Made by a program: the position numbers and the translations under genes. A stretch of DNA of 64,000 bases from a virus (taxonomy: Duplodnaviria; Caudoviricetes). How positions within the stretch are numbered: position 1 is the first letter of the stretch; each line of letters begins with the position of its first letter. Location of the stretch: positions 1,462 to 65,461 of the IMG/VR virus record IMGVR_UViG_3300035070_003918. One strand, given 5' to 3'. A model generated the notes under the pieces. The model did no database searches. It worked only from the letters and a program-made list of their open reading frames with translations, and was not told the origin of the DNA. Positions 1 through 64,000 of the stretch are shown here, piece by piece.

Positions 1-270
1 ATCGAACGTCGACAGTACAGTCACGAGCGCCGGCAACGAGCCCTCAGAGCCAACGCTCACAACGAATCGTGCGCGCCTTGGCTGCGCCCCACGCCATAGC
101 TGCGCCCCGGTGTCGAGCGCCTTGACGAAGTGCGCGCTCTCGCACTCCGCGATCAAGTGGTCGAGCGCAACGAGCGCCGCCGAACGACGGTCGAAGTGCT
201 CGCGCCATCGCTGCAAGGCGTGGGGCGTGACGAACCAACGGCCTCGCGCTCCTTCTTTCGGCGCCACCAC
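1..270 (-). CDS. Small phage protein with T-x-HA-x-x-R motif (partial, runs off the window start)
   Basis: Own translation (not in the ORF track): ...WFVTPHALQRWREHF...RARFVVSV...LVTVLSTFD; similar to 30751..31089. Confidence 0.55.
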   Translation of the reverse strand, partial: MVAPKEGARGRWFVTPHALQRWREHFDRRSAALVALDHLIAECESAHFVKALDTGAQLWRGAQPRRARFVVSVGSEGSLPALVTVLSTFD

Positions 271-680
271 TCCCGACTCTTCCGTCTGCGCCCGCACCGA
301 GGATGCATCGTAGGCACCTTGCCCATCCGATGCGACGGCAACACCGGTGCCCCGCACTCGAGGCACGCTCGGCCGCGCGCACGCTTCGCCCTTCGCTCGT
401 CCGCAGCTACGAGGCACCTTGCTCGGTGCTCCGCGTACAGCACGGGATCCGCCCTGCGCTCGGCTGCTCTCCGTCGAGCCCGAGCCAGCACATGCTCGTG
501 CCCGACGTCGCCGCGTCCAACGGTCTTCGCCCGCTCCTTGTTCCACCACCATTGAAGGATCCACGCGACCTCCCGGATCATGTACTCGTGTTGAGCATCG
601 TCGAACAGCTCGACGATCTCTTGCTGCCTTGCCTCGTCCCTCGTCCACGGCCTCAGCACATCGTCAATGGGACGAAGCAC
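153..680 (-). CDS. Hypothetical basic protein with CxxC
   Basis: Directly downstream of csf3; CLECG motif; start uncertain. Confidence 0.45.
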   Translation of the reverse strand: MLRPIDDVLRPWTRDEARQQEIVELFDDAQHEYMIREVAWILQWWWNKERAKTVGRGDVGHEHVLARARRRAAERRADPVLYAEHRARCLVAADERRAKRARGRACLECGAPVLPSHRMGKVPTMHPRCGRRRKSREWWRRKKEREAVGSSRPTPCSDGASTSTVVRRRSLRSTT

Positions 681-1312
681 GGCTGCTCCTCATGCCTGCG
701 CCAGTACGGGTAGGTGATGCACGACATCCCGCGGTCCGCATCCGCTGAGACGCCGCTCACGTCATCGGGCAGGGGACGCAGAGGCATCCCATCGCGCAGC
801 ACCGGGAACCCCAGCCACGGCGCCACCTCTGCCACCTCCCATTGCCTCACCGCGCCGAGCCCCACCGCGCGCTTCTTGCCGACGTACGAGACGAGCCCAA
901 GCAGCGACTCGACCTCGGCTCGTTCCCCAACGCACCACCACGTCACGACGTCGTCGACCGCGTGGAACGTGGCCAGCGGGATCCGGTAGCTCTTCGTCAG
1001 CCCTGCCGTGATGTTGATCCGCCGCAACTTCGGCCCGGCCATGACCTGAGCCTCCGTCGTCGGGAAGCGACGATTGAGCCACCGCAACTCGGTCTCATCG
1101 ATCGCGCAGTGCCCGGCGCTCGCGAGGTGGAACCGCCCACACTCCGACCGCGCAACAGGGATCTCGATGGGCACTACCTCGCGCCGCGTGAGCGCCGGTT
1201 GCACCCCGTCGCGCATGGCCACGGCGTACGCGAGCAGGGCGTCCAGCATCACCGGCCGGTCCGGCATACACAGCGCCCCTCGGATATGCGCGCGCACCTC
1301 GAGCGGTCTCAT
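653..1312 (-). CDS. csf3: Type IV CRISPR Cas5-like RAMP (Csf3)
   Basis: ATG at 1312 overlaps the csf2 stop (ATGA); LDALLAYA N-terminal motif, G-loop YVGKKRAVGLGAV, RPLP and PYW motifs. Confidence 0.88.
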   Translation of the reverse strand: MRPLEVRAHIRGALCMPDRPVMLDALLAYAVAMRDGVQPALTRREVVPIEIPVARSECGRFHLASAGHCAIDETELRWLNRRFPTTEAQVMAGPKLRRINITAGLTKSYRIPLATFHAVDDVVTWWCVGERAEVESLLGLVSYVGKKRAVGLGAVRQWEVAEVAPWLGFPVLRDGMPLRPLPDDVSGVSADADRGMSCITYPYWRRHEEQPCFVPLTMC

Positions 1313-2334
1313 GCGTCGACCGACTTTAGGAAGTCCACGATGCGGCTCCTTCGGGCCTCCACGTGGCTCCTGAAGAGAGCCCCCATGCTCGGAGCGAGCG
1401 CCGTCGGGTCGGCGTCCGTCACCGCCTCTCGAGGCCGCGCAAGCTCGAGCCCCCACCCCTTCACGGCACGCATCCGACCGTGCCCCGTGCCACGCTTGCC
1501 TCCGACCACTGCGTTGCCGAGGAACGCGGCGCACGACACGTGCAGCGTGTCGATCTCGAGCGGTGTGTAGCAGTTCGCCTGCACCGCCCAGAAGAAGAGC
1601 GACCCCTGCGCCACGCGCTCGAAACGGCGCGGCATCATGCTCGACTTCTCCTTGTCCTTCTCCACGTGCTCGGCTGCGACCGACGCGCGCTCGTGCGCAG
1701 CGAGGCGATTCGTGGCCTTCACCTGCTCTCCGTCCGTGAGTAGCTTTCGCTTCTCGGGGCTCATGGTCGGATCCATCCTGACGCGCTGCTCCTCTTCGAT
1801 GTGCTCTCTCGACCCGGCCAGCGCGCCATAGCGATCCTCAGACCATGCCCGCGCACGCTCGGTGATGAAGCCTTGCGTCTCCTGACAGATGAGCGTGGCA
1901 TCCTCCACCGAGAGGCGCCCTGGCACGATTCGGTTCGTCGCGCAGCCTCCCAGCAGCGCCATGCTGGGCACGAGCTCGCAAAGCTCGCGGTACGCATCCA
2001 GGTTGACCGTGCCCGCCCCGTCGCCGCCGGACACCGCGCCCCCCGCGAACAGCAGGCGCAACGCAGCCTCCGAAAGCTGCGGGTTATCGACCATTCCGAG
2101 CGCATCCAAGAGCGCGTAGGCCGACGCCTCGCGCATCCCGTGGCGCATTGTGTCCGCTGTCACGATCGGCACGAAGGCCCACCCGTCGCGCTGACGGATC
2201 TTCCGCCGCATCGAGATCGACTCGTTGCCGATGTTCTCCGAGTGGTGCGCGATCGGGGTGTCGGCCTCGAGCACGAACTCGTATCGGATCCTCGTCAGCG
2301 TCTGCTTGCTCTCCGTCGTCGTTCCGTCACCCAT
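1309..2334 (-). CDS. csf2: Type IV CRISPR Cas7-like backbone RAMP (Csf2)
   Basis: TPIAH, VPIVTADTMRHGMRE, LLFAGG, PSMALLGG, C-terminal G-loop VGGKRGTGHGR. Confidence 0.92.
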   Translation of the reverse strand: MGDGTTTESKQTLTRIRYEFVLEADTPIAHHSENIGNESISMRRKIRQRDGWAFVPIVTADTMRHGMREASAYALLDALGMVDNPQLSEAALRLLFAGGAVSGGDGAGTVNLDAYRELCELVPSMALLGGCATNRIVPGRLSVEDATLICQETQGFITERARAWSEDRYGALAGSREHIEEEQRVRMDPTMSPEKRKLLTDGEQVKATNRLAAHERASVAAEHVEKDKEKSSMMPRRFERVAQGSLFFWAVQANCYTPLEIDTLHVSCAAFLGNAVVGGKRGTGHGRMRAVKGWGLELARPREAVTDADPTALAPSMGALFRSHVEARRSRIVDFLKSVDA

Positions 2335-2704
2335 GGGCCGCCTCCTGTCGTGCGTCTCTTCGGTCCTCTGCGATCTTTCGCGCCATCGCGAGCAGCAACG
2401 TCAGGTCACGCTCCACGACGTCGAGGCACACGCGCTGCCCCGTCTCTCGCGCCTCGTGGCTCAGCGCCAACAGCGCCGAAGAGGCCGAGCTGCTCAACGA
2501 TGGGAGTTGCAGCCCTCGGCACAACATCGTCACCCACTCGTCCGCTGTCGATGCTCTCCGCGCTGCGCTCAGGCTCCGGTTCTGCAACTGGTCCCAGTGC
2601 TTCAACGGGCTTGCCCCGTTCCTCAGGTACGCCGCTCGGATCTCGAGCAACATCTCCACCAGGACCGTCCTCAGTCGCTCTCTTTGCTCTTCGCTTGCCG
2701 CCAC
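2327..2704 (-). CDS. cas11: Type IV-B small subunit (Cas11-like)
   Basis: 125-aa helical protein between csf1 and csf2; its end overlaps the csf2 start. Confidence 0.75.
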   Translation of the reverse strand: MAASEEQRERLRTVLVEMLLEIRAAYLRNGASPLKHWDQLQNRSLSAARRASTADEWVTMLCRGLQLPSLSSSASSALLALSHEARETGQRVCLDVVERDLTLLLAMARKIAEDRRDARQEAAHG

Positions 2705-3467
2705 TCGCCGCCTCCTTCTTGGTCTTCTTCGCGTCCTTCTCGGCCGTCATGCGAGCGGCCACCTGCTCCTCGTTGCGCTGCGACAGCCACAACGCGAGCG
2801 CGAACCAATCCCCACCGCGTAGCCGTCCGTGGCGTGACTCGAACGCCTCGATCTGCGCGCGGCACATGCCCCACGCCCTCGGCGTGTAGTCGCCGCGCTC
2901 GATCTCGTCCTTCGTCGCGCCAGCGGTAAGCAGCGCCGACAGGTCGTCGACGATGGCCCACCCGGCAGCGCTCGGCAGCGTCAAGTTGCGCTCCTCGAAT
3001 CGCACGCGCCCGCGAGTCGTCCCCGCTGGGTTCACGGTCGCGTACGGGAGCACGTGCTTCTGTCCGCTGTCAGCGATGGCCGCAAACCACGGCCCTCGCT
3101 TCGGTTCGCGCAAGAAGGCCAGGATGAGCGGCTTCTCACCCTTGCTCGCCACCACATGCCCGCGACCGTCGTACAGGTGAGAGAAGTTCGACCATCGCGG
3201 CCCCTCTTTCTTCCCCGGTGCAGGCGGCTTCCCGGGGACCGGCGAGTAGCGGGCGCGGACGAAGGCGCAGCACACGCACGCGTGCGCAGACTCGGGCGAT
3301 CGGAACGATGTCTGATCGGTCATCGTCGGTCCGATGAACTCACCGAGCGGCACCCCTCGCGTCGACTCCCCACCGCAGATCGCGCACGGCTCTCGGTCGT
3401 GGTCGACCGCGCGCTCGTCATCGACTCCGTCAAGGCGAGAGCACACCTCCTGTACCGCCGACTTCAC
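2406..3467 (-). CDS. csf1: Type IV large subunit (Csf1/Cas8-like)
   Basis: Zn-finger CAICG...CVCC, SGQKHVLP motif; GTG at 3467 follows a GAGGAGG RBS (alternative GTG at 3602). Confidence 0.82.
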   Translation of the reverse strand: MKSAVQEVCSRLDGVDDERAVDHDREPCAICGGESTRGVPLGEFIGPTMTDQTSFRSPESAHACVCCAFVRARYSPVPGKPPAPGKKEGPRWSNFSHLYDGRGHVVASKGEKPLILAFLREPKRGPWFAAIADSGQKHVLPYATVNPAGTTRGRVRFEERNLTLPSAAGWAIVDDLSALLTAGATKDEIERGDYTPRAWGMCRAQIEAFESRHGRLRGGDWFALALWLSQRNEEQVAARMTAEKDAKKTKKEAASGGKRRAKRATEDGPGGDVARDPSGVPEERGKPVEALGPVAEPEPERSAESIDSGRVGDDVVPRAATPIVEQLGLFGAVGAEPRGARDGAARVPRRRGA

Positions 3468-3598
3468 GCTGCCCTCCTCGGGTCGATCTGCGGGTACGGC
3501 AGCCCCTCCGGCATGTGCCTCCGCAGCCGCCGATCGAGCGCCCGCGGTCGCGAGAGGCAGTGAGCCAAGAATAGCGGCGATGCGGTCGATCGGGCGGG

Positions 3599-5314
3599 TC
3601 ACGCGGCCCTCCTCGCAAGCTGCTCGAGGTACGCCTCGGCCAGCTTCAGCACGTGATCTGGCGCGGTCGTGAGCTGCTCGAGCAGTGGCGCATCGGGATC
3701 GCGCACACGCTCGACCTGGCCGCGCTTCAGGCCGAGGACGTCGGCGATGATCGGGTCCGAGCCCGAGTCCGACACCAGCATGTAGAGCATCACCGGCTCC
3801 TTCTGCCCGTCGCGGTGGAGCCGGCCCCCGCATTGCTCCATCGCTCCAGGACTCCAGTCGAGCTCGCCGAAGACGCCCGTGCGGCAGACGTGCTGGAGGC
3901 CGTCGAGGCCCGCTCCGGCACGCAGCGACACGACGAGGACCTTGGCCTTGCCCTCCGTGAAGGCGGCAACCGAGCTGGCCTTCTGCGTCGAGCTCTCGGC
4001 GCCGGTGTAGAAGACCACGCCTAGGTCCTCCAGGGAGGACGCCCAGATCCGGTAGACCTCCTTGTGCCAGCCGAAGAGGACGACGGGTTCTCCGCTCTCC
4101 ACCAGCATGCGTACGAACCGGGCGACGAAGGGGGCCTTCGCGATGCCAGTTGCCTGCCGCAGGCGGTAGTCGAGTTCCTCGCTCGCCTTCATCTTCGCGA
4201 AGCCACCGGTGCCGCTGGTCGACAGGATGAGCCGCGCAAGCTCGGCAGCCGACTGCTCCACACGCTTCAGCTCGTCGAGGTCCGCGTCGACGTGGTGCAT
4301 GACCACGCTCGCGGCCGGCAGCTCACGACCGACATCCGATCGCGTGCGGCGGAGCATGAGCCCGCTCTCTCGCAGGTAGGTGCCGAAAGCGCGCGGGTCT
4401 TTGATCTTCGCCTTCCGCTCGTCGAAGGACGAGGTGCACCATTCCGTCCTGAACTCTTCCTTCTCGCCGAGCTCGGTCGGCGCGAGCACGCTGAGGACCG
4501 ACCAGAACTCGATCCCGTAGTTGTAGATGGGCGTCGCGGTGAGCCCGAGCCGGTACTCGGCCTGCTCGGCGATCGATTTGGCCGCGGCGTACTTCTCCGA
4601 GACGCTCCTCCCGGTACCGACCCGCAGCTCCTGAGCCTCGTCGAACACGACGCTCCGCACGCGTCCGGCGAGGACGTCCGACCACCCGGCGAGCTTGTGG
4701 TAGTTCGAGATGATCACGTCGGGGAACCCGTCGAAGAGCGCTCCCTGCCCTGGCTTGTCGATCGTCAGCGGGTACGGCTTGGCGCCCTTCAGGACGTGGA
4801 CGTGGAGCCCGGGCGCGAAGCGGGCGAGTTCGCGCTTCCACTGCTCTGGCAGGTGGGTCAGCGTGACGACCAGCGCCGGCCGTGTCTCTGGCTCGACGAG
4901 TCCGCAGATCGCCGACGCGGTCTTCCCTACGCCCAGGTCGTCGGCCAGGAGGAGCGAGCGCCGGCGAAGCCACATCTCGGCGGCGATCTTCTGGTACTCC
5001 CGGGCGGGCACCGCGAGCTCGAAGGCTCGGGGCGCCGAGCTGCCCGCCATCAGCGCGGCCACTTCGCGCGCGACGTGCTGGTGGTGCTTGGAGCGCGCGA
5101 CGAGGTGGTCCCGGTCCGAGAACTCGAGCGGGAAGCGCTGGGAGAACCAATCGAGCTCCCGGCACACCTCAGGCGTATCCCTGAGGTGCAGCTCCTTCGT
5201 CTTGCCCTTCGCGAGACGCCCGAAGACGCGCTTCATCCGCATCAGGACGTGCGGCGGCGCCGTCACGACCCACTGCCCGCCGACGAGGCGCGCCTCACCC
5301 ATGGCGGCGCTCAA
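3599..5314 (-). CDS. SNF2-family SF2 helicase
   Basis: LLADDLGVGKT, VFDEAQ, LTATP, GLDGLQ, QCGGRLHRDGQ. Confidence 0.92.
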   Translation of the reverse strand: MSAAMGEARLVGGQWVVTAPPHVLMRMKRVFGRLAKGKTKELHLRDTPEVCRELDWFSQRFPLEFSDRDHLVARSKHHQHVAREVAALMAGSSAPRAFELAVPAREYQKIAAEMWLRRRSLLLADDLGVGKTASAICGLVEPETRPALVVTLTHLPEQWKRELARFAPGLHVHVLKGAKPYPLTIDKPGQGALFDGFPDVIISNYHKLAGWSDVLAGRVRSVVFDEAQELRVGTGRSVSEKYAAAKSIAEQAEYRLGLTATPIYNYGIEFWSVLSVLAPTELGEKEEFRTEWCTSSFDERKAKIKDPRAFGTYLRESGLMLRRTRSDVGRELPAASVVMHHVDADLDELKRVEQSAAELARLILSTSGTGGFAKMKASEELDYRLRQATGIAKAPFVARFVRMLVESGEPVVLFGWHKEVYRIWASSLEDLGVVFYTGAESSTQKASSVAAFTEGKAKVLVVSLRAGAGLDGLQHVCRTGVFGELDWSPGAMEQCGGRLHRDGQKEPVMLYMLVSDSGSDPIIADVLGLKRGQVERVRDPDAPLLEQLTTAPDHVLKLAEAYLEQLARRAA

Positions 5315-5820
5315 GCGAACCTCTGCACGTGAACGACGCGCACGGGCTTCCCGGCGAGGTCATCGGGAGCACGCAGGCGCAGACTCGTCGAGACGAGGAC
5401 GACCCCGTCCACGCGCTCGACGCAGGCATAGCGATGGAGCTGTCGCAGCACATCGGCTGGCGAGCCCTGGATCTTGAGCTCCACCGCGACCCCGCGGTCG
5501 TCTTCGGTGGGGACGAAGAAGTCGCAGCGGCCGGCGGACCCGAGCTTCACCTCGCGGGTGGCCTGCACCTCCGACGCCTCGAGCGCGAGTGCCACTCCGG
5601 CCTGGAGGTCGGCCTCGGTGGCCCATCCGAATCGAAAGCGGCCTAGCGCAGCGGCGACCTGCGCCATGGTCTCGAGCGTGGCAATGAGCGCGGCGTCCCT
5701 GGCGTTCGCGACCTCGGCGATGGTAGCAACGCCTCCGTCGTGGTCGACCGACTGCACGATCACCGGCCCACGATAGCTACGACCACGAATGAACCACGGT
5801 CCCGGCGTGTGCCCGCTCAT
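5311..5820 (-). CDS. PD-(D/E)XK-family nuclease with N-terminal HTPGPW module
   Basis: E...REV...RCDFFV...VAVELK...QLHRYA pattern. Confidence 0.7.
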   Translation of the reverse strand: MSGHTPGPWFIRGRSYRGPVIVQSVDHDGGVATIAEVANARDAALIATLETMAQVAAALGRFRFGWATEADLQAGVALALEASEVQATREVKLGSAGRCDFFVPTEDDRGVAVELKIQGSPADVLRQLHRYACVERVDGVVLVSTSLRLRAPDDLAGKPVRVVHVQRFA

Positions 5821-6863
5821 CGCTCCGCCCTTCGTGACACGAGGGTCCAGCCGTCGAAGAGGGGCTCTCCTTGGCCATTCAGAGCCAGGAAGTGCTCCCC
5901 GGTGCCATCGATGGCCCACACGCGGCTGTTGCTCTCGAAGATGCGCTTCACGGTCCAATCCTTGCCGTAGTTGCTCCACACATCCCCGACCCGCACCACG
6001 CGATCATCCGCCGGCTTCTCCTCGGTCTTCGCGGCCGGCTTCTCGGCCTTCGAGCCGCGCAGCAACGCGCCGTCGCGATTGAGCCGGCGCAGCTCGCGCC
6101 GCTGGCGGGTGACCTTGGCGCGGAGGTTCTCGGCCTCTGCTTGCGTGATGAGCAGCGCCACCTCGTTAATGGCTCTGGACACCTCTACCGACTTCGCCGC
6201 CCGCATCTCACGACGCCCGGCCTCCTCGCTCCACGCGTCGCGCTCGGCTCGGATGCGCTCGAGCTCGGCCTCGGCGTCCCGGCATCGCGCACGCCAAACC
6301 GCGGCGTCGTACTTGGTCTGCCCGGCCTCGATGAGGTGAGGCTCTGCGCGCACCCGGTCGAGCTCGCCGACGACGCGGCGCAACTCGGCGCGCAGTGCCT
6401 CGCTCAGGCGCTCCGCATCCTCCGCACGGCTGGCCAGGCGCTCCACGAACTCGCCGAATGACTCCTCATCCCTGGCGCCGAACCGCTTGCGCAGTTCCAG
6501 AACACCTTCCTGCTCCGCGGCTGCAATGGACTGTAGCTCGACGACGTGAGCCTCCGCTTGCTCCGCCCGCTTCCTCATGGCTTCGGCGTCCTTGATCAGA
6601 TCGTTGGCCGATCGGCTCGCGTTGCGCGCGTCGTTGTGCACCCGGTCGCGCAACTCGTCTCGCTCCCGCTCCGCCTTCTCCGCGCGTTCCTTCATCCCGA
6701 TGTAGTCGTCGAGCTCGACAGCCGGCGCACCGAGACCAATGCGCGCCGCGCGGTAGGCTGCGCCGCCGAGCTTGATCACGCTCTCCAGGTAGTCGACGCG
6801 GGCACGAAGCTCATGGCACTCGACGATCAGTCGGTCTCGGCTCGCCTTTGCTTGATCCTGCAT
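5817..6863 (-). CDS. Coiled-coil phage protein
   Basis: Long E/R/A heptad-rich ORF within an overlapping gene chain. Confidence 0.7.
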   Translation of the reverse strand: MQDQAKASRDRLIVECHELRARVDYLESVIKLGGAAYRAARIGLGAPAVELDDYIGMKERAEKAERERDELRDRVHNDARNASRSANDLIKDAEAMRKRAEQAEAHVVELQSIAAAEQEGVLELRKRFGARDEESFGEFVERLASRAEDAERLSEALRAELRRVVGELDRVRAEPHLIEAGQTKYDAAVWRARCRDAEAELERIRAERDAWSEEAGRREMRAAKSVEVSRAINEVALLITQAEAENLRAKVTRQRRELRRLNRDGALLRGSKAEKPAAKTEEKPADDRVVRVGDVWSNYGKDWTVKRIFESNSRVWAIDGTGEHFLALNGQGEPLFDGWTLVSRRAER

Positions 6864-6873
6864 GGTCCTCTCC

Positions 6874-7167
6874 TCAGAACGGGCACACGTTGCACGGTTT
6901 GCCGCACGGTTGCTCGGGGTAGTCGGCGCCGCATTCGCCGCACGTTGGGATGCGTCTGATTCGGCCGTACTGGACCACAAGAAACGCTCCCCACGAGACC
7001 ACCTTGCCCTTGCAGGCAAGCGCCACAAAGGCGTTCTCTGAGTTCCTCTCGGTGGCTACCCTCCGCGTGCCGACCTTGATCAGCATCACGAGCGCCGCCC
7101 GGTACGCACACCGATTGCGCAGCCGTTGCCGCCACCCGGGGCGCCTGCGTTGTCGGCGGGTTTTCAT
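6874..7167 (-). CDS. Small Zn-ribbon protein
   Basis: CGECG...PCNVCPF; ATG overlaps the upstream stop. Confidence 0.55.
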   Translation of the reverse strand: MKTRRQRRRPGWRQRLRNRCAYRAALVMLIKVGTRRVATERNSENAFVALACKGKVVSWGAFLVVQYGRIRRIPTCGECGADYPEQPCGKPCNVCPF

Positions 7168-7979
7168 CGCGGAACCTCCTGCACTTGAAGGTCGTATGGC
7201 CACTCGCTCGGGTCTGCTCCGGCACGGTCTCTCAGCTTTGGCCCCGGTCCGAAGCCGTCCGTCCAGGCCGACCCAACCTGCTTGTGGAACACCGGGACGC
7301 CTGCCTCGCGGCACTGCCGGATGATGTTGGCGCCCCAGTTCACGTTGTACGGACGCGCCTTCGGCCCGCTCTCGCCGCCGACGATCACCCAGTTGATGCC
7401 GTCGGTGTGCTCGTCGGCATTGCGGTTCAGGCGCGAAATCGAGTTGATGTCGAGCGCCTCCAACAACGGCTCACACGACAGGAACCGGACGCGCGCTGGG
7501 ATGAGCCTGAGCCACCTCGAGCGCTGCTCGAGCATCTCCATGTTCTCCGCCGTCGTGCCCGCCCAGACGTGACTCGGCCAGCGGTTGCGCCACGACAGCG
7601 GGACGAGCCTGTGCATGTTCTCCGGCCTCTTGGTCAGCAGCAGCCAGTCGAGCTCGGGCGTCGCCTCGATGATCGAGAAGAGCCGAGCGCGCGGCGCCTC
7701 CAGGTCGGGCCTGTCCTCGAAGACATCAGCCAGCGACGAGCAGAAGACGCGCCGCCGCTCACCGGCCGCGCGCGCCGCCCTGGCCCACTTCAGCGGCTCA
7801 CGCCAGTACGACTCGGACCGCATCAGCCGAGGCGCGTCGGCTCCCCAGTGTTTGCCGCCGTGGAAGCGCTCGTTTCGCGTCTCGGCGTAGCAGTGCTTGC
7901 AGCCGGCGCTGACCTTGGCGCAGCCTTCCCATGCTGAGAACGTGTGGTGCGTCCAGGCGATCCCCGTGACCTCACCCAC
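7164..7979 (-). CDS. DUF5131 / phage Gp37Gp68 radical-SAM-like protein
   Basis: TGIAWTHHTF, GCAKVSAGCKHCYA, LLTKRP, FLSCEPLL, WVIVGGESG, FHKQ. Confidence 0.92.
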   Translation of the reverse strand: MGEVTGIAWTHHTFSAWEGCAKVSAGCKHCYAETRNERFHGGKHWGADAPRLMRSESYWREPLKWARAARAAGERRRVFCSSLADVFEDRPDLEAPRARLFSIIEATPELDWLLLTKRPENMHRLVPLSWRNRWPSHVWAGTTAENMEMLEQRSRWLRLIPARVRFLSCEPLLEALDINSISRLNRNADEHTDGINWVIVGGESGPKARPYNVNWGANIIRQCREAGVPVFHKQVGSAWTDGFGPGPKLRDRAGADPSEWPYDLQVQEVPR

Positions 7980-8163
7980 GGCACACCTCCACGATCGCAG
8001 CGCGCATCCGCGCGTCCTCGGCGCTGGTGACGATGGGGGCCTGGTCGAGCTCGAGCCGCCCGCCTACCGCGCGGAGCTTCGCGCCGCAGTAGGCGCAGCG
8101 CCTCGGACTCGGGGTCAGCAGGAGGATGTGGACAGCGCAGCAGGGGCATGGCTGGGTCTTCAT
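7972..8163 (-). CDS. Small Zn-finger protein
   Basis: CPCC...CAYCG; overlaps both neighbours. Confidence 0.55.
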   Translation of the reverse strand: MKTQPCPCCAVHILLLTPSPRRCAYCGAKLRAVGGRLELDQAPIVTSAEDARMRAAIVEVCRG

Positions 8164-8792
8164 GCCTCACCTCGACGGGCGTCATCGGCGGGCGCTGACG
8201 AGACGGGGCGGATGCCGACCATCCCGGTGTAGTCGAGGAACAGCGCCCGGATGCGCTCCTCTGATCCGTGCGCGACCTTGAGCATGCGAGGGTCGGCTGG
8301 CTCCACGTGCGGCTTCCACCCGACCGGCATCGTCCGCAGGTCCAGCATCTCCCGCGCGCAGACGGCCTGGTCGATCTCGTGCACCTCGGGGAGACCATCG
8401 AAGCCGATCGGCAGACCAAACCGGAGCGCGATGGCAATCGCGAAACGGGCCTCGAGTCGATCGAACATCCCGTGGCTGGCGCCCTCCCTGACAGCGGCCT
8501 TCACCGGCCAGATGAGGTCGCCGACGTACGCCTCTGCCGCGTCGTGCATGAGGCAGGCGCGCTGGATCTCGATCGACATCCCGCGCTGCTCGGCCTCCAG
8601 CATGCAGGCGATCGAGTGGGAGGCCACCGACCAGCGCTGTCGGATGTGACCGGCGTACCGGCACTGCATCGATAGCGCGTGCGCGATGTCGCCCAGGTCG
8701 ATGTCCTCGGGGCGCGGGTCGACGACGCTCACGACGCGCCCGGACACGGTCGTCATCGAGAGGCTGGCGCGGAGGTCTTTCTCGGTGGTCAT
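8160..8792 (-). CDS. HD-domain phosphohydrolase (YfbR/5'-deoxynucleotidase-like)
   Basis: DIAHALSMQCRYAGH, SVASHS, LMHDAAEAYVGD. Confidence 0.9.
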   Translation of the reverse strand: MTTEKDLRASLSMTTVSGRVVSVVDPRPEDIDLGDIAHALSMQCRYAGHIRQRWSVASHSIACMLEAEQRGMSIEIQRACLMHDAAEAYVGDLIWPVKAAVREGASHGMFDRLEARFAIAIALRFGLPIGFDGLPEVHEIDQAVCAREMLDLRTMPVGWKPHVEPADPRMLKVAHGSEERIRALFLDYTGMVGIRPVSSAPADDARRGEA

Positions 8793-9004
8793 GACTCCCT
8801 CACGAGATCCACGATCGCGCAGCACGCCGCGCACTCTGGCGATCCGATACCGGCGCACATCCCGCACTCTGGGCAGTCATCGAGCGTGGCTGCGGCGAGC
8901 ATCGCGAGCTCTCGCGCCGTGACGTTGCCGATGATGCGCACCTTGCCGTCCCACGCGATTGCGCTCTTGAATACGTCGGCCGCGATCTCTTCTCGGCTTC
9001 TCAT
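8789..9004 (-). CDS. Small Cys-rich protein
   Basis: MRSREEIA...CPECG...CAACC; coupled start/stop. Confidence 0.5.
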   Translation of the reverse strand: MRSREEIAADVFKSAIAWDGKVRIIGNVTARELAMLAAATLDDCPECGMCAGIGSPECAACCAIVDLVRES

Positions 9005-9375
9005 GCGAATCCGTCTCCCTCGTCCGTCACAACCCAATGGCCAGGCGCCTTGCGCTCCCACGTGCACCGCGAGAACGGGCCCGCGAGTGACGCCTCGATC
9101 TTCCCGACCACGGGCGCCCCGCTGCGCGCCCTGTGCTCCAGGTAGCGCTCGACGCGGGCGAGCGTGAGGTAGCTACGCCCAGCGATGCGCCACGAGGTCG
9201 CGGCGCGCCGGTCGCGCGCGGGTCGCTGCCTGATCCTCGCCATGATGGCCGGCGCGCGCGAAGCCCCAGGGTCGCGCGGCTCGCCGTCGAGCAGCAGTGC
9301 GCCGTCCACGAGGACGTGCGCCACCCCGAAGCCGACACCCACGATCGCATCGAGCGGAACGCCGTCGCCGATCAT
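9001..9375 (-). CDS. Hypothetical phage protein
   Basis: Fits the ATGA-coupled gene chain. Confidence 0.55.
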   Translation of the reverse strand: MIGDGVPLDAIVGVGFGVAHVLVDGALLLDGEPRDPGASRAPAIMARIRQRPARDRRAATSWRIAGRSYLTLARVERYLEHRARSGAPVVGKIEASLAGPFSRCTWERKAPGHWVVTDEGDGFA

Positions 9376-9614
9376 CGCGGCACCTCGCCAGCAAGGATCG
9401 CGTCAGCGAGCGCAGATAGGTACCCGCGCTGCTCGCCGGGAACGACCGGCGAAGTTCGGAGCCAGTCCGCGATCCTCTTTCGCTCAGACGCCTCGATCTC
9501 CACGCGGTACTGGTCACCGAGGGCGTTGCACGCCGCGCACAGCTCCGCCGGCATCAGCGTCAGCCGCGCGGAGAGCACCACGGCCGGAGCGTCGCACTTC
9601 TCGCAGCGGGTCAC
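9372..9614 (-). CDS. Small Zn-finger protein with IADW module
   Basis: CEKC...CAAC; GTGA coupling. Confidence 0.55.
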   Translation of the reverse strand: MTRCEKCDAPAVVLSARLTLMPAELCAACNALGDQYRVEIEASERKRIADWLRTSPVVPGEQRGYLSALADAILAGEVPR

Positions 9615-9949
9615 TTCTTCCTCCAGTCGCCGCGCTCGATGGCCTCGGCGAGAGTCTCGGACGTCTCTACGCGCCCACGTCTGCGCTTTCGGATCCAGTC
9701 CGCGATGGCCTTCGACGTGCGCGCGTCTCGACTGTCCTCGCGGTCGCGAACATCGCTGTAGACGACATCGCCAGCTCCCTCGTCCTCGATAACCTCGATG
9801 TCGTCGACATCTCCGATCGAAAGGCTGCGAGCGCAGTGGTGACAGATCGACGCGTGCAGCTCGCCCTCGTCGATTGCCTCCTCGGGCGTGTCGGCCTCGA
9901 CGACCTGTGACACCGACGCGCCAACGTGGCCGATTACGAGATACTTCAC
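9611..9949 (-). CDS. Hypothetical protein with IADW module
   Basis: GTG at 9949 overlaps the upstream stop; CHHC. Confidence 0.55.
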   Translation of the reverse strand: MKYLVIGHVGASVSQVVEADTPEEAIDEGELHASICHHCARSLSIGDVDDIEVIEDEGAGDVVYSDVRDREDSRDARTSKAIADWIRKRRRGRVETSETLAEAIERGDWRKK

Positions 9950-10773
9950 TGGCCCCTCACTTTCGCCACGGCAGCGCGCATCTGCATGAGCGCGGTGAGC
10001 GCGAACGGCTTCAGCGGGTGCCCATCGAGGGATGCGTTCATCGCCTCGCACGCCGCCAGCAGCTCCGGCGCCGCAGCGATGAGGGCGCGGTCGCCTGGCG
10101 CGATCGACTCGGCGACGCAACGTCCGAGGTAGCCCACCTCGACGTGCTTGCGGCTCGCATCGTCGTCGCCAGCGTCGGCGTAGACATAGCCCTCGGTGTC
10201 GTTCACGCGCCACGGGCCAGGCGACGGTTCTGCCGTCGACACCGTCGACGCCACCAGCACGGCGAGGCCTGTGCGCTCGGCCGCCTCGTCGGTGTCGATG
10301 TCGATGCGCCAATCCGCGGTCGACTCGAGCCCGGTGCAGATGAGCCCAGCCGCTTCGAGCGCGCGCAGGTCATCATCAAGCTGGCCCTGCTCGTCATCCT
10401 CCAGCTCCAGGATGGTCGCCAGTTCATCCGTCGACCGGCAGAGCGGCGAGTCGCCGAGCAGCTGAGTCAGGATGTCGACGCGCCGCTCCACCGTCGACGT
10501 CGGGTCGCGCGGCCGCCCGGTCTGCCGGTGGTCACGCTCTTCGAGCGCCGCGATGACGAAGGAGACCGTGAAGTCGCGGTGGTCGCGGAGCCACCGCAGG
10601 ACGCGCTGCAGCTCGACCTCCTCGCCGGCGGTGAACCGGGCCGACGCCGTGAGGATGGCCGCCGCGGTCTTGTCGGGCGGGCTCAAGACGCCACCTCGAC
10701 CTTCCCGTCGGCAACGACGATCCGCGCGTCCGCCAGCTCCGTCTGCGGATGTCGTCAGGTCTTCGGTCTTCAC
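9946..10773 (-). CDS. Hypothetical protein (possible winged helix plus SPGPW...LIAAAPELL module)
   Basis: Coupled ORF containing a common phage module. Confidence 0.6.
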   Translation of the reverse strand: MKTEDLTTSADGAGGRADRRCRREGRGGVLSPPDKTAAAILTASARFTAGEEVELQRVLRWLRDHRDFTVSFVIAALEERDHRQTGRPRDPTSTVERRVDILTQLLGDSPLCRSTDELATILELEDDEQGQLDDDLRALEAAGLICTGLESTADWRIDIDTDEAAERTGLAVLVASTVSTAEPSPGPWRVNDTEGYVYADAGDDDASRKHVEVGYLGRCVAESIAPGDRALIAAAPELLAACEAMNASLDGHPLKPFALTALMQMRAAVAKVRGQ

Positions 10774-11369
10774 GCTGCCTTCTCCCATCGCCCCATGTCC
10801 AGGAGCGCGTAGTACACGCTGGCACAGGCCCTCGCGTCGCTCAGTGCGTCATGCGCTCCGGCCATCTTCTGGCCATAGAAGTGCTCGTACGCTTCCTCGA
10901 GCTTCGGCGGCTTGTGCTTGTCTCCGAACCCGCACTCCACCATTCGCGCGGTGGGTGGCAACTTGACCACCGAAGTGGCCTCTGTCATCGGGCAGCGAAC
11001 CTCTTTCGGCGCCGCCCACGGCGTCTTCGCCCGATAGAACTCGCACTCGAGCGCCAGCATGTCGAAGTCCGCGTTGTAGGCCACCACCACGTCGGCCACG
11101 CGGCTAAGGCGAATGAAGAGCCCGACGACCGCGGTGGGCGGCACCCCAACAGAGAGCGCAACCTCCGTCGTGATGCCGTGGACCTTGGCCGCACCATCGG
11201 GGATGACCACGCCCGGATTGACCACGAGCGACACCGAAGACACATCGCGTCGCTCCGAGTCGTGCAGCACCATCCCAACCTGGACGATGCGCGGCTGCTC
11301 TTGAGCGCTCGCCGGTCGCTCGCGGCGAACCAGTCCAGTCGTCTCTGTGTCGACGAAGAGGGTTCTCAC
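10770..11369 (-). CDS. DEDDh 3'-5' exonuclease (DnaQ-like)
   Basis: FVDTETTGL, VAYNADFD, AHDALSDA. Confidence 0.92.
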   Translation of the reverse strand: MRTLFVDTETTGLVRRERPASAQEQPRIVQVGMVLHDSERRDVSSVSLVVNPGVVIPDGAAKVHGITTEVALSVGVPPTAVVGLFIRLSRVADVVVAYNADFDMLALECEFYRAKTPWAAPKEVRCPMTEATSVVKLPPTARMVECGFGDKHKPPKLEEAYEHFYGQKMAGAHDALSDARACASVYYALLDMGRWEKAA

Positions 11370-11956
11370 GGCCTCCACCACCGCTCCTCGGCGCGAACAA
11401 ACTGGATGTCGTCGTCCGACGGCGTTCCGACGTCGTAGCCGAAGTCGTCGCCGGTCACGCTTCCGCTGGCACCACCACCGCCAGCCGTCGGCATGTGTCC
11501 GAGCGGGGTCCACCCATTGCGCTTTCGCTCCGCCCATCCGCGAGCTCGCGCCGCGTCGAGCCTCCCGTACTTCGCGAACCTCCTCCCGTCGTCGGTCCCC
11601 TTCTCCTCGTCCTTGTCGGCCATCCAGTCCTTCAGGTCGGCCAGGACCTCGAGATACTCCGGCGGGCACTCGCTCATGCGACACCCGGCGAAGCTCTCGC
11701 CCGTCCACCGCTTCGGGTCCTTCTTGACCGTCGGATCCCCGTACTGGCTGTCGAGGTCCCGCTCGCTCGCCACCTCGCCTCCGCCGCCGCGCTGGTTGCC
11801 ACCAGGAGAGGCTTTCGCGCCTCCTGTGGTGCCATTGCCGCCAGAGACGCTACGCCCCGCACAGAGGGCCATCAGCATGCCCTCCATGCGCGACACCCTC
11901 TCGTCGATGCTCTTGAGGGTCTTGAGCACCTCCGCGTTGTACGAGTCCGGGCTCAC
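11366..11956 (-). CDS. Hypothetical recombination-module protein with SSB-like acidic motif near the C-terminus
   Basis: Follows recT; Gly-rich linkers and DDDIQF. Confidence 0.65.
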   Translation of the reverse strand: MSPDSYNAEVLKTLKSIDERVSRMEGMLMALCAGRSVSGGNGTTGGAKASPGGNQRGGGGEVASERDLDSQYGDPTVKKDPKRWTGESFAGCRMSECPPEYLEVLADLKDWMADKDEEKGTDDGRRFAKYGRLDAARARGWAERKRNGWTPLGHMPTAGGGGASGSVTGDDFGYDVGTPSDDDIQFVRAEERWWRP

Positions 11957-12825
11957 GACGCCGCCCCGTCCACCTTCGTCGCGAGGCGGTCCTTCATGGC
12001 TTCCGTACGCGTCGCCGGCGCGACGGGTTGGGCTTGCCCGCTCGTGTCCTCGACGACGTCGCCGACCACGTCGATCACGTCGGAGAAGTCCGGGGTCCCA
12101 GACTCTGCGGCGGCCTGGAGCTGCAACGCCTGCGCGAAGCGCTCCTCGCTGCACGGCAGGTACTTCCCGTGCCTCCTTACCACCGTCTTGCGTGCCATCT
12201 CCGCGTAGTCCGTCCTCCAGGGCCCGTCGTCCTTCGCCTTCGACCTGTCGCGGATCGCGTTGATCTCGCCGATCGACATCCACTCGAACGTTGTCGCCCC
12301 CGTCTTGAGCTTCGCCACCGAGTACACCCCGATCATCTCCCCGCGGTCCGCCTCCAGACTCGGCGAGTGGTCGATCCTCGGGTCCGTCCCCATGTGGATC
12401 TCGAAGGCGTCGCGCGAGTACACCACGCGGCTCTCGATGCTCTGCACCTCGCCCGACTGCACCGCGAGACGGATGAGACCGCGATACCCAGGGATGAGCT
12501 GGCACGTCCCCTTGAACGGCACCAAGTACGACAGCCCGAGCGGCGTGTTCGGCGGCAGCCCCAGCGCGCACGCTTGCGCCACCGACATCACGATCGACCC
12601 GGGGTCACACGCGATCAACTCCGGCGTCTTCGACACCGCGGCCATCACCGACCGCAGCATCACGTCCGGCTTGATGTGGCTCGGCAGCAGCGCGGCCCAT
12701 GAGGGCCTCGCCTTCACGAGCAGGGCCTCGATGTTCTTCCTCTTGTCCGCCGCGCTCATCACGAGCGCCGTGTTGCGGTTGCCGTTGGTTCCGTTCGCCC
12801 GCTGCTGATTCTGATCGTTGCTCAC
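11953..12825 (-). CDS. recT: RecT-family single-strand annealing protein
   Basis: LGLPPN..LG.SYLVPF, QLIPGYRGLIRLA, GPW.TDYAEMARKTV. Confidence 0.95.
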   Translation of the reverse strand: MSNDQNQQRANGTNGNRNTALVMSAADKRKNIEALLVKARPSWAALLPSHIKPDVMLRSVMAAVSKTPELIACDPGSIVMSVAQACALGLPPNTPLGLSYLVPFKGTCQLIPGYRGLIRLAVQSGEVQSIESRVVYSRDAFEIHMGTDPRIDHSPSLEADRGEMIGVYSVAKLKTGATTFEWMSIGEINAIRDRSKAKDDGPWRTDYAEMARKTVVRRHGKYLPCSEERFAQALQLQAAAESGTPDFSDVIDVVGDVVEDTSGQAQPVAPATRTEAMKDRLATKVDGAAS

Positions 12826-13691
12826 GCTGCCTTCTCCTTCCGAGGCGTCACGCGAAGCACGCGCGCCCCGGTCTTGTTTGCCTTCCACGTCGCCTTGCCC
12901 CACTCACCCTCGATGCCCTCGGCGTCGCCGATCAGCTCGCAGAGTTTGTTGCTGGCCAGGCCCTTCTCTCGCTCCCAGTTGTCGATCGCCTTGTCGGCCT
13001 CGAACCGACGCAGTGCCCACTCGGTGGCCTCCGCCGGCGCGGGCTTGAGCGGCGTCCGGTTGAAGCCGTACACCTCGCGCAACACTCGTCGCGCCGAGTC
13101 CGTGTGATCGATCGGCGGCGCCTCCTGCCTCTCCACCAGACCCCAGAACGCCTCCGCGAGCTTCACCAGGTTCGCGTACAGCTCCGGCTCGAATCGCAAC
13201 TCGTAGATGCGCTTCGGTCCTCCGTCGAGGAAGCACACCGCCACGTCGCACCGCTCCTCCTCGCACACGCCCATCTGCCACTGGCACTGGAGCATCACGT
13301 ACGGCGGCACACCGTCCGCCTCGAGCTCGGACCAGTGATGCTTCACACGCCACCCGACGGCCTTGATCTCCACGAGCCGAGCGTCAGCGTCCGGAGCGAT
13401 CACGGTGTAGTCGGGGGACGCCACCGCGATCGGGCTCGTCTTCGCTCTCACGGTGCGCCCGTGCTTCCTCACCTGCCGCCCGGTGACCTCGCCGTACCAT
13501 TGCGCGATTGGAGCCTCGAGCATGTTGCCAAGCCACACCGCGTCCTCGTTCACGCTCTCGTCCGATAGCCCGAGCTTCTTCAGCCACACGTCATGTGGCG
13601 TCCGGTAAGGGTGCTCGCCGACCACCGCAGCGATCTCCGAGCTTCCGATCCCCATCGATCGGATCGTGTGCTGGCGCGCCGTCAGAGACAC
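12822..13691 (-). CDS. YqaJ/lambda-exonuclease family recombination nuclease
   Basis: GIGSSEIAAV, ASPD, LVEIK, YVMLQCQWQM; adjacent to recT. Confidence 0.92.
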   Translation of the reverse strand: MSLTARQHTIRSMGIGSSEIAAVVGEHPYRTPHDVWLKKLGLSDESVNEDAVWLGNMLEAPIAQWYGEVTGRQVRKHGRTVRAKTSPIAVASPDYTVIAPDADARLVEIKAVGWRVKHHWSELEADGVPPYVMLQCQWQMGVCEEERCDVAVCFLDGGPKRIYELRFEPELYANLVKLAEAFWGLVERQEAPPIDHTDSARRVLREVYGFNRTPLKPAPAEATEWALRRFEADKAIDNWEREKGLASNKLCELIGDAEGIEGEWGKATWKANKTGARVLRVTPRKEKAA

Positions 13692-14113
13692 GGGAACGCC
13701 TCGCTCCCGTACCCGTACACGGCCATCGTCTCGAGCGGCCGCGGTCGCCACGCGCTGGCCTCGTGAGCCATCGCGACCAGATCGGACGCAGCATCCTCCG
13801 ACGTCCGATCGACACCGAGCGCGGTCATCGCCTCACCGATCAAGTCGCGCTGCCGCTGCACGGTGGCTCTCGTGTTCGTGAGCGCCTCGCGCAGTGCCTG
13901 GATCTCGACCTCGGTGCTCATGGCCACGTCGAGCAGCATCGAGACGAGCTGCTCGTGCCGCTCCAGGTCCTCGATGAGCCGCGCTGCCACTTCGGCCGGC
14001 GTACCCTCGGGGGCGCACACACTGATACCGAGCGCCGCGCACGTGGCATCGCGCTCGGCGACCAGGTCGCGGAGGAAGATGGTCGTCTCCTCGGCCACGG
14101 TGGGGGCGGCCAT
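13682..14113 (-). CDS. Hypothetical coiled-coil protein
   Basis: ORF in the gene chain. Confidence 0.55.
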   Translation of the reverse strand: MAAPTVAEETTIFLRDLVAERDATCAALGISVCAPEGTPAEVAARLIEDLERHEQLVSMLLDVAMSTEVEIQALREALTNTRATVQRQRDLIGEAMTALGVDRTSEDAASDLVAMAHEASAWRPRPLETMAVYGYGSEAFPCL

Positions 14114-14358
14114 CACGCCCTCCCCACGAAGGCGCGCACAGGGCGCCGCACGCCCCACGTGACGACCACGCGCCCGCGACGACACCGGGGCACCGCGCGA
14201 CGCATGCGCTCGTGCACAGCCACCCGCGCGGCGTGCGACAGGTGCCGCTCGTCCACCGCGCACAGCACGCCTCGCTGATAGAGGTCGAGCGCTTGCTCCA
14301 CCGTCAGCGATTGCGGGTGCACCATCACACCATCAGCCGTCTCGTACAGGTTGATCAT
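14113..14358 (-). CDS. Hypothetical protein
   Basis: GAGGAGG RBS before the ATG. Confidence 0.6.
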   Translation of the reverse strand: MINLYETADGVMVHPQSLTVEQALDLYQRGVLCAVDERHLSHAARVAVHERMRRAVPRCRRGRVVVTWGVRRPVRAFVGRA

Positions 14359-14370
14359 GGGTTCCTCCTC

Positions 14371-15234
14371 TCACGCAATGGCGAGGTCGCTCTCGCCGGC
14401 CTCTGTCGGTCGCATCCGCGCACCGCCCGCGATCTCGTTGAAGCGCTTGAGCAGGTCGAGGCGCTTGAAGCGCAGATGGATCGAGCGGTTCTTGAAGCAC
14501 CGGAACTCCACCAGCCACGTCTCGCCGACGCCCTGGCCGATCGCGCACTTCTCGATCTCCGTCTGCAGCTCGCTCTGGTGGCTCTTCAACTCTCCGCGCC
14601 CGTCGAGCGCGCCGAAGACGTTCTCCAGAGCGATGAGCCGCTGGCTCATGCTCGAGCCCGACCAGCCGTAGCCGTAGGACACGTGGAAGCGCCCATTGAA
14701 GTGGCTCTCCACGGCACCGGGAAGCGCCACGCGCTCGGGGACCTCGAGCTCGCTGTTGCGCTTGTAGCGCTTGCCCTCGCAGGACCGCGGCCTCAGCCAC
14801 GAAAACACCTCCTGGACCGACTCACGGAACATGTTGGGCAACCCGCGCCGCACCTGCCGCGCGTACGAGAACACGGCCTCGTGGGTGATCTCCGGCACGT
14901 CGTCGCCCTTCAGGCTCTTCTGGAGCTTCTCCCACGCCTCCACGCTCATGAGGCGGCGGATCTCGAGCCGAGCGATGATGTGGTGCCACATGGCCCGGCG
15001 CACATCGAGGATCGCGACCTCGGCCGCGTCCGTGTCGATGGTGTGGTGACCGCCGTAGCGCGAGGCGCGCAACGTCGTCCGCTCTCCGGCCCTACCGTCC
15101 AGGTGGCACGCCGTGTCGACTGTCCTGGTCGCCTGCTCAAGCAGCGCGAAGCCGGCGATGATGTCGGCCCTCGCGCTCTCGTAGGCGCTCACGAGGGCGT
15201 CGACGCTGGCGTGGGTGACGATCGCGTTGCTCAC
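14371..15234 (-). CDS. DUF4942-like protein
   Basis: C-terminal FRCFKNRSIHLRFKRLDLLKRFN motif. Confidence 0.75.
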   Translation of the reverse strand: MSNAIVTHASVDALVSAYESARADIIAGFALLEQATRTVDTACHLDGRAGERTTLRASRYGGHHTIDTDAAEVAILDVRRAMWHHIIARLEIRRLMSVEAWEKLQKSLKGDDVPEITHEAVFSYARQVRRGLPNMFRESVQEVFSWLRPRSCEGKRYKRNSELEVPERVALPGAVESHFNGRFHVSYGYGWSGSSMSQRLIALENVFGALDGRGELKSHQSELQTEIEKCAIGQGVGETWLVEFRCFKNRSIHLRFKRLDLLKRFNEIAGGARMRPTEAGESDLAIA

Positions 15235-15734
15235 GCCTCACCTCCGAACCCCATCAAGTCACCGAGCACCGACCGCGGCGGCTCTTGCTCCGCCACGAAC
15301 TCCTCCACCTGAGCGGCGTACCGCGACCGATCGAGGTACACCGGGCAGGACCGCGACCGCACGAGCGACAGCCGCGCCAGGTCTTCCCACGTCGGCCGCG
15401 TGCGCCCCCTCGTGGCCTCGAGCAGCGCGCGAGACGGCACAGCCAGCCGCGAGCTCACGATGGCGCGCTGATAGCGCTTGTCCTCATTGAGCGCGTACAT
15501 GATGCCTCCGGCCAGGTGCGTGACGGTCGTGCGGATCGTCAGCTCCCCGGCCCGCACGAGCCGAGCGATCGTGTCTTCGGCGACGGAGTAGGGGTGCTCG
15601 TCGCGGCTCGCTGCCGCCAGCGCCGAGGCGACCGCGAGACCGACCGTGACGCACTCGCGCCACGTGGCGAGCCCACCACGCCGCAGCGTCCACCCGATGA
15701 CGGCCGCGCGGTGACGCAGGGTGGTGGTCTTCAT
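15231..15734 (-). CDS. Hypothetical protein
   Basis: ATGA-coupled; GGAGG RBS. Confidence 0.55.
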   Translation of the reverse strand: MKTTTLRHRAAVIGWTLRRGGLATWRECVTVGLAVASALAAASRDEHPYSVAEDTIARLVRAGELTIRTTVTHLAGGIMYALNEDKRYQRAIVSSRLAVPSRALLEATRGRTRPTWEDLARLSLVRSRSCPVYLDRSRYAAQVEEFVAEQEPPRSVLGDLMGFGGEA

Positions 15735-16090
15735 GGCATCACCTCCAGCGCGTAGCGGAACGACTCGACGATCTCTTGGCTCGTCTTGGGGCTCGCGTGC
15801 TGCACCGGGACGGCGTGCGTCACCGCGTCGATCACGCGGCCGATTGCGGTGTCGACGGCGTCGTCCCAGTCGCGGCAGTTGTCCTCGAGTTGCTCCTCGG
15901 CGTACCCGCAGTCGTTCTTGCGCACTCGCTCGGCGTACGCCTCCAGCATCGGCAGCGTCAGCGTGTCCTCGTCGGGGAGCAGGCTGTCGTGCATCGCGTC
16001 GAGCAGGTATCTCTCGACCCAGTCGGCGAAGGGTCCGGTGGACCCGTACGAGCGCCAGTCGAGGAGGATCGTGTCCTGGTAGTCGATCAT
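15731..16090 (-). CDS. Acidic hypothetical protein
   Basis: MIDYQDTILL...; coupled. Confidence 0.55.
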   Translation of the reverse strand: MIDYQDTILLDWRSYGSTGPFADWVERYLLDAMHDSLLPDEDTLTLPMLEAYAERVRKNDCGYAEEQLEDNCRDWDDAVDTAIGRVIDAVTHAVPVQHASPKTSQEIVESFRYALEVMP

Positions 16091-16377
16091 CGCGCACCCC
16101 CAACAGCCACGCTCGCGACGAGCACGGCCGGCAGCACCGCGGCCTGACACGAGGCGCAGACGTGACGGCCAAAGCCGTGAGAGCACGTTCGGCACACCGA
16201 GCGCGCGTCGTCGCCCGCGGCCAACGCCTCGTCGATCGAGTCGTATGGCCCACCGACGTGCGACGGGTGCGCCTTCGCCCATCGCACAGACTCGGCCGCG
16301 CGAGGCGACGAGAAGATCGCCGTCCTGTTGTCGACCGCGACCCAGTACCAGAATCGATCGGGCTTGCTCATGATCAC
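16087..16377 (-). CDS. Small Cys-containing protein
   Basis: CRTC...CASC; coupled. Confidence 0.5.
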   Translation of the reverse strand: MIMSKPDRFWYWVAVDNRTAIFSSPRAAESVRWAKAHPSHVGGPYDSIDEALAAGDDARSVCRTCSHGFGRHVCASCQAAVLPAVLVASVAVGGAR

Positions 16378-16757
16378 TCCGCCGCGACGGGCAGCGCCGT
16401 CGCCTCAAGGGCCTCACGCGAGAGCACGAACGCCGGCCGCTCATGCATCCGGCCGCGACCGCCGCACTCCTCGCAGGCATCGCAGCGCGAGCGCGGCGCG
16501 TAGCGGTTGCCGAGCTGGAGCTCGACCACGCCCTGGCCCCAGCACTCGGGGCACTCGCTCACCGTCTCGTAGGCCTCGCCGAGCGCCCGCACGATGCGTG
16601 CGACACCGGCGGTGTCCACGTCGCTCAGCGAACAGTCGAGGTAGTCGCGGCAGAAGTCCGCGACGAAGAGCGTGTCTTCGTCCGCCCACAGCTCCTCGCG
16701 GACGTAGTCGTTCGCGAGGGTCTGAAGCGCTGCAGGGAGTGCCGTCGTCGTGCTCAC
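16374..16757 (-). CDS. First gene of the leftward operon, DnaJ-type CxxCxGxG zinc finger
   Basis: CPECWGQG...CEECGGRG; GTG lies 7 nt after the -10 box (probably leaderless). Confidence 0.65.
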   Translation of the reverse strand: MSTTTALPAALQTLANDYVREELWADEDTLFVADFCRDYLDCSLSDVDTAGVARIVRALGEAYETVSECPECWGQGVVELQLGNRYAPRSRCDACEECGGRGRMHERPAFVLSREALEATALPVAAE

Positions 16758-16764
16758 GAGAGAC

Positions 16765-16793
16765 AAGGTAGCGCTAGCGCTAGCGCTAGTCAA
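16765..16793 (-). promoter_or_regulatory. Leftward promoter (PL-like) with an operator in the spacer
   Basis: Minus strand TTGACT-17 nt-TACCTT; the spacer is the CTAGCG repeat palindrome. Confidence 0.8.
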
Positions 16794-16872
16794 CTTGCCC
16801 ACGGACGATTTTCTGACCTGAGGCTTTTTGTCCTCATCCCCCTTACGTCACGTGCCGGTGCAGAATGCGGGC

Positions 16873-17466
16873 ATGGACCTCACGGGGGTGGGACTGGAGA
16901 TGCTTCGCTTGGCCGGCGCGCCGCCATCGGTGGCACCCAACGCCGCGCGCTTAGCCGCCGCGCTCGTCGGCCCCGACTGCCTGCGTCTCGTCGGTCATCT
17001 GCCCGACGGTGGAGACGTGGACGGAGACAGGATCGCGATCTCCCGCGACAGCGCAGAGCGGATGAATTTCGCCGTGGCTCGGATGCTGGCTCGTCGCGAG
17101 CTTCGGCGCCGCGGAGCGTGGGACGATCAGTCGGAGCGGAGACTCGGGGCCTTCCTCGTCGCTCCAACCCCAGTTGTCGAGGCGGTGCTGTCTGTCGAGG
17201 GCGCAGACGTGCCCGAGCTCGCCTCCACGTGCGTCATCACGCAGACGTGCGCGGCGATGCGCTTCGTCGAGGTCGGGGCTCTCGACGGCGCCGTCATCAC
17301 CCCGCACCGCGTCTACCGGCCCGGGCGCCTGCTCCGCTGGGTCTCCGACGACCAGGCCCGTGCCATCGCGCGCTCGCGCCGGCAGCCGTCGGTGCGACGC
17401 GTCGCGATCACCGACGAGCCGGGCCGCGTGGCGCTCTTCAGCGCGTCTGTGCGACCGCCGACATGA
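16873..17466 (+). CDS. ImmA/IrrE-like protein lacking HExxH
   Basis: RMNFAVA(RMLARR) where R.RFT.AHELGH is expected, followed by E..GAFLVAP and ELA; located in the immunity region. Confidence 0.55.
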   Translation: MDLTGVGLEMLRLAGAPPSVAPNAARLAAALVGPDCLRLVGHLPDGGDVDGDRIAISRDSAERMNFAVARMLARRELRRRGAWDDQSERRLGAFLVAPTPVVEAVLSVEGADVPELASTCVITQTCAAMRFVEVGALDGAVITPHRVYRPGRLLRWVSDDQARAIARSRRQPSVRRVAITDEPGRVALFSASVRPPT

Positions 17467-17848
17467 TCGCCGCCGCCGCCGCGTCCGCCCACGCCTTGGC
17501 GCCCGGATTGCCGAGCACCACCTCACCACCGACGGTCGTCGCGACGACCTGGTGAACGCGACCGAACAACGACCCGAGCAGCACGAGCAGCGTGCACACG
17601 CCGACGAGCGACGCCATCCCGCCCACCATCATCACAGGCTCGGATCGCGCCACCATCGCCTCGTTTGCCACGCAGCTGCCGCCACCGGTCATGAGAAGCG
17701 CGAACAGCCAGGTGCCGACGCCGTACCGCATCTTCTCCACGACCCGCACCCCGGTCACCGACGACAGCATCAGCGAAGCGCCATCGATCATGATCAGCGA
17801 CGGGGTAATCGTGACGCGCTCTGCCTTGAAGAGAACCTCCTCAGTCAC
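17438..17848 (-). CDS. Two-TM membrane protein (DUF6232-like)
   Basis: Beta-rich N-terminus (VTITPSLIMIDG) plus two hydrophobic helices. Confidence 0.6.
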   Translation of the reverse strand: MTEEVLFKAERVTITPSLIMIDGASLMLSSVTGVRVVEKMRYGVGTWLFALLMTGGGSCVANEAMVARSEPVMMVGGMASLVGVCTLLVLLGSLFGRVHQVVATTVGGEVVLGNPGAKAWADAAAAAIMSAVAQTR

Positions 17849-18459
17849 GGCTCGATCTCGACCGTGGCAGCGACGAACGAGCTCGCCGGGATCTCCGCCC
17901 CACCGATGATGGCGTTGGCCGTCGGCCCGATGTCGATGCAATCCGCCCCCGCCTTCGTGTACGTGGTGCCCGCGTACGGGCCCGCGACCGGGAACACGCG
18001 CACCGAGTCCCAACACGAGCCCGTCTGGGTCAGCAAGTGCGTTGGCAGCCCGCACGTGCCGTTGCTCGTGCCCACCGGGATCGTGCACGCCGCGTCGGCC
18101 CAGATCGTCGCGAACGCGTAGTTGACCGGCAGGCATCGCTGCTGGCCGTCGGACGCGCCACGCCACGCGCAGTCGATCCCGAGCTGCGAGTCGTAAAGCC
18201 CAGACGGAGTACGCGACCCGTCCGCGCCCACGAGCGTCTTGGCCTTGATCCGCTCCCCGCTCTCGAAGCCGCCGCCCGGGGTGCTCCCGCCGGTCGAGCT
18301 CGATCCGCCAGCATCCCCGCCGCCGGTCGCGCCCTCTCCGCCGTTCCCGCCCATCGAGTTCGCGGTGCTCGCCCCGGTTCCTCCGCTCGGGTCGGGCCCG
18401 ATCTCGTCCGAGCAACCTGCCAGCACCACCACCAACCCCACCATCGCCCAGCTCTTCAT
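17845..18459 (-). CDS. Lipoprotein with Gly-rich linker and Cys-rich domain
   Basis: Lipobox LAGC after a hydrophobic stretch; ESGERIKA...DGQQRCLP. Confidence 0.8.
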   Translation of the reverse strand: MKSWAMVGLVVVLAGCSDEIGPDPSGGTGASTANSMGGNGGEGATGGGDAGGSSSTGGSTPGGGFESGERIKAKTLVGADGSRTPSGLYDSQLGIDCAWRGASDGQQRCLPVNYAFATIWADAACTIPVGTSNGTCGLPTHLLTQTGSCWDSVRVFPVAGPYAGTTYTKAGADCIDIGPTANAIIGGAEIPASSFVAATVEIEP

Positions 18460-19025
18460 CGCGCCCCTCGCCTCTTTCCTGGCTTCTTCGCAGCCGCACG
18501 CGCGGCCTTTGCCTCATCGATCACGCTCTCGATTGTCCTGGTGTCTCCGACCGGCTCCGGCTCCGTCGATGGCGGAGACCCCTGAGGAAGACCGATCAAG
18601 ATCCGAAGCGCAAAGCTGGCAGCGTCGAAGAGGATCTCCTTGCTGATGCTCGTCGCTCCGACCGCGTCCAGCGCCCTCACGCCGGCCTCAAGCACGTGCT
18701 CAGGGAACCCGCGAGCCACCGCAGCGCGCGCGGCCTCGAAGCCGTCGAGCCGAGCCACGCGGGTGGTGGCGATCAACTCTCCGTCGAAGATCGCGGCCGG
18801 ATCGTAGCCGCCGAGCGCTGCCAGTCGCACCACGCACCTCGGGCCAACCCCGTGCCGTCCGTTGACGAACTTCCCGAAGTTGGTCTCGTGCACCTCGCCG
18901 AGCTCGGCCGCGAGCGAGCGCTTCGTGCGCCCGTCCACGAGCAGACCAAGAGCCACCGTGCGCGCGGCGTCCACCACCTTGGCCGGAAGCTTGGTCTTCG
19001 GTTCCGAAGCCATCTCGCGAGACAT
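18456..19025 (-). CDS. CI-like repressor (N-terminal HTH)
   Basis: TKRSLAAELG...FGKFVNG HTH-like motif; divergent from the Cro-like gene. Confidence 0.65.
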   Translation of the reverse strand: MSREMASEPKTKLPAKVVDAARTVALGLLVDGRTKRSLAAELGEVHETNFGKFVNGRHGVGPRCVVRLAALGGYDPAAIFDGELIATTRVARLDGFEAARAAVARGFPEHVLEAGVRALDAVGATSISKEILFDAASFALRILIGLPQGSPPSTEPEPVGDTRTIESVIDEAKAARAAAKKPGKRRGAR

Positions 19026-19052
19026 CCTACACCCCGTCTACGTCGCTCCAGC

Positions 19053-19118
19053 GCGGGACAGCGGTGTCCCGCACTTGACGCGACTAGCGCTAGCGCTAGT
19101 ATGGTGTCCCATGGGACA
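19053..19118 (+). promoter_or_regulatory. Rightward promoter (PR-like) and operator cluster
   Basis: TTGACG (19075)-16 nt-TAGTAT; perfect palindrome ACTAGCGCTAGCGCTAGT at 19083-19100; GGGACA/TGTCCC inverted repeats at 19053-19072 and 19105-19118. Confidence 0.8.
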
Positions 19119-19347
19119 GGTCACGAAGGGAGCGGCCATGCTCGGCGCATGGCTGCTCAAGAATGAGCGCACCAACCGCTGGCTCGCCGAAGAACTCGGG
19201 GTCGCCGAGTCGCAGGTCGGCAGGTGGCTGAGCGGCATGTGGAGGCCGCGTCAAGAGACGCTGCTGGCCATCGAGTCGATCACCGGGATCCCGGCGTCCG
19301 CGTGGCTCGACGAGCGTAAGCCTCTCAGGACGAGACGGGCCGCGTGA
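19111..19347 (+). CDS. Cro-like HTH (XRE family) protein
   Basis: WLAEELGVAESQVGRWLSG...P...LAIESITGIPASAW. Confidence 0.88.
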   Translation: MGQVTKGAAMLGAWLLKNERTNRWLAEELGVAESQVGRWLSGMWRPRQETLLAIESITGIPASAWLDERKPLRTRRAA

Positions 19348-19784
19348 GCGTCACCATCGACAGCGTCGCCCGTGGCCACGGTGGTCTCAGCATCACCTGC
19401 CACACGTCGCTCACGAGCCCGCGAGCGGACACGTGCGGTCCAGACGATGCGCTGTCCAAGCGCAGCTTCCCGGGTGTCGTGCAGGAGGTGGCGCGCGCTC
19501 TCTCGCTGGGAGTGGCGCTCTCGTCGCGCTCTCACTCGGTCGGCAGGTACCACGAGGCCACCTACTCGGGGCCTCCTCGCTGGGCGTGTATCGACCGCAC
19601 CGGCGCTGTCGTTCCCTGGCTCGAGGTCGAGGAACACTGCACGAGCCTCTACTCGCGCGAGCGCGTCGAGCGGCAGGACTGGTCGACCTTCGGCGCCGCT
19701 ATGGCCTTCGTCTGCGCTGTCGGTCGTGAGACCGCCCTGCGCGCTGTGGCTCGGCTGCACATCTCCTCTCTCGTCGCGAGGTGA
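19344..19784 (+). CDS. Hypothetical protein
   Basis: GTGA-coupled to the Cro-like gene. Confidence 0.5.
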   Translation: MSVTIDSVARGHGGLSITCHTSLTSPRADTCGPDDALSKRSFPGVVQEVARALSLGVALSSRSHSVGRYHEATYSGPPRWACIDRTGAVVPWLEVEEHCTSLYSRERVERQDWSTFGAAMAFVCAVGRETALRAVARLHISSLVAR

Positions 19785-19787
19785 CCC

Positions 19788-20087
19788 ATGGACCGCCCCG
19801 GCATCAGCAAGTGCAGCCCGAAGCGCGCTCAGGCGCATCAGAATCTCACGGAGTGGCTCGGGGAGTGGTGCGCCGAGAACGGCGTGTCCGTCCGCGAACT
19901 CGCTGGGGCGCTGGGCCTGACCTCGTCCGTCGCCGCCAAGAAGCTCTCTGGTGAGGCCTCGGTGGCGGGTATCGATCTTGTCCTGCTCTACCAATGGGCG
20001 GAGCGTCGCGGGGACAAGTTCATTCTCTCGTTTCGGGATGACGTGTGCCGCGGTGTTCGCGGCGATGACCTTCTTGCTCATGGGTGA
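19788..20087 (+). CDS. HTH protein (CII-like position)
   Basis: SVRELAGALGLTSSVAAKKLSGE. Confidence 0.7.
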   Translation: MDRPGISKCSPKRAQAHQNLTEWLGEWCAENGVSVRELAGALGLTSSVAAKKLSGEASVAGIDLVLLYQWAERRGDKFILSFRDDVCRGVRGDDLLAHG

Positions 20088-20130
20088 CAGCATGCGAATG
20101 GGGCGGACTCAGATCGATACGGGCTCAGCG

Positions 20131-20178
20131 GTTCAGCGATCAGTTCAGAGATCAGCACAGCGATCAGTTCAGCGAACA
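20131..20178 (+). repeat. Four tandem 12-nt repeats (consensus GTTCAGCGATCA)
   Basis: GTTCAGCGATCA GTTCAGAGATCA GCACAGCGATCA GTTCAGCGAACA, inside short ORF 20092..20310. Confidence 0.8.
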
Positions 20179-20309
20179 CACAAGATCGCCGCGCAATTCG
20201 ACCTGAACACCGGCGCTCGCGGGTGGACCATGGTCGCCGACTGCGACGTCCACCCCGACCGGCCGATCGGTCGGTGCCCCACGGGCCTTGGGTACGAGGT
20301 GCGCTCGTG

Positions 20310-20465
20310 ATGCACCTGACGCTGTACCACGTGGCTCGAGCCAAGCCGGCGAGCCGAAGGCGTCTCGCGCGTGCGCTCGGCCTCCGCGCGAACGCAACGA
20401 TCGCGCAGATCGTCCAGGCCGCCAATGCGCACATCGCGCCGACGCGCGGGGGCGGGTGGTCGTGA
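20310..20465 (+). CDS. Small basic protein
   Basis: TGATG coupling. Confidence 0.45.
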   Translation: MHLTLYHVARAKPASRRRLARALGLRANATIAQIVQAANAHIAPTRGGGWS

Positions 20466-20623
20466 CCGCCTGCCTCTACTTCGGCGCGCTCATGGTCGGC
20501 GCCATTCTCGCGCACCACGGGTCACCTTGGTTGGCCTTCGCGCTCGGGTGCGTCGTGCTCGTGACTCACGTGCTCTGTCGGTTGATCGATGTGCTGGATC
20601 CGGTGGAGGTCGACGATGAGTGA
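20462..20623 (+). CDS. Small membrane protein
   Basis: Two hydrophobic segments; GTGA coupling. Confidence 0.5.
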   Translation: MTACLYFGALMVGAILAHHGSPWLAFALGCVVLVTHVLCRLIDVLDPVEVDDE

Positions 20624-21053
20624 GGACAACGAGGACGGGGCGGACGTCGGCCAGCTCGAAGGGCTTCTGCCGATGGCGCCTATCAGCATCGCTCGGCTTG
20701 CTGAGTCGGTGGGCTCCGCTCCAGAGTCGAAGAACTTCCGGCGTGGCGTCTGGCAGGCCATCGAAGCCTACCGATCGCGAACCGGCATTCACCTCGTGCA
20801 GCGCGACGGGATGATCGAGGCGGTCACTCCCGAGGAGCAACTACGCGAGGCGAAGCGTCGGTTCGAGACGGCGCGCATCAGGATGCGACGCGGAGCCGAA
20901 ATCGCTAGCGGGTCAGCGACCCGCGATCCATCAATGGTCGCGAAGGCAGAGCGCCTTCTGGACCGCGAAGCGACGCGAGAGCCGACGTTGGCCAATGAGG
21001 CGCGTGAACTGCGCGCGGCCAACCTTCGCAAGCTCTTGCTCGGAAAGACTTAG
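20616..21053 (+). CDS. Hypothetical protein directly upstream of GGH-NN array 1
   Basis: GGAGG RBS; 145 aa; possible winged helix plus coiled coil. Confidence 0.7.
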   Translation: MSEDNEDGADVGQLEGLLPMAPISIARLAESVGSAPESKNFRRGVWQAIEAYRSRTGIHLVQRDGMIEAVTPEEQLREAKRRFETARIRMRRGAEIASGSATRDPSMVAKAERLLDREATREPTLANEARELRAANLRKLLLGKT

Positions 21054-21063
21054 GCAGGTCATT

Positions 21064-21148
21064 GGCGTGGCACTTCGCGGCAGGGACGTGCTCGGCACGG
21101 ATGGGCGTGGACCGGTTTGGCTTGGCGAGGCATGGACCCTTCAATGGG
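21064..21148 (+). repeat. Phased (GGH-NN)15 array 1 plus terminal hairpin; candidate guide ncRNA
   Basis: GGCGT GGCAC ttCGC GGCAG GGACG tGCTC GGCAC GGATG GGCGT GGACC GGTTT GGCTT GGCGA GGCAT GGACC, then CCC-TTCAAT-GGG. Confidence 0.85.
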
Positions 21149-21162
21149 CACTGGGAGAGACC

Positions 21163-21765
21163 ATGAAGATCATGAAGTTCAGGGTACGAATCGACAGCGA
21201 GCGACCCATCATCATCCAGAGCGATCGGCTGGTCGATCCACTCGACCCGATGAGCATCGAGAAGAGGCGGCTAGCCAAGCACAAGGACAAGGCGAGCGAG
21301 GCCTTCCAGGCAGACATTGGCAGGATCGAGTGGTTCGGCGCGCTCTACCTGGACGACGACTGCAAGCCGAGGCTCGCGATCCCGTGCGACAACATCTTGC
21401 GCGCGATGCGCGACGCCGCTGCGCGAGAGAAGCTCGGTGAGACGGTGAAGCGCGAGGTCACCATCGATCCTCCGCTGATCGACTTCCTGGACCACGGTGG
21501 CCCAAAGGATCTCGAGGCGATGTATGCCGACCCGAGGTTCGTTCTGCGCAAGTCGGTCGCTCAGCAGAAGGCGCGCGTGATGCGCGTACGCCCGCGTCTG
21601 CCCGTGTGGGCGCTCGAGTTCACCATGACCGTCGGTGGCGCACAGACGCTGACCGCGGACGACGTGAAGCGGATCCTGACGAACGCCGGCATGGTTGGGA
21701 TCGGCACGTGGCGACCTCGCTATGGTCACTTCAAGGTGACCAAGTTTGAGAAGGCCAAGGACTAG
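21163..21765 (+). CDS. Stand-alone RAMP/Cas7-like protein (200 aa)
   Basis: N-terminal strand FRVRIDSERPII, IPCDNILRAMRDAA, RVRPRLPVWALEF, G-loop AGMVGIGTWRPRYGHF; GGGAGAG RBS. Confidence 0.82.
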   Translation: MKIMKFRVRIDSERPIIIQSDRLVDPLDPMSIEKRRLAKHKDKASEAFQADIGRIEWFGALYLDDDCKPRLAIPCDNILRAMRDAAAREKLGETVKREVTIDPPLIDFLDHGGPKDLEAMYADPRFVLRKSVAQQKARVMRVRPRLPVWALEFTMTVGGAQTLTADDVKRILTNAGMVGIGTWRPRYGHFKVTKFEKAKD

Positions 21766-21779
21766 AAGTTTCGGCTCTG

Positions 21780-21877
21780 GGCTCGGCCGGGCGCGGCACG
21801 GCACGGCAGGGCGGGGCACGGAGCGGCCCGGCGGGGAGAGGCACAGCAAGGCAAGGCAAGGTCCCTTTCTACAGGGA
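21780..21877 (+). repeat. Phased (GGH-NN)17 array 2 plus terminal hairpin; candidate guide ncRNA
   Basis: GGCTC GGCCG GGCGC GGCAC GGCAC GGCAG GGCGG GGCAC GGAGC GGCCC GGCGG GGAGA GGCAC aGCAA GGCAA GGCAA GGTCC, then TCCCT-TTCTAC-AGGGA. Confidence 0.9.
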
Positions 21878-21888
21878 AGGTTTCGCGA

Positions 21889-22044
21889 ATGACTGACTTC
21901 GGCTGGTCTCTCCCATCGGTCCGCGAGCGGGCGCGCGAGTGCCAGCGGGTCGAGGTCATCAATGGGTCGCCGGTGCTGCTCGTCTTCGCGCTGCTCATCG
22001 GGGCGGCGCTGGGGTGCGTGTGTGGGGTTTGGATCAAAGGGTGA
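21889..22044 (+). CDS. Small single-TM protein (51 aa)
   Basis: Own translation MTDFGWSL...VLLVFALLIGAALGCVCGVWIKG. Confidence 0.45.
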   Translation: MTDFGWSLPSVRERARECQRVEVINGSPVLLVFALLIGAALGCVCGVWIKG

Positions 22045-22052
22045 GGTGAAGG

Positions 22053-22286
22053 ATGAGGCCGTACTTCCGAAAGTTGCCGCCGATCGTCGAGGTCCCGAAG
22101 GAGGCCCACGACGGGTACCACGTCGTCGTGAGCGGGAAGGTTGTGGCGTCGTCGTGGTGTCATGACTGCCACGCCGGGACCTGCGACTGCCTGCTGACGA
22201 TGGCGGCTCGAGCTCGACACCTCGGGGTCGGCGCCACCGTCCAGGGTCCGCTCGGGCGCGACCTCATCAAGCGGAGCGCCGCGTGA
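22053..22286 (+). CDS. Small Cys-containing protein
   Basis: CHDC...CDC; RBS present. Confidence 0.5.
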   Translation: MRPYFRKLPPIVEVPKEAHDGYHVVVSGKVVASSWCHDCHAGTCDCLLTMAARARHLGVGATVQGPLGRDLIKRSAA

Positions 22287-22678
22287 GCCCCACGGACGTT
22301 CTTCGGGCGGCTGCTGCGGCGATCCGAGCGCTGCCCGACCGTGACCTGCTCGAGCTCGCGCTGCGGGCGGATGGGCCGACGGAGCCGACGCCGTCGCAAC
22401 CGGCCGTGGCGTCGGCCCCTCCCACGGCCGCGCTCCGGCGGGAGGTCGCGACGAGCACCAAGCGCCCTACGCGGGCGGGCACGAGCAACCAGGAGTTCGT
22501 TGCACGCGCCCTCAGCGTCCTGCTGTCGAAGGCGGAGCCGGTGAGCTACGGAGCGGTGTCCAAGGCATCGGGCCTGTCCCAGCCTTCGACCCACCGCGCG
22601 CTCCAGACGCTCGTCGCGCTCGGCAAGGCGACGATGCGAAAGCAGGGTCACCGCTCGCTGTACGAGGCCAGGCGATGA
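22283..22678 (+). CDS. Winged-HTH DNA-binding protein
   Basis: VSYGAVSKASGLSQPSTHRALQTLVALG. Confidence 0.75.
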   Translation: MSPTDVLRAAAAAIRALPDRDLLELALRADGPTEPTPSQPAVASAPPTAALRREVATSTKRPTRAGTSNQEFVARALSVLLSKAEPVSYGAVSKASGLSQPSTHRALQTLVALGKATMRKQGHRSLYEARR

Positions 22679-23025
22679 AGCTGCAGGTCTCGTCGCCGGC
22701 CAGGACTCAGCCCATTCCGCCGACGCGCACGCTGCCGGTCATTCCGCACGACGTGGTGCCGACCATGCGCCCGCCGCTCGAGGTGACCAAGGTCTCTCGG
22801 CTGACCGACCGCTTCGTCTGCACCCGCTACGGCGGCCCCTGCGTCATCACGGCCGAGACGTGCATCAAGCGCCAGCGCGCCGTGCTCGCGCTGGACGACG
22901 ACCGGACTTCGACCGGTGGGTCCAAGACCTTCGGCTATGGCGGCAGCCCCACGGCCTCCGCCCAGTTCTACAACTGCAAGAAGTGCGACGACGGAAACCG
23001 CGTCGCGAGCAAGGTGAACTCGTGA
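22675..23025 (+). CDS. Hypothetical Cys-containing protein
   Basis: Coupled ORF. Confidence 0.55.
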   Translation: MKLQVSSPARTQPIPPTRTLPVIPHDVVPTMRPPLEVTKVSRLTDRFVCTRYGGPCVITAETCIKRQRAVLALDDDRTSTGGSKTFGYGGSPTASAQFYNCKKCDDGNRVASKVNS

Positions 23026-23294
23026 GCGCAACCAACTACTTCAAGACGTATTCGCCGTTCGGTCCGACCCACGGCGTCTTCCCCTTTGTCGACGGCGACT
23101 CGTCGTCGATCGAGACGGCGTGGTCCGCGGTCCTCGAGTGCAAGGGCCTGGCAGACCAGATGCGCTCGGGTCGTCGCGACGAGGACACCAGCTCCGACCG
23201 CGAGAAGCACGTCGTCCTCAGCCGGGTCGTGTCGTGCTGGACGAAGCCGAAGCTGTCGGGCCCGTGGTCTAACGTCGCGGCGGTGGCGTCATGA
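23022..23294 (+). CDS. Hypothetical protein
   Basis: GTGA-coupled. Confidence 0.5.
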   Translation: MSATNYFKTYSPFGPTHGVFPFVDGDSSSIETAWSAVLECKGLADQMRSGRRDEDTSSDREKHVVLSRVVSCWTKPKLSGPWSNVAAVAS

Positions 23295-23653
23295 TGCCGC
23301 CGCTCGACCGGGTCTGGGACGACGCCGACATGGCTCAGGCGATCCATCACGTCGCGCGCGAAGGATGGCGCGGCCCATCCTCGGCGCTGCTGTCTCGCAT
23401 CACGGGGTGGTCCGAGGAGGACGCTGCGCTCGAGCTCGAGCAGGAGGACCCCACCGAGAGGGTGTGCGCGTTCCTCTCGCTACTCGCGGTCCACTGCCAC
23501 CCGGACGCGCCGCTGATGCGCGTGACGCCCAAGCTCATCGCCGAGCTGACGGGGTGGCACCACGTCCGCGTCGAGCGCGCGCTCGTGGAGGCCGTGAGCC
23601 GAGGGCGCCGCGCGCTGTTTAGGATGGTGCCTGCCGAGGGGAGGCCCGCGTGA
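23291..23653 (+). CDS. Hypothetical protein (possible HTH)
   Basis: TPKLIAELTGWHHVRVERAL. Confidence 0.55.
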   Translation: MMPPLDRVWDDADMAQAIHHVAREGWRGPSSALLSRITGWSEEDAALELEQEDPTERVCAFLSLLAVHCHPDAPLMRVTPKLIAELTGWHHVRVERALVEAVSRGRRALFRMVPAEGRPA

Positions 23654-24237
23654 GCGCCGCATTCGACCTGGTCGCGTCGGCGCCAACGCCGCAGCGCGTG
23701 GAGCGCGCAGAGCTCGACTACTACCCAACGCCTGCGTGGTGCGTGGATGCGATCAAGCCGTTCCTATGTCCCGGGCGCTCAGTGCTCGACCCGGCCTGCG
23801 GGCAGGGGGAGTTGCTGATTCACTTCGGGGTGTCCGGCGAGACATCGCTGCTCGGCATTGAGCTGGACGGTTTGCGAGCCCTCGCGGCTGAGCGCATCGC
23901 CACCCAGCGCGTCATCGAAGCAGACGCCCTCGCCGTTGACTGGCCCAAGGTCGACCTCGTGATCTGCAACCCGCCCTTCTCGCTCTCGCTCGAGTTCGTC
24001 GAGAAGTCTCTCCAGCAGCAGCTGCCTCACACGACGCACGCCTTCCTGCTGCGGCTGTCGTTCCTCGAGTCGCGCGAGCGACGCGCGCTTCACAAGCTGC
24101 ATCCGAGCGACGTCTACGTCCTCTCCGAGCGGCCGAAGTTCAGGCCCAACCGTCACGGCAAGATGGCCACCGACTCGATCACATGCGCGTGGTTCGTGTG
24201 GGGTCCTGGGCGCGGCGGAAGGTGGAGCGTCCTGTGA
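23650..24237 (+). CDS. Orphan amino-DNA methyltransferase (N6-adenine type)
   Basis: DYYPTP, VLDPACGQG, ICNPPFS. Confidence 0.9.
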   Translation: MSAAFDLVASAPTPQRVERAELDYYPTPAWCVDAIKPFLCPGRSVLDPACGQGELLIHFGVSGETSLLGIELDGLRALAAERIATQRVIEADALAVDWPKVDLVICNPPFSLSLEFVEKSLQQQLPHTTHAFLLRLSFLESRERRALHKLHPSDVYVLSERPKFRPNRHGKMATDSITCAWFVWGPGRGGRWSVL

Positions 24238-25088
24238 GCGCGTCTCTCGCTACCTGGCTTTACATCGCAGCTGGCTCCGTTGTGGCGCTGTGCTGGCTGC
24301 GCCACGTGCGCGCTATCGGTCTGGTGCTCGTCACGGTCGCGGTGGGAGCCCTCTGGCCTCTGTTCGCGGTGGCTGTTGCGCTCCACATGCTCGTCGAGAT
24401 CGCGAAGGACCGGGTCCGATGAGCAACCCCATCGAACAGGCCACGCTCGCGCTCTACGCGGCGGACGACGGTACGAAGTCCGTGTTCGGCAGGTGCAACA
24501 ACGAGCACTGCAGCACCATCGCGCAGGAGTGCCATCCGTGGGCGTGCTGTCACGCAATGGCCGACGCGACCCGCCGACAGCGTGCGGCGGAGAACGGCTT
24601 GCTGGCCGCCGTACGTGACGCGAGGCCGCGGTCATGACGCCCTTCGGCTATCCCGTGCTCCCGTTCCTGGTCGGCGAGGTGAGGGTTGCTCAGGCCAAGC
24701 AGAGCAGGGCAAGGTGGCAATCCGACTTCAACTTGGCCGAGTTCACCGCAGCGGAGCTAGAGTTCCTGGCCAGGATCTGCCACCTGTTCAACTTCATCGA
24801 GCAGGGTATCAAGTGAGCGTCGCCAAGCTCCACCCGATGGGCGACACGTCGGTCACCGAGGAGTTCCGCTGTCGCGTCTACGCCGACGTGGAGACGGAGC
24901 ACGCGCGCTTCGAGCGTCTGCGCTCTGAGGCGCTCGCCGCCGCTCAGTCGCCCGACGGCCTCATCGAGGCACCGGCCTACGACAAGGCGATCGAGGCCCT
25001 CATCTATGAGGGCCTTCTCAACCCGGTGCCAGAGCGCGTACCAGCCGAAGGCGGCGGGTACATGCACCGGTGGAGGGTGAGGCCGTGA
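24234..25088 (+). CDS. Four small coupled hypothetical genes (24234-24422, 24419-24637, 24634-24816, 24813-25088)
   Basis: ATGA/GTGA overlaps. Confidence 0.5.
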
Positions 25089-25615
25089 TCTCGATCGGTA
25101 TCGACTGCGGCTCGGACAAGACCGGGTTCGCGTGCATCGAGATGACCCATCACGGGCCGGTCCTCACCGCCGGCGCGCACGAGCCGATCGAGTGGCTCAG
25201 AGGAAGGAGCCCCACAGCCCTCTACGCCATCGAGCAGATCCAGGGCTACGCCTTCAACCCGGCCCGCGTGAAGCACCTGGTCGAGACCGCACGCAACGAG
25301 GGACGCGCGCTCGAGATGCTCCACAACCGCGACGTCGTGGTCTTCACCGCCCGCGAGGCTCGCGGTGAGTTCTGCCGCACGCCGCGGGCGAGCGACAACC
25401 AAGTGCGCATCGTCGTCGAGGCGCTGGTCACCATCGTGCCCAAACTGAAGGCGACGACCCGTGTGCACGTCTACGACGCCGCGCTGGTGGCGCTGCTGGC
25501 CCTCCGACGACGTGGGCACGCGCTCAAGCTGCCCAACGACGCCGAGGTGCGGCTGCTCAGCTTGCAGGCGCTGGAGAACGAGAAGCGCGCGGCGAAGAAG
25601 AGGGCTGTCGCGTGA
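25085..25615 (+). CDS. RuvC-like Holliday junction resolvase
   Basis: IGIDCGSDKTGFA, AIEQ, HVYDAALVA. Confidence 0.8.
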   Translation: MISIGIDCGSDKTGFACIEMTHHGPVLTAGAHEPIEWLRGRSPTALYAIEQIQGYAFNPARVKHLVETARNEGRALEMLHNRDVVVFTAREARGEFCRTPRASDNQVRIVVEALVTIVPKLKATTRVHVYDAALVALLALRRRGHALKLPNDAEVRLLSLQALENEKRAAKKRAVA

Positions 25616-27165
25616 CAGATGTGGCGGAGCCGATTGGGCGAGAAGGAGAGACGTCTATGGAGTTGAGGAAGCATCAGCGTGAGGCCGTGGCGGTCGCTCG
25701 CGACATCGTCGCCGGAACCTTCGCGCGCAAGGTCGTCACCGCGAAGGTGACCCCCGGCGGCGGGAAGACTCTCATGGCGGCGCTGTTCGCGCGCGAACTC
25801 TTCGACGCCGGTGCCATCGACCTCGTGATCTTCGTGACGCCGCGTGACTCTCTGCGCACCCAGGTCCGCAACGAGTTCTGCAACCTGAAGCTGGGGCTGA
25901 GGCACTACCTCGTGGAGCGCGGAGGGGACAAGAAGCAGCAACAGTCGCTGTTTGGAGAAGGCTCGACCTTCGGCGGCTTCGTGATCACCTACCACGAGAT
26001 CGCGACCGCGCAGGCGACCGTGCTGAAGTGGATGAAGGGCAAGAGGGTCTTGATCATCCTCGACGAGTGCCACCACATCACCGCGAGGCCGTCGGAAGAG
26101 TCAGGGGACGGCGCTGATTGGCACGAGAAGTCGCAGTTGCTCGTGGACGCTGCCGCAAGGGTGCTCGCCATGTCGGGCACCATGGCGCGCGACAAGTCTA
26201 CCGAGCCGATATCGTTCATTCAGTACTCCAATGACGGGCTTCCGGCCCTGGACATCGCCTACAACCGCTATGACGCGCTGGTCGATGAGGCGATCGTTCG
26301 AGTGGAGTTCAAGCGCATCGACGCGAAGGCGAACTACCAGAGCGACGACAAGGTCGTCTCAATCGAGCTGAGCAAGGCTGGCAAGCTCCACGCGAAGCGT
26401 GCGCTGTCCTCCGTCGTGGACATCGAGTCAACCTACACCGGCGAGGTAGTCGAGGGCGCTGTCGACGAGTGGCTCGCGTACCGGCGCGAGGTGAATGGGC
26501 ACAGCAAGATGATCGTCATCGCTGCCACGCAGAACGCTGCGCGAGGGATCCGCACGCTGATGCAGGCGCACCTTCGCGGAGCCTTCGAGGTGGCGCTCGC
26601 GATCTCCGACGAAGGGCAGAAGGCGAAGAAGGCGATCCGCCGCTTTCGCGGCGACCCGGCTATTACGATCCTGGTCACGGTCGGGATGGCCTATGAGGGG
26701 CTCGACGTCCCAAACGTCACCCATATCGTGTGCCTCACGAGAACGCGTTCGCGCCCGTGGCTCGAGCAGGCCTTCGCGCGAGCCACCCGGTTCGACCGCT
26801 CATGCGGTCTCACGTGGTCGGAGCAGGCCGCTACCATTTTCGTCCCGGACGATGGGGAGATGCGCAGCATCATCACCGCGATCCAGGACGAGCAGGCCTC
26901 GGCCGTGCACGAGAAGGGCATTGGTCCAGGCTTCCCGCCTCGTCGGGTGCGCTCCTCGTTCGAGACTCTCGGTGCCGAGAAGACGGACGTGTCGATCACC
27001 GGAGATAGGCACTACACGAAGGAGGAGAGCCTGTTGATGGAGCGTCTTGTGCGCGAGTACGAAGGCACGCGCTTCTGGTCTCCTGAGGCGAAGCTCAAGC
27101 TGGTGGTTGGGATGGGCTGGATTGGGCGGGCGAAGGTCGTCGGTCGAACGGGCTCCCATGGTTGA
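25612..27165 (+). CDS. SF2 DExH helicase (ResIII/UvsW-like)
   Basis: LRKHQREA, TPGGGKT, ILDECHH, MSGT, EGLDVP, QAFARATR. Confidence 0.9.
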   Translation: MTDVAEPIGREGETSMELRKHQREAVAVARDIVAGTFARKVVTAKVTPGGGKTLMAALFARELFDAGAIDLVIFVTPRDSLRTQVRNEFCNLKLGLRHYLVERGGDKKQQQSLFGEGSTFGGFVITYHEIATAQATVLKWMKGKRVLIILDECHHITARPSEESGDGADWHEKSQLLVDAAARVLAMSGTMARDKSTEPISFIQYSNDGLPALDIAYNRYDALVDEAIVRVEFKRIDAKANYQSDDKVVSIELSKAGKLHAKRALSSVVDIESTYTGEVVEGAVDEWLAYRREVNGHSKMIVIAATQNAARGIRTLMQAHLRGAFEVALAISDEGQKAKKAIRRFRGDPAITILVTVGMAYEGLDVPNVTHIVCLTRTRSRPWLEQAFARATRFDRSCGLTWSEQAATIFVPDDGEMRSIITAIQDEQASAVHEKGIGPGFPPRRVRSSFETLGAEKTDVSITGDRHYTKEESLLMERLVREYEGTRFWSPEAKLKLVVGMGWIGRAKVVGRTGSHG

Positions 27166-27940
27166 CCTGCAGGTCGTCGGCATCGGCTCGAAGTTCGCCG
27201 AGGTCGGCACGGTGGCCTGGGCTGAGCGCGTCCGCCTCGAGCTCATGGGCTGCGTGAAGGACATCCCGTCCCACGTGGACCGCATTCGGCGCTACCTCGA
27301 CATCTTCCAGTCCCATCGCGCTTGGACCTTGCTGCGGGACCGCAACGGCTCGCCGTTCGACACCTTCGAGGTCTTCTGCTCGACACCGCAACCATTCGGC
27401 CTTGGCATGTCGTGGCAGGCCCTCCGCCCGTACGTCGAGGCACGCGTCGGCAAGCGCGCCGTGGACCTCGCGACGGTGGCGCCGGCGAAGGTGCCGGATC
27501 CGCCTCCGCCTGGACCGGGGCGGGGGAAGAAAAAGGACCGTCCGCCAAGCGGACGTAGCTTTTCAGAGCGCCCGTCCCACACGGCGGACGCCCAGCTCCG
27601 CGCCATCGCGGAGCGCGCGCCGGAGCCGGCGAGGGAGCTCTACAAGCAGGGCCTGCTCGGTCAGAAGGAGGCCGCGAAGCTCGGCCCGAAGAACCCGAAG
27701 CCGGAGGACGCGGCGCGAGTCACCGCGATCGCGCAGGAGCTGGCGAGCGAGGCTCGGGCGCTGGACGCCTCCACGGAGGCGCTGCGCAAGCAGGCTCAGC
27801 GCGCGCTCAACCTGAAGGCGCGACAGCTGCTCGGCGTGCAGTCGGACCGCGTGACGGACCTGCTGCGCGCCATCGAGCGGCTCGCAGATGACGACCGCGC
27901 GCGGCTCGTGGCGACGATGAAGGAGCGGGGGTGGGCATGA
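27158..27940 (+). CDS. Hypothetical phage protein
   Basis: Overlaps the helicase stop; 260 aa. Confidence 0.7.
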   Translation: MVDLQVVGIGSKFAEVGTVAWAERVRLELMGCVKDIPSHVDRIRRYLDIFQSHRAWTLLRDRNGSPFDTFEVFCSTPQPFGLGMSWQALRPYVEARVGKRAVDLATVAPAKVPDPPPPGPGRGKKKDRPPSGRSFSERPSHTADAQLRAIAERAPEPARELYKQGLLGQKEAAKLGPKNPKPEDAARVTAIAQELASEARALDASTEALRKQAQRALNLKARQLLGVQSDRVTDLLRAIERLADDDRARLVATMKERGWA

Positions 27941-27986
27941 CCGTCGTTACGAGGGCGCTGCGGGTTCGAGACGAGGAGAAGGTGGC

Positions 27987-28910
27987 GTGAGCTGGACGAG
28001 CCTCGACGACAAATGGGACGTCGGATCCAAGCTGCTGCGCGCGGCGGAGATCCTCAAGAGCGACGCGGCGCACGCCATGTGGGTGCGCGGCATCACGCAC
28101 TGCAACCGCGAGAACACCGACGGGCGCATCTACGGGGCCGTCCTCCGCTCGAAGACGTACCACCGCAAGCCGCAGGCCGTCGTCGACGCCCTGGTCAAGG
28201 TCGGGGCCCTCCTCCACCTCGGCGGCGACGAGTACGCGTTCCACGACTTCCTCGAGTGGAACGACTCGAAGGAGGAGGTCGAAGCAAAGCGGAAGCGGAA
28301 GCAGGAAAGCGGGCGTAGAGGCGGTCAGCAGAGCGGGCTGTCCAGGACCAAGCAAACCGGAAGCAAGACCGAAGCAGGTGCTTCGGATTATGGAAGCAAA
28401 AACGAAGCAGGTGCTTCGCGCTTGCTTGGGTCTAGCTTCGCGTTTGGTTCGCCGGGTGCGAACACCTCTCCTCTCCATACCTCTCCATCAGAGATCTCTC
28501 CTGAAACGGGATCCCTGCCGCCGCCCTCTGAGAGATCGCGCGCGCCCGAGGCGGCGGCGGCGGCGGCGCCGAATCCGGCGGTGGCCCAGGTTCTCGATGC
28601 GCTGAGCCGAGAAAAGCCGCTTCGCGGCGTAGCGACCACGGCTTTTGCGCAGGATTTGGCCCGATTCTGCAACGAACACGGGTTCACCGGACCCCGAACG
28701 CTGGAGGCCACGCTGACGTCGATCGGCGAGGCATCGGCGAAGGTGAGTCAGGCTGAGAACATCGGAGAACCATTGGGCAATCGGCAGATCGCCGCGCTGG
28801 TCCACGGGTGCGTTCGGACGGGTCCTCGGGGCTCGACCGGCGCCACTGCGGGCAGGCACCGGCAACCCGGGCTTGGGCACTACGAACAGACGAACGCGGA
28901 GGACGTATGA
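27987..28910 (+). CDS. Phage replication initiator (O-like)
   Basis: TDGRI...HDFLEWN N-terminal domain; internal iterons; precedes a DnaC-like ATPase. Confidence 0.75.
   Translation: MSWTSLDDKWDVGSKLLRAAEILKSDAAHAMWVRGITHCNRENTDGRIYGAVLRSKTYHRKPQAVVDALVKVGALLHLGGDEYAFHDFLEWNDSKEEVEAKRKRKQESGRRGGQQSGLSRTKQTGSKTEAGASDYGSKNEAGASRLLGSSFAFGSPGANTSPLHTSPSEISPETGSLPPPSERSRAPEAAAAAAPNPAVAQVLDALSREKPLRGVATTAFAQDLARFCNEHGFTGPRTLEATLTSIGEASAKVSQAENIGEPLGNRQIAALVHGCVRTGPRGSTGATAGRHRQPGLGHYEQTNAEDV
28350..28451. repeat. Iteron-like repeats, probable replication origin
   Basis: 27-nt direct repeat GGAAGCAAnAnCGAAGCAGGTGCTTCG at 28359 and 28392; AAGCA/TGCTT on an 11-bp period. Confidence 0.75.
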
Positions 28911-29040
28911 CCGACGGACGACAGCAGGAACCCATCGCCAGCCCGCACAGGATTGGCTCAGGCGCGCTTTTGGTACCCGACACGGGGGTCGGGTCGTCCG
29001 TGGTTACGTCGACGCGTCCTGGGGCAAATGCGGAGGTCGC

Positions 29041-29784
29041 ATGACCGGGCCCAAGTACAGCGAATCCGTGGTCGACCTGGCGACGGTGATCGAGAGGGCT
29101 CAGCGAGCCGCCGGCGCGGTGGCGTCGAGCCTGGACGAGTCGGCGAGGGCCGAGGGCGAGCGGTCCACGGCGGCACGCGATGAGGCGAGGCAGCAGGCGG
29201 CGTCGGCACGCCGCGCGGCTCAGCGGGAGGCGTCGCTCGAGACGATCCCTGTCCGGCTTCGGTGGGCTCGGCTCGGCGGCCAGTGGCCCGAGGCGGTCGA
29301 CGCGAAGGCCGTCTCCGCGCTCGAGGTCATGGGCGCAGGCCAGGGGCGAGGGGCGAACCCGCTCCTGACGCTGCACGGGCCTCCTGGGTCCGGCAAGACC
29401 TCCGCCGCGGTGGCGGTGATGCGGTCCAGGCTCGAGGCGGCCAAGCTGCCCCTGGGTCTGTTCGTGACGGCGAGCGACCTCGTCACGGCGACGAAGGCGA
29501 CCCCGCTAGGGCAGGCGGTCGAGCTCGTGGAGCGAGCCAAGACGATCCCGGCCCTGGTGCTGGACGACGTGGGCCAGGAGCCGAGCGGGGAGTGGAACCG
29601 GGTCGTGGTCGAGGTTCTCCACGAGCGGCACGCCCAGCAGCGCTGGACCGTGGTCACGACCTACTACGACGTCAGCGCGGGCTCGAAGGACATCACCACG
29701 ATGGAGGCCCGGTACGGCGGAGGGCTTGTCCGTCGCGTGGCCGAGTGCCGTCACGTGGCCTTCCGGGTGAGGGGGAAGCGATGA
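29041..29784 (+). CDS. DnaC/IstB-like AAA+ helicase loader
   Basis: HGPPGSGKT, LVLDDVGQE, ERH...TVVTT. Confidence 0.88.
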   Translation: MTGPKYSESVVDLATVIERAQRAAGAVASSLDESARAEGERSTAARDEARQQAASARRAAQREASLETIPVRLRWARLGGQWPEAVDAKAVSALEVMGAGQGRGANPLLTLHGPPGSGKTSAAVAVMRSRLEAAKLPLGLFVTASDLVTATKATPLGQAVELVERAKTIPALVLDDVGQEPSGEWNRVVVEVLHERHAQQRWTVVTTYYDVSAGSKDITTMEARYGGGLVRRVAECRHVAFRVRGKR

Positions 29785-30758
29785 TCGGCCCCGACGGACT
29801 GGACGACTACGAGGGCGACTTCGACGCCGAGGCCGACCGCGTCGAGCAGGCCGCGACGCGGGCACTCACGAGCGCCGTCGCGCCCGAGCAGCCCCGCCGC
29901 GACATGCCGAGGCCGTGGTGGTGCGCGCACTGCCACTCCGAGGCGCTGACCGAGAGCGACCGGCTCTTCGGGGTCTGCAGCGGGTGCGCCGAGCGGGACC
30001 GGAGAGCGAGGGAGCGCGCCAAGTCGAACGCGGAGCTCGGCCTCGGCGCGCCCCCGCCGCGCAGCGGACGGAGGGCGGCGTGACCCGGCTCCGCCAGCGC
30101 CTCGCGTCCTGGCTGCTCGACCTCGCGGTCCGGGTGGAGCCGGTCGTGCCTGCCGCGCCGAACTCGCCACCGCGAGTCCCTGTGCTCACCGGCCTGCAGC
30201 CGTCCCCAGCGCCAGGTGACCCCTACGCGCGCCAGGCCGGCGCTGACCTGCGCCGGCTCGCGTCCTCCGTCGAGGACGGACACGTCGTCGGCTTTCGGGT
30301 GGTGTGGCACGGGGCGCCTCACCCGCCCGAGGTGTGGTTCTACGTCCCCAATGCGATCGGAGAGGCATGATGAGCGGTCAGATCTCAACCCCCGGGCAGC
30401 GCAACCTGCGCCCCATGTGCCGGTTCTGTCGGTCCGAGCGGGTCACCCGCAACGGTCGCACCTTCGAGCGCTCGGGGCTCGCCGCGGTGTCCGTCGTCTG
30501 CGAGAGCTGCAAGCGCGAATGGGTGTCGACCGCTCAGGCCGTCGTGGCGGCGCTGGCCCCCGAGACCCTCAAGGTTGGAGCGTGACGATGAAGGACCGTG
30601 AAGAGCTGAAGCGACTCGCGAGGATGGTGCTCGACGGGTCGGCGCGAATCGCTGACCTGCGGCGAATGGCGAAGATGGTGCTGGCCGGTGACAAGGTGGT
30701 TGTCCAGGCGTCCCCAGAGCATGCACGGGCCGCTGGACTGGAGCTCGACCGTGGCTAA
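29781..30758 (+). CDS. Small coupled hypothetical genes (29781-30083, 30080-30370, 30367-30585, 30588-30758), two with Zn ribbons
   Basis: CAHC/CSGC and CRFC/CESC; overlapping start/stops. Confidence 0.5.
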
Positions 30759-31089
30759 GCTCGCCATCACCGACCACGCCATCTCGCGGTTCATCGAGCG
30801 GCACGCCCAGGGACTCACCTTCAGCGCGGCTCGCGAGCTCATCCAGGAGCGCGCCCAGCACGCCCAGCGGCTCGAGACCAGGACCGTCCTCGGCGACATG
30901 CAGTGGCGCATCACCGAGCCCGACTGCATCCTCGTCGTCAAGCGCGACAGCGAGCGGAGCCGCGCCGCGGGTCGCAAGCACCGCAATCGACCTGGCACGC
31001 AGGGGGCCGGCGGGCTCGTCGTCGTCACCGTGCTGCCGACCGTCGACCAGCAGTGGCTCGAGGACGAGACCGAGGAGGCTGCCGAGTGA
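30751..31089 (+). CDS. Small protein with T-x-HA-x-x-R motif
   Basis: ITDHAISRFIER...LVVVTVL. Confidence 0.65.
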   Translation: MAKLAITDHAISRFIERHAQGLTFSAARELIQERAQHAQRLETRTVLGDMQWRITEPDCILVVKRDSERSRAAGRKHRNRPGTQGAGGLVVVTVLPTVDQQWLEDETEEAAE

Positions 31090-31913
31090 GCAGGCGGCGA
31101 AGAAGGCAGGAGCAGGCGAGGGAGCGAGCGAAGCGAGACGAGACGAGGTCTCGGGAGACCGCGCCCACGCGAGAGGCTCAGAGCACCGGAGATCCGCAAT
31201 GGTGTCAAGATGGTATGGGAGGATCCACGGGCAAGCGCGAGGGAATCGCCGATCCATCGCTCGATGATCAGCGCGCGCGCGTGCGCGTCTGCGCCAAGCT
31301 GGTCGTGACAGATCCGACGGTCCGGTCGCAGCGGTGGCGGTGCCTGACGATGCTGCACGAGGCGGGGCTGTGGAGGACCGGAGAGACGGCGTACGACCTG
31401 GGGGAGTACTGGGGGCTGAAGGGGTCGACGGTCGAGAGCGACTACTCGTCCGTGGTGTGCGCGCTGGAGGCGATGGGCGACCCCGAGAAGGCGCAGGTGC
31501 TGTTCTGGCAGGCCCTGCACAGTTCGCTCGTGAGGGCCGAGCGCATCATTGAGCGAGCGGAGACGACGCTCGATGGTTACGAGTCTACGGGACTGAGCCC
31601 GGAGCAGTGGATGGCCGTGTCGAACGCGTTCGCGCGATTCAACGAGATGCACGACAAGGTCATCGAGCGACTGGGGAAGGCGAGCGGCGTGCTTCAGTCG
31701 GCGGGCGCGACGAACGTCGAAGTGAAGGTCCTGGGTGGGAGTGTGGATGTGGCGCCGAAGCAGATGCGAGAGGCCGTGGTCATCTTGCTGGACGAGATCC
31801 ATGCCGCATCGCCAGAGGTAGCGGCGAAGGTGCTGGGGAGGCTGCAGGAGCGCGGGCTCATCCCGTCGACGGTGGACATCGAGGCGCCGGCGCTGCCGGC
31901 AGGAGGCGGGTGA
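31086..31913 (+). CDS. Possible terminase small subunit
   Basis: HTH-like N-terminus, helical oligomerisation region, C-terminal VEVKV strand; start uncertain. Confidence 0.45.
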   Translation: MSRRRRRQEQARERAKRDETRSRETAPTREAQSTGDPQWCQDGMGGSTGKREGIADPSLDDQRARVRVCAKLVVTDPTVRSQRWRCLTMLHEAGLWRTGETAYDLGEYWGLKGSTVESDYSSVVCALEAMGDPEKAQVLFWQALHSSLVRAERIIERAETTLDGYESTGLSPEQWMAVSNAFARFNEMHDKVIERLGKASGVLQSAGATNVEVKVLGGSVDVAPKQMREAVVILLDEIHAASPEVAAKVLGRLQERGLIPSTVDIEAPALPAGGG

Positions 31914-32131
31914 TGGGTATGGTCAGCAAGCCAGGGGTCCGGTTCGACCGGGCGGCGTCGAGCCTTCGTGTGTGGGGCGTCTACGCGAATGGCGGAGCGG
32001 TCGACTTCGTCGTCGACCAGGAGAAGGCCCAGCGGCGCGCTGCAGAGGTGGCCCAGACGCTCGGGGTCGACGTCGAGCTGGTCGAGTTCGCGCCGACCGC
32101 TCAGCGTCTGGTGTTGCGGAGGTCGGCGTGA
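31913..32131 (+). CDS. Hypothetical protein
   Basis: TGATG coupling. Confidence 0.45.
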   Translation: MGMVSKPGVRFDRAASSLRVWGVYANGGAVDFVVDQEKAQRRAAEVAQTLGVDVELVEFAPTAQRLVLRRSA

Positions 32132-32598
32132 GCGCGCTACCGCTCGACATCCGCATCCGCCGACTCGACCCGCGCGCGAAGCTGCCAACGTACGGCAGCG
32201 AGCAGGCTGCTGGCCTGGACCTCTACGCGCTCGAAGACGTCGCGCTGACGCCGGGGCGCGTGCACCGTGTGCGAACCGGCATCGCCATCGAGATCCCGCC
32301 CGGCTTCGAGGGGCAGGTCCGGGGCCGCTCGGGGCGAACGGAGAGCGGCGTGTTCGTCGAGCTCGGCACGATCGACAGCGACTACCGCGGCGAGGTGGGA
32401 GTGCTGATGCACGCGTTTTTGATCGAAAGGTGGGACGAGTTCTACGGTTGCGCGTCCTTCATGTTGCAGGATTTCAAGGCCGGCGACCGCATCGCGCAGC
32501 TCGTGATCGCGCCCGTGCCCAGGTGGCGCGTGGTCGAGGTCGAGTCGCTCAGCGAGACTGCGCGCGGGGGCGGTGGCTTTGGGAGCACGGGGCGATGA
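32128..32598 (+). CDS. dut: Trimeric dUTPase
   Basis: AAGLDL, GRSG, GTIDSDYRGE, GDRIAQL, RGGGGFGSTG. Confidence 0.95.
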   Translation: MSALPLDIRIRRLDPRAKLPTYGSEQAAGLDLYALEDVALTPGRVHRVRTGIAIEIPPGFEGQVRGRSGRTESGVFVELGTIDSDYRGEVGVLMHAFLIERWDEFYGCASFMLQDFKAGDRIAQLVIAPVPRWRVVEVESLSETARGGGGFGSTGR

Positions 32599-34535
32599 GG
32601 GCTTCTCAACCGGGGTGGCAGTGCGCGTCGATGCATGACCCGGCCGGACGCCGAGGCATCTGGTTCCGCCGCGAGTCGCCGGGCGCCGTCGAGGTGTGCG
32701 CCGGCCGCGAGGGCGACGACGCCTACGTGCGGATCGCTGTCGGCGACACCGTGAGCAGCGAGCAGGTGACAGCGGTTCTTGGTTGCCTGGCCGTTGGAGC
32801 GTGGATGCTGGAGGAGCAGGAGGAGGGGCGATGAGAGACGAGGAGTGCTACCACGAGCGGGTCCGCAGGTTCGTCGACTTCTCCCGTGGGTTGGTGTTCG
32901 CCATCACATTCGCGCTCGCAATTGGTGGCGCCTGGAACCGTGACGCGTTCATGGTCGGGTGGGCGCTGGTTCTCTACATGCTACTCATGAGGAAGATGCA
33001 ATGAACGGTCCTACGCAGAAGGCAACGGGAGGGTTTACGGTCGTCGGCTGCCTGTTCATGGTGATGTGGCTGCTCTGCGTCGTCGGCGCGGTCATCGGAG
33101 CCTGGTACAACAGCGCGAGCGCGGTCGAGGACATGGGCCTGTCGCGGCACGAGTTCGACTTCTACCGCGTCGAGAAGGTCGAGGCGCCGAAGTGAACCGC
33201 GAAGACCGACCACGGATGCTCGGCCGCCGCTGGCGCGACGAGACCGGCGACCTGTGGGAGTGCACCGGTGTGCTCCTGACCCCAGGTGATATGTGGTTCG
33301 AGTTCGTTCGTAGGTCGGCGCCCATGAGGCCCAACCGCATCGCTCACATGGCACAGCCGCTGGCCGGCTGGGTAGAGGTCACCTCATGATCCGCGTCACG
33401 ATCGACATCGTCCCGGGCGGCGACGAGGCTGAGAAGAACACCGTGCGCGTCATCGAGATCGGCAACGTGACGAGGCAGGAGGACATGGGCGACCCGGTGC
33501 ACACGTACGTGGCTCGAGAGGTGTCCGCGATCTGGATGCGCCGAGAGCTGACGAAGCCGCACCGGTTCACGCACAACCGCAACGACGGCCTGGAAGCGTG
33601 CGTAAGGCGCGCGCTCGTGGCGCTGTATGGGGGTGACAAGTGACGATGGCCCGATGCGATTGGTGCGATCAGACGGCGAAGCACATCGGGCTAAGCTTCG
33701 GTGGCATCCACGTATGCGTGGACTGCTGCGCTTGTGGCGTCACCATCGAAAAGACTATGAGCCGGGTCGGCCTATGCCGCGACTGCGGCTACCCGGCAGG
33801 GTACACGCGTCGCCTTGAGGACGAGCTTAGGGCCGCGCAACTTGAACTGGCGGAGCTTCGCCGGTCGGCGTTGGCGTCGATCGACAGAATCAGGCTCCAC
33901 GACGCATCGTGGGATGCCGACCATGTGCGCCTCCGCGACGAGCGAGACGCGTGGTCCGAAGAGGCCGGGCGCCGCGGGCTTGCGTTGGCCACGGTTGAAG
34001 CTAGGTACGCAGCGCTGCTCGAGGTGTGCGCCGAGTTCGCGCGTGGGAATCGGGAGGGGACGTGATGAGTACCGAAGACGACTACGCGATCTGGTGGACG
34101 ACGCAGGCCGAGGTCGACGCGGTCCGGGAGCACTTCGACCGCGAGGAACTTGTGCTGACTGGATTGTGGCCGGAGTACCTTCAGCGCGAGTTCGAGTCGC
34201 GCGTCGGGCGACGAGGCCGCGGGCATCGTCATCCGACGCGCCGACATCCGCACGCTGGCCCACCTGCCAGGCATCGTCACGGACTTCGACCTCGTGAGGG
34301 TGGCGTGAGCGACGACGCGAAGGCCTCGGATTTCGACGACGTGATCGACGAACTGCGCCAGAGGGGAGGGCCGCCACCGGTCGCTGTGGTGACCGCCGAG
34401 GACTGGCGCAAGATGCTCGTCCGTTTCGGCTGGCCCGAGGAGACCAAGGTCAGGCTCGAGAATGGGCGCGTGATGGTGACTCGACCCGAGCGCGAGAAGC
34501 CGTTCTTCATCATCCAGCGGGAGCCAGAAGAATGA
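32595..34535 (+). CDS. Run of small coupled hypothetical genes (32595-32834, 32831-33004, 33001-33195, 33192-33389, 33386-33643, 33640-34065, 34065-34535)
   Basis: Overlapping start/stop codons; two hydrophobic proteins and one Cys-rich coiled coil. Confidence 0.5.
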
Positions 34536-34587
34536 GCAAGACCGAGTCGGTCCTGACGCTGCTCCGTGCTGAGCTGCTGGGTGGTGG

Positions 34588-35082
34588 ATGAGCGTGCACG
34601 AGGACATCCGAGGCCAGCGGTTCGGGCGGCTGATCCCGCGAGAGGTGATTGGCAGCTGCAGAAAAGGAGTGGTGTGGCTCTGCTCGTGCGACTGCGGAGG
34701 CAGCTCTCGGCGCATACTCAACGGGCTTCGCCAGCAAGTATTGCGAGGGGGCTCTCCTGCGTGTGCAGCGTGCGTAGCGCAGGATCGATCGCTTCGGAGG
34801 GCAGCGCATGACCGCAGTCGTCGAGACGCGTTGCTTCGGCAATGGCTCGCCACGGGGACGCTTTATGTTGTCGTCGACCTTGACGATCGGCCGGATCCTG
34901 GTGGGTTCGATGGTGACGGCCTCACCGTCCATGGTCCAGACCTGATGACGTACGCCGAGATTGGCGCCCAGCTTGGCATCAGCAAGGGACGCGCTCAGCA
35001 GATCGCAGAACGCGCGCTCCAGAAGCTTCGTAATCGTCTCCCGACGAGACTTAAATTCGCGCGACAGGACTACGTCGGATGA
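34588..35082 (+). CDS. Protein with GQRFGRL/CxCDCG N-terminal domain and C-terminal sigma-70 region-4 HTH
   Basis: GQRFGRL...WLCSCDCG; MTYAEIGAQLGISKGRAQQIAERALQKLR. Confidence 0.75.
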   Translation: MSVHEDIRGQRFGRLIPREVIGSCRKGVVWLCSCDCGGSSRRILNGLRQQVLRGGSPACAACVAQDRSLRRAAHDRSRRDALLRQWLATGTLYVVVDLDDRPDPGGFDGDGLTVHGPDLMTYAEIGAQLGISKGRAQQIAERALQKLRNRLPTRLKFARQDYVG

Positions 35083-36743
35083 CCCGAACCAACCCGCTCT
35101 TCCTGGCGCTACTCGAGGCCCACAAGAAGCGGGAGGCGGCGCTCGCGTCGTCGTCGATCTGGCAGACCATCACGGCGGAGGAGTTCGTCGAGGACCCTGA
35201 GTTCTGCGACGTTCCGATCTCTCCAGCGCAGCGCGCGCTCGTTCGCGCAGCTGATGGTCGCGAGGTGGGCCACCTTAGCCTGCGCGACATGGCCTACCAC
35301 CTCGGCGTGGACGGCGTCTTCGCCCCGCCGCGCCGGCCCCGCATCGTAGCCGTCCGCTCGGGTCGGCGCTCCGGCAAGTCGCTCCTCGCGAGCGCCGTGA
35401 GCCTCGTCCTCGGAGCGATGCGCTGCAAGATGCGGCGCGAGCCAAAGCACGGCGAGCGCCCGGAGCGCGACGGTCTCGTGGGCGTCAGGAAGGGCGAGCT
35501 CGTCCGCGGCGTCATCGTGACACCGAGGCTCCAGCAGGGCATCGGGACCTTCCAGCTGCTCTCGGCGATGGTGCAGGCGTCGCCCAAGCTGTCGAAGCAT
35601 CTCGTGGGAGACCCGGCGGCCGAGAGCTTCAAGCTGCGACGCGACGACGGGCAGGAGGTCCAGATCCGAGTGCTCGCGGCGGCGCCCCGCGGAGTGAACC
35701 TCCGCGGCGGCTGGTTCGTGGGCGCGGTGTTCGACGAGGCGGACTTCTTCGGCGAGGAGGACGCGAGCGTCCGGCTGGACGACCAGATCAAGGCGCTGCA
35801 GCCGGCGCTGCTGTCGGACGGTCAGATGTGGCTGACGTCGTCCCCGTGGGACGAGTCAGGCGACTTCGCCCGGCGCCACTCCGACGCATGGGGGAACCCG
35901 GGCGAGGCGGTGTCGTTCCACTCGAGCTCGACGCGGATGAACCCGACGCTCGACGCGGAGGCCATCGAAGAGGACCGCAAGAAGGACCCGGACTTCGTCT
36001 CGCGCGAGTACGACGCCGTTCCGATGGTGAGCGGCGGGGACCAGTTCTTCCCCGAGGCCGCCATCGTCGCGGCCTGCACGCGCGACGTGCTGCAGCTCGA
36101 GCCGAACGGGGCGCCGCATTGGGCAGGGTCCGATCCTGGTCTGCGGAAGAACTCGGCGGTCATCGCGCTCGCGCGGCACAGCTCCGGCAAGGCCGAGCTG
36201 GCGTTCTACGAGGAGTTGATCCCACCGCGGAAGTCGAAGCAGCAGGCGCAGGCCGACATCAAGCTCGGCATCCCTCCCGGGCTCGCGCCGAGCCAGGTCT
36301 TCACGTCGTTCGCCAGGACGGCGCTCGCCTACAAGGCCGAGTGCATCAAGGGTGACCAGTGGTACGAGGACAGCGCGATCGAGCACATGGGGAGCGTGAA
36401 GAGCGCGACGGGCGACTCGGTCTACTACTCGACGGTCCACGACAACCAGACGTCGACGGCCCTGTTCTTCACCGAGTTCCGCGGGCTGCTCAATGAGGGT
36501 AATGCCATCCTGCCGCGCGACCCGCAGCTGATGCAGCAGATGCGGGACACGAAGGTTCGGAGAGGACCTAATGGGCCGATCATCGTGCTACCGAGGACGG
36601 GAGCGGCGCACGGCGACCTCCTCAAGTCGGTGGTGCTCGCCATGGTGCAGGTGCCGCTGGAGCTAGACCTGTCAAAGGACGATGACGACAACGACTGGGA
36701 CACCGGCGACTCGCGATGGGGCGGGGCTGCGCGAGGCTTCTGA
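35079..36743 (+). CDS. terL: Terminase large subunit
   Basis: GRRSGKS Walker A, VFDEADF Walker B, LTSSP, GSDPG and HGDL nuclease motifs. Confidence 0.88.
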   Translation: MTRTNPLFLALLEAHKKREAALASSSIWQTITAEEFVEDPEFCDVPISPAQRALVRAADGREVGHLSLRDMAYHLGVDGVFAPPRRPRIVAVRSGRRSGKSLLASAVSLVLGAMRCKMRREPKHGERPERDGLVGVRKGELVRGVIVTPRLQQGIGTFQLLSAMVQASPKLSKHLVGDPAAESFKLRRDDGQEVQIRVLAAAPRGVNLRGGWFVGAVFDEADFFGEEDASVRLDDQIKALQPALLSDGQMWLTSSPWDESGDFARRHSDAWGNPGEAVSFHSSSTRMNPTLDAEAIEEDRKKDPDFVSREYDAVPMVSGGDQFFPEAAIVAACTRDVLQLEPNGAPHWAGSDPGLRKNSAVIALARHSSGKAELAFYEELIPPRKSKQQAQADIKLGIPPGLAPSQVFTSFARTALAYKAECIKGDQWYEDSAIEHMGSVKSATGDSVYYSTVHDNQTSTALFFTEFRGLLNEGNAILPRDPQLMQQMRDTKVRRGPNGPIIVLPRTGAAHGDLLKSVVLAMVQVPLELDLSKDDDDNDWDTGDSRWGGAARGF

Positions 36744-36786
36744 GGGACAAGCGAGCGACCGGGCAGACCCGGTCAAGGAGGGTGGA

Positions 36787-37719
36787 GTGGAGCATCAGGA
36801 CAAGCCGCATTGGACGAAGGCGCCGCCGCAGGACGAGCGGCTCTACCGGTACTTCACCGGCAACGACCTCCAGCCTGGAAGCATGCACGGTGCTTTCCAG
36901 CACATGTCCGAGACGAGCTTCGCGAGGGGCGTGCCGGACCCGGACGCCCGGATGGTCAACAGCGGAGCGGTGGGCTTCGCTCAGCGCGACGACCTCGAGC
37001 TCATCGAACGGGGGAACGTCGACGGGCGGAAGCGCGAGCGCGTGTCACGAGCGCAGGAGCACCGCGAGACGCGGGCGATGCTCGCTCAACTCCAGGCCCA
37101 CCACGTGGTGGTGCTGCGGCTCGCGTACGGACCGACAGACGCCATTCCTGCGCTGAAGCTCGGGGCGAACCCGCAGGCTCGGGCGAAGCTCGACGGCGAG
37201 GAGGTGGAGTACGACCGCAGCGGGGCCAGGAAGGCGTACGCGAAGCGCGAGCGACTCGGAGCTTGGCGGCAGGTGCTGCCGTCGACGCCGGCGGCGAAGA
37301 GCGGCTACGCGAAGTGGTTCGAGCATGCCCAGGCTGTGGTCGCTGAGCGGGCGTCCGGCGCAACGAGCGACCACGAGCCCGGCCTCGAAGCCTTCGACCT
37401 CGAGCGCGAGCTGCAGGGCGCGCGCCGCGACGAGGAGGCGTCGCCACTGGTGAGCGCCGCACGCCGTGCCGCGTCCCGGCGTGTGCGCGAGCTCGAGCGG
37501 CAGCTGGAGACGGTGCTGGTGATGCGTCCGCAGCCGGCGTCCGTCGAGGTGACGCTGGAGGCGTGGCTGGTGAACCACGCGACCGAGAAGGAGCTGAGCG
37601 CGGCGAGGGTCGAGGCGAATAACATGGTGCGCGAGGCCTGGAACCTCTGGGCGGACGTGAGGGGGCGACGAGCGAAGCGGCTGCCGCGGACGTTCGTGTA
37701 CGAGCGAGGTGACCTGTGA
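36787..37719 (+). CDS. Hypothetical protein (position of a late regulator)
   Basis: Long ORF with phage-like codon use. Confidence 0.6.
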   Translation: MEHQDKPHWTKAPPQDERLYRYFTGNDLQPGSMHGAFQHMSETSFARGVPDPDARMVNSGAVGFAQRDDLELIERGNVDGRKRERVSRAQEHRETRAMLAQLQAHHVVVLRLAYGPTDAIPALKLGANPQARAKLDGEEVEYDRSGARKAYAKRERLGAWRQVLPSTPAAKSGYAKWFEHAQAVVAERASGATSDHEPGLEAFDLERELQGARRDEEASPLVSAARRAASRRVRELERQLETVLVMRPQPASVEVTLEAWLVNHATEKELSAARVEANNMVREAWNLWADVRGRRAKRLPRTFVYERGDL

Positions 37720-37997
37720 GCGAGATCAAGACGGCGGACCTGGCGATCATCGCGCGCGCGGTGGCGGACGCAGCATTCGAGTTGGCAGAGCGGGAGCGCA
37801 GGGCGCAGAGCGAGCGCATCTACGGCATGAAGACGATCGCGGCCGAGTGCGGCGTAAGCCACGACGTACTCACCCGATGGGTCAACACCCACGGCTTCCC
37901 GCTCGACAAGGACCCGCGCGGGTACAGCGTGCGCCGGTGGAACATGGAGCGGTGGTTCGAGGCTCGCCGTCGAGCGGTCGAGTCGCTCAAGCGGTAG
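37716..37997 (+). CDS. HTH DNA-binding protein (excisionase/MerR-like)
   Basis: GMKTIAAECGVSHDVLTRWVNTHGFP. Confidence 0.7.
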   Translation: MSEIKTADLAIIARAVADAAFELAERERRAQSERIYGMKTIAAECGVSHDVLTRWVNTHGFPLDKDPRGYSVRRWNMERWFEARRRAVESLKR

Positions 37998-38434
37998 CAG
38001 TACGCCAACAGGTGCGTACGCAATCGTATGCGCCGAGCGCGTGCCGCGCGTTTTGGTAGCCAATAGTCAACGGATCGATCGTGCCCTATCGGATTGCATA
38101 GGGCCGCTACGCCTGCGATCCTGTCATAGTCACGAGTCGCCCGCGCGAGAGTGCGAAGTTCGACCCGCGACACGAGAGCGACGCCGTCCCCACCTCCCGG
38201 TGTTGCTCTCCGCCTCGGTCCGCTCGCAGGCGCAAAACGGCTGAGCGGATTTGCCACGCGGTCCAGCGACCACACCGCCCAGCGCGGTCTCCGGGGGCAG
38301 CACCCGGGCAAGGCTCCAGCGCCCAACCGGCCAGCGCCTACACGCACCCCTCCTTGTTTTGCGATGGCGTTCGTGCGGTGGCCACTCGGGCGCGAAGTTT
38401 CACCCATTGGCCGAGGTCGGCCAGGAGCAACAGC

Positions 38435-39091
38435 ATGAAGCTCAACTACGGCGACTTCGCGGCCCAGCAGGTCAGCGAGCGGATCGGCACCCCGGTCGAC
38501 ACCCTGACCACGCTCAAGGGGATCCCTGCCGACCGACGCGTCGCCGGCCAGGTCTTCCTCGTCCTCGCGGACAACTCGCTCTGGAGGTTCCACAGCTCCA
38601 GCACGCTCACCGGGGATGACGTCCTCGTGGCGACGCCGAGCGCTGGTTCCGGGCGGTTCCTCCGAGTGCCAGGTGCCGGCAAGTTCGAGCTCGCGTTCAC
38701 GTTCGCCACAGCCGACGCGGCGGTCCTGCTCACGATGCAGGCCGGACAGGAGCTGGCGGTCGAGCGCGTGCTGTGGCGCATCGCCGCGGACATGACCGGC
38801 GGCGCGGCCAGCGCGATCGGCGTCTCGTCCAACAAGACCACGCCGACGAACTGGAGCACCAAGGGCGACGTTCTCGGCGGCGCCACAGGCGACGTCGCCG
38901 CGACGCTGGTGGCATCGGGCGGGCTGCTCGCTGGCACCATCGGCGCGGACATGGACACGCTCACCAAGACGCGCGGCCTGGTCCTCAAGGCGACCGACAC
39001 GCTGAAGTTCGACCGCATCACGTCGGCGTTCACTGCCGGCAACGGCTCGGTCGTCGTCGTCGGCACGCTCATGCGGAACGACGGGGCCTGA
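38435..39091 (+). CDS. Probable virion protein
   Basis: AGGAG RBS; A/G/T-rich; first gene of the late operon. Confidence 0.6.
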   Translation: MKLNYGDFAAQQVSERIGTPVDTLTTLKGIPADRRVAGQVFLVLADNSLWRFHSSSTLTGDDVLVATPSAGSGRFLRVPGAGKFELAFTFATADAAVLLTMQAGQELAVERVLWRIAADMTGGAASAIGVSSNKTTPTNWSTKGDVLGGATGDVAATLVASGGLLAGTIGADMDTLTKTRGLVLKATDTLKFDRITSAFTAGNGSVVVVGTLMRNDGA

Positions 39092-39097
39092 TAGGAC

Positions 39098-39565
39098 ATG
39101 GCGCGCAAGACCGGCGGCCTCTTCACGGGACTCGCGGCGGCTGCCGCGCGAACCATCAGCGGAGCGATCGCTGCCGACAGCGCCACCCTCACCGACGCGA
39201 ACTTCCCGGCGGCGTCCGGCTTCTCGTGCCAGGGCTACGACACGATCCTGGTCGGCGCTGAGATCGCCGGCGGCGCCAGCCCCACGGCGACCATCGAGCT
39301 GCTCTTCCGAGACGAAGAGGCGGCCGACGGGTCGCGCTGGAAGCGTCTACTCCTCGGCGCGCGCGACGGCATCACGGCGATCGGCGCGGTGGCTTCGGAG
39401 ACGACGGGCGCCCTCGGCGCCAACAGCGACTTCGTCGAGCTGCGTTGTTACGGCGCATCGCTCGTGACCCCGCGCGTGACGGCGGTCACCAACTCCGCCG
39501 GTACGACCTCGCTCAAGATCCTCGTCCTCCCCGGTCGGCAGCGCATGCGTCGCGACCACTCCTGA
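39098..39565 (+). CDS. Probable virion protein
   Basis: Beta-rich ORF before the portal. Confidence 0.6.
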   Translation: MARKTGGLFTGLAAAAARTISGAIAADSATLTDANFPAASGFSCQGYDTILVGAEIAGGASPTATIELLFRDEEAADGSRWKRLLLGARDGITAIGAVASETTGALGANSDFVELRCYGASLVTPRVTAVTNSAGTTSLKILVLPGRQRMRRDHS

Positions 39566-39580
39566 CCGAAGGACCCGAAC

Positions 39581-40960
39581 ATGTCGATCTGGTCTCGCCT
39601 CGGCGGGCTCTTCAAGCGAGCGCCGTCGGTCGGGGTCTCATCGGGCGCCTCGGTCCTACCCGACCTGTCGCTGTGGCAGCAGGTCCAGCGCATCGGCGGC
39701 AGCGTCACGCCGGCCGACGTCAGCTTCATCATCCGCGCCGCCGACAGCGGCGACATGACCCGCCTCATCGATCTCGCGAACGAGATGAGGCAGAAGGACG
39801 GGCACCTTCAGTCGGTGCTCCAGACGCGCGAGACCGCGCTCTGCGGTCTCAACTGGGAGCTGGTCTTCCCGGGGCAGGACCCGAAGTCGACGCGCGGCAA
39901 GCGCCAGCGACGCTTCGTCGAGAAGGTCCTTCGAACGCACCCGGACTTCCGCCGCCTCATCGCTCACCTCACCGGCAGTGCCTACTACGGCTACGCGGTC
40001 GCGGAGACCGTGTGGGCGGTGCAGGGTGGGCGGCAGGTCCCAGCACGCTTCGTGTGCCACGGGGCCCGGCGCTTCGGCTTCCGCGACAAGGACGGCAAGC
40101 TCATCTGGCGCGACGACGGCGTCAACTACATCGGCGTGGACTTCCTCGCGAAGTACCCCGACAAGTTTATCGTCTCGCAGCCTCGCATCAACGGCGACGT
40201 GCCGTGTCGCGAGGGCCTCGTGCGCGTGCTCATGTGGCTCGCGCTCTTCCGTAACTGGTCGCTCTCGGACTGGTTGAAGCTCGCCGAGCTCGTCTACAAG
40301 CCGTGGCGGCTCGGCCGGTACAAGAAGCGCGGGGACAACCCGGCCTCGAAAGAGGACGTGGCGAACCTCAAGGCGATCCTCTCGGGGATGACGTCGAGCG
40401 GCACTGCGGTCCACCCGGACACGGTCGAGGTCGAGCTCAAGTTCCCCGAGGTCAACGGCACGGCCCAGGGACAGGGCGGCGCGCACGCGTCGCTGTTCGA
40501 CACCTGCGGGCGCGAGATGAGCAAGGCCGTGCTCGGCCAGACGCTCACGACCGAGCAGGGCTCCGTCGGCTCCCAGGCGCTCGGCAACGTCCACAACCAG
40601 ATCCGCAAGGACATCCTGGAGTCGGACGCCGTGCACCTCGCTGAGGTCATCACGCGCGACGTGATCGAGCCGATGATTCGGCTCAACTTCGGGCCGACCG
40701 CGCCGGTGCCGCGCTTCCAGTTCGTGACCGAGGGCGCCACCGACCTGGTGATGCTGGCGACCGCGCTCGAGAAGCTCGCCCCGATCATGCGCATCCCGGC
40801 CGAGTGGGCGCGGGACAAGCTGGGCATCCCGGTCCCGGACGAGGACGATGAGATCCTCGGCTCCTACGACGTCGACCTGGAGGACCTCGAAGACGAGGCC
40901 GAGAACGACGACGAGGCGGACGATGAGCCCGAAGACGACGACGCCGCGGACGCGGCCTGA
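39581..40960 (+). CDS. Portal protein (DUF935/Mu gp29-like)
   Basis: KDGHLQS, YGYAVAE, MSKAVLGQTLT, GSQALGNVH. Confidence 0.92.
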   Translation: MSIWSRLGGLFKRAPSVGVSSGASVLPDLSLWQQVQRIGGSVTPADVSFIIRAADSGDMTRLIDLANEMRQKDGHLQSVLQTRETALCGLNWELVFPGQDPKSTRGKRQRRFVEKVLRTHPDFRRLIAHLTGSAYYGYAVAETVWAVQGGRQVPARFVCHGARRFGFRDKDGKLIWRDDGVNYIGVDFLAKYPDKFIVSQPRINGDVPCREGLVRVLMWLALFRNWSLSDWLKLAELVYKPWRLGRYKKRGDNPASKEDVANLKAILSGMTSSGTAVHPDTVEVELKFPEVNGTAQGQGGAHASLFDTCGREMSKAVLGQTLTTEQGSVGSQALGNVHNQIRKDILESDAVHLAEVITRDVIEPMIRLNFGPTAPVPRFQFVTEGATDLVMLATALEKLAPIMRIPAEWARDKLGIPVPDEDDEILGSYDVDLEDLEDEAENDDEADDEPEDDDAADAA

Positions 40961-40966
40961 GGCAAC

Positions 40967-42085
40967 ATGGCCGACCAGTACTCCTACCGATTCGTCGCCC
41001 GCGACGACGGAACCGTTCAAGCCGCCCTCGACCCGCGCACGAAGGACGCGAGCGATCTGCATGTGCGCGAGCTTCGGCTGCGTGCTGTGCGCGAGGCAGC
41101 CCGAGAGGTCGACTTCGTAGCCTCCACGGAGGCGATCGACTCGTACGGCGAGATCGTCAAGCAGAACTGGGACCTCGCCCGGTTCAAGTCCAACCCGGTG
41201 ATCCTGTGGTCCCACAACGCGCGGGACCTCCCGATCGGTCACGCGACCAAGGTCGGTGTGGTTCGCAACCAGCTCGAGGTGACGATCAAGTTCGCCACCG
41301 AGAAGGCGAACCCTCAGGCCGAGCTCGTGTGGCAGTCGGTGCTCGAGCAGACGCTGCGCGCGGTGAGCGTGGGGTTCTACCCGCGGGAGATCCGGTGCGA
41401 GCGCATCGACGGCGTGGACGTCGTCATCCTGGACGACAACGAGCTGAGGGAGATCTCGGTCGTCACCATCCCGGCGAACCATGAGGCTCTGGCGAAGGCC
41501 AAGAGCGCAGCGCTGGCGAAGTTCAAGCAGGCGACGAAGAGCGCCGAGGCAGAAGACCACACGCTTGCCCGCGAAGAGCGCGGCGGCGACAGCGCCGGCA
41601 CGGCCGGCAGGGAGTCCGACATGGACGAGAAGCAGAAGGCCGCGCTCGAGCTGAAGGTCGCGGAGCACGAGAAGGCGATCAAGGACCTCGAGACCAAGGC
41701 CGCTGCCGAGGCCGCTCGCGCCGACAAGGCGGAGGCGGAGTGCAAGGCCCTGTCGGCTCAGACCGAGCGGCTCGCGCAGGAGCGCGACGCACTGGCGAAG
41801 AGCGCGGCGGACCTGGACGAGAAGCTCATCGAGATCGAGGTCGGCGCGCTCGTCGGCAAGAAGATCTCCGCGGCGGAGAAGGCGGACTTCGTCGAGCTGC
41901 GCAAGTCGAACAAGGCGCTCTTCGAGCGCATGGTCGCGCAGCGGACGGACGTCTCGTACCTCGGCGCGCAAGTGATCTCATCGGACGGCAACGGCGAAGC
42001 GCCGGCCGCCGTGGACAGCGGCGAGGCTTCCCAGAGCGACTGGGAGCGCGTCGAGAAGCTGGCGAAGTCCAGCAACGCGGCCTGA
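40967..42085 (+). CDS. HK97-type prohead protease fused to a scaffold coiled coil
   Basis: NPVILWSHN, AVSVGF, LREISVVTIPAN. Confidence 0.92.
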   Translation: MADQYSYRFVARDDGTVQAALDPRTKDASDLHVRELRLRAVREAAREVDFVASTEAIDSYGEIVKQNWDLARFKSNPVILWSHNARDLPIGHATKVGVVRNQLEVTIKFATEKANPQAELVWQSVLEQTLRAVSVGFYPREIRCERIDGVDVVILDDNELREISVVTIPANHEALAKAKSAALAKFKQATKSAEAEDHTLAREERGGDSAGTAGRESDMDEKQKAALELKVAEHEKAIKDLETKAAAEAARADKAEAECKALSAQTERLAQERDALAKSAADLDEKLIEIEVGALVGKKISAAEKADFVELRKSNKALFERMVAQRTDVSYLGAQVISSDGNGEAPAAVDSGEASQSDWERVEKLAKSSNAA

Positions 42086-42137
42086 GCAGGCTCGCGCCCC
42101 ACCACCCCAACGATTCCAAGAAGACCAGGAGCAAGCC

Positions 42138-42548
42138 ATGGCCGCTCGCGCGCTGCGTGATCTCGAGAAGTGCACCATCATCACCCGCACCGTCGTCGCC
42201 GCCGGCGCCGCGACCAAGGGCCGCATGGCCAAGTGGTCGGCGACCGCGCAGGAGGTCGACAACGCCGGCGCCAACGAGAAGGGCTTCGGCATCTTCCTCG
42301 AGACGAAGGCGGCCGGCGCCCAGGTCCAGATCGCTCTGCTCCAGGGCTCGGGAGTGATCCCGGTGCTGGTCGGCACGGGCGGGGCGACCGAGGGCGAGTT
42401 CGCTGTCGGCGCGGCCGACGGCCTCACCAACCAGACCCTCGGTGGTGGCACCACGGTCAAGTACATCGCCGGAACCTTCATGCAGACCGGCGTGGCTGGC
42501 GACTACGTGGGCCTGATGCCCGGGAAGTTCGCGGCCGGCGCGGCCTGA
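42138..42548 (+). CDS. Capsid cement/decoration protein (DUF2190-like)
   Basis: Small A/G-rich ORF between protease and capsid. Confidence 0.7.
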   Translation: MAARALRDLEKCTIITRTVVAAGAATKGRMAKWSATAQEVDNAGANEKGFGIFLETKAAGAQVQIALLQGSGVIPVLVGTGGATEGEFAVGAADGLTNQTLGGGTTVKYIAGTFMQTGVAGDYVGLMPGKFAAGAA

Positions 42549-42628
42549 GGTCGCGCGAACCACAGACTCCATCGCCCTGACGGCGTCTCATCGGCGCGCT
42601 GGGCCAGAAGAAAAGGACCCCCCCCATC

Positions 42629-43747
42629 ATGTCCGACGGAACCGTCGTGGGCGCTGTCGCGCTCGAAGAGATCGTCTCCACCCAGCGCACGGCCCGTGGT
42701 CGTGCATACGACAGCACGCGCGCGGCGCTGCGACAGCTCATCCAGACGGACAAGGACTTCCGCAATAAGCGGAACGCCGAGGTCGCGCGGATCAAGGCGG
42801 TCGGCCCGAGCGACGTGCACTCCAACACGTTCCTCTCGAACCTGTCGATCCAGTACGCCAACGACATGTACATCGGCGAGCGCGTGGCGCCCGTCGTGGC
42901 CGTGCCGTTCAAGTCTGACGACTACTTCAAGTACTCGAAGCGCGACCGGCTCGCGATCCCCGACGACATGATCGGCTCGCGCTCGGACGCGAACGAGGTC
43001 GACGAGAACCGTGAGACCGCGTCCTACTCCTGCAAGGACCGGGCGCTGAAGGGCTTCGTCTCGGCGGACACGATCGAGAACCAGGACAGCGCCTTCGACG
43101 AGATGATGGATCTCGTCGAGTCGGTGAACGACGGCCTCGGCCTCGCTCGCGAGAAGCGGGTCGCCACGCTCATCACCACGGCGGCCAACTACGACTCGAA
43201 CAACACCGCGACCCTCGCCGGCGCGGACCAGTTCGACTCCGCGGGCGGCGGTGACCCGGTCAAGAAGATCCAGGAGGCGAAGCGCGCCTGCTGGGGTGGC
43301 CGCGGCCCCTCCAAGCTGGTGCTCGTCTCGGGCGTCGGCGTCTACAACTGCCTCGCGCGCCACCAGGCGGTGCGGGACATGTTCAAGTACACCTCGCTCC
43401 AGGGCTCGAGCGGGCTCGCGACGCCTTCGATGATCGCCTCGATCTTCGGGCTCGACGAGTACCTGGTCGGCGGCGCGCGCGAGGACACGGCGAACAGCGG
43501 TCAGACCGCGAGCTACTCGGACGTGTGGGGCAAGCACCTCGCGATCGTCCGCGTCGCTCTGCGGCCGAGCAAGCGCAACGCGAGCTTCAGCTACACGTTC
43601 CGCATGCAGGGCCACCCGCTCACCACGCAGTGGTTCGACCCGACCAAGGGTCTCGGCGGCGGGTACTTCGCGAAGGTCGGCTGCTCCGAGACGCACGACG
43701 TGGTCGCGAACGACACCGGCTTCCTCTACCGCAGCGCGATCTCCTGA
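42629..43747 (+). CDS. Major capsid protein
   Basis: 372 aa; LSNLSIQY, REKRVA, DP...I, GFLYRSAI; position in the module. Confidence 0.85.
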   Translation: MSDGTVVGAVALEEIVSTQRTARGRAYDSTRAALRQLIQTDKDFRNKRNAEVARIKAVGPSDVHSNTFLSNLSIQYANDMYIGERVAPVVAVPFKSDDYFKYSKRDRLAIPDDMIGSRSDANEVDENRETASYSCKDRALKGFVSADTIENQDSAFDEMMDLVESVNDGLGLAREKRVATLITTAANYDSNNTATLAGADQFDSAGGGDPVKKIQEAKRACWGGRGPSKLVLVSGVGVYNCLARHQAVRDMFKYTSLQGSSGLATPSMIASIFGLDEYLVGGAREDTANSGQTASYSDVWGKHLAIVRVALRPSKRNASFSYTFRMQGHPLTTQWFDPTKGLGGGYFAKVGCSETHDVVANDTGFLYRSAIS

Positions 43748-43755
43748 GCCTGGTC

Positions 43756-44010
43756 ATGGCGAAGGAGAACCCCAAGGCACCGGCGCAGGCTCCCCAGGCG
43801 GAGGCGAAGGTCTCCGCTGAGGGTGAGTCCGCGCCGAGCGCCGGCAAGGCACCGGCGGCTCCGAAGCCCGCGGCACGCTTCCGCGTGTGGGCTCACGGCG
43901 CGCTCCACTGCGACGGCGTGGTCTTCGCCCCTGGCGAGGAGCTGCCGCTCACGGAGGCGCAGGTCGAAACGCTCGCGCTCGGCCAGGTCGCCGTCCGCAT
44001 CGAGGACTGA
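43756..44010 (+). CDS. Small head-associated protein
   Basis: LHCDGVVFAPGEELPL motif after the capsid gene. Confidence 0.6.
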   Translation: MAKENPKAPAQAPQAEAKVSAEGESAPSAGKAPAAPKPAARFRVWAHGALHCDGVVFAPGEELPLTEAQVETLALGQVAVRIED

Positions 44011-44012
44011 GC

Positions 44013-44471
44013 ATGGCCCTCCCGTACTGGACGATCTCGGACCTCGAGAGCCGCCTGGGTGCGGAGGTCGTGCTCCAGGTCTTCGACGACGACAACGACG
44101 GGGTGCCCGACGCGGCGGCCGTCAACCAGCTCTCCGCCGACTCGGACAGCTTCGTGGAGGGCTACCTCCGCGGCGTGTACGAGCTCGCGACGGTGCGCGA
44201 CACGCCGCCGAACCAGGTCAAGCGCCTGTCGCTCGACTACGCGGTGGCGCAGTGCGCGAAGCGCCGGCCCGAGTACGTGCGCCGAGACTTCGGCCCGCTC
44301 GAGGCTGCCGTGAGGCAGGAGCTGTCGGAGATCCGGTCCGGGAAGATCCGTCTCGACGTCATCGGCGCGCCGGAGCCTGGGGCGAACCAGGGCGGCGAGG
44401 TCTGGGACGGCGGCGACGACTACACCGAGGACACGGTCAAGTTCTTCTCCGGCGGGATGGGTGACTTCTGA
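44013..44471 (+). CDS. Head-tail adaptor (DUF1320/Mu gp36-like)
   Basis: Y.TISDL, VEGYLRGVY, LSEIRSGKIRL. Confidence 0.82.
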   Translation: MALPYWTISDLESRLGAEVVLQVFDDDNDGVPDAAAVNQLSADSDSFVEGYLRGVYELATVRDTPPNQVKRLSLDYAVAQCAKRRPEYVRRDFGPLEAAVRQELSEIRSGKIRLDVIGAPEPGANQGGEVWDGGDDYTEDTVKFFSGGMGDF

Positions 44472-44890
44472 TGCGCGTCGACGGCTTCACGGTCGGCAAG
44501 CACAACGGGCACCCCTGTCCCCCGCGCCTGTTGGCGCTGGCCGCGCTTTCGCGGCAGCTGGCCCCTCCGCATCCGTCCGAGGACGACGCATCGTCTGATG
44601 GCCCCGTGACGCTGCCGGGGCACGTCGTGACCGGGGCGCTCGGCAGGGGCCGCATGCTCGGGTGCGTGGCGCTCATGGTCGACGCCGAGCGAGAGATGAT
44701 CCGCGAGCGGTCGGCGACCGCCAAGCGGTGCCTGGCCCTGCGCCCTGCCTCGGTGACCTACGAGGAGTGGAGCGCGGAGCTGGCCAAGCTGCTCATGAGC
44801 GGTGACCCGCTCGAGCAGATCGAAGAGACGATGGCCGCGATGGCGGCCGAAAGGGACGCGGCATGTTCGACGTCCAGTTCCTCGGAGTAG
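44471..44890 (+). CDS. Hypothetical protein
   Basis: TGATG coupling. Confidence 0.5.
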   Translation: MRVDGFTVGKHNGHPCPPRLLALAALSRQLAPPHPSEDDASSDGPVTLPGHVVTGALGRGRMLGCVALMVDAEREMIRERSATAKRCLALRPASVTYEEWSAELAKLLMSGDPLEQIEETMAAMAAERDAACSTSSSSE

Positions 44891-45324
44891 AAGAGCTACT
44901 GGCCCAGTGGTCCAGCGAGCAGGCGCGCATCTCCGCCGGCATGGCCGTGGCGGTCTTCGACGCCGCGCGAGAGGGAGCTGCGCAGGCGAGAGCCTCGGCG
45001 CCCCGCCGCACCGGCACGATGATCGACCACACGGACGGCCAGCTGCTGTCGCAGTCGGCGACGACGGCGCGCGGCGAGATCCGCGTGGGTGTGGACTACG
45101 CCTCCTTCGTGAGCGACGGCACGTCGCCGCACATCATCGAGGCAAAGCGAGCCAAGACCCTGGCCTTCGAACAGGACGGCGTCATGCGGTTCCCGCGGCG
45201 AGTCCGGCACCCGGGCACGAAGGCGAACCGGTACCTCGACGGCGCGGTGGACGTGGCAGATCAGACGCTGCGCTCCGGCGTGACCGCCGTGCTGGACGGC
45301 GTCGCGGCTCGCATGCGGGGGTGA
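44863..45324 (+). CDS. HK97 gp10-like neck/tail completion protein
   Basis: APRRTG, YASFVSDGT.PH.I, VRHPGTKAN. Confidence 0.8.
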   Translation: MFDVQFLGVEELLAQWSSEQARISAGMAVAVFDAAREGAAQARASAPRRTGTMIDHTDGQLLSQSATTARGEIRVGVDYASFVSDGTSPHIIEAKRAKTLAFEQDGVMRFPRRVRHPGTKANRYLDGAVDVADQTLRSGVTAVLDGVAARMRG

Positions 45325-45327
45325 CCT

Positions 45328-46479
45328 ATGGCTGACCAGTTCGGCGCGCTGACGCTGCCGCTGGCGGCCACCATGGACGAGCCGATCGGTGACCCGGTGC
45401 TCGGGTACATCGGGGCGTTCATGGCCGCGATCATCAACGACGTCTGCGCCGACGCGTGGGCCACCCTCAAGCCGCGGCCATCGAGCCACGCGCTGCCGGT
45501 GCTGACGGTCGTCTCGAACCAGCCCCAGAAGGGGCGGTTCAACAGCAACAAACTCCCGGCGCTCTTCCTGTGGCGCCAGCGCGGCACCTACGAGGACCGC
45601 TCGCTCGACTGGGTCGAAGAGGCCGGGACGATCCGAGCTCTGTGGGTGTTCCCGCCCGACCCGCAGGAGAAGAGTGCGCCACGGTTCGCCTTCGCTTCGG
45701 CGGTGGCCAAGGCCGTGGCGCTTCGGCTCGCCCGCGGTCGTGACCCGGCGTGGCAGCTGTCCACCGACGATGATGGCGAAGCGCTCGACGTCGACGTAGA
45801 CGTCGACTCGATCGCGCTGTCGAAGACGACCGAGGTCATCGGCACCACCTACTCGGGGAGCGACCTCGACGGCGTCATCGGCGGCGCCGAGATGGACCCT
45901 CGACTCGAGCCGACGATCACCACGGCGGTGGTCTCTGCCGACCCCGACGACCCCGGCATCCCTGACGCCGGCGACGATGGTCCCGGCGGCACCGAGGTCT
46001 ACAACATCGACGAGCCGATCGTCTGGACCTTCGTCGACTGGAACGGTCTCACGCGGACGCGCAGTATGCGCCTCACGCTCGCCAACGGCGGGGAGACGAT
46101 CGCGCTCGGCGAAGACGTCGCCGAGGTCGTGTCGGTCTACATGCCGGCGCAGCTCTCCACGCTCGGCACCTTCACCTTCGGCACGGCGGCCCGCGAAGGA
46201 CGCGGCACCATCGTGGCTGGGGTGGGCGAGCTTCTCTGTCCGCCGCGTCTGCGCGAGTGGACGCCCGAGCCCATCGAGATCGTGGTCTACGACGCCGAGG
46301 GGCGCGTGGCCGACCGGCTGCAATACGACGCGGTCGGGATGACGATCGAGATCCGCGAGCGCGGGCACACGGACTACTCGGTGAACCCGTTCGGCGGCGC
46401 CGTCGGCGCTGACGTTGGGATCTACCGCTCAGACTTCCTCGCATCGGATGCGGGCTTCAGCGACGCCGGCAGCGAGTGA
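45328..46479 (+). CDS. Probable tail terminator-position protein with an inserted domain
   Basis: LPALFLWR; lies before the sheath gene; insert is similar to 60770..61342. Confidence 0.55.
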   Translation: MADQFGALTLPLAATMDEPIGDPVLGYIGAFMAAIINDVCADAWATLKPRPSSHALPVLTVVSNQPQKGRFNSNKLPALFLWRQRGTYEDRSLDWVEEAGTIRALWVFPPDPQEKSAPRFAFASAVAKAVALRLARGRDPAWQLSTDDDGEALDVDVDVDSIALSKTTEVIGTTYSGSDLDGVIGGAEMDPRLEPTITTAVVSADPDDPGIPDAGDDGPGGTEVYNIDEPIVWTFVDWNGLTRTRSMRLTLANGGETIALGEDVAEVVSVYMPAQLSTLGTFTFGTAAREGRGTIVAGVGELLCPPRLREWTPEPIEIVVYDAEGRVADRLQYDAVGMTIEIRERGHTDYSVNPFGGAVGADVGIYRSDFLASDAGFSDAGSE

Positions 46480-46515
46480 CTCGCCTGTCCGTGACGTCTG
46501 CCAGGTGACGATCGC

Positions 46516-47292
46516 ATGAGCAAGGCTTCCAAGCAGGGCCCGACCCTTCGGGTCTTCCCGAACCCCTACGCCCACCTCGACCACAACGGTCTGCTCGCCG
46601 GCATCTGCCCGCAGGGCGAAGAGGTCAGGGACGGCGCGACGCTGCCCATCCGGGCCACCGTCGGCTCGAGCTACAAGGTCGTCGACTACGACCCCGGCGA
46701 GCCGAGCCCGATCCCTGGTGGTCAGCCGCTCCGCTACTCGCGGACGAAGATCGAGTGGCAGCACGCGGCTCAGCCGATGGCCGTGCCGTTCTCCGGCGCG
46801 CTCGCCGAGTTCTACATCCAGCGCCTTCGGTGCCAGGAGATCTTCGAGGTCGTCTCCGACGGTCGAGTGAAGGTCCACCAGCCGACCGGAGCTCCCGTCG
46901 AGATGGACCTGATCGACGCGCTCGTCGCCGCCCGCAACCGAGCGATCGTCGGGCACTTCTCCGCCTACCTACGCGAGCCGCCCACCGAGAAGTGGGCCGC
47001 GCAGTTCGAGCCGGACGCCGAGGTCGCGAAGGTCGGCAAGGCCGAGCTCGACGTGTCGATCGCGAAGATCAGGCAGCGCGTGAATGAGGCCCAGGAGGCC
47101 CGCGCTGCGAAGGCCGCCGGCAAGACCATCGCCGCGGCGGAGAGCCCCAAGGCAACCCCGTTCCCTCTGCGCCCGGCAGTCGTGCACGGAGACAGCGGCG
47201 GGCAGTTCGAGCCGAGCGCGCCCGTCGCGATCGGTGGCGAAGGCGCTCCCAAGACCACCAAGACCACGACCGCCAAGCCGGCGAAGGAGTGA
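46516..47292 (+). CDS. Hypothetical virion-module protein
   Basis: ORF between neck and sheath genes. Confidence 0.6.
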   Translation: MSKASKQGPTLRVFPNPYAHLDHNGLLAGICPQGEEVRDGATLPIRATVGSSYKVVDYDPGEPSPIPGGQPLRYSRTKIEWQHAAQPMAVPFSGALAEFYIQRLRCQEIFEVVSDGRVKVHQPTGAPVEMDLIDALVAARNRAIVGHFSAYLREPPTEKWAAQFEPDAEVAKVGKAELDVSIAKIRQRVNEAQEARAAKAAGKTIAAAESPKATPFPLRPAVVHGDSGGQFEPSAPVAIGGEGAPKTTKTTTAKPAKE

Positions 47293-47300
47293 GGTAGACC

Positions 47301-48824
47301 ATGGCGAGCATCGTCATCGACGGATACGCCGACAGCGACAAGGTCCCGCAGTTCGTCGGTGAGACGAAGTTCGGCGCCGGTCCGATCAACATCCGCACGA
47401 TCCCGCTCGTCCTCCTGCTCGTGGGCCTCGAGTCCACCGCGGGCGGGACGATCACCCCCGACGTCGATGTCCTCGACTGCCTCTCCAAGGAGGAGGCGGA
47501 CACGTACTCCGGCGCCGGCGGCGAGCTCGCTTCGATGGTGTACGGCGCGATGGACCAGGGTCTCTCGGGCGTGCGCCTGATGATCGCCGCTCCGACCGCC
47601 GCCGGCGGCGCCGCTGCTGCGACGGCGACGATCACCATCACGGGCACCGCGACCAGCGCCGGGACCTACCGGTACTACGTCGGCGGCGAGCTCGTGGAGG
47701 TCACCGTCCCGAGCACCGCGACCACGCCCACCAACGTGGCCGACGCGATCGTCGCCCGCTTCGCCCAGTTCCCGCGGCTCGTCGCCTCGGCGGCGAACGT
47801 GGCCGGCGTCATCACGCTGACGTGCCGCACCCCTACGGTGCGCGGCAACCAGCTCATCCTCCACCAGGACGTGTCGGATCGGCAGGCGGGCATCACCTCG
47901 GCGATCACCGGCGGCGCGAGCGTCACCGGCGGCGGTGTGAAGTTCACGGGCGGCGCGGGCGTCGAGACGCTCACCACGCTCGCCGCGCTGCTCTACCCAG
48001 CCCGCTACCACCGGATGGCGCTGGCGCAGAACGATGCGACCTCGCTCGGCGTGTGGGAGACCAACGTCGACAACAAGGCGGGTCCGCTCGAGGGGCGCAT
48101 GGAGCACGTCGTGATCGCGAGCAACGACGCGATCGGGACGGCGACCTCGCTCGCGTCCTCGACCCTCAACAACCACCGCTTCCAGCTCTGCTGGATGCTC
48201 AACGCCGAGACGTGGACCTCGCGCATTGCGGCGTGCATGGCGGCGAAGCGTGCGTCCACCGAACAGAGCCAGCCGAACAGCGGCTACGACGACGTCGTCC
48301 TCAAGGGCGTCGCGCCGGCGCGCGCCCGCGGCGACTGGCCCTCGCGCACCACGCAACAGACGGCGCTCGACTCGGGCGTAACCCCGCTCAAGACGACCGA
48401 GGACGGGACTGTCGCGGTGGTCCGCGCGATCACCACGCGGTGTCTCGACGGCGCGTCGCCGGACTACCGCACGCTCGACACCGCCGAGGCGGTCGTGCCG
48501 GACTACGTGCGGGACCGACTGCGTCTCGTGTGGGAGACGGAGTTCAAGCCGGCGAACCCGTGGGTGCAGCCCGACCCCGGAGACGGCGAGGCGCCGGTCG
48601 AAGAGGGCGTCGCCACTCCGTTCACCTGGAACAAGCGGGTCAAGCTCGAGCTGCAGACCATGCAGAGCGAGAAGATCCTCACCCAGGTCGAGCTCGCTGC
48701 GAACGAGCCCGTCTCCGAGTTCAACACCGCCGCCAAGCGGATCATGAGCGCCGTCACGGTGGTGCCGCTCCCGATCCAGCACGCGATCGGGGTCAGCGTC
48801 AGGCAGTCGCAAGTCTCGGCCTGA
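47301..48824 (+). CDS. Contractile tail sheath (Mu gpL-like)
   Basis: GAGGELASM, ATATITITGTA, LDSGVTPL, VRAITT, DYRTLD. Confidence 0.92.
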   Translation: MASIVIDGYADSDKVPQFVGETKFGAGPINIRTIPLVLLLVGLESTAGGTITPDVDVLDCLSKEEADTYSGAGGELASMVYGAMDQGLSGVRLMIAAPTAAGGAAAATATITITGTATSAGTYRYYVGGELVEVTVPSTATTPTNVADAIVARFAQFPRLVASAANVAGVITLTCRTPTVRGNQLILHQDVSDRQAGITSAITGGASVTGGGVKFTGGAGVETLTTLAALLYPARYHRMALAQNDATSLGVWETNVDNKAGPLEGRMEHVVIASNDAIGTATSLASSTLNNHRFQLCWMLNAETWTSRIAACMAAKRASTEQSQPNSGYDDVVLKGVAPARARGDWPSRTTQQTALDSGVTPLKTTEDGTVAVVRAITTRCLDGASPDYRTLDTAEAVVPDYVRDRLRLVWETEFKPANPWVQPDPGDGEAPVEEGVATPFTWNKRVKLELQTMQSEKILTQVELAANEPVSEFNTAAKRIMSAVTVVPLPIQHAIGVSVRQSQVSA

Positions 48825-48915
48825 GCTGAGCGCGCAGCAGTCGTAATGGGCGCGCTCGACGCGCGCCATTCCTAGGCCCTGTACCCATTGCGGACGGCGC
48901 CGAAAGGACACCTCC

Positions 48916-49290
48916 ATGGCCAAGATCAAGCGCGCCGAGATTTACATCAAGGGCAAGAAGGTCGGCGTCGCCGGCAACAACTCCCTGTCCTTCAACAACA
49001 ACACGGAGCGCCAGCACGGCACCGACGGCATCGTCGGCGGCACGGACGGTAACCCGGAGTACGACCTCGAGTTCGACCACGTCGTGACCGAGAACTGGGA
49101 CGGGGCGCAGCAGTACATTCTCGACGCCATCGACAACCAGGAGGAGGTCGTCATGGTCTACCGCATGGGGTCGAAGGTGAAGCAGGGCCCGTACAAGTGC
49201 CAGTCGGGCCGGTTCTCGTCCGAGCCGCAGCGCGGCACGATGACGGGCAACACGCGCTGGATCAACGTCGGCGTGGTCAAGACCGCGTGA
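48916..49290 (+). CDS. Tail tube protein
   Basis: 124 aa directly after the sheath gene. Confidence 0.75.
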   Translation: MAKIKRAEIYIKGKKVGVAGNNSLSFNNNTERQHGTDGIVGGTDGNPEYDLEFDHVVTENWDGAQQYILDAIDNQEEVVMVYRMGSKVKQGPYKCQSGRFSSEPQRGTMTGNTRWINVGVVKTA

Positions 49291-49862
49291 AGTGGGCATC
49301 GCTCACCAGGGGTCGGCTCGCGCGCAAGCGCGGCGTGGAGCTGACCCCGCTCGACGCCGACAAGCCTCTGCTCATCGACTTCCGCATCCTCGACGGCAAC
49401 GACCACGGTCGGATCCTCGAGTACGCCGCCCAGTTCGCGCTGTCGCGGCACGTGCAGGCCAAGGACGGAGAGGGCGCCTACGAGTTCGGCAAGGACGTGA
49501 TGACGGTGCTCCTGGCGGTCACGGACCCCGAGAGCAGCGACGAGAAGCCGGAGCAGTTCTTCGGGTCGGTCGCCGAGGTGTTCCAGGCGCTCGACCACGA
49601 TCGCATCGTGACGCTCGCTCGGCAGCAGCGCTTCTTCCAGGACACCACGTCGCCGTTCCCGTTCGCGCTGACGAACGAGGAGTTCTCCGCGAAGGTCATC
49701 GAGATCGCGACCGCCGAAGAGGGCGACGATGACCCTTTCGAGAAATGGCCGCTGGCCATGCAACGGAGCTTCGTGCGTTCTTTGGCCAGCCGGTTCTTGC
49801 GCTCACTCGAGCTCAGCTCGACTACTTCTTTCGCCGCCGAGCCAGGTACCAAGCTCAGCTGA
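49287..49862 (+). CDS. Probable tail assembly chaperone
   Basis: Position between tube and tape measure genes. Confidence 0.55.
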   Translation: MKWASLTRGRLARKRGVELTPLDADKPLLIDFRILDGNDHGRILEYAAQFALSRHVQAKDGEGAYEFGKDVMTVLLAVTDPESSDEKPEQFFGSVAEVFQALDHDRIVTLARQQRFFQDTTSPFPFALTNEEFSAKVIEIATAEEGDDDPFEKWPLAMQRSFVRSLASRFLRSLELSSTTSFAAEPGTKLS

Positions 49863-49907
49863 ACGAAGCGGCGCAGCGAGCGATCCAGCAACGCTGAAGC
49901 GAGGTCG

Positions 49908-50543
49908 ATGATGGCGGACCCGCGCGTGACCTCGCTTCGCCGCATGCTCGGCACCGCCGACGTACGCAGCGCCAAAGCCGACGCGGCGCCGCCCAAGACG
50001 GTTGCGACCCCGGCCGACGTGTTCTTCGTCCCTCCTTCGTCGTTCTCCGACGAGTGGGAGCGCAAGCCTTCGGAGCCCGTTGAGATGGGCATGAGGCTGG
50101 CGTCCGTGCAGACGATCGACGAGGCGATCCGAATGGCTTCCCGCGCCGCGTGGGAAGGTCACCCGGAGCCCGGCGAAGCGAAGGCGCGCGAGGAGCTGTT
50201 CACCCAAGAGGTCATGGTCAACGTGCTGTCCCGCACGCTGACGGACCCCCGCGATCGGAGCCTGCTCTACTTCGCGACTGCCCCCGAGGCGCAGTGTCGT
50301 TTGGCGCTGTCGTCCGGGGGTATTCGTGCGTTGTGGGAACGGCTCGAGCGGCTCATGGTGGCGACGAGCCCGCTGTCTCCAGAGGTGACCGACGCCGAGG
50401 TGGAGATCCTTGGCAGGGTGGTCACGGGCGAACTGCTCAGGCGGCTGAGCAAGACCCACGAGGCGCGCGCGCGACGGATGCTCGGGGCGATCCTGATGGA
50501 GCTGATGCAGCTCCTGCCGGACGCATTCGACAAGCGGGCGTGA
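49908..50543 (+). CDS. Second chaperone-position protein
   Basis: Position before the tape measure gene. Confidence 0.5.
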   Translation: MMADPRVTSLRRMLGTADVRSAKADAAPPKTVATPADVFFVPPSSFSDEWERKPSEPVEMGMRLASVQTIDEAIRMASRAAWEGHPEPGEAKAREELFTQEVMVNVLSRTLTDPRDRSLLYFATAPEAQCRLALSSGGIRALWERLERLMVATSPLSPEVTDAEVEILGRVVTGELLRRLSKTHEARARRMLGAILMELMQLLPDAFDKRA

Positions 50544-50550
50544 CCAACGA

Positions 50551-53034
50551 ATGTCCGAAGTAACGATCCTGATCCGAGCCGCGGCGGACCCTTCGCTGCG
50601 CAACGCGTTTCGCCCGCTCGAGGAGAGCGTGCGGCGCGCGCGGAGCATGGTCGCTCGCGAAGTGCAGGGCATGGAGCAGGACCGCTCCGGCTCCGTGCGT
50701 CGCGCGTCCTCTGCCGAGACCTCGGCGATCAACCAGCTGCGCCGCGATCGCGAACGCGCGAACCAGTCGATCCTGCAGGCCCAGCGCAAGCTCGCACAGG
50801 ACGAGCTCCGGGTCTTCGACCAGGCGCTGGCGTCGAAGGAGCGCGCGCGCCAGGCGGACATCCGAGCGTCGGAGTCCGCGACGCGCGACGCCGTGCGGCG
50901 ATCGAAGACCGAAGCCGACGCGAAGATCCGGGAGGACCAGCGCGTCCACCGCGCGCGGCTGCGCGAGTTCGACGATCGTCTTCGGTCCTCGTCTCGGGCG
51001 AGGGCCACTGAGGAGCGGGAGATCCTCCGAGATTCGAGGGCCAACGACCGGCAGTCGATGCGCGATGGTCGTCGTTCGGGCAACGAGCGCTTCCAGCGCA
51101 TTCGCGAGGGAGCCTACGGCGTCCGACAGGATATGGGCGCCATTGGGCGCGCTGGCCTCGGCTTCTCTCGCGGCATGCTCGAGGGCGCCGGCGTCGACAC
51201 GTCGATCGGCAGCGTCTACGGGCGGAGCGTCGAGCTCGAGCGCCGCGCCACCGACCTGTCGAACTCTGGGTACAACCAGAACGACCCGAGGAACAACCAG
51301 CGCCGGGACCCGGCAGAGCTCTCGAAGCTGATCAAGGAGTCGGCTGACTCCAACGCCTATGGCCGCGTAGAGACCGCTGCAGGTCTCCAGGCCTTCGTCG
51401 CCAAGACGGGCGACCTCCAGACCGGTCTGGACATCATGAAGGAGCTCGGCAAGGTCGCGAAGGCCACGGGTACCGACATGAACGACATGCTCGACGCTGC
51501 CGGCGACGTGTCCAACGGCCTCGGCGAGAACTTCGCTGGCAATCGCGGACAGACCATCATCAACACGATGAAGGGCTTTGCTGGGCAGGGGAAGGTCGGC
51601 GCGGTCGAGATCAAGGACCTCGCGACGCAGATGGCCAAGCTCAGCGCGGCGAGCGGAGCGTTCGAGGGCAAGCCCGAAGAGATCATGGCCACGATGGGTG
51701 GCCTCGCGCAGATGAGCCGCAAGCTGGGAGGTTCCGCCACCGCGACGCAAGCAGCGACCAGCGTGTTGTCGATGGTCAACACGCTGAAGACGCCAGCGCG
51801 CATGAACCAGTTCAAGGAGTTCGGCGTCGACATCCTCAACGAGAAGACGGGGATGCTCCGCAACCCGGAGGAGATCATCCTCGACTCCATCGAGAAGGCC
51901 GGGACGGACCCGGCGAACCTCAAGAAGATGTGGGCCAACACCGGCGGCGCGCGCGCGGTCGAAGGCTTCGCCACGACGTACCGTCGGGCGCGCGGCACGG
52001 TGTTGGACAAGGGCGGAAGCGACGACGAGGCGAACGCCGCTGGGCGCGCCGCTGTGAAGGAAGCCTTCGCGTCGTTCCGCAAGGCAGCGCTCAACGACGA
52101 GGAGATCAACGCCTCCTTCGCTGCCCGCATGGGCAACACGGACTCCCGCGCTCAGCTCCAAAACAACCGGATGGAGGACGTCGCGCAGCGCATCGGCGAC
52201 AAGCTCCTGCCCGCGCTCGAGAAGCTCGCCCCCCTGATCGAGAGGATCGTGGACGCCTTCGGTGGAATGGTCGCTTGGGCGGCCGAGAACCCGATGATGG
52301 CTGTCGTGGCTGCGCTCGTCGCGAGCGTCGGCAAGGCAGCGATCACCTCCGCGGTGAGCGAGGCGCTCAAGAACGCGATCATGCGGTCCACTGCAGGCGG
52401 TGCAGCTGGCGGAGTTCCAGGAGCACCAGGCGGCGGGGGTGGCGGCGGGCTTCTGCCGGCGCTGGCGCCTATGGCAGCAGTCATCGGAGCGGGCCTCGCG
52501 TTCGACCAATACTCCAAGCTCGAGGCCGAGGGCGGCATCGACGCCGTGACGGGCGGCGGCATCGAAAAGGAACTGGCACAAGGCTCCGAGCTCGACCGCC
52601 GGATCGCTGCAGTGAAGTCCGGCGACGTCGACTACCTCGAGCGGCTTCGCGAGACGAAGTACCTTCAAGCCGGCTTCAGCGGCAAGAAGCAGTTCGACGA
52701 GATGGGCGGAGCCGACATGATGGCGGCGATGGGGTTTGCGGACCCAGGCGCCGACATCACCGGCGATATCGAAGCGGCCAAGTCGTTCAACAAGGCTCGC
52801 GCGGTCAACGCGCAGCCCGAACTCGTGGCGAAGATGGGCGAGGCGATTGCGGTTCCCGCCGGCGCGGCCAAGCCGCAGGCGCTCACCAAGGACGACGTCG
52901 CGGGAGCGATGGACCAATCGCTGCGCGGCGCGCTCGCGACCACCCTCAACGTGAACGTCACGAACATGCCGGCGGCCGGCGGTCCGTTCGTTGACCCGAG
53001 CGGCATCGATGACGGCGGGGTCGAGCTCGAATGA
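50551..53034 (+). CDS. Tail tape measure protein
   Basis: 827 aa helical; QGKVGAVEIKDLA motif. Confidence 0.9.
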   Translation: MSEVTILIRAAADPSLRNAFRPLEESVRRARSMVAREVQGMEQDRSGSVRRASSAETSAINQLRRDRERANQSILQAQRKLAQDELRVFDQALASKERARQADIRASESATRDAVRRSKTEADAKIREDQRVHRARLREFDDRLRSSSRARATEEREILRDSRANDRQSMRDGRRSGNERFQRIREGAYGVRQDMGAIGRAGLGFSRGMLEGAGVDTSIGSVYGRSVELERRATDLSNSGYNQNDPRNNQRRDPAELSKLIKESADSNAYGRVETAAGLQAFVAKTGDLQTGLDIMKELGKVAKATGTDMNDMLDAAGDVSNGLGENFAGNRGQTIINTMKGFAGQGKVGAVEIKDLATQMAKLSAASGAFEGKPEEIMATMGGLAQMSRKLGGSATATQAATSVLSMVNTLKTPARMNQFKEFGVDILNEKTGMLRNPEEIILDSIEKAGTDPANLKKMWANTGGARAVEGFATTYRRARGTVLDKGGSDDEANAAGRAAVKEAFASFRKAALNDEEINASFAARMGNTDSRAQLQNNRMEDVAQRIGDKLLPALEKLAPLIERIVDAFGGMVAWAAENPMMAVVAALVASVGKAAITSAVSEALKNAIMRSTAGGAAGGVPGAPGGGGGGGLLPALAPMAAVIGAGLAFDQYSKLEAEGGIDAVTGGGIEKELAQGSELDRRIAAVKSGDVDYLERLRETKYLQAGFSGKKQFDEMGGADMMAAMGFADPGADITGDIEAAKSFNKARAVNAQPELVAKMGEAIAVPAGAAKPQALTKDDVAGAMDQSLRGALATTLNVNVTNMPAAGGPFVDPSGIDDGGVELE

Positions 53035-53043
53035 GGATGGGTC

Positions 53044-53940
53044 ATGCCGGCGTTCGATGACCTCAAGAGCGCGGCCTTCGATGGCGTGTCTTTCTCCGTG
53101 TCGCGGTACTCGATCAAGGGTGGGCAGCGAGATCACGTGCACGAGTTCCCGCACGCGCCTGGTGGGCTCGCCGAGCTTCTCGGGCGCAAGCCCTACCTGA
53201 TCGAGATGGAGGCGGACTTCTCGGAGAACGACCGCTTCCGGCCCAACGCGTGGTCGCAGACGCTGCCCGAGCTTCGCCAGAAGTTCGAGCGCGGCGTCCG
53301 TTCCGACCTCTACGTGCCGACGCTCGGCACCATCGAGCGCGCGTACTGCGTCGACTGGGACCAGACCTTCAACTCGCGACGGCGGGATGGCGAGATCACA
53401 CGCTTCGTGTTCCGCGAGGACATGCAGCAGCTCGACCTGGCTCAAGAGCAGGTCACGATCCAGTATCAGAGCGTCAACGCTCAGATCGGGGACCTGTCCT
53501 TCCTCATCGATGAGGAGGAGCTCGACCCCGACTTCTTCTCGGCGGTGATGACGGCGGCCACCGACCTCGTGGCGGTCGTCGACTCGGCGGAGCTGCAGGG
53601 CAACCTGCTGGCCTCGAAGGCTGAGGGGCTCGCGGCAGCCTGCCGGATGGTCGACGAGACGGTGGCCGACATCAAAGAAGCACCGCACCACAAGGTGGCT
53701 CGAGCGGTGCGCGACCTCGGCGCCACGGCTGTGGCGATCCACCAGGACGTGCTCCGCAAGCTCGGACCGACGTTCCTGTTCACCGTGCCGTCCGTGATGA
53801 GCATCACCGACATCTCGCGCGCCATGTATGGCGACGCTGAGCACCAGATCGAGCTGCTCATGCTCAACGGTCTCGAGGACCCGTACACGGTCCTGCCGGG
53901 CACGGTGGTCAAGGGCTACTTCGGCGACCGGCTGGGCTGA
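53044..53940 (+). CDS. DNA circularization protein (Mu gpN-like)
   Basis: AAFDGVSF, HVHEFP, LGRK, LYVPTLG; LysM-like C-terminus. Confidence 0.85.
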   Translation: MPAFDDLKSAAFDGVSFSVSRYSIKGGQRDHVHEFPHAPGGLAELLGRKPYLIEMEADFSENDRFRPNAWSQTLPELRQKFERGVRSDLYVPTLGTIERAYCVDWDQTFNSRRRDGEITRFVFREDMQQLDLAQEQVTIQYQSVNAQIGDLSFLIDEEELDPDFFSAVMTAATDLVAVVDSAELQGNLLASKAEGLAAACRMVDETVADIKEAPHHKVARAVRDLGATAVAIHQDVLRKLGPTFLFTVPSVMSITDISRAMYGDAEHQIELLMLNGLEDPYTVLPGTVVKGYFGDRLG

Positions 53941-55247
53941 TGGGAGACATCGGCAAGGACCACGACGTGGTCACGATCACCCTCGCTGGCGAGACGGTGC
54001 GGATCGTCGAGAGCTACGAGGTGAGCCAGTCGATCATCGCGCAGCCCTGCGCGTTCTCGATTCGGCTGGGCACCGGCGACCAGGTCAAGGAGCTGATCAA
54101 GAAGTACCCTGCCGGCACACCCTTCACGCTCGCGATCGACGGCACGCTCCAGATCACCGGCACCACGGACGGCTACATCACCGAGGGCAGCACCGGCGGC
54201 ACCGAGTTCACGCTCCGAGGTCGAGACCGGCTCAAGTCGCTCCTGGACGCCTACGTCGAGGAGGAGCGTTCGTGGGCCGACGCGACCTACGCGGAGTTGA
54301 CGGCAGACATCCTCGCCGAGACGACGGCAGGAGACTTCACGGTCTACAACTCCGACGCGGCGAACCGAAAGGCCATCAGCCGCGCGCCGCTCACGGAGAC
54401 GAAGCTCGAGCGCGTTGCCGCGCTGCTCGCGAACGGAGAGCTCGGCGACCTCCTGGCCGCGGATGCGTTCGGCGGCGCACAGGGGACCGGCGAGGACCAG
54501 CAGGCAGCGGAGGCGATCAACACCGCGGGCTTCACCACGCTTGCCGCCGCATCGTTCGCAGGCGGCGCCCTCCAGGGAGCGGTGTTGGCCATCGGCAAGC
54601 CGAAGGAGAACCAGAAGACGATCCAGGCGAAGCTCGGCGAGCGTTGGTACGGAGGGATCCTCAAGCCGCAACTCGACCGCACCGGGCTCATGCTGTGGTG
54701 CGCCGGGGACGGCAACTTCGTCCTCTCCACTCCAGCGACGGATGCGAAGCCGGTGGCCCGTCTGTACCGCAAGCGAGGCGGCCTGACGAACGTCAAGCGG
54801 GCGTCGCTGAAGAACGAGACGACCGGGCGCTACGCTCGGTGCGTGGTTCACTTCCGTCAGGGCGGTGGGGCCACCACGAGGGGGCGCGGGTACGGCGTAT
54901 TCAACGACGAGGAGATGATCGCTCTCGGCTTCACGCAGGCCATGACGATCAAGGACCCGAAGTGCAAGAACCTCGCGCAGGCAGACTTTCTGGCGCGCAA
55001 GAAGATCGCCGAGAGCCGCAGGGCGGGGTGGTCCTACGAGGTCACGATCGCCGGGCACACGATGGTCGGGCTCGACGGTCAGCGCATCGTCCTCTCGCCC
55101 AACCTCGTGATCGAGGTCGACGATGACGAGAACGGGATCCGCGAGGAGCTGTGGGTCGAGCAAGCGTCGCACGCGCGGCGCGGCGCGACCGAGACGACCC
55201 TGCGGCTCATGCGCAAGGCCGACGCGGTCTTCGGCGAGGAGATCTGA
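53940..55247 (+). CDS. Baseplate hub (Mu gpP/gp44-like)
   Basis: ITGTTD, LRGRD; position in the module. Confidence 0.8.
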   Translation: MGDIGKDHDVVTITLAGETVRIVESYEVSQSIIAQPCAFSIRLGTGDQVKELIKKYPAGTPFTLAIDGTLQITGTTDGYITEGSTGGTEFTLRGRDRLKSLLDAYVEEERSWADATYAELTADILAETTAGDFTVYNSDAANRKAISRAPLTETKLERVAALLANGELGDLLAADAFGGAQGTGEDQQAAEAINTAGFTTLAAASFAGGALQGAVLAIGKPKENQKTIQAKLGERWYGGILKPQLDRTGLMLWCAGDGNFVLSTPATDAKPVARLYRKRGGLTNVKRASLKNETTGRYARCVVHFRQGGGATTRGRGYGVFNDEEMIALGFTQAMTIKDPKCKNLAQADFLARKKIAESRRAGWSYEVTIAGHTMVGLDGQRIVLSPNLVIEVDDDENGIREELWVEQASHARRGATETTLRLMRKADAVFGEEI

Positions 55248-56014
55248 TGCGCTGGGAGTACGTCAAGGCGGTCTTCTCCGAGTTCGTCGACGGGGTGCTC
55301 CTCGTCGGTGCCGAGCTGCTGAGCGCAGCCGAGAAGAGCGCAGCAAGCGGGCGTGGCTTCGAGCCGATCCAGCCGCTTGGACTGCGAGCTCGACCGCAGG
55401 ACCCTGACGTCGACTCCGAGAACAACCCCACCACGGGCGCCGGGCTCTTGCTCGCGTGGGACGGAGACGAAGGTCACGCGATGCCGGTCGGCGATCCGCG
55501 GGCGCTCGAGCAGATGCCGCAGGGGCAGAAGGGATCGGCGTACCTCTACGCCTGCACCGCGGAGCGCAAGCCTTCGTACATCGGGATCGAGGGCGATGGG
55601 TCGCACCAGTACCTGGCGCAGTACCCAGACGGGTCGGCGTCTCACGTCATCACGCTCGAGGTGCACAGCGACGGCAACGAGAACATCCAGATCCGGCACG
55701 GCAACGGCCACTCGGTGATGCTCCTGCCGGGCGGCAAGGTGGTGCTCTCGAACCGGAACGGCGACGTGTTTCTCGAGGTCAACGACGACGAGATCATCCA
55801 GAGCGGGCCCATCAAGGCGAACGGCGGCATGCTCGTGGGCGACGTCCTCTCGGGCCAGCAGGTGGCCCTGGTGACCGACCTGGACGCGCTCAAGACGGCG
55901 ATCATTGCCACCATCGCCGGCCTCGTCTCTACGGCCCCGGGGTCGGCGGTATCGTCCACCGTGCCGCTCATCGCGAGCACACCTGGGAGTTCGAAGCTCA
56001 AGGCTTCCCCGTGA
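55247..56014 (+). CDS. Baseplate spike (Mu gp45/gpV-like)
   Basis: QPLGLRARP OB-fold motif followed by beta-strand repeats. Confidence 0.7.
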   Translation: MRWEYVKAVFSEFVDGVLLVGAELLSAAEKSAASGRGFEPIQPLGLRARPQDPDVDSENNPTTGAGLLLAWDGDEGHAMPVGDPRALEQMPQGQKGSAYLYACTAERKPSYIGIEGDGSHQYLAQYPDGSASHVITLEVHSDGNENIQIRHGNGHSVMLLPGGKVVLSNRNGDVFLEVNDDEIIQSGPIKANGGMLVGDVLSGQQVALVTDLDALKTAIIATIAGLVSTAPGSAVSSTVPLIASTPGSSKLKASP

Positions 56015-56337
56015 GCTGCGGCATCACGGTGCCGTCGATGACGGTGGCGCCCCCCGGGCTTCCTGCCGCGTCCTTGCCCGCGGCACCTACCATCCCCGCT
56101 CCCCGGGTCCCTGCGGGGCTCCCTGGCGTAAGCCTGGCGCCCCCAGCGATGACGGTCGGGGCTCCGACCCTACCGACCCCGACGCTGCCCACGCTGCCCA
56201 CGGTGCCGACGCCTCGAGCCCCTGGTGGGTTGAGTCTCGATCTGGCGCCTCCGCCGCTGTCGGTTGCTGGCCCGGCGCTGCCGGCAGCATCGCTGCCCAC
56301 CGCCCCGGCGGTACCCATCCCGCGCTGCTCGTTCTGA
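56011..56337 (+). CDS. Proline-rich repeat protein
   Basis: Three similar Pro-rich units; Cys at both ends. Confidence 0.55.
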   Translation: MSCGITVPSMTVAPPGLPAASLPAAPTIPAPRVPAGLPGVSLAPPAMTVGAPTLPTPTLPTLPTVPTPRAPGGLSLDLAPPPLSVAGPALPAASLPTAPAVPIPRCSF

Positions 56338-56344
56338 GGTCACC

Positions 56345-56794
56345 ATGCCGCTCGGCGACGTTCCCTTCGGGTCGGACCCGCTCGGTGTGGCGGCGGAGCC
56401 GTACTCGCCAGAGGACAAGCCGACGACCCCGCGGGCGCCATTCTTCGACGGCACCACCAGGGACTTCACCCTCGACGACGACGGGCGTTACGTCGACATC
56501 CACCCGACCGATGCGGCGGTCCAGTTCGCGCTGTTCGTCGAGTACGGCAAGGCCGTATCGGCGCTCGACACCGGGCACACGCTCCGCTCGCTTCCGTCTC
56601 CCATCGCGCCGGCCGTCATCCTCGACATCACCGACCGGGTGAGGCGCGCGCTCAAGTCGCTGCTCGACCGACGACTGATCCGCTTGGTGCGTGTCGAGCA
56701 CCACGCCCCCAATCGCCACACGCTCTTCGTCGCCGTGACGTACGTCAACGTGCAGACGGCGCGCGAGCAAGTCCTCCTCGTTCCGACCACGTGA
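56345..56794 (+). CDS. Baseplate wedge (gp46/gpW/gp25-like)
   Basis: VRRALKSLLD...VAVTY; precedes baseplate J. Confidence 0.7.
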   Translation: MPLGDVPFGSDPLGVAAEPYSPEDKPTTPRAPFFDGTTRDFTLDDDGRYVDIHPTDAAVQFALFVEYGKAVSALDTGHTLRSLPSPIAPAVILDITDRVRRALKSLLDRRLIRLVRVEHHAPNRHTLFVAVTYVNVQTAREQVLLVPTT

Positions 56795-56805
56795 GGCCCT
56801 AGCCC

Positions 56806-58296
56806 ATGCCGATCGACAAGTTCGAGGGGAAGCTCGTCACCAAGACGCGGGACCAGATCCGCGACGAGTACCTCCGCGACTACAAGCTCCGCCAGCCGCT
56901 CGCGGACACCGCGCCGGGCTCGCTGCCCCACCTGCTCGGAACCAACACGGCAGACTCGATGCTGCCGATGTACGCGAACGTCCCCACCCTAGGGGATGCC
57001 ACGACGTTCCTCAACGCCAAGGGCTCGTTGCTGGACCTGTGGGGCTCCATCATGGGGCGCGCGCGCCGCCCGGACGTGGGCGCGATCGGGTACGTCACGG
57101 TCAAGACCTCCTCGGGCGGCTCCAACGTGGTTGCCGGCGACGTCATCAAGGAGACGAAGCGCAACCTCCGCTTCCGCGTCCTCGTCACCTCCGCCGTGTC
57201 CGATGGCGAGCAGGTCGGCATCGTCGGCATCGACACCGGACCGGCCACCAACCTCGAGCCCGACACCGAGATGACGTGGCTCAGCCCGCGCGCTGGGATG
57301 GCTTCCACCGCGACCGTCTTCGAGAACGCCGACGGCTCCGGCCTCACCGGTGGAGCTCTCGCCGAGAGCGACGAGCAGTACCAGGCGGCGCTGCTCGAGC
57401 TCTCGCGCAACCCGCCGGCCATGGGCAACGAGAGCCAGGTCATCGCGGAGGTGCTCAAGATCCAGGGCATCGCGATCCAGGCCGTGTTCGTGTTCCCCGG
57501 GGTGAAGGGGCCAGGGACCAAGTCGATCGCGTTCACCATGCGACCGAGCACGCCCGGGGGTTCTCGCCTGCCGAACAGCGCCCAGCTCGGCTACGTCGAG
57601 TCGGTCCTCAAGAGCGTGTACCCGTTTGACGACGGCTTCGCGATGGTCACCCTCGCCGAGCAGGGTGTGGACGTTGTGCTGCGCGCGACCTTCAAGGAGG
57701 CCGCGGCGTCCTTCGTCGACCAGTCTCCCTGGCCCGAGTACGTCGCCGCTCCGATCGCGGTGACGAACGCGGTGGCGATCACCGCCACCGCGTTCCGCGT
57801 GACCACGGCCTCCTCGATCTCCGCCCCGACCGTGGGCAAGACGATCGCGCTCTACAACAGCACCTCGGCCACGTTCGTGGCCAAGCGCATCCTCACGGTC
57901 ACCGCCGCCGGCGCGAACACCTGGGACCTCACCTTCGAGACCACGGTGCCGACCAGCGACACCTCGTTCATCCCCGCCAACGGCGCGATCGTGAGCCCGT
58001 GGGCGGCCTCGATGCAGGACCTCGTCCTCCCCGTCCTCGACTACTTCGACGCGCAGGGGCCCGGCGAGATGTTCGCCTCCTTCGCGGACCCCGGCCGCCG
58101 TCAGCGACGCTTCCCCGAGCCGGGGCCGGAGTCGTGGCCGTCGAAGGTGGAGAACCGGATGCTCGACCCGCTCTTCTCGCTGGTGAGCGACGTCGCGATC
58201 GCAGCGCCCACGGTGCCCTACTCGACGACGGTCGGTACCGCTCCGGCGCTCGCCTACCTCCACCGGCTCACCGATCTCGCGGTCTACCCGCAGTGA
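56806..58296 (+). CDS. Baseplate J-like protein
   Basis: GPATNL, LTGGALAESDE, PPAMGN, GPGT. Confidence 0.9.
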   Translation: MPIDKFEGKLVTKTRDQIRDEYLRDYKLRQPLADTAPGSLPHLLGTNTADSMLPMYANVPTLGDATTFLNAKGSLLDLWGSIMGRARRPDVGAIGYVTVKTSSGGSNVVAGDVIKETKRNLRFRVLVTSAVSDGEQVGIVGIDTGPATNLEPDTEMTWLSPRAGMASTATVFENADGSGLTGGALAESDEQYQAALLELSRNPPAMGNESQVIAEVLKIQGIAIQAVFVFPGVKGPGTKSIAFTMRPSTPGGSRLPNSAQLGYVESVLKSVYPFDDGFAMVTLAEQGVDVVLRATFKEAAASFVDQSPWPEYVAAPIAVTNAVAITATAFRVTTASSISAPTVGKTIALYNSTSATFVAKRILTVTAAGANTWDLTFETTVPTSDTSFIPANGAIVSPWAASMQDLVLPVLDYFDAQGPGEMFASFADPGRRQRRFPEPGPESWPSKVENRMLDPLFSLVSDVAIAAPTVPYSTTVGTAPALAYLHRLTDLAVYPQ

Positions 58297-58308
58297 TGAG
58301 GCACATCG

Positions 58309-58833
58309 ATGGCTGCTGAGACCACGTACACCTTCGACCGCCTCGACGCCGACGGCGGCGCCATGCGTCCGTCGCTTGAGAACATCGGCGGCGCCGACCT
58401 CGTCGACGACGAGACCTTCGGCGCGATCACGCGGGACGGGTCCGAGCCGTACTCCGACCAGCTCAACCAGCGCGCGCGCCAGATCGTGGGCTGCGCCAAG
58501 ATGATCCCCTCGGTCAGCATGACGGTCGACTGGGTCGTGGGCGTGCCCACCATCGTGGCGCTCAAGGCCCCAGGCACCGCGATCGTGGTCGGCGACTTCG
58601 CGGTCGCTGTCGCCGGCGGCGGCACGGGCGACTTCACGATCACCTGGACGACGACCAAGCTCCCGCCGGTGTCGATCGACCCCACGGTGACGCCCAACGC
58701 CCTGTCGAACACCACGGCGGTCGCCACGCAGACCGTGGGCTCACCGTCCGCCACGCAGACCCGCATCCGAGTCCAGACGTACACCGGCGGCGCGCTCGCC
58801 AACGTGCGCTGCACCGTCCACGTCGACCTGTGA
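58309..58833 (+). CDS. Tail/baseplate protein
   Basis: Beta-rich ORF in the tail module. Confidence 0.55.
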   Translation: MAAETTYTFDRLDADGGAMRPSLENIGGADLVDDETFGAITRDGSEPYSDQLNQRARQIVGCAKMIPSVSMTVDWVVGVPTIVALKAPGTAIVVGDFAVAVAGGGTGDFTITWTTTKLPPVSIDPTVTPNALSNTTAVATQTVGSPSATQTRIRVQTYTGGALANVRCTVHVDL

Positions 58834-59816
58834 AGCTCTCGCCCTTCACCCCGCTCGGGCTCCTGAGGCTCAGCGCGGCTACCCCCACGGCAGAGCGGTT
58901 CTACCGCTCGATCATCGCGGGGTACGGCGGACAGTTCTCCACCGACGAGGGATCGCTCATCGACGCGGACGCCTTCGCGCGAGCTCGCGCCATGGCTCGC
59001 TGCGCTCGTGACGTGCGGCGCGCCGCGCTCCAGGGGATTCCGTCTCAGGCCGGCGCGCTGCTCCCGCTGAAGGAGACGGAGAAGGGGATCATCCCCGACC
59101 CCACCGCCACGATGCAGGAGCGCCGCGCCGAGCTGGCCGCGCGCTCTCTGGTGTCGGCTGGCTCGACGGTCGCCAACATGGAGACCGCATTGGCGGCGCT
59201 TCTCGGCGCTGACTTCCTGGCGCTCCATACCGTGGCAGTGGCCGACACCGTCATCGTTTCGCAAGCGGACGCCGGCGACGTGAACTTCCAGCGCCCCGAC
59301 GTGGCCCGCAAGATCATCACGGTGGACGAGCCCATGTCGCTGCCTGGCGGCGGTGCCCAGTGGTTCCCGTACACGGTGCTCTCGTCCAGCCAGGGCGCGT
59401 TCTCGGGGCAACCCGAGGCACTCATCCCCGGCGACATGGTCTGCCTCCAGCCGCACATGCTCGGGCGCGCCGAGGTGGTCGAGGTGCTCGACGTCGACGA
59501 GATCCCGGACGGCAGCGGGAACAACATCCCGCACTTCGAGTGCGAGTACACGCTGAGCCACGACGACGGCTCGATCGGCTTCACGCACCCGCTGCCGATG
59601 GACGCGCGCACCAAGCGCCACAGCCTCGTGGTGGTCGACGCCGCGGTGGCCCTCGACCCCGAGACCCGCAGGCAGATCAACGAGCTGATGAGGCGCATGG
59701 TGCGTGACTGCTCGACCTGGGACGTCGTCGCCGACGACGGCGCAGGCAACACCGCGCAGTTCACGATCGGCGTCGACTCGATCGGCATCTCGCACGCTAC
59801 GCCCGTCGCCTACTGA
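58830..59816 (+). CDS. Baseplate wedge (gp48/DUF2313-like)
   Basis: LLP..E...G...ERRAELAAR; follows baseplate J. Confidence 0.6.
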   Translation: MKLSPFTPLGLLRLSAATPTAERFYRSIIAGYGGQFSTDEGSLIDADAFARARAMARCARDVRRAALQGIPSQAGALLPLKETEKGIIPDPTATMQERRAELAARSLVSAGSTVANMETALAALLGADFLALHTVAVADTVIVSQADAGDVNFQRPDVARKIITVDEPMSLPGGGAQWFPYTVLSSSQGAFSGQPEALIPGDMVCLQPHMLGRAEVVEVLDVDEIPDGSGNNIPHFECEYTLSHDDGSIGFTHPLPMDARTKRHSLVVVDAAVALDPETRRQINELMRRMVRDCSTWDVVADDGAGNTAQFTIGVDSIGISHATPVAY

Positions 59817-59831
59817 CGGGACTGAGGACGC

Positions 59832-60770
59832 ATGGCTCACTTCGTTCTGACGCGCGCATCGCTCGCGGCATGGGGGGCCACGCCCGCAGTGTTGGCCGCC
59901 GAGTTCTGGTCGCTCGACAACCAGGTCTACAAGGCGATCAACGGCGACGACGGCGGCACGTGGGCGCCCTCGAGCGCCATCACGATCGGCGGGTCTGGCA
60001 TCAGCGTCACCGGGCCGGCGGAGTTCTCCGACATCCAGACGGCCGAGTTCAACGGGCCGGCGAACTTCAACGACAACATGACGCTGGACTCGGCGGCGAC
60101 CTTCTCGCTGTCGGGAGCGTCCACGATCGAGCTCGGCTCTGGCACCCGCATCAACGTCAACAGCGGCGCGTTCATCGACATCGAGAGCGGCGCTGATCTC
60201 GACGTGAAGAGCGGCGGGGAGATCGACATCGAGAACGGCGGATCGATCGTCGTCACCTCCGGCGGCGTCGTCACCGTGCAGAGCGGCGGAGCCATCTCGA
60301 TCGAGGGCCTCAGCGGCATCGTCCTTGGGGCGTCGAGCAGCATCAGCGCCGCGAGCGGGTCGAAGGTCACGGGCACGCTCTCGCAGGAGTGCAGACTGAC
60401 GAAGACGGGAGCGGCGGCGCGCACCATCGAGCGACTGCACGACGCGACCGCGGACGCCGCGGCCTTCTTCGACTGCTCCTACGACATCGAGTTCTACTCG
60501 CACACGATCGCCACCGGCGTCTCGCACACGCTCCGCATCACCGGCGGCTCCCAGAACCCGGTGAGCGGCGACACGATCCGGTTCCACATCGACAAGACCG
60601 GAGCGGGAACGATCGCCTTCGTCAACGAGGGCATGGGCTCGAGCATCGCGATCGTGGGTTCAGGCACGGGTCACGTCCGGCTGACCTTCGTGTTCCGCTC
60701 CACCCACTGGAGGCTGCTCGACGCATGGGGCTCAAGCGGCACGAGCATCACGCCCGGCGGCCACGCCTGA
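59832..60770 (+). CDS. Tail fibre/receptor-binding protein with beta-helix repeats
   Basis: 8-residue I.V.SGG repeats. Confidence 0.65.
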   Translation: MAHFVLTRASLAAWGATPAVLAAEFWSLDNQVYKAINGDDGGTWAPSSAITIGGSGISVTGPAEFSDIQTAEFNGPANFNDNMTLDSAATFSLSGASTIELGSGTRINVNSGAFIDIESGADLDVKSGGEIDIENGGSIVVTSGGVVTVQSGGAISIEGLSGIVLGASSSISAASGSKVTGTLSQECRLTKTGAAARTIERLHDATADAAAFFDCSYDIEFYSHTIATGVSHTLRITGGSQNPVSGDTIRFHIDKTGAGTIAFVNEGMGSSIAIVGSGTGHVRLTFVFRSTHWRLLDAWGSSGTSITPGGHA

Positions 60771-61342
60771 TGTCCTACCGCGACGTCGTCCAGGTCGTCT
60801 CCGGCTTCGCGCCGACAGACGAGATCAAGAAGCTCATCAGCACAGCGATCACCGCGCAGACCTACGAGGGCTCCGCGCTCAACGGCACGCACGCCAGGGC
60901 GTTCTTCCAGACCGTCGGGATCAAGGCCATCCGGCGCCGTCTGACGGTCACCACTTCGGCTGCAGCGCTGGCCTACAACATCACCGACCCGATCGTGTTC
61001 AGCGGCACCCGCGGGGACGTGAAGGCGACCGCCGGTGTCATGCTGACGAACACCAACGGCGGCGAGACGGTGCAGACGACCGACTGGCTCGAGGAAGTGC
61101 GGCAGGTCTACGTGCCGGCCCAGTTGCTCGCGACCGGTCAGTTCGAGTTCGGGGTCGGCGACGTGGTCTTCGGCGAGGGCCAGGTGGCCCGCATCTATGC
61201 CGGCGCCGCAGGTACCTACAAGATCCAGACGGTCGGCGGGGACCGTGACCTCGTAATGGCGGTGGGCGAGTCCGCCGACCTGGCCATCGTGGGCGTGCAG
61301 CGAAGCAACGCCACGTTCCCGCTCACCATCTACCTCGCGTGA
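60770..61342 (+). CDS. Virion protein
   Basis: Similar to the internal domain of 45328..46479. Confidence 0.6.
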   Translation: MSYRDVVQVVSGFAPTDEIKKLISTAITAQTYEGSALNGTHARAFFQTVGIKAIRRRLTVTTSAAALAYNITDPIVFSGTRGDVKATAGVMLTNTNGGETVQTTDWLEEVRQVYVPAQLLATGQFEFGVGDVVFGEGQVARIYAGAAGTYKIQTVGGDRDLVMAVGESADLAIVGVQRSNATFPLTIYLA

Positions 61343-61355
61343 GGGCTCACCCACT

Positions 61356-62909
61356 ATGACGAGCGCGACCCTTCAGATCCGGGTCAACGGCGGAGCTCCG
61401 ACCACCGGCGGCGTGGTCGGCTCTCTGGCCGATTCGATCCAGATGACCGCCGCCGACAAGAGCGGTTGGGGAAACCCTGCCACGCGGTGGGAGATCTTCG
61501 ACTACCCGCCGGCCTTCACCGTGCCGGCGGGATGGTCGACGGATGCCGACGGCGTCTTCTACTACGAGGGGTCCGCGGACCCGCCAGCGTGGGTCGCTGA
61601 CGAGTGGGGCGACTACGCTCTCCGGCTGACGGCTGTCGGTCGGTACGTCGACGAGACCACGCGCTTCCGCATCGTGTCGACGAGCCTCGGGCTGAAGGAC
61701 ACTGCGCACCGAGAGGACACCCAGTTCAGCTCCGCGAGGCCGGGAGGCGTCGACGCGCTCAAGGCGAACTGGCGCACCATCGAGACCTCCCTCGGGACGC
61801 TCGGCACGCCGGACTACCTCGCCACCCCCGACACCGTCGCTCTCCGCGACGCCGACGGCGACTGCGAGTTCCGCTACGTCTACGCCGACCAGATCCTCGC
61901 GCAGGCGACGGCGAACATCCTCCTGGGGTGTGACGCCGCCGGCTACATCACCTTCTGGGAGTCGGTCACCGAGATCGCGCGCCTCTACGACAACGCCGCG
62001 GTGCGCACGCTCGCCTTCCAGGGCGCCGTGCCTGCCGAGGTGGTGAGCGGCGGCAACCTGCTCCTGTCGTCCGCCAGCGCGGCGTACATCGGGCTCCAGG
62101 AGGGCGCCACGGAGGTCTTTCGGGTGTCCGACGCCGCGGGCGCGTCGACGCTCAATGGGCGCGGCTCGAGCACCGTGATCAGCGCGAACGCTGGCAACCT
62201 GGACCTCACGTGCGCGAGCGGTTCGGCCATCCGCTGCTTCGAGGGCGGCACGCAGGTGGCCGAGTTCGCCGACGTCTCGAACGTCGGAACGCTCACCCTG
62301 ACGGGCTCGAGCGGAGGCCGGCTCACCTCTGCGGCGGACACCACGATCAACTGCGGCAGCACGTACAAGGTGCTGCTGGCAGAGGCCGGCACCACGGTCG
62401 TCGAGGTCTACGACGCCACCAACGTCTCGACGATCGCGGGCAAGGGGTCGGGCGGGACCAACGTCGTTGCCAGCGCTGGCTATCTTAGGCTCGGGGCATC
62501 CGACGCCGTGGTCATCGATGGGTCAGAGGTCGACATCCGCGACGCGGGGAACTCGATCTTCAACCTGACCATGGGAGGGTCGAACGACTCGACATTCACC
62601 GTGCCATCCGCCCGCGCGGGCGCTGGATTCGTCGCGACCGCGGCCTCCCAATACATGTACTTCCGAGTCGGTAGCGGAGGCGGCGTGTATTTCGACTCAG
62701 ACACTACGACGTTTCGCGACCGCACGGCGACGACGACCTACGCCACCATACCGTCCGCAGGCGTGCTCGTGCTCCCGTCAGTCGACGACACCGCTGTCAG
62801 CAGCCCGGCTGCTGGCTCCTTCGCGCTGTTTTTCGACAGCTCGAATGGCGACAAGCTCAGCAAGAAGAGCTCGGGCGGCGTCGTGACCGTCATCGGAACG
62901 GAGGCCTGA
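61356..62909 (+). CDS. Tail fibre-like protein
   Basis: Internal repeats (EGATEVFRV / EGGTQVAEF / EAGTTVVEV). Confidence 0.7.
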   Translation: MTSATLQIRVNGGAPTTGGVVGSLADSIQMTAADKSGWGNPATRWEIFDYPPAFTVPAGWSTDADGVFYYEGSADPPAWVADEWGDYALRLTAVGRYVDETTRFRIVSTSLGLKDTAHREDTQFSSARPGGVDALKANWRTIETSLGTLGTPDYLATPDTVALRDADGDCEFRYVYADQILAQATANILLGCDAAGYITFWESVTEIARLYDNAAVRTLAFQGAVPAEVVSGGNLLLSSASAAYIGLQEGATEVFRVSDAAGASTLNGRGSSTVISANAGNLDLTCASGSAIRCFEGGTQVAEFADVSNVGTLTLTGSSGGRLTSAADTTINCGSTYKVLLAEAGTTVVEVYDATNVSTIAGKGSGGTNVVASAGYLRLGASDAVVIDGSEVDIRDAGNSIFNLTMGGSNDSTFTVPSARAGAGFVATAASQYMYFRVGSGGGVYFDSDTTTFRDRTATTTYATIPSAGVLVLPSVDDTAVSSPAAGSFALFFDSSNGDKLSKKSSGGVVTVIGTEA

Positions 62910-62912
62910 TCC

Positions 62913-64000
62913 ATGAGCGTCATCCTCACCGTCGCGAAGAACGGAGGCGCTGCTTCCACGGGCGCGATCCTCGGAGTCGAGGGCGACTCGTTCCAGCTGT
63001 CGGCCTCGTCGAAGGCGGGGTGGACCGCGGCGTCTGCTCGCTGGGAGATCTACGACTTCCCGATCGGGTTCCCTCAGCCCGCGGGCTGGTCCACCGACGG
63101 GACGACTGGCGCGTACTACTACGCGACCGCGAACGACGACCCGCCGGCGTTCACGGTGCCAGCGCCCCACTGGGGGAAGTTCATGCTGTCGCTCACCGCG
63201 ACCGAAACAGGTTCAGTCACCACCGACACCTCAACCGCAATCGATGTGAGGTCGGCCCTTCTTGGGCTGTCGAACATCGGACGTAGCGAGGGCGCGGTAT
63301 TCGGAGGAGCGCGGAAGCGCTGGGTTGGCGAGCTTCAACGAGCGGTAAAGGGGTCCATCAACGAGCTTGAGGCGTTGCGCCCGCTTGTTGATGCTCACGA
63401 GGAGTGGGCCGCTACGATCGCAGATCACGAGACGAAGCTCAACACCGCGTATGCCGAGGCGGCGACCAGCAACGCTCCCGATACGCTGATCGATCAGCTC
63501 ACGATCGGCAGCCTCCGCGCGCTCGACGCGCAGTCAGCGGAAGACCAGCCCGACCCACTATATATCGCCGGTGGACGTCCGCACTCGTCGTTGATCGGAA
63601 TCGACACGAATCATAACGTGATCCATCACGGCGGGATCGGCGGCACTGCGCTCAACGGCGAAGGTGGGCAACTCAACTTCTTCGGTGGTGATTACCGGAT
63701 CCCCGGGTGTCCGCCGGTGCTGTGCGGAGAGATCGGGTACACGTGGCAAACGGATTACGATCTAGACCCAGTGTCAGGCCTACCGCGCACGCCGTACGCG
63801 TTGCGCCTGCATAGCGGCGTAAACCCGAACACCAACGCGCGCACGCGGCTCGTGCTCCAGGGCTATGATGCCCTATCGCTGGAGAGCGAGTTCTCGAACA
63901 TCATCGCGTCTGTTCGCGCAGGCCAAGCGATCCAGTTCGGTATGCCCACGTCCTCGAGCGGCAATGGGCTGCTCGAGGACAACGTATCTGGCTTCGTGCA
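62913..64000 (+). CDS. Tail fibre-like protein, partial (runs off the window)
   Basis: Own translation MSVILTVAKNGG...RWEIYDFP...AGWSTD; N-terminus paralogous to 61356. Confidence 0.7.
   Translation, partial: MSVILTVAKNGGAASTGAILGVEGDSFQLSASSKAGWTAASARWEIYDFPIGFPQPAGWSTDGTTGAYYYATANDDPPAFTVPAPHWGKFMLSLTATETGSVTTDTSTAIDVRSALLGLSNIGRSEGAVFGGARKRWVGELQRAVKGSINELEALRPLVDAHEEWAATIADHETKLNTAYAEAATSNAPDTLIDQLTIGSLRALDAQSAEDQPDPLYIAGGRPHSSLIGIDTNHNVIHHGGIGGTALNGEGGQLNFFGGDYRIPGCPPVLCGEIGYTWQTDYDLDPVSGLPRTPYALRLHSGVNPNTNARTRLVLQGYDALSLESEFSNIIASVRAGQAIQFGMPTSSSGNGLLEDNVSGFV

What the first reader, a model, noticed from the sequence alone, without database searches (positions are those of the whole stretch)
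653..3467. Phage-borne type IV-B-like effector operon with no array, cas6, adaptation genes or visible cysH
csf1-cas11-csf2-csf3 sit as coupled genes in the early leftward operon. Established: type IV-B loci usually lack arrays, usually carry a cysH-like gene, and have no resolved function. Here the two genes after csf3 and the gene before csf1 are not CysH-like, although one could lie beyond position 1. Possible roles are crRNA sequestration (anti-CRISPR) or use of a non-canonical guide.
Basis: partly seen in the sequence, partly recalled or inferred. Interest (0 to 1): 0.72.

Follow-up and report, generated by a model that had tools for sequence, protein, structure and literature searches.

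The report
Phage type IV-B CRISPR cassette, complete
A tailed phage carries a genuine array-less type IV-B CRISPR-like gene set whose "missing" cysH-like gene lies just outside the window, plus two small extra genes and a clamp-docking tail that give testable clues to what this enigmatic CRISPR subtype does.

Summary
The four genes are real. PADLOC profiles type them as Csf1, Cas11, Csf2 and Csf3 (E 2e-23, 9e-7, 4e-40, 1e-38). They are tightly coupled, on a contractile-tailed phage contig.

"No visible cysH" is a window-edge artefact. The window starts at base 1462 of its 65,461-bp record. A PAPS-reductase-family gene lies at record 740-1459, starting 3 nt left of window position 1. All 8 related loci compared carry csf2-csf3-cysH-like. 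The core is therefore an ordinary type IV-B cassette. Phage-borne IV-B is in print, and this scan noted it before in at least 82 genomes.

No array, Cas1, Cas6 or DinG-type domain was found in the record. However, it ends 739 nt past cysH.

Two leads go beyond the ordinary:
- **Two genes between csf3 and cysH.** They are a zinc-ribbon protein and a 92-aa RelE/ParE-fold protein. The latter follows csf3 in 9 of 10 further loci and occurs fused to Csf3 or to Cas6.
- **The Csf1 tail.** It carries QLGLF, a sliding-clamp-type docking motif.

Function remains unknown. I found neither lead in print.

The parts
2406..3467 (-). csf1 (type IV large subunit, 353 aa). It has a CxxC...CxCC zinc-finger region and a long low-complexity C-terminal tail. 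An alternative start is GTG 3602, which overlaps the SNF2 stop.
   Evidence: PADLOC Csf1_0_IV E 1.8e-23. TIGR03114 E 5e-6, below its cut-off. Start and ribosome-binding site. Frame support. Relatives are 37-49% identical.
2478..2492 (-). QLGLF motif in the Csf1 tail, 23 residues before the stop. It has the form of a sliding-clamp docking peptide. The consensus QL[SD]LF is recalled, not taken from a call.
   Evidence: own Csf1 has QLGLF. L012 and L035 end in QLGLFGDG. L027 and L028 have QLDMF. Looser forms occur in L010, L025/L033, L009 and L011. L004-L008 lack it. Q[LM]x[LM]F lies in the last 35 aa of 5 of 1,076 six-frame open frames of at least 150 aa, and all 5 are Csf1 frames.
2327..2704 (-). 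cas11 (type IV small subunit, 125 aa). Its first ~100 codons are overlapped, in another frame, by the csf1 tail.
   Evidence: Six PADLOC typeIV_Cas11 models match, the best at 8.7e-7. Third-position GC favours this frame. Relatives are 36-50% identical.
1309..2334 (-). csf2 (type IV Cas7 backbone subunit, 341 aa).
   Evidence: PADLOC Csf2_0_IV 4.4e-40. TIGR03115 5.7e-9, below its cut-off. PDB 7JHY Csf2 E 1.2e-8. phrog_22746. 607 homologues with E <= 1e-3 in metagenome proteins.
653..1312 (-). csf3 (type IV Cas5, 219 aa). Its start overlaps the csf2 stop as ATGA.
   Evidence: PADLOC Csf3_0_IV 1.3e-38. TIGR03116 8.4e-17, below its cut-off. PDB 8RC3 Csf3 1.7e-8. Start.
153..680 (-). orfA (175 aa). 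It has a C-terminal CxxCG...C zinc ribbon followed by a basic, tryptophan-rich stretch. It overlaps csf3 by 28 nt and orfB by about 115 nt.
   Evidence: ORF; frame. No family match. A zinc-ribbon ORF sits in the same position in L012 and L029. The zinc ribbon is fused to the orfB domain in P0124, P0129, P0131, P0136, P0158, P0237 and in L027/L028 (read by eye).
1..270 (-). orfB (92 aa; record 1456-1731, stop at 1453-1455, so it runs 6 coding nt plus the stop beyond window position 1). It is a RelE/ParE-fold protein with the motif GRWFxTPHAxxR...LWRGPKPxRxR.
   Evidence: AlphaFold model, pLDDT 81. Foldseek best hit HigB 5ycl_B, E 0.027, probability 0.96. VIA-align Z 8.5 to 5.0: by their titles, 25 of the 26 chains with Z >= 5 are toxin-antitoxin, CDI or colicin toxins. 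The family has 435 cluster representatives. It follows csf3 in 9 of 10 loci. It occurs fused to Csf3 or to Cas6.
1..1 (-). Marker only. The cysH-like gene (CasCysH, 239 aa) lies outside the window at record G000:C1:740-1459, minus strand. Its ATG is 3 nt left of window position 1 and overlaps the orfB stop by 7 nt.
   Evidence: PF01507, 33.2 bits against a cut-off of 22.5. phrog_2302, 2e-17. The PP-loop GKDS is invariant in 6 of 6 aligned relatives, and no cysteine is conserved. 22 of 27 listed strain differences at record 1289-1445 fall on third codon positions.

Best explanation
**What it is.** This is a complete, canonical type IV-B CRISPR-Cas effector cassette carried by a contractile-tailed phage. 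It is a seven-gene translationally coupled operon: csf1-cas11-csf2-csf3-orfA-orfB-cysH-like. The last gene lies just left of the window. The record shows no array, Cas6, adaptation genes or DinG/RecD-type helicase.

**The core complex (by homology to the solved IV-B complex).** Csf2 and Cas11 should form a filament on RNA. Csf3 and Csf1 should cap it.

**What I infer here.**
- orfA (zinc ribbon) and orfB (RelE/ParE-fold domain) are genuine accessory subunits of this IV-B clade. They act at the Cas5/Cas6 end of the complex, in RNA handling.
- The Csf1 tail docks the complex on the host sliding clamp.
- The cysteine-less PP-loop CysH-like enzyme supplies an ATP-dependent adenylation or modification step.

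**Likely role and what is shown.** The likely biological role is conflict with competing replicons or with host defence. None of the biochemical steps is shown. The gene identities and the gene linkage are shown.
For: **Identity.** Type IV profile matches for all four core genes, similarity to solved type IV subunits, and the PAPS_reduct domain above Pfam's cut-off.

**Architecture.**
- 8 of 8 loci found with Csf2 (7 IMG/VR contigs and Skermania phage SPI1) carry csf2-csf3-cysH-like in this order. 7 of the 8 also show csf1 and cas11 hits.
- Overlapping starts and stops run through the whole operon.

**Phage setting.** Terminase, portal, protease, major head, sheath, tape measure and baseplate genes, plus RecT and RecE.

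**Absences in the 65,461-bp record.** No array and no Cas1, Cas6 or Helicase_C_2 match.

**Selection.** 22 of 27 listed strain differences in cysH lie on third codon positions. Contigs of 4 runs of 4 other studies show no indel in orfA/orfB.

**orfB.**
- Fold.
- It sits directly after csf3 in 9 of 10 distinct loci fetched by an orfB pattern, and also in L012. In L010 it follows cysH.
- Of 11 long family members scanned, 2 are Csf3-orfB fusions, 6 are Cas6-orfB fusions, 1 is an HNH fusion and 2 gave no match.
- The Cas6 fold of P0213 is confirmed: 19 Foldseek matches with E <= 1e-3. Most of those listed, including the nine best, are Cas6 chains.

**Clamp motif.**

**Literature.** IV-B is described as csf1, csf2, csf3, cas11 and cysH-like without an array, function unknown (PMC7038947, PMC8175902 and PMC13676074, passages read). 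The solved complex binds heterogeneous RNA (PMC7937560, abstract from a search listing).
Against: - The NCBIfam equivalog cut-offs are not reached and Pfam has no match for the four core proteins. These are distant members.
- Csf2 finds no PLSDB plasmid at E <= 1e-5. This clade is therefore far from the plasmid IV-B loci on which the subtype was defined.
- The record is about 80% complete and ends 739 nt past cysH. An array or further cas genes beyond the end are not excluded. One relative (G005) has a Cas12m-like gene and a CRISPR array of 6 clear repeats (a degenerate seventh seen by eye) after its IV-B genes.
- The orfB fold matches are of middling strength (Foldseek E 0.027; VIA-align Z <= 8.5, a range the tool calls common). 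No nuclease activity is shown.
- orfB is absent from most loci found with Csf2: seen in 2 of 10 (L010, L012), and L011 ends before the place where it would lie.
- The clamp motif is absent from 5 of 14 relatives (L004-L008) and is only loosely kept in 5 others. In the window's own protein it is not terminal.
- No expression data exist.
Confidence: 0.85

Rival explanations
1. The cassette is guided after all. It would use crRNAs from an array that lies beyond the left end of the record, or from host or co-resident arrays in trans. In that case it is an ordinary RNA-guided interference module whose array is simply unseen.
For: - The record ends 739 nt past cysH and is 80% complete. A contig of run X2 runs 282 nt beyond that end.
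- Relative G005 carries an array of 6 clear repeats with a 37-nt core (a degenerate seventh seen by eye) 2.2 kb past its cysH.
- A Bathyarchaeia virus IV-B locus with a mini-array is in print (PMC10848311, passages read).
Against: - The G005 array lies next to a Cas12m-like gene (PADLOC Cas12u1 6.6e-45; PDB 23vw_A 2e-24). It is most simply that gene's array.
- No array was found in the complete 78.9-kb relative G004, nor in G001 or G003.
- No Cas6 was found in the record.
- The solved IV-B complex did not take up co-expressed crRNA (PMC8175902, passage read).
Confidence: 0.15
2. One reading: the array-less Csf complex is an anti-CRISPR that soaks up host crRNAs.
For: - The cassette is phage-borne, lies in the replication/recombination gene block, and has no array of its own.
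- IV-B is negatively correlated with other CRISPR systems in hosts (PMC7038947, passage read).
Against: - The same paper calls this explanation unlikely because of its complexity.
- It does not explain the strictly linked PP-loop enzyme, the RelE/ParE-fold subunit or a clamp-docking tail.
- The host and its CRISPR content are unknown.
Confidence: 0.1
3. orfA and orfB are a hitch-hiking type II toxin-antitoxin pair: a zinc-ribbon antitoxin with a RelE/ParE toxin. They would stabilise the phage or prophage and have nothing to do with the Csf complex.
For: - RelE/ParE-like fold.
- A small upstream gene overlaps the toxin-like gene, as in many toxin-antitoxin operons.
- Toxin-antitoxin modules are common cargo of mobile elements (general knowledge).
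Against: - orfB lies directly after csf3 in 9 of 10 loci fetched by its own pattern.
- It occurs without any orfA-like gene in L010, L025, L031 and L033.
- It is fused to Csf3 (P0162, P0229) and to Cas6 (6 proteins).
- In other members the zinc ribbon is fused to it in one polypeptide. That is not how antitoxins are arranged.
Confidence: 0.1
4. The cassette is decaying cargo without function.
For: It has no array and no nuclease, and the scores against curated equivalog models are weak.
Against: - All seven frames are intact and coupled.
- Strain differences in cysH lie mostly on third codon positions (22 of 27).
- Near-identical DNA is held by 19 runs.
- The module is kept in otherwise unrelated phages.
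Confidence: 0.03

Closest known systems
Subtype IV-B CRISPR-Cas of actinobacterial plasmids (Mycobacterium sp. JS623 Csf complex, PDB 7JHY; PMC7937560)
   Same: The gene set csf1, cas11, csf2, csf3 and a cysH-like gene; no array, Cas6, adaptation genes or helicase. Csf2 is the best PDB match. The CysH-like protein keeps the PP-loop and has no conserved cysteine. Taylor et al. argue that the catalytic cysteine is lacking in CasCysH (PMC8175902, passage read, cut off mid-sentence).
   Different: This one is phage-borne and very divergent: E 1.2e-8 over only 136 residues, and no PLSDB plasmid hit with Csf2. It has two extra genes between csf3 and cysH and a QLGLF-bearing Csf1 tail that overlaps cas11.
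Virus-borne type IV-B: 'Fuxiviridae' of Bathyarchaeia (PMC10848311) and the unannotated cassette of Skermania phage SPI1 (KR011061, Orf40-44)
   Same: A viral genome carrying csf genes with an adjacent CysH-like gene. That paper also states that type IV systems were seen before in prophages and several lytic phages.
   Different: Fuxivirus has a mini-array and an archaeal host. SPI1 has cysH directly after csf3 and no orfB, and its Csf2 is only 28% identical.
Subtype IV-A (Csf1/2/3 with Cas6/Csf5, DinG and an array)
   Same: Homologous Csf2 and Csf3 (PADLOC IV-A models also match; PDB 8RC3 and 7XFZ).
   Different: No DinG-type helicase domain, no Cas6 and no array here. Cas11 and the cysH-like gene are present. 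The neighbouring SNF2 helicase is not kept in any of 8 related loci.
RelE/ParE (BECR) superfamily toxins, including the CRISPR-linked CARF-RelE protein Cami1 (PDB 8PHB)
   Same: The orfB model has two helices followed by a four-stranded sheet. It aligns with RelE1, MqsR, ParE1, HigB, YoeB and the RelE domain of Cami1 (Z 7.5 to 5.8).
   Different: No sequence-level family match. It has its own motif (GRWFxTPHA...WRGPKPxRxR). It has no CARF domain. It is linked or fused to Csf3 or Cas6 rather than paired with an antitoxin. Its activity is unknown.
Cas12m (type V-M) with its array, beside IV-B in related phage G005
   Same: It shows that array-bearing nuclease-poor CRISPR modules travel next to this IV-B clade. 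A IV-B plus V-B3 pairing on a plasmid is in print (PMC12669027, figure legend read).
   Different: No Cas12-like gene or array was seen in this record. The 739 nt left of cysH show no similarity to the G005 gene.

Membership tests
Type IV-B CRISPR-Cas | Csf2 (type IV Cas7) backbone subunit | tested here: met
   PADLOC Csf2_0_IV 4.4e-40. PDB 7JHY Csf2 1.2e-8. The NCBIfam equivalog model matches at 5.7e-9 but scores 35.6 bits against a cut-off of 130.
Type IV-B CRISPR-Cas | Csf3 (Cas5) and Csf1 (reduced large subunit with a zinc finger) | tested here: met
   Csf3_0_IV 1.3e-38 and Csf1_0_IV 1.8e-23. TIGR03114 matches the cysteine-rich stretch of Csf1 at 5e-6. Both score below the NCBIfam cut-offs.
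Type IV-B CRISPR-Cas | Cas11-like small subunit (present in IV-B, absent from IV-A) | tested here: met
   Six typeIV_Cas11 PADLOC models match, the best at 8.7e-7. The gene lies between csf1 and csf2, as in relatives.
Type IV-B CRISPR-Cas | Adjacent cysH-like (PAPS-reductase-family, PP-loop) gene | tested here: met
   Record 740-1459, minus strand. PF01507 scores 33.2 bits against a cut-off of 22.5. It is in the same operon. GKDS is invariant and no cysteine is conserved in 6 of 6 aligned sequences. The gene lies outside the window.
Type IV-B CRISPR-Cas | No CRISPR array, Cas6, adaptation genes or DinG/RecD helicase | tested here: inconclusive
   None was found in the 65,461-bp record: repeat scans and family searches for Cas1, two Cas6 families and Helicase_C_2. 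However, the record is about 80% complete and ends 739 nt past cysH. RecD was not searched as a family.
RelE/ParE (BECR) superfamily (for orfB) | Fold: N-terminal helices packed on a four-stranded antiparallel sheet | tested here: met
   Model pLDDT 81, with H16-26, H32-44 and four strands. Foldseek HigB probability 0.96, E 0.027. VIA-align RelE1 Z 7.5 and ParE1 Z 6.9. The scores are middling.
RelE/ParE (BECR) superfamily (for orfB) | Ribonuclease or gyrase-poison activity and a cognate antitoxin | not testable with these tools
   H17, R60, R66 and R68 are conserved, but no activity data exist. orfA's role as an antitoxin was not tested.
Beta-clamp-binding proteins (for the Csf1 tail) | Short QL[SD]LF-type peptide at or near a flexible terminus that binds the clamp's hydrophobic cleft (consensus recalled) | tested here: inconclusive
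   The motif is present, and it is specific to Csf1 frames among 1,076 frames. Binding was not tested, and the host clamp is unknown.

The most novel reading that the evidence does not exclude
Array-less IV-B systems are not guide-less leftovers but replication-coupled machines.
- Csf1's QLGLF tail parks the Csf filament on the host sliding clamp.
- The zinc-ribbon/RelE-fold module cuts or holds a non-CRISPR transcript to load the filament. This module is found free, fused to Csf3, or as the C-terminal domain of a IV-B Cas6.
- The cysteine-less PP-loop CasCysH adenylates or modifies the bound nucleic acid.

Together these would let a phage interfere with the replication of competing replicons or of the host. 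The orfB domain would then be a previously unnamed Cas component that replaces Cas6 function in this clade.
Probability: 0.15. Interest if true: 0.85.

Novelty: new variant of a known kind. Interest (0 to 1): 0.45.

Why it matters
Type IV-B is a CRISPR-Cas subtype whose function is still unknown. A September 2026 paper still calls its biology unclear (PMC13676074, passage read).

As a plain IV-B cassette with its cysH-like gene, this locus adds only another phage-borne member.

It adds two concrete handles that I did not find in print (searches; supplements closed):
- A small RelE/ParE-fold protein is genetically welded to the Cas5/Cas6 end of these systems. This points to an RNA-handling or effector step.
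- A sliding-clamp-type docking motif sits on Csf1. This points to action at replicating DNA. This scan had already noted it on other phages.

Both can be tested with standard biochemistry in laboratory strains.

Tried and rejected
- **SNF2 helicase as a DinG substitute.** None of 10 upstream window proteins, SNF2 included, matches any of 8 related loci at E <= 1e-3. It is a neighbour, not a component.
- **A link between the Csf cassette and the phage's VIPR cassette (21064-21877).** The Vipr protein was not found with this query in 0 of 10 records that hold IV-B relatives, one of them a complete genome. The VIPR preprint does not mention type IV. I dropped the pairing as a recurrent one.
- **Csf3-orfB contact by complex prediction** (alignments A4 and A5). 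The result was no verdict (score 0.00), so it counts neither way.
- **Expression.** No RNA holder is listed.
- **Promoter, terminator and Rfam scans of the locus.** Nothing above chance.
- **ESM Atlas for orfB.** Only unnamed clusters, all below 0.9.
- **orfA compared with P0124 and with the L012 zinc-ribbon ORF by BLASTP.** Only weak, short matches. The zinc-ribbon likeness rests on reading the motifs by eye.
- **Host.** MAG contigs labelled Betaproteobacteria and Cellvibrionaceae hold relatives. The major head protein finds only about 31%-identical matches in 10 of 301 genomes of that class. The host stays unknown.
- **Lifestyle.** No integrase or repressor was recognised among the 10 ORFs scanned. 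Whether the operon is "early" is inference from its position.
- **What lies left of the record.** A 38-mer from the left end finds no other IMG/VR contig. Other assemblies run past the end, but their letters are not shown.
- **A frameshift or assembly error joining orfA and orfB.** No indel is present there in contigs of 4 runs of 4 other studies. The split is real in these assemblies. A programmed frameshift is not excluded.
- **The long csf1/cas11 overlap as chance open frame.** The overlap length varies from 50 to about 560 nt among relatives, but the conserved terminal motif argues that the tail is translated.
- **Supplementary files.** They are closed. The locus tables and figures of PMC7038947 and the CRISPRicity tables of 10.1101/270033 could already list the orfB gene or the IV-B Cas6 fusions.

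Full report
**Where the window lies.** The window is bases 1462-65461 of a 65,461-bp linear IMG/VR virus record estimated 80% complete. It is 65-70% G+C. The plus-strand block at 35-63 kb encodes a large terminase, portal, head protease, major head protein, tail sheath, tape measure, baseplate hub and wedge (PHROGs). The minus-strand block at the left end encodes RecT- and RecE-like proteins and an SNF2 helicase. So this is a contractile-tailed phage, and the finding sits at the far end of its replication/recombination gene block. I recognised no integrase or repressor among the ORFs I scanned. "Early operon" is an inference from position.

- Four minus-strand ORFs at 2406-3467, 2327-2704, 1309-2334 and 653-1312 match type IV profiles in PADLOC: Csf1 1.8e-23, Cas11 8.7e-7, Csf2 4.4e-40, Csf3 1.3e-38.
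- NCBIfam gives the same names for Csf1, Csf2 and Csf3, but all score well below the curated equivalog cut-offs. Pfam has no match. These are distant members.
- Against solved structures, Csf2 best matches the Csf2 of the type IV-B complex 7JHY (1.2e-8, N-terminal 136 residues). Csf3 matches Csf3 of 8RC3 and 7XFZ. Cas11 and Csf1 find nothing.
- Third-position G+C supports these frames.
- csf1 most likely starts at GTG 3467 (GAGGAGGG upstream; the profile alignment begins at residue 19). This leaves 131 nt after the SNF2 stop. A GTG at 3602 overlapping that stop is the alternative.
- The other junctions overlap by 8, 4 and 28 nt.

**The missing cysH is a window-edge artefact.**
- A family search of the whole record finds PAPS_reduct at record 890-1048.
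- The ORF at record 740-1459 (239 aa, minus strand) scores 33.2 bits against Pfam's cut-off of 22.5 and matches phrog_2302.
- Its ATG is 3 nt left of window position 1 and overlaps the stop of the preceding gene by 7 nt.
- Six aligned homologues keep GKDS of the PP-loop and an R..E..AR stretch but no cysteine. Taylor et al. argue the same for CasCysH (PMC8175902, passage read, cut off mid-sentence).
- In contigs of other runs, 22 of 27 listed differences at record 1289-1445 fall on third codon positions of this frame. That is the pattern expected for a gene under purifying selection.

**Relatives.**
- With Csf2 as query, 7 IMG/VR contigs (52-56% identity), one cultured phage (Skermania phage SPI1, 28%, genes annotated hypothetical) and two MAG contigs were fetched.
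- All 8 loci of the first two sets carry csf2, csf3 and a cysH-like gene in that order. 7 of the 8 also show csf1 and cas11 hits.
- Both MAG contigs have csf1 to csf3. One of them ends right after csf3.
- Metagenome proteins hold 607 Csf2 homologues with E <= 1e-3.
- Csf2 finds no PLSDB plasmid at E <= 1e-5.
- The phages that carry the module share almost nothing else with this phage. The cassette therefore moves among unrelated phages.
- Near-identical DNA of this locus is held by 19 runs from freshwater, groundwater, runoff, sludge and wastewater metagenomes.

**What is absent.**
- Repeat scans find no CRISPR-like array in the window, in the left 2.2 kb, in the 17-kb loci of the relatives, or in the full records G001, G003 and G004. 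G004 is complete, with terminal repeats.
- Family searches of the record find no Cas1, Cas6 (two families) or DinG-type Helicase_C_2.
- The record ends 739 nt past cysH, so the absence of an array is not proven.
- One relative, G005, does have an array of 6 clear repeats with a 37-nt core (a degenerate seventh seen by eye) 2.2 kb past its cysH. A 665-aa Cas12m-like gene lies between them (PADLOC Cas12u1 6.6e-45; PDB 23vw_A 2e-24). That array is most simply Cas12m's.

**The two genes between csf3 and cysH.** orfA (window 153-680) ends in a CxxCG...C zinc ribbon followed by a basic, tryptophan-rich stretch. orfB (record 1456-1731, 92 aa) starts inside the end of orfA. Neither has a Pfam, PADLOC or PHROG match.

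- *Fold of orfB.* An AlphaFold model from nine homologues (pLDDT 81) has two helices and a four-stranded sheet. Foldseek's best hits are HigB, RelE, ParE and YoeB toxins, at weak E-values (best 0.027, probability 0.96). The Foldseek-independent aligner gives Z 8.5 for an uncharacterised archaeal protein, then RelE1 7.5, MqsR 7.0 and ParE1 6.9. By their titles, 25 of the 26 chains with Z >= 5 are toxin-antitoxin, CDI or colicin toxins. The tool warns that such Z values are common, so I read this as a probable fold, no more.
- *Size of the family.* A profile search finds 435 cluster representatives (222 at E <= 1e-10). Most are 80-130 aa.
- *Fusions.* Of 11 longer members scanned, 2 have an N-terminal Csf3 (Csf3_0_IV 1e-26 and 1e-46). 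Six have a Cas6-like domain (E 7e-6 to 2e-3 each, several Cas6 models). One has an HNH domain and two have nothing.
- *The Cas6 domain is real.* A model of one Cas6-like fusion (P0213, pLDDT 82) matches Cas6 structures. There are 19 matches with E <= 1e-3. The nine best are all Cas6 at probability 1.00, and the type IV Cas6 6NJY is at rank 13.
- *The zinc ribbon joins it.* Several members carry the zinc ribbon in the same polypeptide (read by eye).
- *Genomic position.* Ten further distinct loci were fetched through an orfB pattern (L025 and L034 are the same contig). The orfB homologue lies directly after csf3 in 9. The tenth is a 1,081-nt contig with nothing upstream to judge.
- *What follows orfB.* A cysH-like gene follows in 5 of the 10. 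Two contigs end first. Two carry instead a 492-aa ORF with a CxxxCxxC motif (by eye, no profile run). One has nothing I could name.
- *Same order elsewhere.* L012 has the same order as this window: csf3, zinc-ribbon ORF, orfB-like, cysH-like. In G005 the orfB homologue follows cysH.
- *The split is real.* Contigs of 4 runs of 4 other studies show no indel in orfA/orfB.
- *Where it is missing.* orfB has no match in INPHARED phages or PLSDB plasmids. It is missing from most loci found with Csf2.

My reading is that this is a clade-specific accessory module of IV-B that belongs to the Cas5/Cas6 end of the complex. A free-riding toxin-antitoxin pair is the main rival. That rival fits the fold and the gene overlap, but not the fusions or the fixed position.

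**The Csf1 tail.**
- The csf1 frame runs 299 nt into cas11 in another frame. The overlap varies from 50 to about 560 nt among relatives.
- Earlier notes of this scan on other phages reported a sliding-clamp docking peptide at the end of Csf1, so I looked here.
- The window's Csf1 has QLGLF 23 residues before its stop. L012 and L035 end in QLGLFGDG. L027 and L028 have QLDMF. L010, L025/L033, L009 and L011 have looser forms. L004-L008 have none.
- As a control, Q[LM]x[LM]F occurs in the last 35 residues of 5 of 1,076 distinct open frames of at least 150 aa in all six frames of everything I had fetched. All 5 are Csf1 frames.
- That the motif is a clamp-binding consensus is recalled knowledge. 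Binding was not tested.
- I found no paper linking Csf1 to the clamp.

**How it most likely works.**
- *Shown:* the gene identities, the operon structure and the linkage patterns.
- *From established knowledge:* IV-B Csf2 and Cas11 form a filament on heterogeneous RNA (PMC7937560, abstract from a search listing). CasCysH is proposed to adenylate substrates or to make a signal (PMC13676074 and PMC8175902, passages read).
- *Inferred here:* the complex is tethered to the clamp through Csf1. The zinc-ribbon and RelE-fold proteins handle RNA at the Csf3 end. CasCysH supplies the chemistry. The phage uses this against competing replicons or host defence.
- *Odds:* about 0.85 that the identity and architecture are right, and about 0.15 for the full mechanistic picture.

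**Compared with what is known.** The core is canonical IV-B (PMC7038947, PMC8175902). Phage and prophage carriage is in print (PMC7038947; PMC10848311; 10.1101/270033). This scan has noted phage-borne IV-B in at least 82 genomes. The orfA/orfB module and its fusions to Csf3 and Cas6 did not turn up in my searches. Those include two surveys of RelE/ParE and BECR proteins that mention no type IV link in their text. The supplements, which could list such genes, are closed. I therefore rate the locus a variant of a known kind, with an ordinary core.

Noticed in passing
window 21064-21877: A solo Cas7-like gene (21163-21765, plus strand) is flanked by two GGY-NN five-base repeat arrays. An earlier agent filed this as a VIPR cassette. 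I tested only whether it travels with IV-B: the Vipr protein was not found in 0 of 10 records that hold IV-B relatives.
   Followed up: partly
window 2233-2347 (record 3694-3808): In contigs of three other runs (X3, X4, X8), these 115 nt at the cas11 end and csf2 start are replaced by 713 other letters. That is a net gain of about 600 nt between cas11 and csf2 in natural variants. The letters were not shown.
   Followed up: no
L010:10335-12559 and L020:254-686 (virus record G005): A related phage has csf3, cysH-like, an orfB-like gene and a 665-aa Cas12m-like gene, followed by a CRISPR array of 6 clear repeats with a 37-nt core (a degenerate seventh seen by eye). The repeat holds a GTGATC/GATCAC palindrome.
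   Followed up: partly
L027:3537-5015 and L028:3963-5441: In two metagenome loci, the gene after the zinc-ribbon-orfB fusion is a 492-aa ORF with a CKYKCTFC (CxxxCxxC, radical-SAM-like) motif where cysH would be. This was read by eye and no profile was run. An earlier scan note reports a radical SAM partner in another phage.
   Followed up: no
window 2406-2704: The last ~100 codons of csf1 overlap the first ~100 codons of cas11 in a different frame. The overlap ranges from 50 to about 560 nt in relatives, and the tail carries the QLGLF motif.
   Followed up: partly
window 3599-5979: An SNF2 helicase (3599-5314) and a phrog_5928 protein with a faint NucS-like match (5311-5979) lie directly upstream of csf1. 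Neither is found next to the cassette in 8 related loci.
   Followed up: yes
L003:4873-8506 (Skermania phage SPI1, KR011061, Orf40-Orf44): Genes annotated as hypothetical in this cultured actinophage include a csf2, csf3 and cysH-like set. Orf40 and Orf41 have the sizes and positions expected of csf1 and cas11. I did not run profiles on Orf40 or Orf41.
   Followed up: partly
record G000:C1:1306-1309 (left of the window, in cysH): Contigs of runs X4 and X8 have one base left out at 1306 and one put in behind 1309. This is a compensating pair that changes one or two codons of the cysH-like gene.
   Followed up: no
L010:6195-6330: A 45-nt tandem repeat lies just upstream of csf1 in G005. In frame it reads like a pentapeptide-repeat protein (A-N-L-A-G...), judged by eye. 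It is not a CRISPR array.
   Followed up: no

What the first reader, a model, noticed from the sequence alone, without database searches (positions are those of the whole stretch)
21064..21877. Solo RAMP/Cas7-like gene bracketed by two phased (GGH-NN)n non-coding arrays: candidate non-CRISPR RNA-guided system
Seen: a 200-aa ORF (21163-21765) with RAMP hallmarks (IP..NI..AMR.AA helix, C-terminal G-loop GIGTWRPRYGHF) and no adjacent cas genes. Both flanking intergenic gaps are filled by 5-nt-periodic arrays on the same strand, with 15 and 17 units and no phase break. Of 32 units, 29 begin GG, position 3 is C/A/T and never G, and positions 4-5 vary freely. Established: Cas7-family RAMPs polymerise on RNA with a fixed nucleotide footprint per subunit. 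Inference: each protomer binds one constant GGH and displays the NN, so the array is a guide whose target is spelled by the dinucleotides (non-contiguous pairing). With no nuclease nearby, it would probably act by binding or repression, e.g. against rival phages. From memory this matches recently reported phage VIPR-type (GGY/NN repeat RNA plus RAMP) systems; I cannot verify that here.
Basis: partly seen in the sequence, partly recalled or inferred. Interest (0 to 1): 0.96.

Follow-up and report, generated by a model that had tools for sequence, protein, structure and literature searches.

The report
Phage VIPR RNA-guided silencing cassette
This phage carries a small Cas7-like protein gene flanked by two five-base-repeat guide-RNA genes, a further example of the VIPR RNA-guided DNA-silencing systems first described in 2026 preprints rather than a new kind of system.

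Summary
Two same-strand 5-nt arrays (21064-21138, 15 units; 21780-21864, 17 units) flank a 200-aa ORF. 29 of 32 units start GG and position 3 is never G. 100 simulated 64-kb sequences gave at most 9 in-phase GG, against 13 and 16 here.

The protein is a direct sequence homologue of the solved SUSP1 Vipr protein (PDB 36pp, E 8.6e-18, full length). Its model (pLDDT 97) matches CRISPR Cas7/Csm3 RAMPs. The window is a 65-kb tailed-phage record. The scan has already found VIPR on other DNA.

Local details:
- Metagenome contigs show the cassette 20605-21888 (145-aa gene, array, vipr, array) missing from relatives.
- In one near-identical variant the variable part of array 2 is swapped while its 3' end is kept.
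- The usual vap1-like partner gene is absent; the upstream 145-aa gene is a candidate accessory.
- The base-1 contact residues are Q/T, not H/D.

I found no target and no RNA data. Verdict: new member of a known kind, modest interest.

The parts
20605..21888 (+). Whole VIPR cassette, as delimited by presence/absence in related metagenome contigs
   Evidence: table 5. Contigs in runs X1 and X3 join 20604->21889, one in X3 joins 20615->21889, and one in X2 joins 20609->21890 with 235 other letters between. Relatives therefore lack exactly this block.
20616..21053 (+). 145-aa gene of unknown family; candidate accessory (vap-like) gene of the cassette
   Evidence: No Pfam, PHROG or NCBIfam match. 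Only 4 homologues in 5.8 billion clusters. It is syntenic directly upstream of array+vipr in L082. It lies inside the indel block. Its ATG overlaps the previous gene's stop. Relatedness to vap1-like phrog_5926 is not shown (hhalign E 0.059, probability 0.9%).
21064..21138 (+). vrRNA array 1: 15 GGH-NN units. The last two units (GGCAT, GGACC) belong to the conserved 3' end.
21139..21162 (+). Tail of vrRNA 1: possible 3-bp hairpin (CCC 21137-21139 / GGG 21146-21148), followed by the vipr ribosome-binding site GGGAGAG
   Evidence: The same tail sequence follows the downstream array of L118. The hairpin is not the minimum-energy fold, and the fold energy is no better than shuffles (z 0.32).
21163..21765 (+). 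vipr gene (200 aa; the start may be 21172)
   Evidence: PDB 36pp_D 'SUSP1 Vipr protein', E 8.6e-18, query 6-193 against chain 4-188 of 202. phrog_4652, E 3.2e-30. AF2 model pLDDT 97.1, pTM 0.90. Foldseek top hits are Csm3, Cas7 and Cmr RAMPs at probability 1.0.
21780..21864 (+). vrRNA array 2: 17 GGH-NN units. The last four (GGCAA x3, GGTCC) look like a conserved 3' end.
   Evidence: In a ~99%-identical contig of run X2, positions 21767-21849 are replaced by 71 other letters and identity resumes at 21850.
21865..21888 (+). Tail of vrRNA 2: 5-bp hairpin (TCCCT 21862-21866 / AGGGA 21873-21877), followed by the ribosome-binding site of the next gene (ATG 21889)
   Evidence: The MFE structure contains this hairpin, but z is 0.49 against shuffles, so the energy is not significant.

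Best explanation
The locus is a VIPR (Viral Interference Programmable Repeat) system carried in the early rightward operon of a temperate-looking tailed phage.

By homology with SUSP1 VIPR, the two arrays would be made into ~100-nt vrRNAs. Vipr protomers would bind one per 5-nt unit and hold the constant GG(C/T/A) bases. The exposed NN dinucleotides would pair with double-stranded DNA that reads NN-x-NN-x (one base skipped per unit), and binding would block transcription of the target.

The target is most likely a competing phage, satellite or other mobile element. The cassette holds no nuclease, so silencing is more likely than cutting.

Shown here: protein homology and fold, array architecture, the conserved scaffold with differing NN in relatives, phage context, and the cassette behaving as a unit.

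Inferred only: transcription and processing, filament formation, the 1-nt skip rule for this clade, the target, and any role for the 145-aa gene.
For: 1. Protein. Full-length phmmer match to the solved 'SUSP1 Vipr protein' (36pp_D, E 8.6e-18, 68 bits). phrog_4652, E 3.2e-30. A profile of the clade finds 3231 representative proteins at E<=1e-3. tblastn finds homologues in 127 phage records, 126 of them covering >=80% of the query, including Felixounavirus.

2. Fold. The AF2 model from 131 sequences has pLDDT 97.1 and pTM 0.90. Foldseek against PDB gives 95 matches at E<=0.001, and every listed top row is a CRISPR RAMP complex (type III Csm3/Cmr, type VII Cas7) with TM about 0.5.

3. RNA-contact residues, mapped from the alignment and the residues named in 10.64898/2026.04.26.720927 section 5. 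R138->R143 is invariant in 131 of 131 sequences. W178->W183 and R179->R184 are conserved. K33->R35.

4. Arrays. 15 and 17 units on the strand of vipr, far beyond chance.

5. Positive control. All 7 annotated phages with a Vipr homologue that I examined have 9-17-unit GG(C/T)-NN arrays on the vipr strand.

6. Relatives. L082 (63% identical Vipr) has a 16-unit array in the same upstream position. L118 (69% identical over its C-terminal fragment) has a 13-unit downstream array. Both have different NN but the same GGCAA/GGACY end.

7. A ~99%-identical metagenome contig has the variable part of array 2 replaced and the 3' end kept.

8. No self-target under the 1-nt skip rule: best 18 of 30 and 22 of 34, against shuffled-order control mean maxima of 19.0 and 21.6. 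The paper reports the same absence for its systems.

9. Virus record with terminase, portal, head, sheath and tape-measure genes.
Against: The two residues that hydrogen-bond base G1 in SUSP1 (H17, D177) are Q19 and T182 here. D177A abolishes SUSP1 silencing, so the recognition chemistry is not identical.

Six of 32 units are GGA, although the SUSP1 pocket is described as excluding purines at position 3.

The vap1-like partner gene (phrog_5926), which directly follows vipr in the 3 of 3 phages I tested by PHROG, is absent from the whole 65-kb record.

The 3' tails are short hairpins whose energies are no better than shuffles (z 0.3-1.0), unlike the SUSP1 pseudoknot.

No sigma-70-like promoter or intrinsic terminator lies next to the arrays.

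No natural target reached the published 80% NN-match level. The best extensions of exact 8-unit seeds in IMG/VR were 22 of 30 and 24 of 34, and 1.3 Mb of held loci gave nothing above shuffled controls.
Confidence: 0.92

Rival explanations
1. It is a VIPR-derived cassette that no longer silences foreign DNA. It could be a decaying relic, or its RNAs could serve as decoys or regulators of the phage's own early operon. Both arrays sit in 5' leaders directly before a ribosome-binding site, so Vipr binding to the mRNA could control translation of vipr and of the next gene.
For: No target found. Each array ends 24 nt before a start codon, and the possible tail hairpin lies next to the RBS. No own promoter or terminator. 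The G1-contact residue that is essential in SUSP1 (D177) is T here.
Against: The Q19/T182 pair is a recurrent, co-varying state (20 of 131 sequences, against 89 with H/D) and is invariant across the 15-sequence clade. That looks like conservation rather than decay. The vipr ORF is intact and highly conserved (51 invariant columns). NN strings differ between relatives while the scaffold is kept, and one array is swapped in a near-identical variant; this is the pattern expected for guides under diversifying use. My target search was narrow: exact 8-unit seeds, one collection.
Confidence: 0.05
2. It is a nuclease-linked or host-defence type of VIPR (like the published types III-V) whose effector lies elsewhere in the phage. 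One candidate is the SNF2 helicase/nuclease genes next to the type IV-like Csf module. On this reading the outcome would be target destruction rather than repression.
For: The same phage carries csf1/csf2/csf3-like genes and an SNF2 helicase at 653-5314. The paper says types III-V carry nucleases or helicases as vap genes.
Against: Those genes are 15-20 kb away on the opposite strand, in the other early operon. The indel block that defines the cassette contains only the 145-aa gene and vipr. The 145-aa protein has no nuclease or helicase match.
Confidence: 0.02
3. The periodic tracts are chance or slippage products of GC-rich DNA, unrelated to the protein.
For: The genome is 68% G+C. TRF sees only part of array 2, as a period-10/20 repeat.
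Against: 100 simulations never exceeded 9 in-phase GG, against 13 and 16 observed. Neighbouring units rarely repeat. The same architecture recurs next to homologues in 7 of 7 annotated phages examined and in L082 and L118.
Confidence: 0.01

Closest known systems
VIPR systems; experimental reference is type II of Escherichia phage SUSP1 and a Pseudomonas fulva prophage (bioRxiv 10.64898/2026.04.26.720920; structures in 10.64898/2026.04.26.720927; PDB 36pp)
   Same: About 200-aa Vipr protein, homologous over its full length, with a RAMP fold. GG-pyrimidine-NN pentamer arrays on the vipr strand, one upstream and one or more downstream, each about 100 nt with a conserved 3' end. Phage-borne. No CRISPR array. 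No self-target. Thumb arginine and G-loop W-R conserved.
   Different: About 28% identity to SUSP1-like Vipr. No vap1-like gene (phrog_5926) after vipr or anywhere in the record; instead an unrelated-looking 145-aa gene lies upstream of array 1. G1-contact residues are Q/T rather than H/D. 19% of units (6 of 32) are GGA. The tail is a short hairpin, not a demonstrated pseudoknot. There is only one downstream vrRNA. The type (I-VII) cannot be assigned, because the defining tree and tables are in supplements that I did not open.
Class 1 CRISPR backbone RAMPs (Cas7 family: Csm3, Cmr4, type VII Cas7)
   Same: RRM core, G-loop and thumb hairpin, and one protomer per fixed number of guide nucleotides. 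They are the best structural matches (E about 1e-5, TM about 0.5).
   Different: 10-14% identity only. No CRISPR repeat-spacer array, no Cas6/Cas5/large subunit next to it, and no adaptation genes. 5-nt rather than 6-nt periodicity. The guide is interrupted.
VIPR-null phages with solo vrRNAs, and vipr-vap1 deletions in SUSP1 relatives (bioRxiv 10.64898/2026.10.15.759431, section 8)
   Same: Presence/absence polymorphism of the VIPR module among near-identical phages with sharp breakpoints (compared).
   Different: In this window's relatives the arrays go with the genes (joint 20604->21889), so no solo vrRNA is left behind.
Non-canonical VIPR repeat variants (NNNGG, YNNNG, NNNNG in 10.64898/2026.04.26.720920 Methods; GAC/NN, CAC/NN, WGT/NN, TGH/NN in 10.64898/2026.10.21.760802)
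   Same: The constant trinucleotide can drift while the 5-nt period and the Vipr partner stay.
   Different: This locus is close to canonical: GG is kept and only position 3 is relaxed to H.

Membership tests
VIPR system | Vipr protein homologous to the characterised Vipr proteins | tested here: met
   phmmer against PDB sequences: 36pp_D 'SUSP1 Vipr protein', E 8.6e-18, query 6-193 against chain 4-188 of 202. 127 phage records hold homologues, including Felixounavirus.
VIPR system | Minimal RAMP fold: single RRM core, G-loop, thumb | tested here: met
   Model pLDDT 97.1 with beta-alpha-beta-beta-alpha-beta order, a hairpin at 127-146 carrying R143, and a G-loop at 179-188. Foldseek top hits are Csm3, Cas7 and Cmr chains at probability 1.0. 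Thumb and G-loop were assigned by alignment to SUSP1, not by superposition on 36pp.
VIPR system | Residues that read the GGY bases in SUSP1 (H17, D177, R138, W178, R179; pocket E71, M72, C173) | tested here: inconclusive
   R143, W183 and R184 are conserved. H17->Q19 and D177->T182 differ. The pocket is D76, N77, V178. Q/T co-vary in 20 of 131 family members, against 89 with H/D. That suggests an alternative working pocket, but this is inference.
VIPR system | Tandem YNNGG (= GGY-NN) repeats, at least 4 units (9-16 typical), in the intergenic regions flanking vipr | tested here: met
   15 and 17 units on the vipr strand; 29 of 32 start GG; position 3 is C 24, T 2, A 6. The 6 GGA units depart from Y.
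VIPR system | Constant bases conserved and NN hypervariable among related loci | tested here: met
   L082 and L118 arrays: same scaffold, different NN. The variable part of array 2 is replaced in a ~99%-identical contig.
VIPR system | Invariable structured 3' tail after the repeat tract | tested here: inconclusive
   The end GGCA(A/T)-GG(A/T)C(C/T)-CT is conserved in 4 of 4 arrays. Short hairpins are possible, but their energies are not better than shuffles (z 0.32-1.04). No Rfam match.
VIPR system | Accessory vap gene next to vipr | tested here: not met
   vap1-like phrog_5926 matched the gene after vipr in 3 of 3 phages tested. It has 0 hits in this record at E<=1. The upstream 145-aa gene is a candidate but is not demonstrably related. 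The paper says loci 'typically' have a vap, so this is not a strict requirement.
VIPR system | Viral or proviral context | tested here: met
   IMG/VR virus record of 65,461 bp, CheckV 80% complete. Terminase, portal, major head, tail sheath, tape measure and RecT genes.
VIPR system | vrRNAs expressed and co-purifying with Vipr | not testable with these tools
   No RNA holder was listed among the runs. See Tried and rejected.
VIPR system | Targets that match the NN string with a 1-nt skip (>=80% NN), and none in the system's own genome | tested here: inconclusive
   No self-target, which meets that half. No foreign target was found in a narrow search.
CRISPR-Cas (class 1) | Repeat-spacer array and a multi-gene cas operon around the Cas7 | tested here: not met
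   No repeat of CRISPR-like period in the window. Neighbours of vipr have no Cas families. The csf genes at 653-3833 form a separate module.

The most novel reading that the evidence does not exclude
This clade would be a distinct VIPR subtype not among the published seven. Its features would be:
- a compact mobile cassette (accessory gene, vrRNA, vipr, vrRNA) whose accessory is a new 145-aa protein placed upstream instead of a vap1-6 gene;
- a Q/T pocket replacing the H/D pair that reads base 1, which tolerates A at position 3;
- guides exchanged by replacing the variable block while a fixed 3' end is kept.

A bolder extension: in the same phage the array-less type IV-like Csf complex and the VIPR RNAs are de-repressed together and may cooperate.
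Probability: 0.2. Interest if true: 0.5.

Novelty: new member of a known kind. Interest (0 to 1): 0.3.

Why it matters
It adds a high-GC environmental phage, with no close cultured relative, to the VIPR family. It also provides natural-variation evidence, from metagenome contigs, that the cassette moves as a unit and that a guide block can be swapped while its 3' end stays fixed.

The Q/T replacement of the base-1 contact pair, and the parallel S/T clade with CGC-NN repeats, hint at a protein-RNA recognition code that could be read from sequence. That would help in engineering Vipr variants with other scaffolds.

None of this changes the picture drawn by the 2026 preprints, and a specialist would not be surprised by the locus itself.

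Tried and rejected
Structure from the single sequence failed (pLDDT 33). The model from the alignment replaced it.

Close relatives. Two scans of genome contigs found none. The strict GG scan of 80 distant viral loci found an array in only 1 of 80. A relaxed period-5 scan showed that those clades use other scaffolds.

Accessory gene. BLASTP of the 145-aa protein against the gene after vipr in three phages gave E 0.14, 1.6 and 12. hhalign of the two families gave E 0.059 and probability 0.9%, so relatedness is not shown. The Atlas look-up gave only unnamed viral clusters and weak winged-helix look-alikes at TM 0.35-0.36, which is a lead only. Complex prediction of Vipr with the 145-aa protein gave 'no answer' (score 0.01). 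That is no evidence either way.

Targets.
- Own window under 0-3-nt skip rules: nothing above shuffled controls.
- One exact 8-unit seed per guide in viral contigs gave 14 and 20 hits. The best full-guide matches were 22 of 30 and 24 of 34, none reaching 80%.
- Guides of L082 and L118 against the window, and window guides against 201 held loci (1.3 Mb): nothing above controls.
- Attempts to fetch relatives of this phage through RecT and the helicase found none.
- The nearest cultured phage portal is 34% identical, so the host stays unknown.

Expression. No RNA holder was listed for the stretch. All four runs laid were DNA contigs.

Other searches. Rfam gave no match at E<=1 in 19000-24000. The promoter/terminator scan gave one promoter-like site at 19075-19102 and no terminator.

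VIPR type I-VII could not be assigned. They may also show whether this clade, GGA units or the 145-aa gene are already catalogued.
Full report
**What is there.**
The region reads, on the + strand:
- a 145-aa ORF (20616-21053);
- 10 nt of spacer;
- 15 pentamer units (21064-21138);
- a 24-nt tail containing the ribosome-binding site;
- a 200-aa ORF (21163-21765);
- 14 nt of spacer;
- 17 pentamer units (21780-21864);
- a 24-nt tail;
- the ATG of a 51-aa ORF (21889).

Thirteen of 15 and 16 of 17 units begin GG. Position 3 is C 24, A 6, T 2, G 0, and positions 4-5 are unconstrained. The next best in-phase GG run in the 64-kb window, on either strand, has 6. One hundred Markov-1 simulations of the window gave maxima of 5-9.

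**The protein.**
Pfam and NCBIfam have no family for it. PHROGs places it in phrog_4652, function unknown (E 3.2e-30).

Against the sequences of all PDB chains it has one hit: 36pp_D, 'SUSP1 Vipr protein', E 8.6e-18, aligned over residues 6-193 against 4-188 of 202.

A word-indexed search found 14 relatives at 50-95% identity. A profile of these found 3231 cluster representatives at E<=1e-3. tblastn found the family in 127 phage records: Escherichia/Felixounavirus 77, Salmonella 17, and also Gordonia, Mycobacterium and Pseudomonas.

The single-sequence fold failed (pLDDT 33). With a 131-sequence alignment the model has pLDDT 97.1 and pTM 0.90. Foldseek against PDB returned 95 matches at E<=0.001. 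Every listed top row is a CRISPR RAMP backbone subunit (Csm3, type VII Cas7, Cmr) with TM about 0.5 and 10-14% identity. So the protein is a RAMP and, specifically, a Vipr.

**The literature.**
The paper search found four bioRxiv preprints.
- 10.64898/2026.04.26.720920: I read the abstract, all of Results, the Discussion, Methods sections 18, 20 and 27, and passages found by term.
- 10.64898/2026.04.26.720927: I read the abstract, sections 5 and 6, and passages.
- 10.64898/2026.10.15.759431: I read the abstract and section 8.
- 10.64898/2026.10.21.760802: I read passages only.

They describe VIPR as follows. A ~20-kDa Vipr RAMP is encoded mostly in phages and proviruses. ~100-nt vrRNAs consist of 9-16 GGY-NN units followed by a constant tail. 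One protomer binds each unit, and the NN dinucleotides pair with dsDNA while skipping one target base per unit. The result is transcriptional silencing of competing phages and satellites. Seven types are defined, with accessory vap1-6 genes.

I did not open the supplements. They hold the type tree and locus lists, so I cannot say whether this clade is already listed.

**Fit to the family.**
As a positive control, I scanned seven annotated phages that carry a homologue: Andreotti, LESphi2, MakoManhole, Trine, LittleE, Medea1 and prophiBWHA-1. All seven have 9-17-unit GG(C/T)-NN arrays on the vipr strand, beside the gene.

Two closer relatives came from metagenome contigs.
- L082 (63% identical, gene cut by the contig end) has a 16-unit array in the same upstream position. 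A homologue of the 145-aa gene precedes it.
- L118 (69% identical over its C-terminal fragment) has a 13-unit array directly after the stop codon. Its tail is nearly identical to that of the window's array 1.

Over the 61 units of this clade, position 3 is C 46, A 12, T 3, G 0. The NN strings differ between loci, while the last two units and the next two bases are conserved in 4 of 4 arrays: GGCA(A/T)-GG(A/T)C(C/T)-CT.

Short hairpins can form at each tail, but their energies do not beat shuffled controls (z 0.32-1.04). Rfam has no match. I therefore call the tail conserved in sequence and leave its structure unproven.

**Natural variation.**
The stretch occurs in runoff, wastewater, activated-sludge and freshwater metagenomes. 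Laying the contigs of four runs on 20500-22500 gave two informative results.

First, contigs in X1 and X3 join 20604 to 21889, one in X3 joins 20615 to 21889, and one in X2 joins 20609 to 21890 with 235 other letters between. Relatives of this phage therefore lack exactly the block made of the 145-aa gene, array 1, vipr and array 2, while keeping both flanks. This defines the cassette. It also places the 145-aa gene inside it and the downstream 51-aa, 77-aa and winged-helix genes outside it.

Second, a 1588-nt contig in X2 matches 20537-21766 with 13 differences. It then replaces 21767-21849 with 71 other letters and resumes at 21850. The variable part of array 2 is exchanged and its 3' units and tail are kept. 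Many loose ends at 21780-21832 are other GGC-periodic tracts. These are contigs, not reads, and one variant is one observation.

**Differences from the reference system.**
In the seven annotated phages a gene follows vipr closely (overlapping it or within 15 nt). The three I tested all match phrog_5926. This record has no phrog_5926 match at E<=1.

The 145-aa protein has only four homologues and no family. It is not significantly similar to the phrog_5926 group.

I mapped the SUSP1 contacts named in the structure preprint through the alignment.
- R138->R143, invariant in 131 of 131 sequences.
- W178->W183 and R179->R184 conserved.
- K33->R35.
- H17->Q19 and D177->T182: these differ.
- Pocket residues E71, M72 and C173 -> D76, N77 and V178.

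In the 131-sequence alignment the base-1 pair is H/D in 89 sequences and Q/T in 20. Eleven of those 20 are the window protein and its own clade, which I put into the alignment. D/N at the pocket is the commonest state (43 of 131), so I do not attribute the GGA units to it. Internal GGA units also occur at low frequency in other phages.

**Context.**
The window is 64 kb of a 65,461-bp virus record, 80% complete by CheckV. It encodes large terminase, portal, protease/head, major head, tail sheath, tape measure, RecT and helicases.

The cassette sits about 2 kb downstream of a divergent repressor/Cro-like region. The only sigma-70-like site found lies there, at 19075-19102. DNA methyltransferase, RuvC-like and helicase genes follow the cassette. 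No promoter or terminator flanks the arrays, so they are probably cut out of the early operon transcript; that is inference.

**Targets.**
No site in the window matches either guide under the 1-nt skip rule better than shuffled-order controls. This agrees with the published absence of self-targets.

A seed-and-extend search of IMG/VR, with one exact 8-unit seed per guide, returned 14 and 20 loci. None reached 80% NN match. Cross-tests between this locus and L082 and L118, and against 1.3 Mb of held loci, were negative.

Close relatives of the phage could not be fetched and the host is unknown. The target therefore remains open. The search was narrow, so it does not count against function.

**Verdict.**
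It is a new member of a known kind. The scan has reported VIPR loci on other DNA several times.

The locus-specific points are modest but testable:
- a different candidate accessory gene;
- the Q/T base-1 pocket;
- relaxed position 3;
- cassette presence/absence among relatives;
- guide replacement with a fixed 3' end.

Noticed in passing
window 653-5314 (- strand): Type IV-like CRISPR effector genes with no array. ORFs 653-1534, 1309-2334 and 2406-3833 match NCBIfam Csf3 (E 8.4e-17), Csf2 (5.7e-09) and Csf1 (5.3e-06), all below the curated cut-offs. An SNF2-family helicase lies at 3599-5314 (Pfam E 5e-24). TRF finds no CRISPR-like repeat anywhere in the window. One phage therefore carries two RAMP-based modules.
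   Followed up: partly
loci L002, L083-L086, L088, L090, L092, L093, L095, L103-L105, L109, L111, L115, L116, L144, L145: In distant Vipr homologues (25-32% identity) whose residue at the H17-equivalent position is S (with T at the D177 equivalent), the flanking period-5 arrays read CGC-NN on the vipr strand. This holds for 18 of the 19 S/T loci whose best 45-nt window scored >=5.7 bits. Several of these loci are the same contig held in two collections. The residue at a base-1 contact position thus tracks the identity of base 1. The loci were all retrieved with a GTWRPR pattern, so T182 is fixed by the search.
   Followed up: partly
loci L087, L088, L104, L105, L144, L145: Some marine homologues show GGC-NN runs on the strand opposite to vipr. 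Because GGC and GCC are reverse complements, the scaffold alone does not fix the transcribed strand in those clades.
   Followed up: no
window 16769-16789 and about 19075-19102: A (TAGCGC)3.5 tandem repeat and the only sigma-70-like promoter in 18000-24000 lie at the two edges of the divergent repressor region.
   Followed up: no
window 20131-20175: A 12-nt tandem repeat, 3.8 copies (GTTCAGCGATCA; TRF score 69), just upstream of the early genes that precede the cassette. Function unknown.
   Followed up: no
window 21111: In the X2 variant the A of unit 10 of array 1 (GGACC) is read as G, making position 3 a G. This is the only such case seen, from a single contig of depth 6.8.
   Followed up: no

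Follow-up and report, generated by a model that had tools for sequence, protein, structure and literature searches.

An array of GG-initial pentamers beside a phage vipr gene is probably the guide tract of a VIPR RNA

The window, that is, the whole stretch of 64,000 nucleotides that was analysed, belongs to a virus record of 65,461 bases, a linear IMG/VR contig estimated to be 80% complete. On its plus strand lie, in this order, a gene for a 145-aa protein, a first tract of pentamers (array 1), a gene for a 200-aa protein for which we use the name vipr, and a second tract of pentamers (array 2); their coordinates, together with those of the sequences that link each array to the following gene, are given in Table 1. 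The genes downstream encode a methyltransferase, a RuvC-like protein and a helicase, and no Cas families were found among the ORFs scanned near the locus.

Table 1. Coordinates of the features at the locus (window numbering). The vrRNA labels follow the interpretation that we consider most probable.
Feature	Position	Strand	Description
Whole module (accessory-like gene, putative vrRNA1, vipr, putative vrRNA2)	20605-21889	+	One present/absent block; 1.28 kb
145-aa upstream gene, candidate Vap-like accessory	20616-21053	+	Winged-helix model
Putative vrRNA1 repeat tract (array 1)	21064-21138	+	15 in-phase pentamers
Units of array 1			GGCGT GGCAC TTCGC GGCAG GGACG TGCTC GGCAC GGATG GGCGT GGACC GGTTT GGCTT GGCGA GGCAT GGACC
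Putative vrRNA1 tail and vipr leader	21137-21162	+	CCC 21137-39 pairs with GGG 21146-48, loop TTCAAT; then Shine-Dalgarno-like GGGAGAG 21153-59
vipr	21163-21765	+	200 aa, RAMP-fold protein between the two arrays
Putative vrRNA2 repeat tract (array 2)	21773-21864	+	17 in-phase pentamers from 21780; one out-of-phase GGCTC at 21773
Putative vrRNA2 tail and leader of next ORF (ATG 21889)	21865-21888	+	Hairpin TCCCT/AGGGA

GG opens 13 of the 15 units of array 1; nine of these have the strict form GGY and four read GGA, and the two units that lack GG begin with TTC and TGC. The two bases that complete each unit (NN) are diverse, with 11 distinct dinucleotides among the 15 units and a single pair of identical neighbours (TT TT). 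When 21064-21138 was re-read, the string of dinucleotides given in the original prediction matched exactly, and TTC and TGC were confirmed as the two degenerate units; the scaffold had, however, been described there without its four GGA units. The end of the array, placed in that prediction at 21148, also needs adjustment, as the pentamers stop at 21138 and the 10 extra bases, CTTCAATGGG, serve to complete a hairpin. The last unit, GGACC, is probably already part of the tail. The array starts 10 bases past the TAG (21051-53) that closes the upstream gene and ends 14 bases ahead of the Shine-Dalgarno-like GGGAGAG and 24 ahead of the ATG at 21163, and its predicted location in the 5' leader of the RAMP gene, just ahead of the ribosome-binding site, was thus borne out.

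The pentamers of array 1 are real and far beyond chance expectation. On the plus strand of the whole window, at least nine in-phase GG per 15 units are reached in only two blocks, at ~21064 (maximum 13) and at ~21780 (maximum 14), and on the minus strand the maximum is 8 per 15-unit window. When the 65,461-base record was simulated 100 times with a first-order Markov model, the maximum was 6 to 9 GG, against the 13 and 14 observed, and the next best arrays in the record itself have 6 GG units. Tandem Repeats Finder (score 30) listed array 2 (21790-21832, period 5) and left array 1 unscored, because the units of the latter have only the three letters of the scaffold in common. Direct repeats of the CRISPR type (~23-50 nt, with unique spacers) were not found at the site, where the same program reported periods of 5, 10 and 20 only. 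Rfam 15 gave no match at the gathering threshold in the window and, in the loci of the seven named phages introduced below, two weak matches only (E 0.33-0.49), both unrelated; ARAGORN found no tRNA in the window, and no promoter-like or terminator-like site was found flanking the arrays. The arrays fold no better than their shuffles (z 0.12 and -0.32), as would be expected of a single strand held by protein.

In array 2, 16 of the 17 units start with GG and 14 have the strict form GGY. Both arrays of the window occupy gaps between cistrons, and both lead into a short tail. In all four arrays of the clade to which this locus belongs (the two described here and one each from the metagenome relatives L088 and L124), the repeats run out in GG(A/T)C(C/T)CT, and a hairpin of 3-5 bp follows whose folding energy is as in shuffles. 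Among these four sequences there is one compensatory change, from CCC/GGG to CUC/GAG, and the tail of array 1 is almost identical to that of the downstream array of L124. The Shine-Dalgarno-like site forms the 3' arm of the hairpin in array 2, where this arm overlaps GGGAAGG, and also in L088; in array 1 and in L124 it lies 4-8 bases behind the hairpin.

The 200-aa protein encoded between the arrays matches the solved Vipr of SUSP1 (PDB 36pp_D, 'SUSP1 Vipr protein'; E 8.6e-18, residues 6-193 of 200 against 4-188 of the chain) and phrog_4652, a family of unknown function (E 3.2e-30); Pfam gave nothing above its cut-off for this protein. Its AlphaFold model, built with 15 sequences as input, has a pLDDT of 91.6, and a Foldseek search of the PDB with this model returned 88 chains at E <= 0.001, headed by Csm3, Cmr and type VII Cas7 (best E 2.9e-6, TM ~0.5-0.56). 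The PDB set used by Foldseek was without Vipr chains, so that the fold search could return Cas7-type neighbours only. The Csm3/Cmr/Cas7-type fold neighbours and the homology to the solved SUSP1 Vipr both uphold the identification of the neighbouring gene as a RAMP in the original prediction.

The residues by which SUSP1 Vipr is described as recognizing its repeats could be located in the alignment. In SUSP1, G2 and Y3 are held by R138, W178 and R179, G1 is read by H17 and D177, and the pocket for position 3 is said to exclude purines (10.64898/2026.04.26.720927). R138, W178 and R179 align to R143, W183 and R184 of the 200-aa protein, which do not vary among the 15 clade members, and neither does the glycine-rich loop GxGTWRPRYG (G179-G181-T-W-R-P-R-Y-G188), and the G1 readers H17 and D177 are replaced by Q19 and T182. 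The first codons of vipr fall in a tandem duplication of 9 bases, AGATCATGA (2.7 copies, 21158-21181), which makes the protein open with MKIMKF, against MKF or MKI in its homologues. Their first residues align with the second ATG (21172), and either 21163 or 21172 may be the true start of vipr.

Homologues of the 200-aa protein were found by tblastn in 127 phage records, all with less than 60% identity. Seven named phages were fetched from among them (Felixounavirus Andreotti, Pseudomonas phages LESphi2 and Medea1, Gordonia phages MakoManhole and Trine, and Mycobacterium phages LittleE and prophiBWHA-1); their homologues are 26-33% identical to the window protein, and every one of the seven loci carries GG-pentamer arrays (GGC or GGT) on the strand of the gene, with one to five arrays per locus and 7-17 units per array. 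The metagenome relatives are closer (63% identity in L088, 69% in L124), and in them the same two positions are occupied by arrays with different NN letters: the array of L088 extends from the upstream gene's stop codon to ~25 bases ahead of the start codon, and that of L124 begins directly past the vipr stop. Over the four clade arrays, which come from the window and only two related loci, the first three positions of the unit have entropies of 0.67, 0.12 and 0.98 bits, and positions 4 and 5 have entropies of 1.87 and 1.91 bits. Position 2 is G in 60 of the 61 units of these arrays, and position 3 is A in 12 and T in three. The same sorts of departure from the scaffold as in array 1 occur in the other three clade arrays, in three to five units apiece.

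Among 80 more distant IMG/VR loci (25-36% identity), none has GG arrays. Blocks in which one letter, mostly C, is fixed every five bases are present in 76 of the 80, a figure obtained with a single-letter criterion without a shuffle control, and in the loci that were inspected these blocks are runs of NNNGC or NNNNC with a common tail. Three to seven such arrays follow the Vipr homologue in loci L008-L087 (for example, L009 3694-4212 and L014 2575-3087), and each closes in a conserved tail (CCATCGCTTGCCAGTTCCACGATCAAGAAC in L009). An unrooted tree of 34 proteins, comprising the window clade (15), the named phages with GG arrays (7) and 12 proteins sampled from the 80 IMG/VR loci, resolves these three groups, each as one well-supported side of a branch. 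No close DNA relative of the window was found among 50,697 phage records and no relative of the 200-aa protein in genome_contigs; the terminase-like ORF has a single distant phage match, with 29% identity.

The 145-aa gene upstream of array 1 adjoins vipr in L088 too (51% identity) and has three database homologues. Its model (mean pLDDT 72.6) consists of three helices, a beta hairpin and long helices, and a BFVD fold search with this model returned at rank 2 a 267-aa protein of Gordonia phage Trine (E 1.7e-3) and at rank 11 a 146-aa protein of an Escherichia phage. The CDS annotated beside the vipr of Trine is also 267 aa long and the partner of the Andreotti vipr has the same length as the Escherichia phage protein, and, judged by phage name and length, the two matches would be vipr-partner proteins. 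The partners in all seven named phages form one family, and phrog_5926 (vap1) was identified in the four of them that were scanned. By direct comparison of the 145-aa gene with the vap1 alignment, hhalign returned a probability of 1.7% and an E of 0.03, the aligned part comprising the wing and the beginning of the long helix. The gene has no phrog_5926 match, and a profile search of the virus record (about 80% complete) found no vap1/phrog_5926 at all (best E 0.49, 0 matches). The model hints that the 145-aa protein may be Vap-like by fold.

Logan contigs of four runs (X1 to X4) were compared with 20500-22100. Contigs of X1, X2 and X4 contain joints that skip 1273 to 1284 bases, from 20604-20620 to 21886-21894, and in X1 there are 235 other letters between the flanks of the module; the flank-to-flank joints in three runs therefore indicate that the module is present or absent as a unit, as an insertion/deletion cassette. 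In a 1588-base contig that is ~99% identical to the window (13 differences over 20537-21766), array 2 (21766 to 21850) is replaced by 71 other letters, and the vipr gene and the downstream flank are retained. Loose contig ends at 21780-21832 in X1-X3 belong in many cases to other GGCNN arrays. These observations suggest that guides are exchanged between near-identical phages. A 227-base contig of X3 has one difference over 20970-21196, and X3 lists one at 21059; if the two are the same, array 1 appears to be unchanged in this contig. Upstream of the module, at 20131-20175, lies a 12-base tandem repeat, GTTCAGCGATCA (3.8 copies, 81% matches). A 131-aa ORF with an IclR-type helix-turn-helix (22283-22678; Pfam PF09339, E 4.5e-7) follows ~400 bases downstream of array 2, and since it lies outside the cassette it is probably not part of the VIPR system.

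VIPR is a kind of system already known from preprints of 2026, with seven published types, and the window locus is a further example of it with a distinct arrangement. Vipr is described as a ~20-kDa RAMP homologue, and its RNAs (vrRNAs) as 9-16 YNNGG repeats, often internally degenerate, that are followed by an invariable 3' tail; most of the systems are carried by phages, and most include an accessory gene, vap (10.64898/2026.04.26.720920). According to the same source, the vrRNAs of SUSP1, seen as RNAs of ~100 nt in small-RNA sequencing, co-purify with Vipr, the upstream vrRNA1 of SUSP1 is a working trans guide, NN pairs with double-stranded DNA on either strand without a PAM and with one base skipped per unit, and Vipr binding silences transcription. 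It names competing prophages, satellites and further VIPR systems as natural targets and reports that self-targets were not found (10.64898/2026.04.26.720920). In the structural account, one protomer is bound per repeat in a helical filament, and the R-loop grows from the 3' end (10.64898/2026.04.26.720927). Vap1 enhances silencing. Vipr and Vap1 are reported to be both required against a satellite, and solo vrRNAs exist (10.64898/2026.10.15.759431).

The window locus resembles the VIPR systems of SUSP1 and of a Pseudomonas fulva prophage ('type II'; 10.64898/2026.04.26.720920) in its ~20-kDa Vipr homologue, its carriage by a phage and the absence of a self-target, and it shares with the SUSP1 kind the GG(Y)NN arrays of 9-17 units with variable NN, on the strand of vipr, one upstream and one downstream. 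It differs from the SUSP1 kind in that its protein stands in a well-supported clade of its own in the 34-row tree, in that a gene with a winged-helix model lies upstream and vap1/phrog_5926 is absent by sequence, and in that there is a single array on each side of vipr, each within an intercistronic gap. The tail is a short hairpin touching the ribosome-binding site of the next gene, whereas the tail described for SUSP1 is a pseudoknot of ~40-60 nt (10.64898/2026.04.26.720920; 10.64898/2026.10.15.759431). Further departures from SUSP1 are the A that occupies position 3 in 12 of the 61 units of the window clade and the presence of Q19 and T182 instead of H17 and D177.

With the backbone proteins of Class 1 CRISPR systems (Cas7, Csm3, Cmr4) the window protein shares the RAMP fold and the glycine-rich loop, and, going by the VIPR preprints, the two kinds of system also share the binding of one protomer per fixed step of RNA and a pairing of guide and target that is periodically interrupted. 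The step is 5 nt with two pairing bases in VIPR, as against 6 nt with five in Class 1 CRISPR, and VIPR is further unlike CRISPR in having no repeat-spacer array and no long repeats between guides and in skipping every third base of the target. Several arrays with a 5-nt period beside the gene are also found with the distant Vipr homologues from IMG/VR and metagenomes; the conserved part of their units is a terminal C or GC instead of an initial GG, and these homologues form a separate clade.

We consider it highly probable that array 1 is the guide tract of a VIPR RNA (vrRNA1), which is coated by Vipr and reads and silences the DNA of a competing element. The observations that support this are the repeats and their rarity, the homology of the protein to Vipr and its RAMP fold, the pairing of gene and arrays in distant phages, the conserved scaffold with differing NN in relatives, and the absence of a self-target. 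Expression of the RNA, formation of a filament, the rule of one skipped nucleotide and silencing are carried over from the preprints on SUSP1 and P. fulva. Speaking against the guide reading are the six units of array 1 that depart from GGY, four of them with a purine in the position whose pocket in SUSP1 Vipr is described as excluding it, the Q19 and T182 substitutions, the lack of vap1 by sequence, the absence of a promoter-like or terminator-like site beside the array, the short hairpin tail, and the target searches described below, which gave no natural target. By this analogy, array 1 would be transcribed together with the vipr operon, and one copy of the 200-aa Vipr would cover each pentamer, with GG(C/A/T) buried and the two variable bases exposed. 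The resulting helical filament could then read double-stranded DNA such that NN pairs with two bases of the target and the third is skipped; the non-target strand would read GTnACnGCnAGn..., and the site would have the form GTnACnGCnAGnCGnTCnACnTGnGTnCCnTTnTTnGAnAT on either strand of the competing element. Transcription of the bound gene, most likely one in a competing phage or other mobile element, would be blocked by the filament. The binding of the array by the RAMP, as originally predicted, agrees with the experiments on SUSP1 and P. fulva that the VIPR preprints describe and is backed here by homology and fold, and the gapped NNx pattern that was predicted for the target likewise agrees with the one-base skip shown for these two systems.

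Such a target was sought with the published scoring, zero to three skipped bases and shuffled-guide controls in the genome of the phage itself, in L088 and L124, and in loci totalling 736,277 bases. In these mismatch-tolerant scans only the arrays themselves (at three skipped bases) stand out, apart from one artefact in which the L124 guide matches its own array and tail at 18 of 24 with one skipped base. With one skipped base, the best sites in the phage's own genome reach 17/28 for array 1 and 22/32 for array 2, values that shuffled guides attain in 100/100 and 10/100 cases, respectively, and the guides of L088 and L124 give nothing above shuffles against the window phage. The larger collections were searched in eight exact sub-pattern scans (seven of IMG/VR and one of genome_contigs), which a target matching at 80-95% could escape; by a rough hand estimate, 0.1-0.2 chance matches are expected per 20-base scan. 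For array 1, there were no exact gapped matches in viral_contigs to units 1-14 (with units 3 and 6 open), 1-10 or 5-14, nor in genome_contigs to units 5-14. Units 7-15 match three contigs of viral_contigs with two distinct sequences, and the six extension units agree there at three to four of 12 bases, which is chance level (total 21-22/30).

For array 2, units 1-13 and 4-13 have no exact match in these scans, and units 7-16 match three contigs that share one sequence of 53% GC (L168 7273-7301, L169 5198-5226 and L170 7483-7511). An open frame runs through the match (peptide GTAPGDTKNN), and the skipped base falls on the wobble position; as the other units agree in two of 14 bases (total 22/34), we treated it as chance. 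Codon-level matching of both guides against 18 proteins reached at best 6-7 of 15-17. No natural target was thus found in these searches, the best external sites (21-22/30 for array 1, 22/34 for array 2) being under the published threshold of 80%, and the gapped matches above shuffled background that the original prediction looked to did not appear in any convincing form, with exact sub-patterns alone searched in the collections. The missing target is a weak negative, because the collection scans covered exact matches only.

Where array 1 lies also suggests a role in cis, in which Vipr would coat the leader of its own mRNA and control the translation or stability of vipr, with or without a target in trans. 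TRAP, an oligomeric protein that reads (G/U)AG triplets every 5-6 nt in the trp leader and so controls expression, offers a model for autoregulation of this kind, although its fold and family are unrelated and its spacers hold no information. Consistent with such a role are the distances of 14 and 24 bases from the end of array 1 to GGGAGAG and to the ATG, the Shine-Dalgarno-like site of the next gene inside or at most ~8 bases from the tail hairpin in all four clade arrays, the absence of a separate promoter-like or terminator-like site, the apparent constancy of array 1 in the X3 contig as opposed to the swap of array 2 in near-identical DNA, and the lack of a target for array 1 in the exact-pattern collection scans, the phage's own genome and the loci. 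The upstream arrays of L002 and L006, however, lie ~100 bases from the start codon, so that overlap with the ribosome-binding site is not general; the upstream vrRNA1 of SUSP1 is described as a working trans guide (10.64898/2026.04.26.720920), and the corresponding array of L088 differs in its dinucleotides, a variation that a pure operator would not require. Suggested by position and compatible with the main guide reading, a cis role seems to us possible but rather unlikely. Because the ribosome-binding site of the next gene is overlapped by the tail hairpin or adjoins it, Vipr, by coating or cleaving the RNA, could couple the maturation of the guide to the translation of vipr and of the downstream gene. 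Autoregulation, RNase and ribosome binding receive no mention in the main text of 10.64898/2026.04.26.720920, nor do autoregulation and processing in that of the competition preprint (10.64898/2026.10.15.759431).

We find it improbable that array 1 is a decaying or decoy vrRNA, guide-like but no longer silencing. Six of its 15 units are not GGY (four GGA, two without GG) and the exact-pattern collection scans found no target for it, yet each of the other three clade arrays has three to five departing units of its own, published vrRNAs are frequently degenerate (10.64898/2026.04.26.720920), the G at position 2 is retained in 60 of 61 units and the array is apparently identical in an independent contig. 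Translation of the array as an N-terminal extension of the protein, which the original prediction had named as the finding that would speak against it, was considered since the frame is open from an ATG at 20995 to 21765. All 14 close homologues nevertheless start at the residue aligned to M4 and all seven distant phage homologues at M1-M4, the PDB match begins at residue 6, an in-frame TAG precedes the ATG of L088 by 6 bases, a 5-base period keeps no codon frame, and an extended reading frame would share sequence with the 3' end of the upstream gene; the extension was rejected on the homologue starts and the TAG of L088, and its likelihood is in our judgment negligible. A functionless microsatellite made by slippage would be in keeping with a short-period tandem array in a GC-rich genome. 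The diversity of NN (11 distinct in 15 units, one identical neighbour pair), on which this reading was rejected, the failure of Tandem Repeats Finder to score the array, and the recurrence of the same scaffold with other NN beside homologous genes across distant phages make it exceedingly improbable, and the original view of the dinucleotides as informative holds.

For the guide reading of array 1, the locus adds a VIPR lineage from a high-GC, uncultivated phage, with a minimal module of 1.28 kb, another accessory arrangement, a very short tail and purines at position 3. It bears on what a minimal pair of Vipr and RNA requires, on how guides are excised from an operon and on the exchange of guides among near-identical phages, and it illustrates that such arrays can be detected by a reader from sequence alone; the picture of the VIPR mechanism is left unchanged. 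Only tentatively, as something we hold to be doubtful, do we raise the further idea of a separate VIPR lineage in which the guides are intercistronic in one operon (Vap-like gene, vrRNA1, vipr, vrRNA2, next gene), the tail hairpin sits at the ribosome-binding site and the scaffold is relaxed to GG(C/A), the relaxed scaffold going with Q19 and T182.

Two further observations concern the actinobacteriophages among the named phages. In all four of their loci, an array is followed by an element resembling the T-arm of a tRNA (GGTTCGAnTCC with a flanking stem; L001 ~1390-1415, L004 ~1400-1425, L007 ~1400-1425 and L003 2295-2363), and in Trine the end of one array coincides in part with a tRNA-like gene reported by ARAGORN. 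These elements could be tRNA-like vrRNA tails used for processing; tRNA is not mentioned in the main texts of 10.64898/2026.04.26.720920 and 10.64898/2026.10.15.759431. Finally, the annotated 267-aa CDS of Trine gene 40 (L003 2097-2900) spans two GGCNN arrays within its first ~98 residues; the annotation looks too long, and the partner gene probably starts near 2391.
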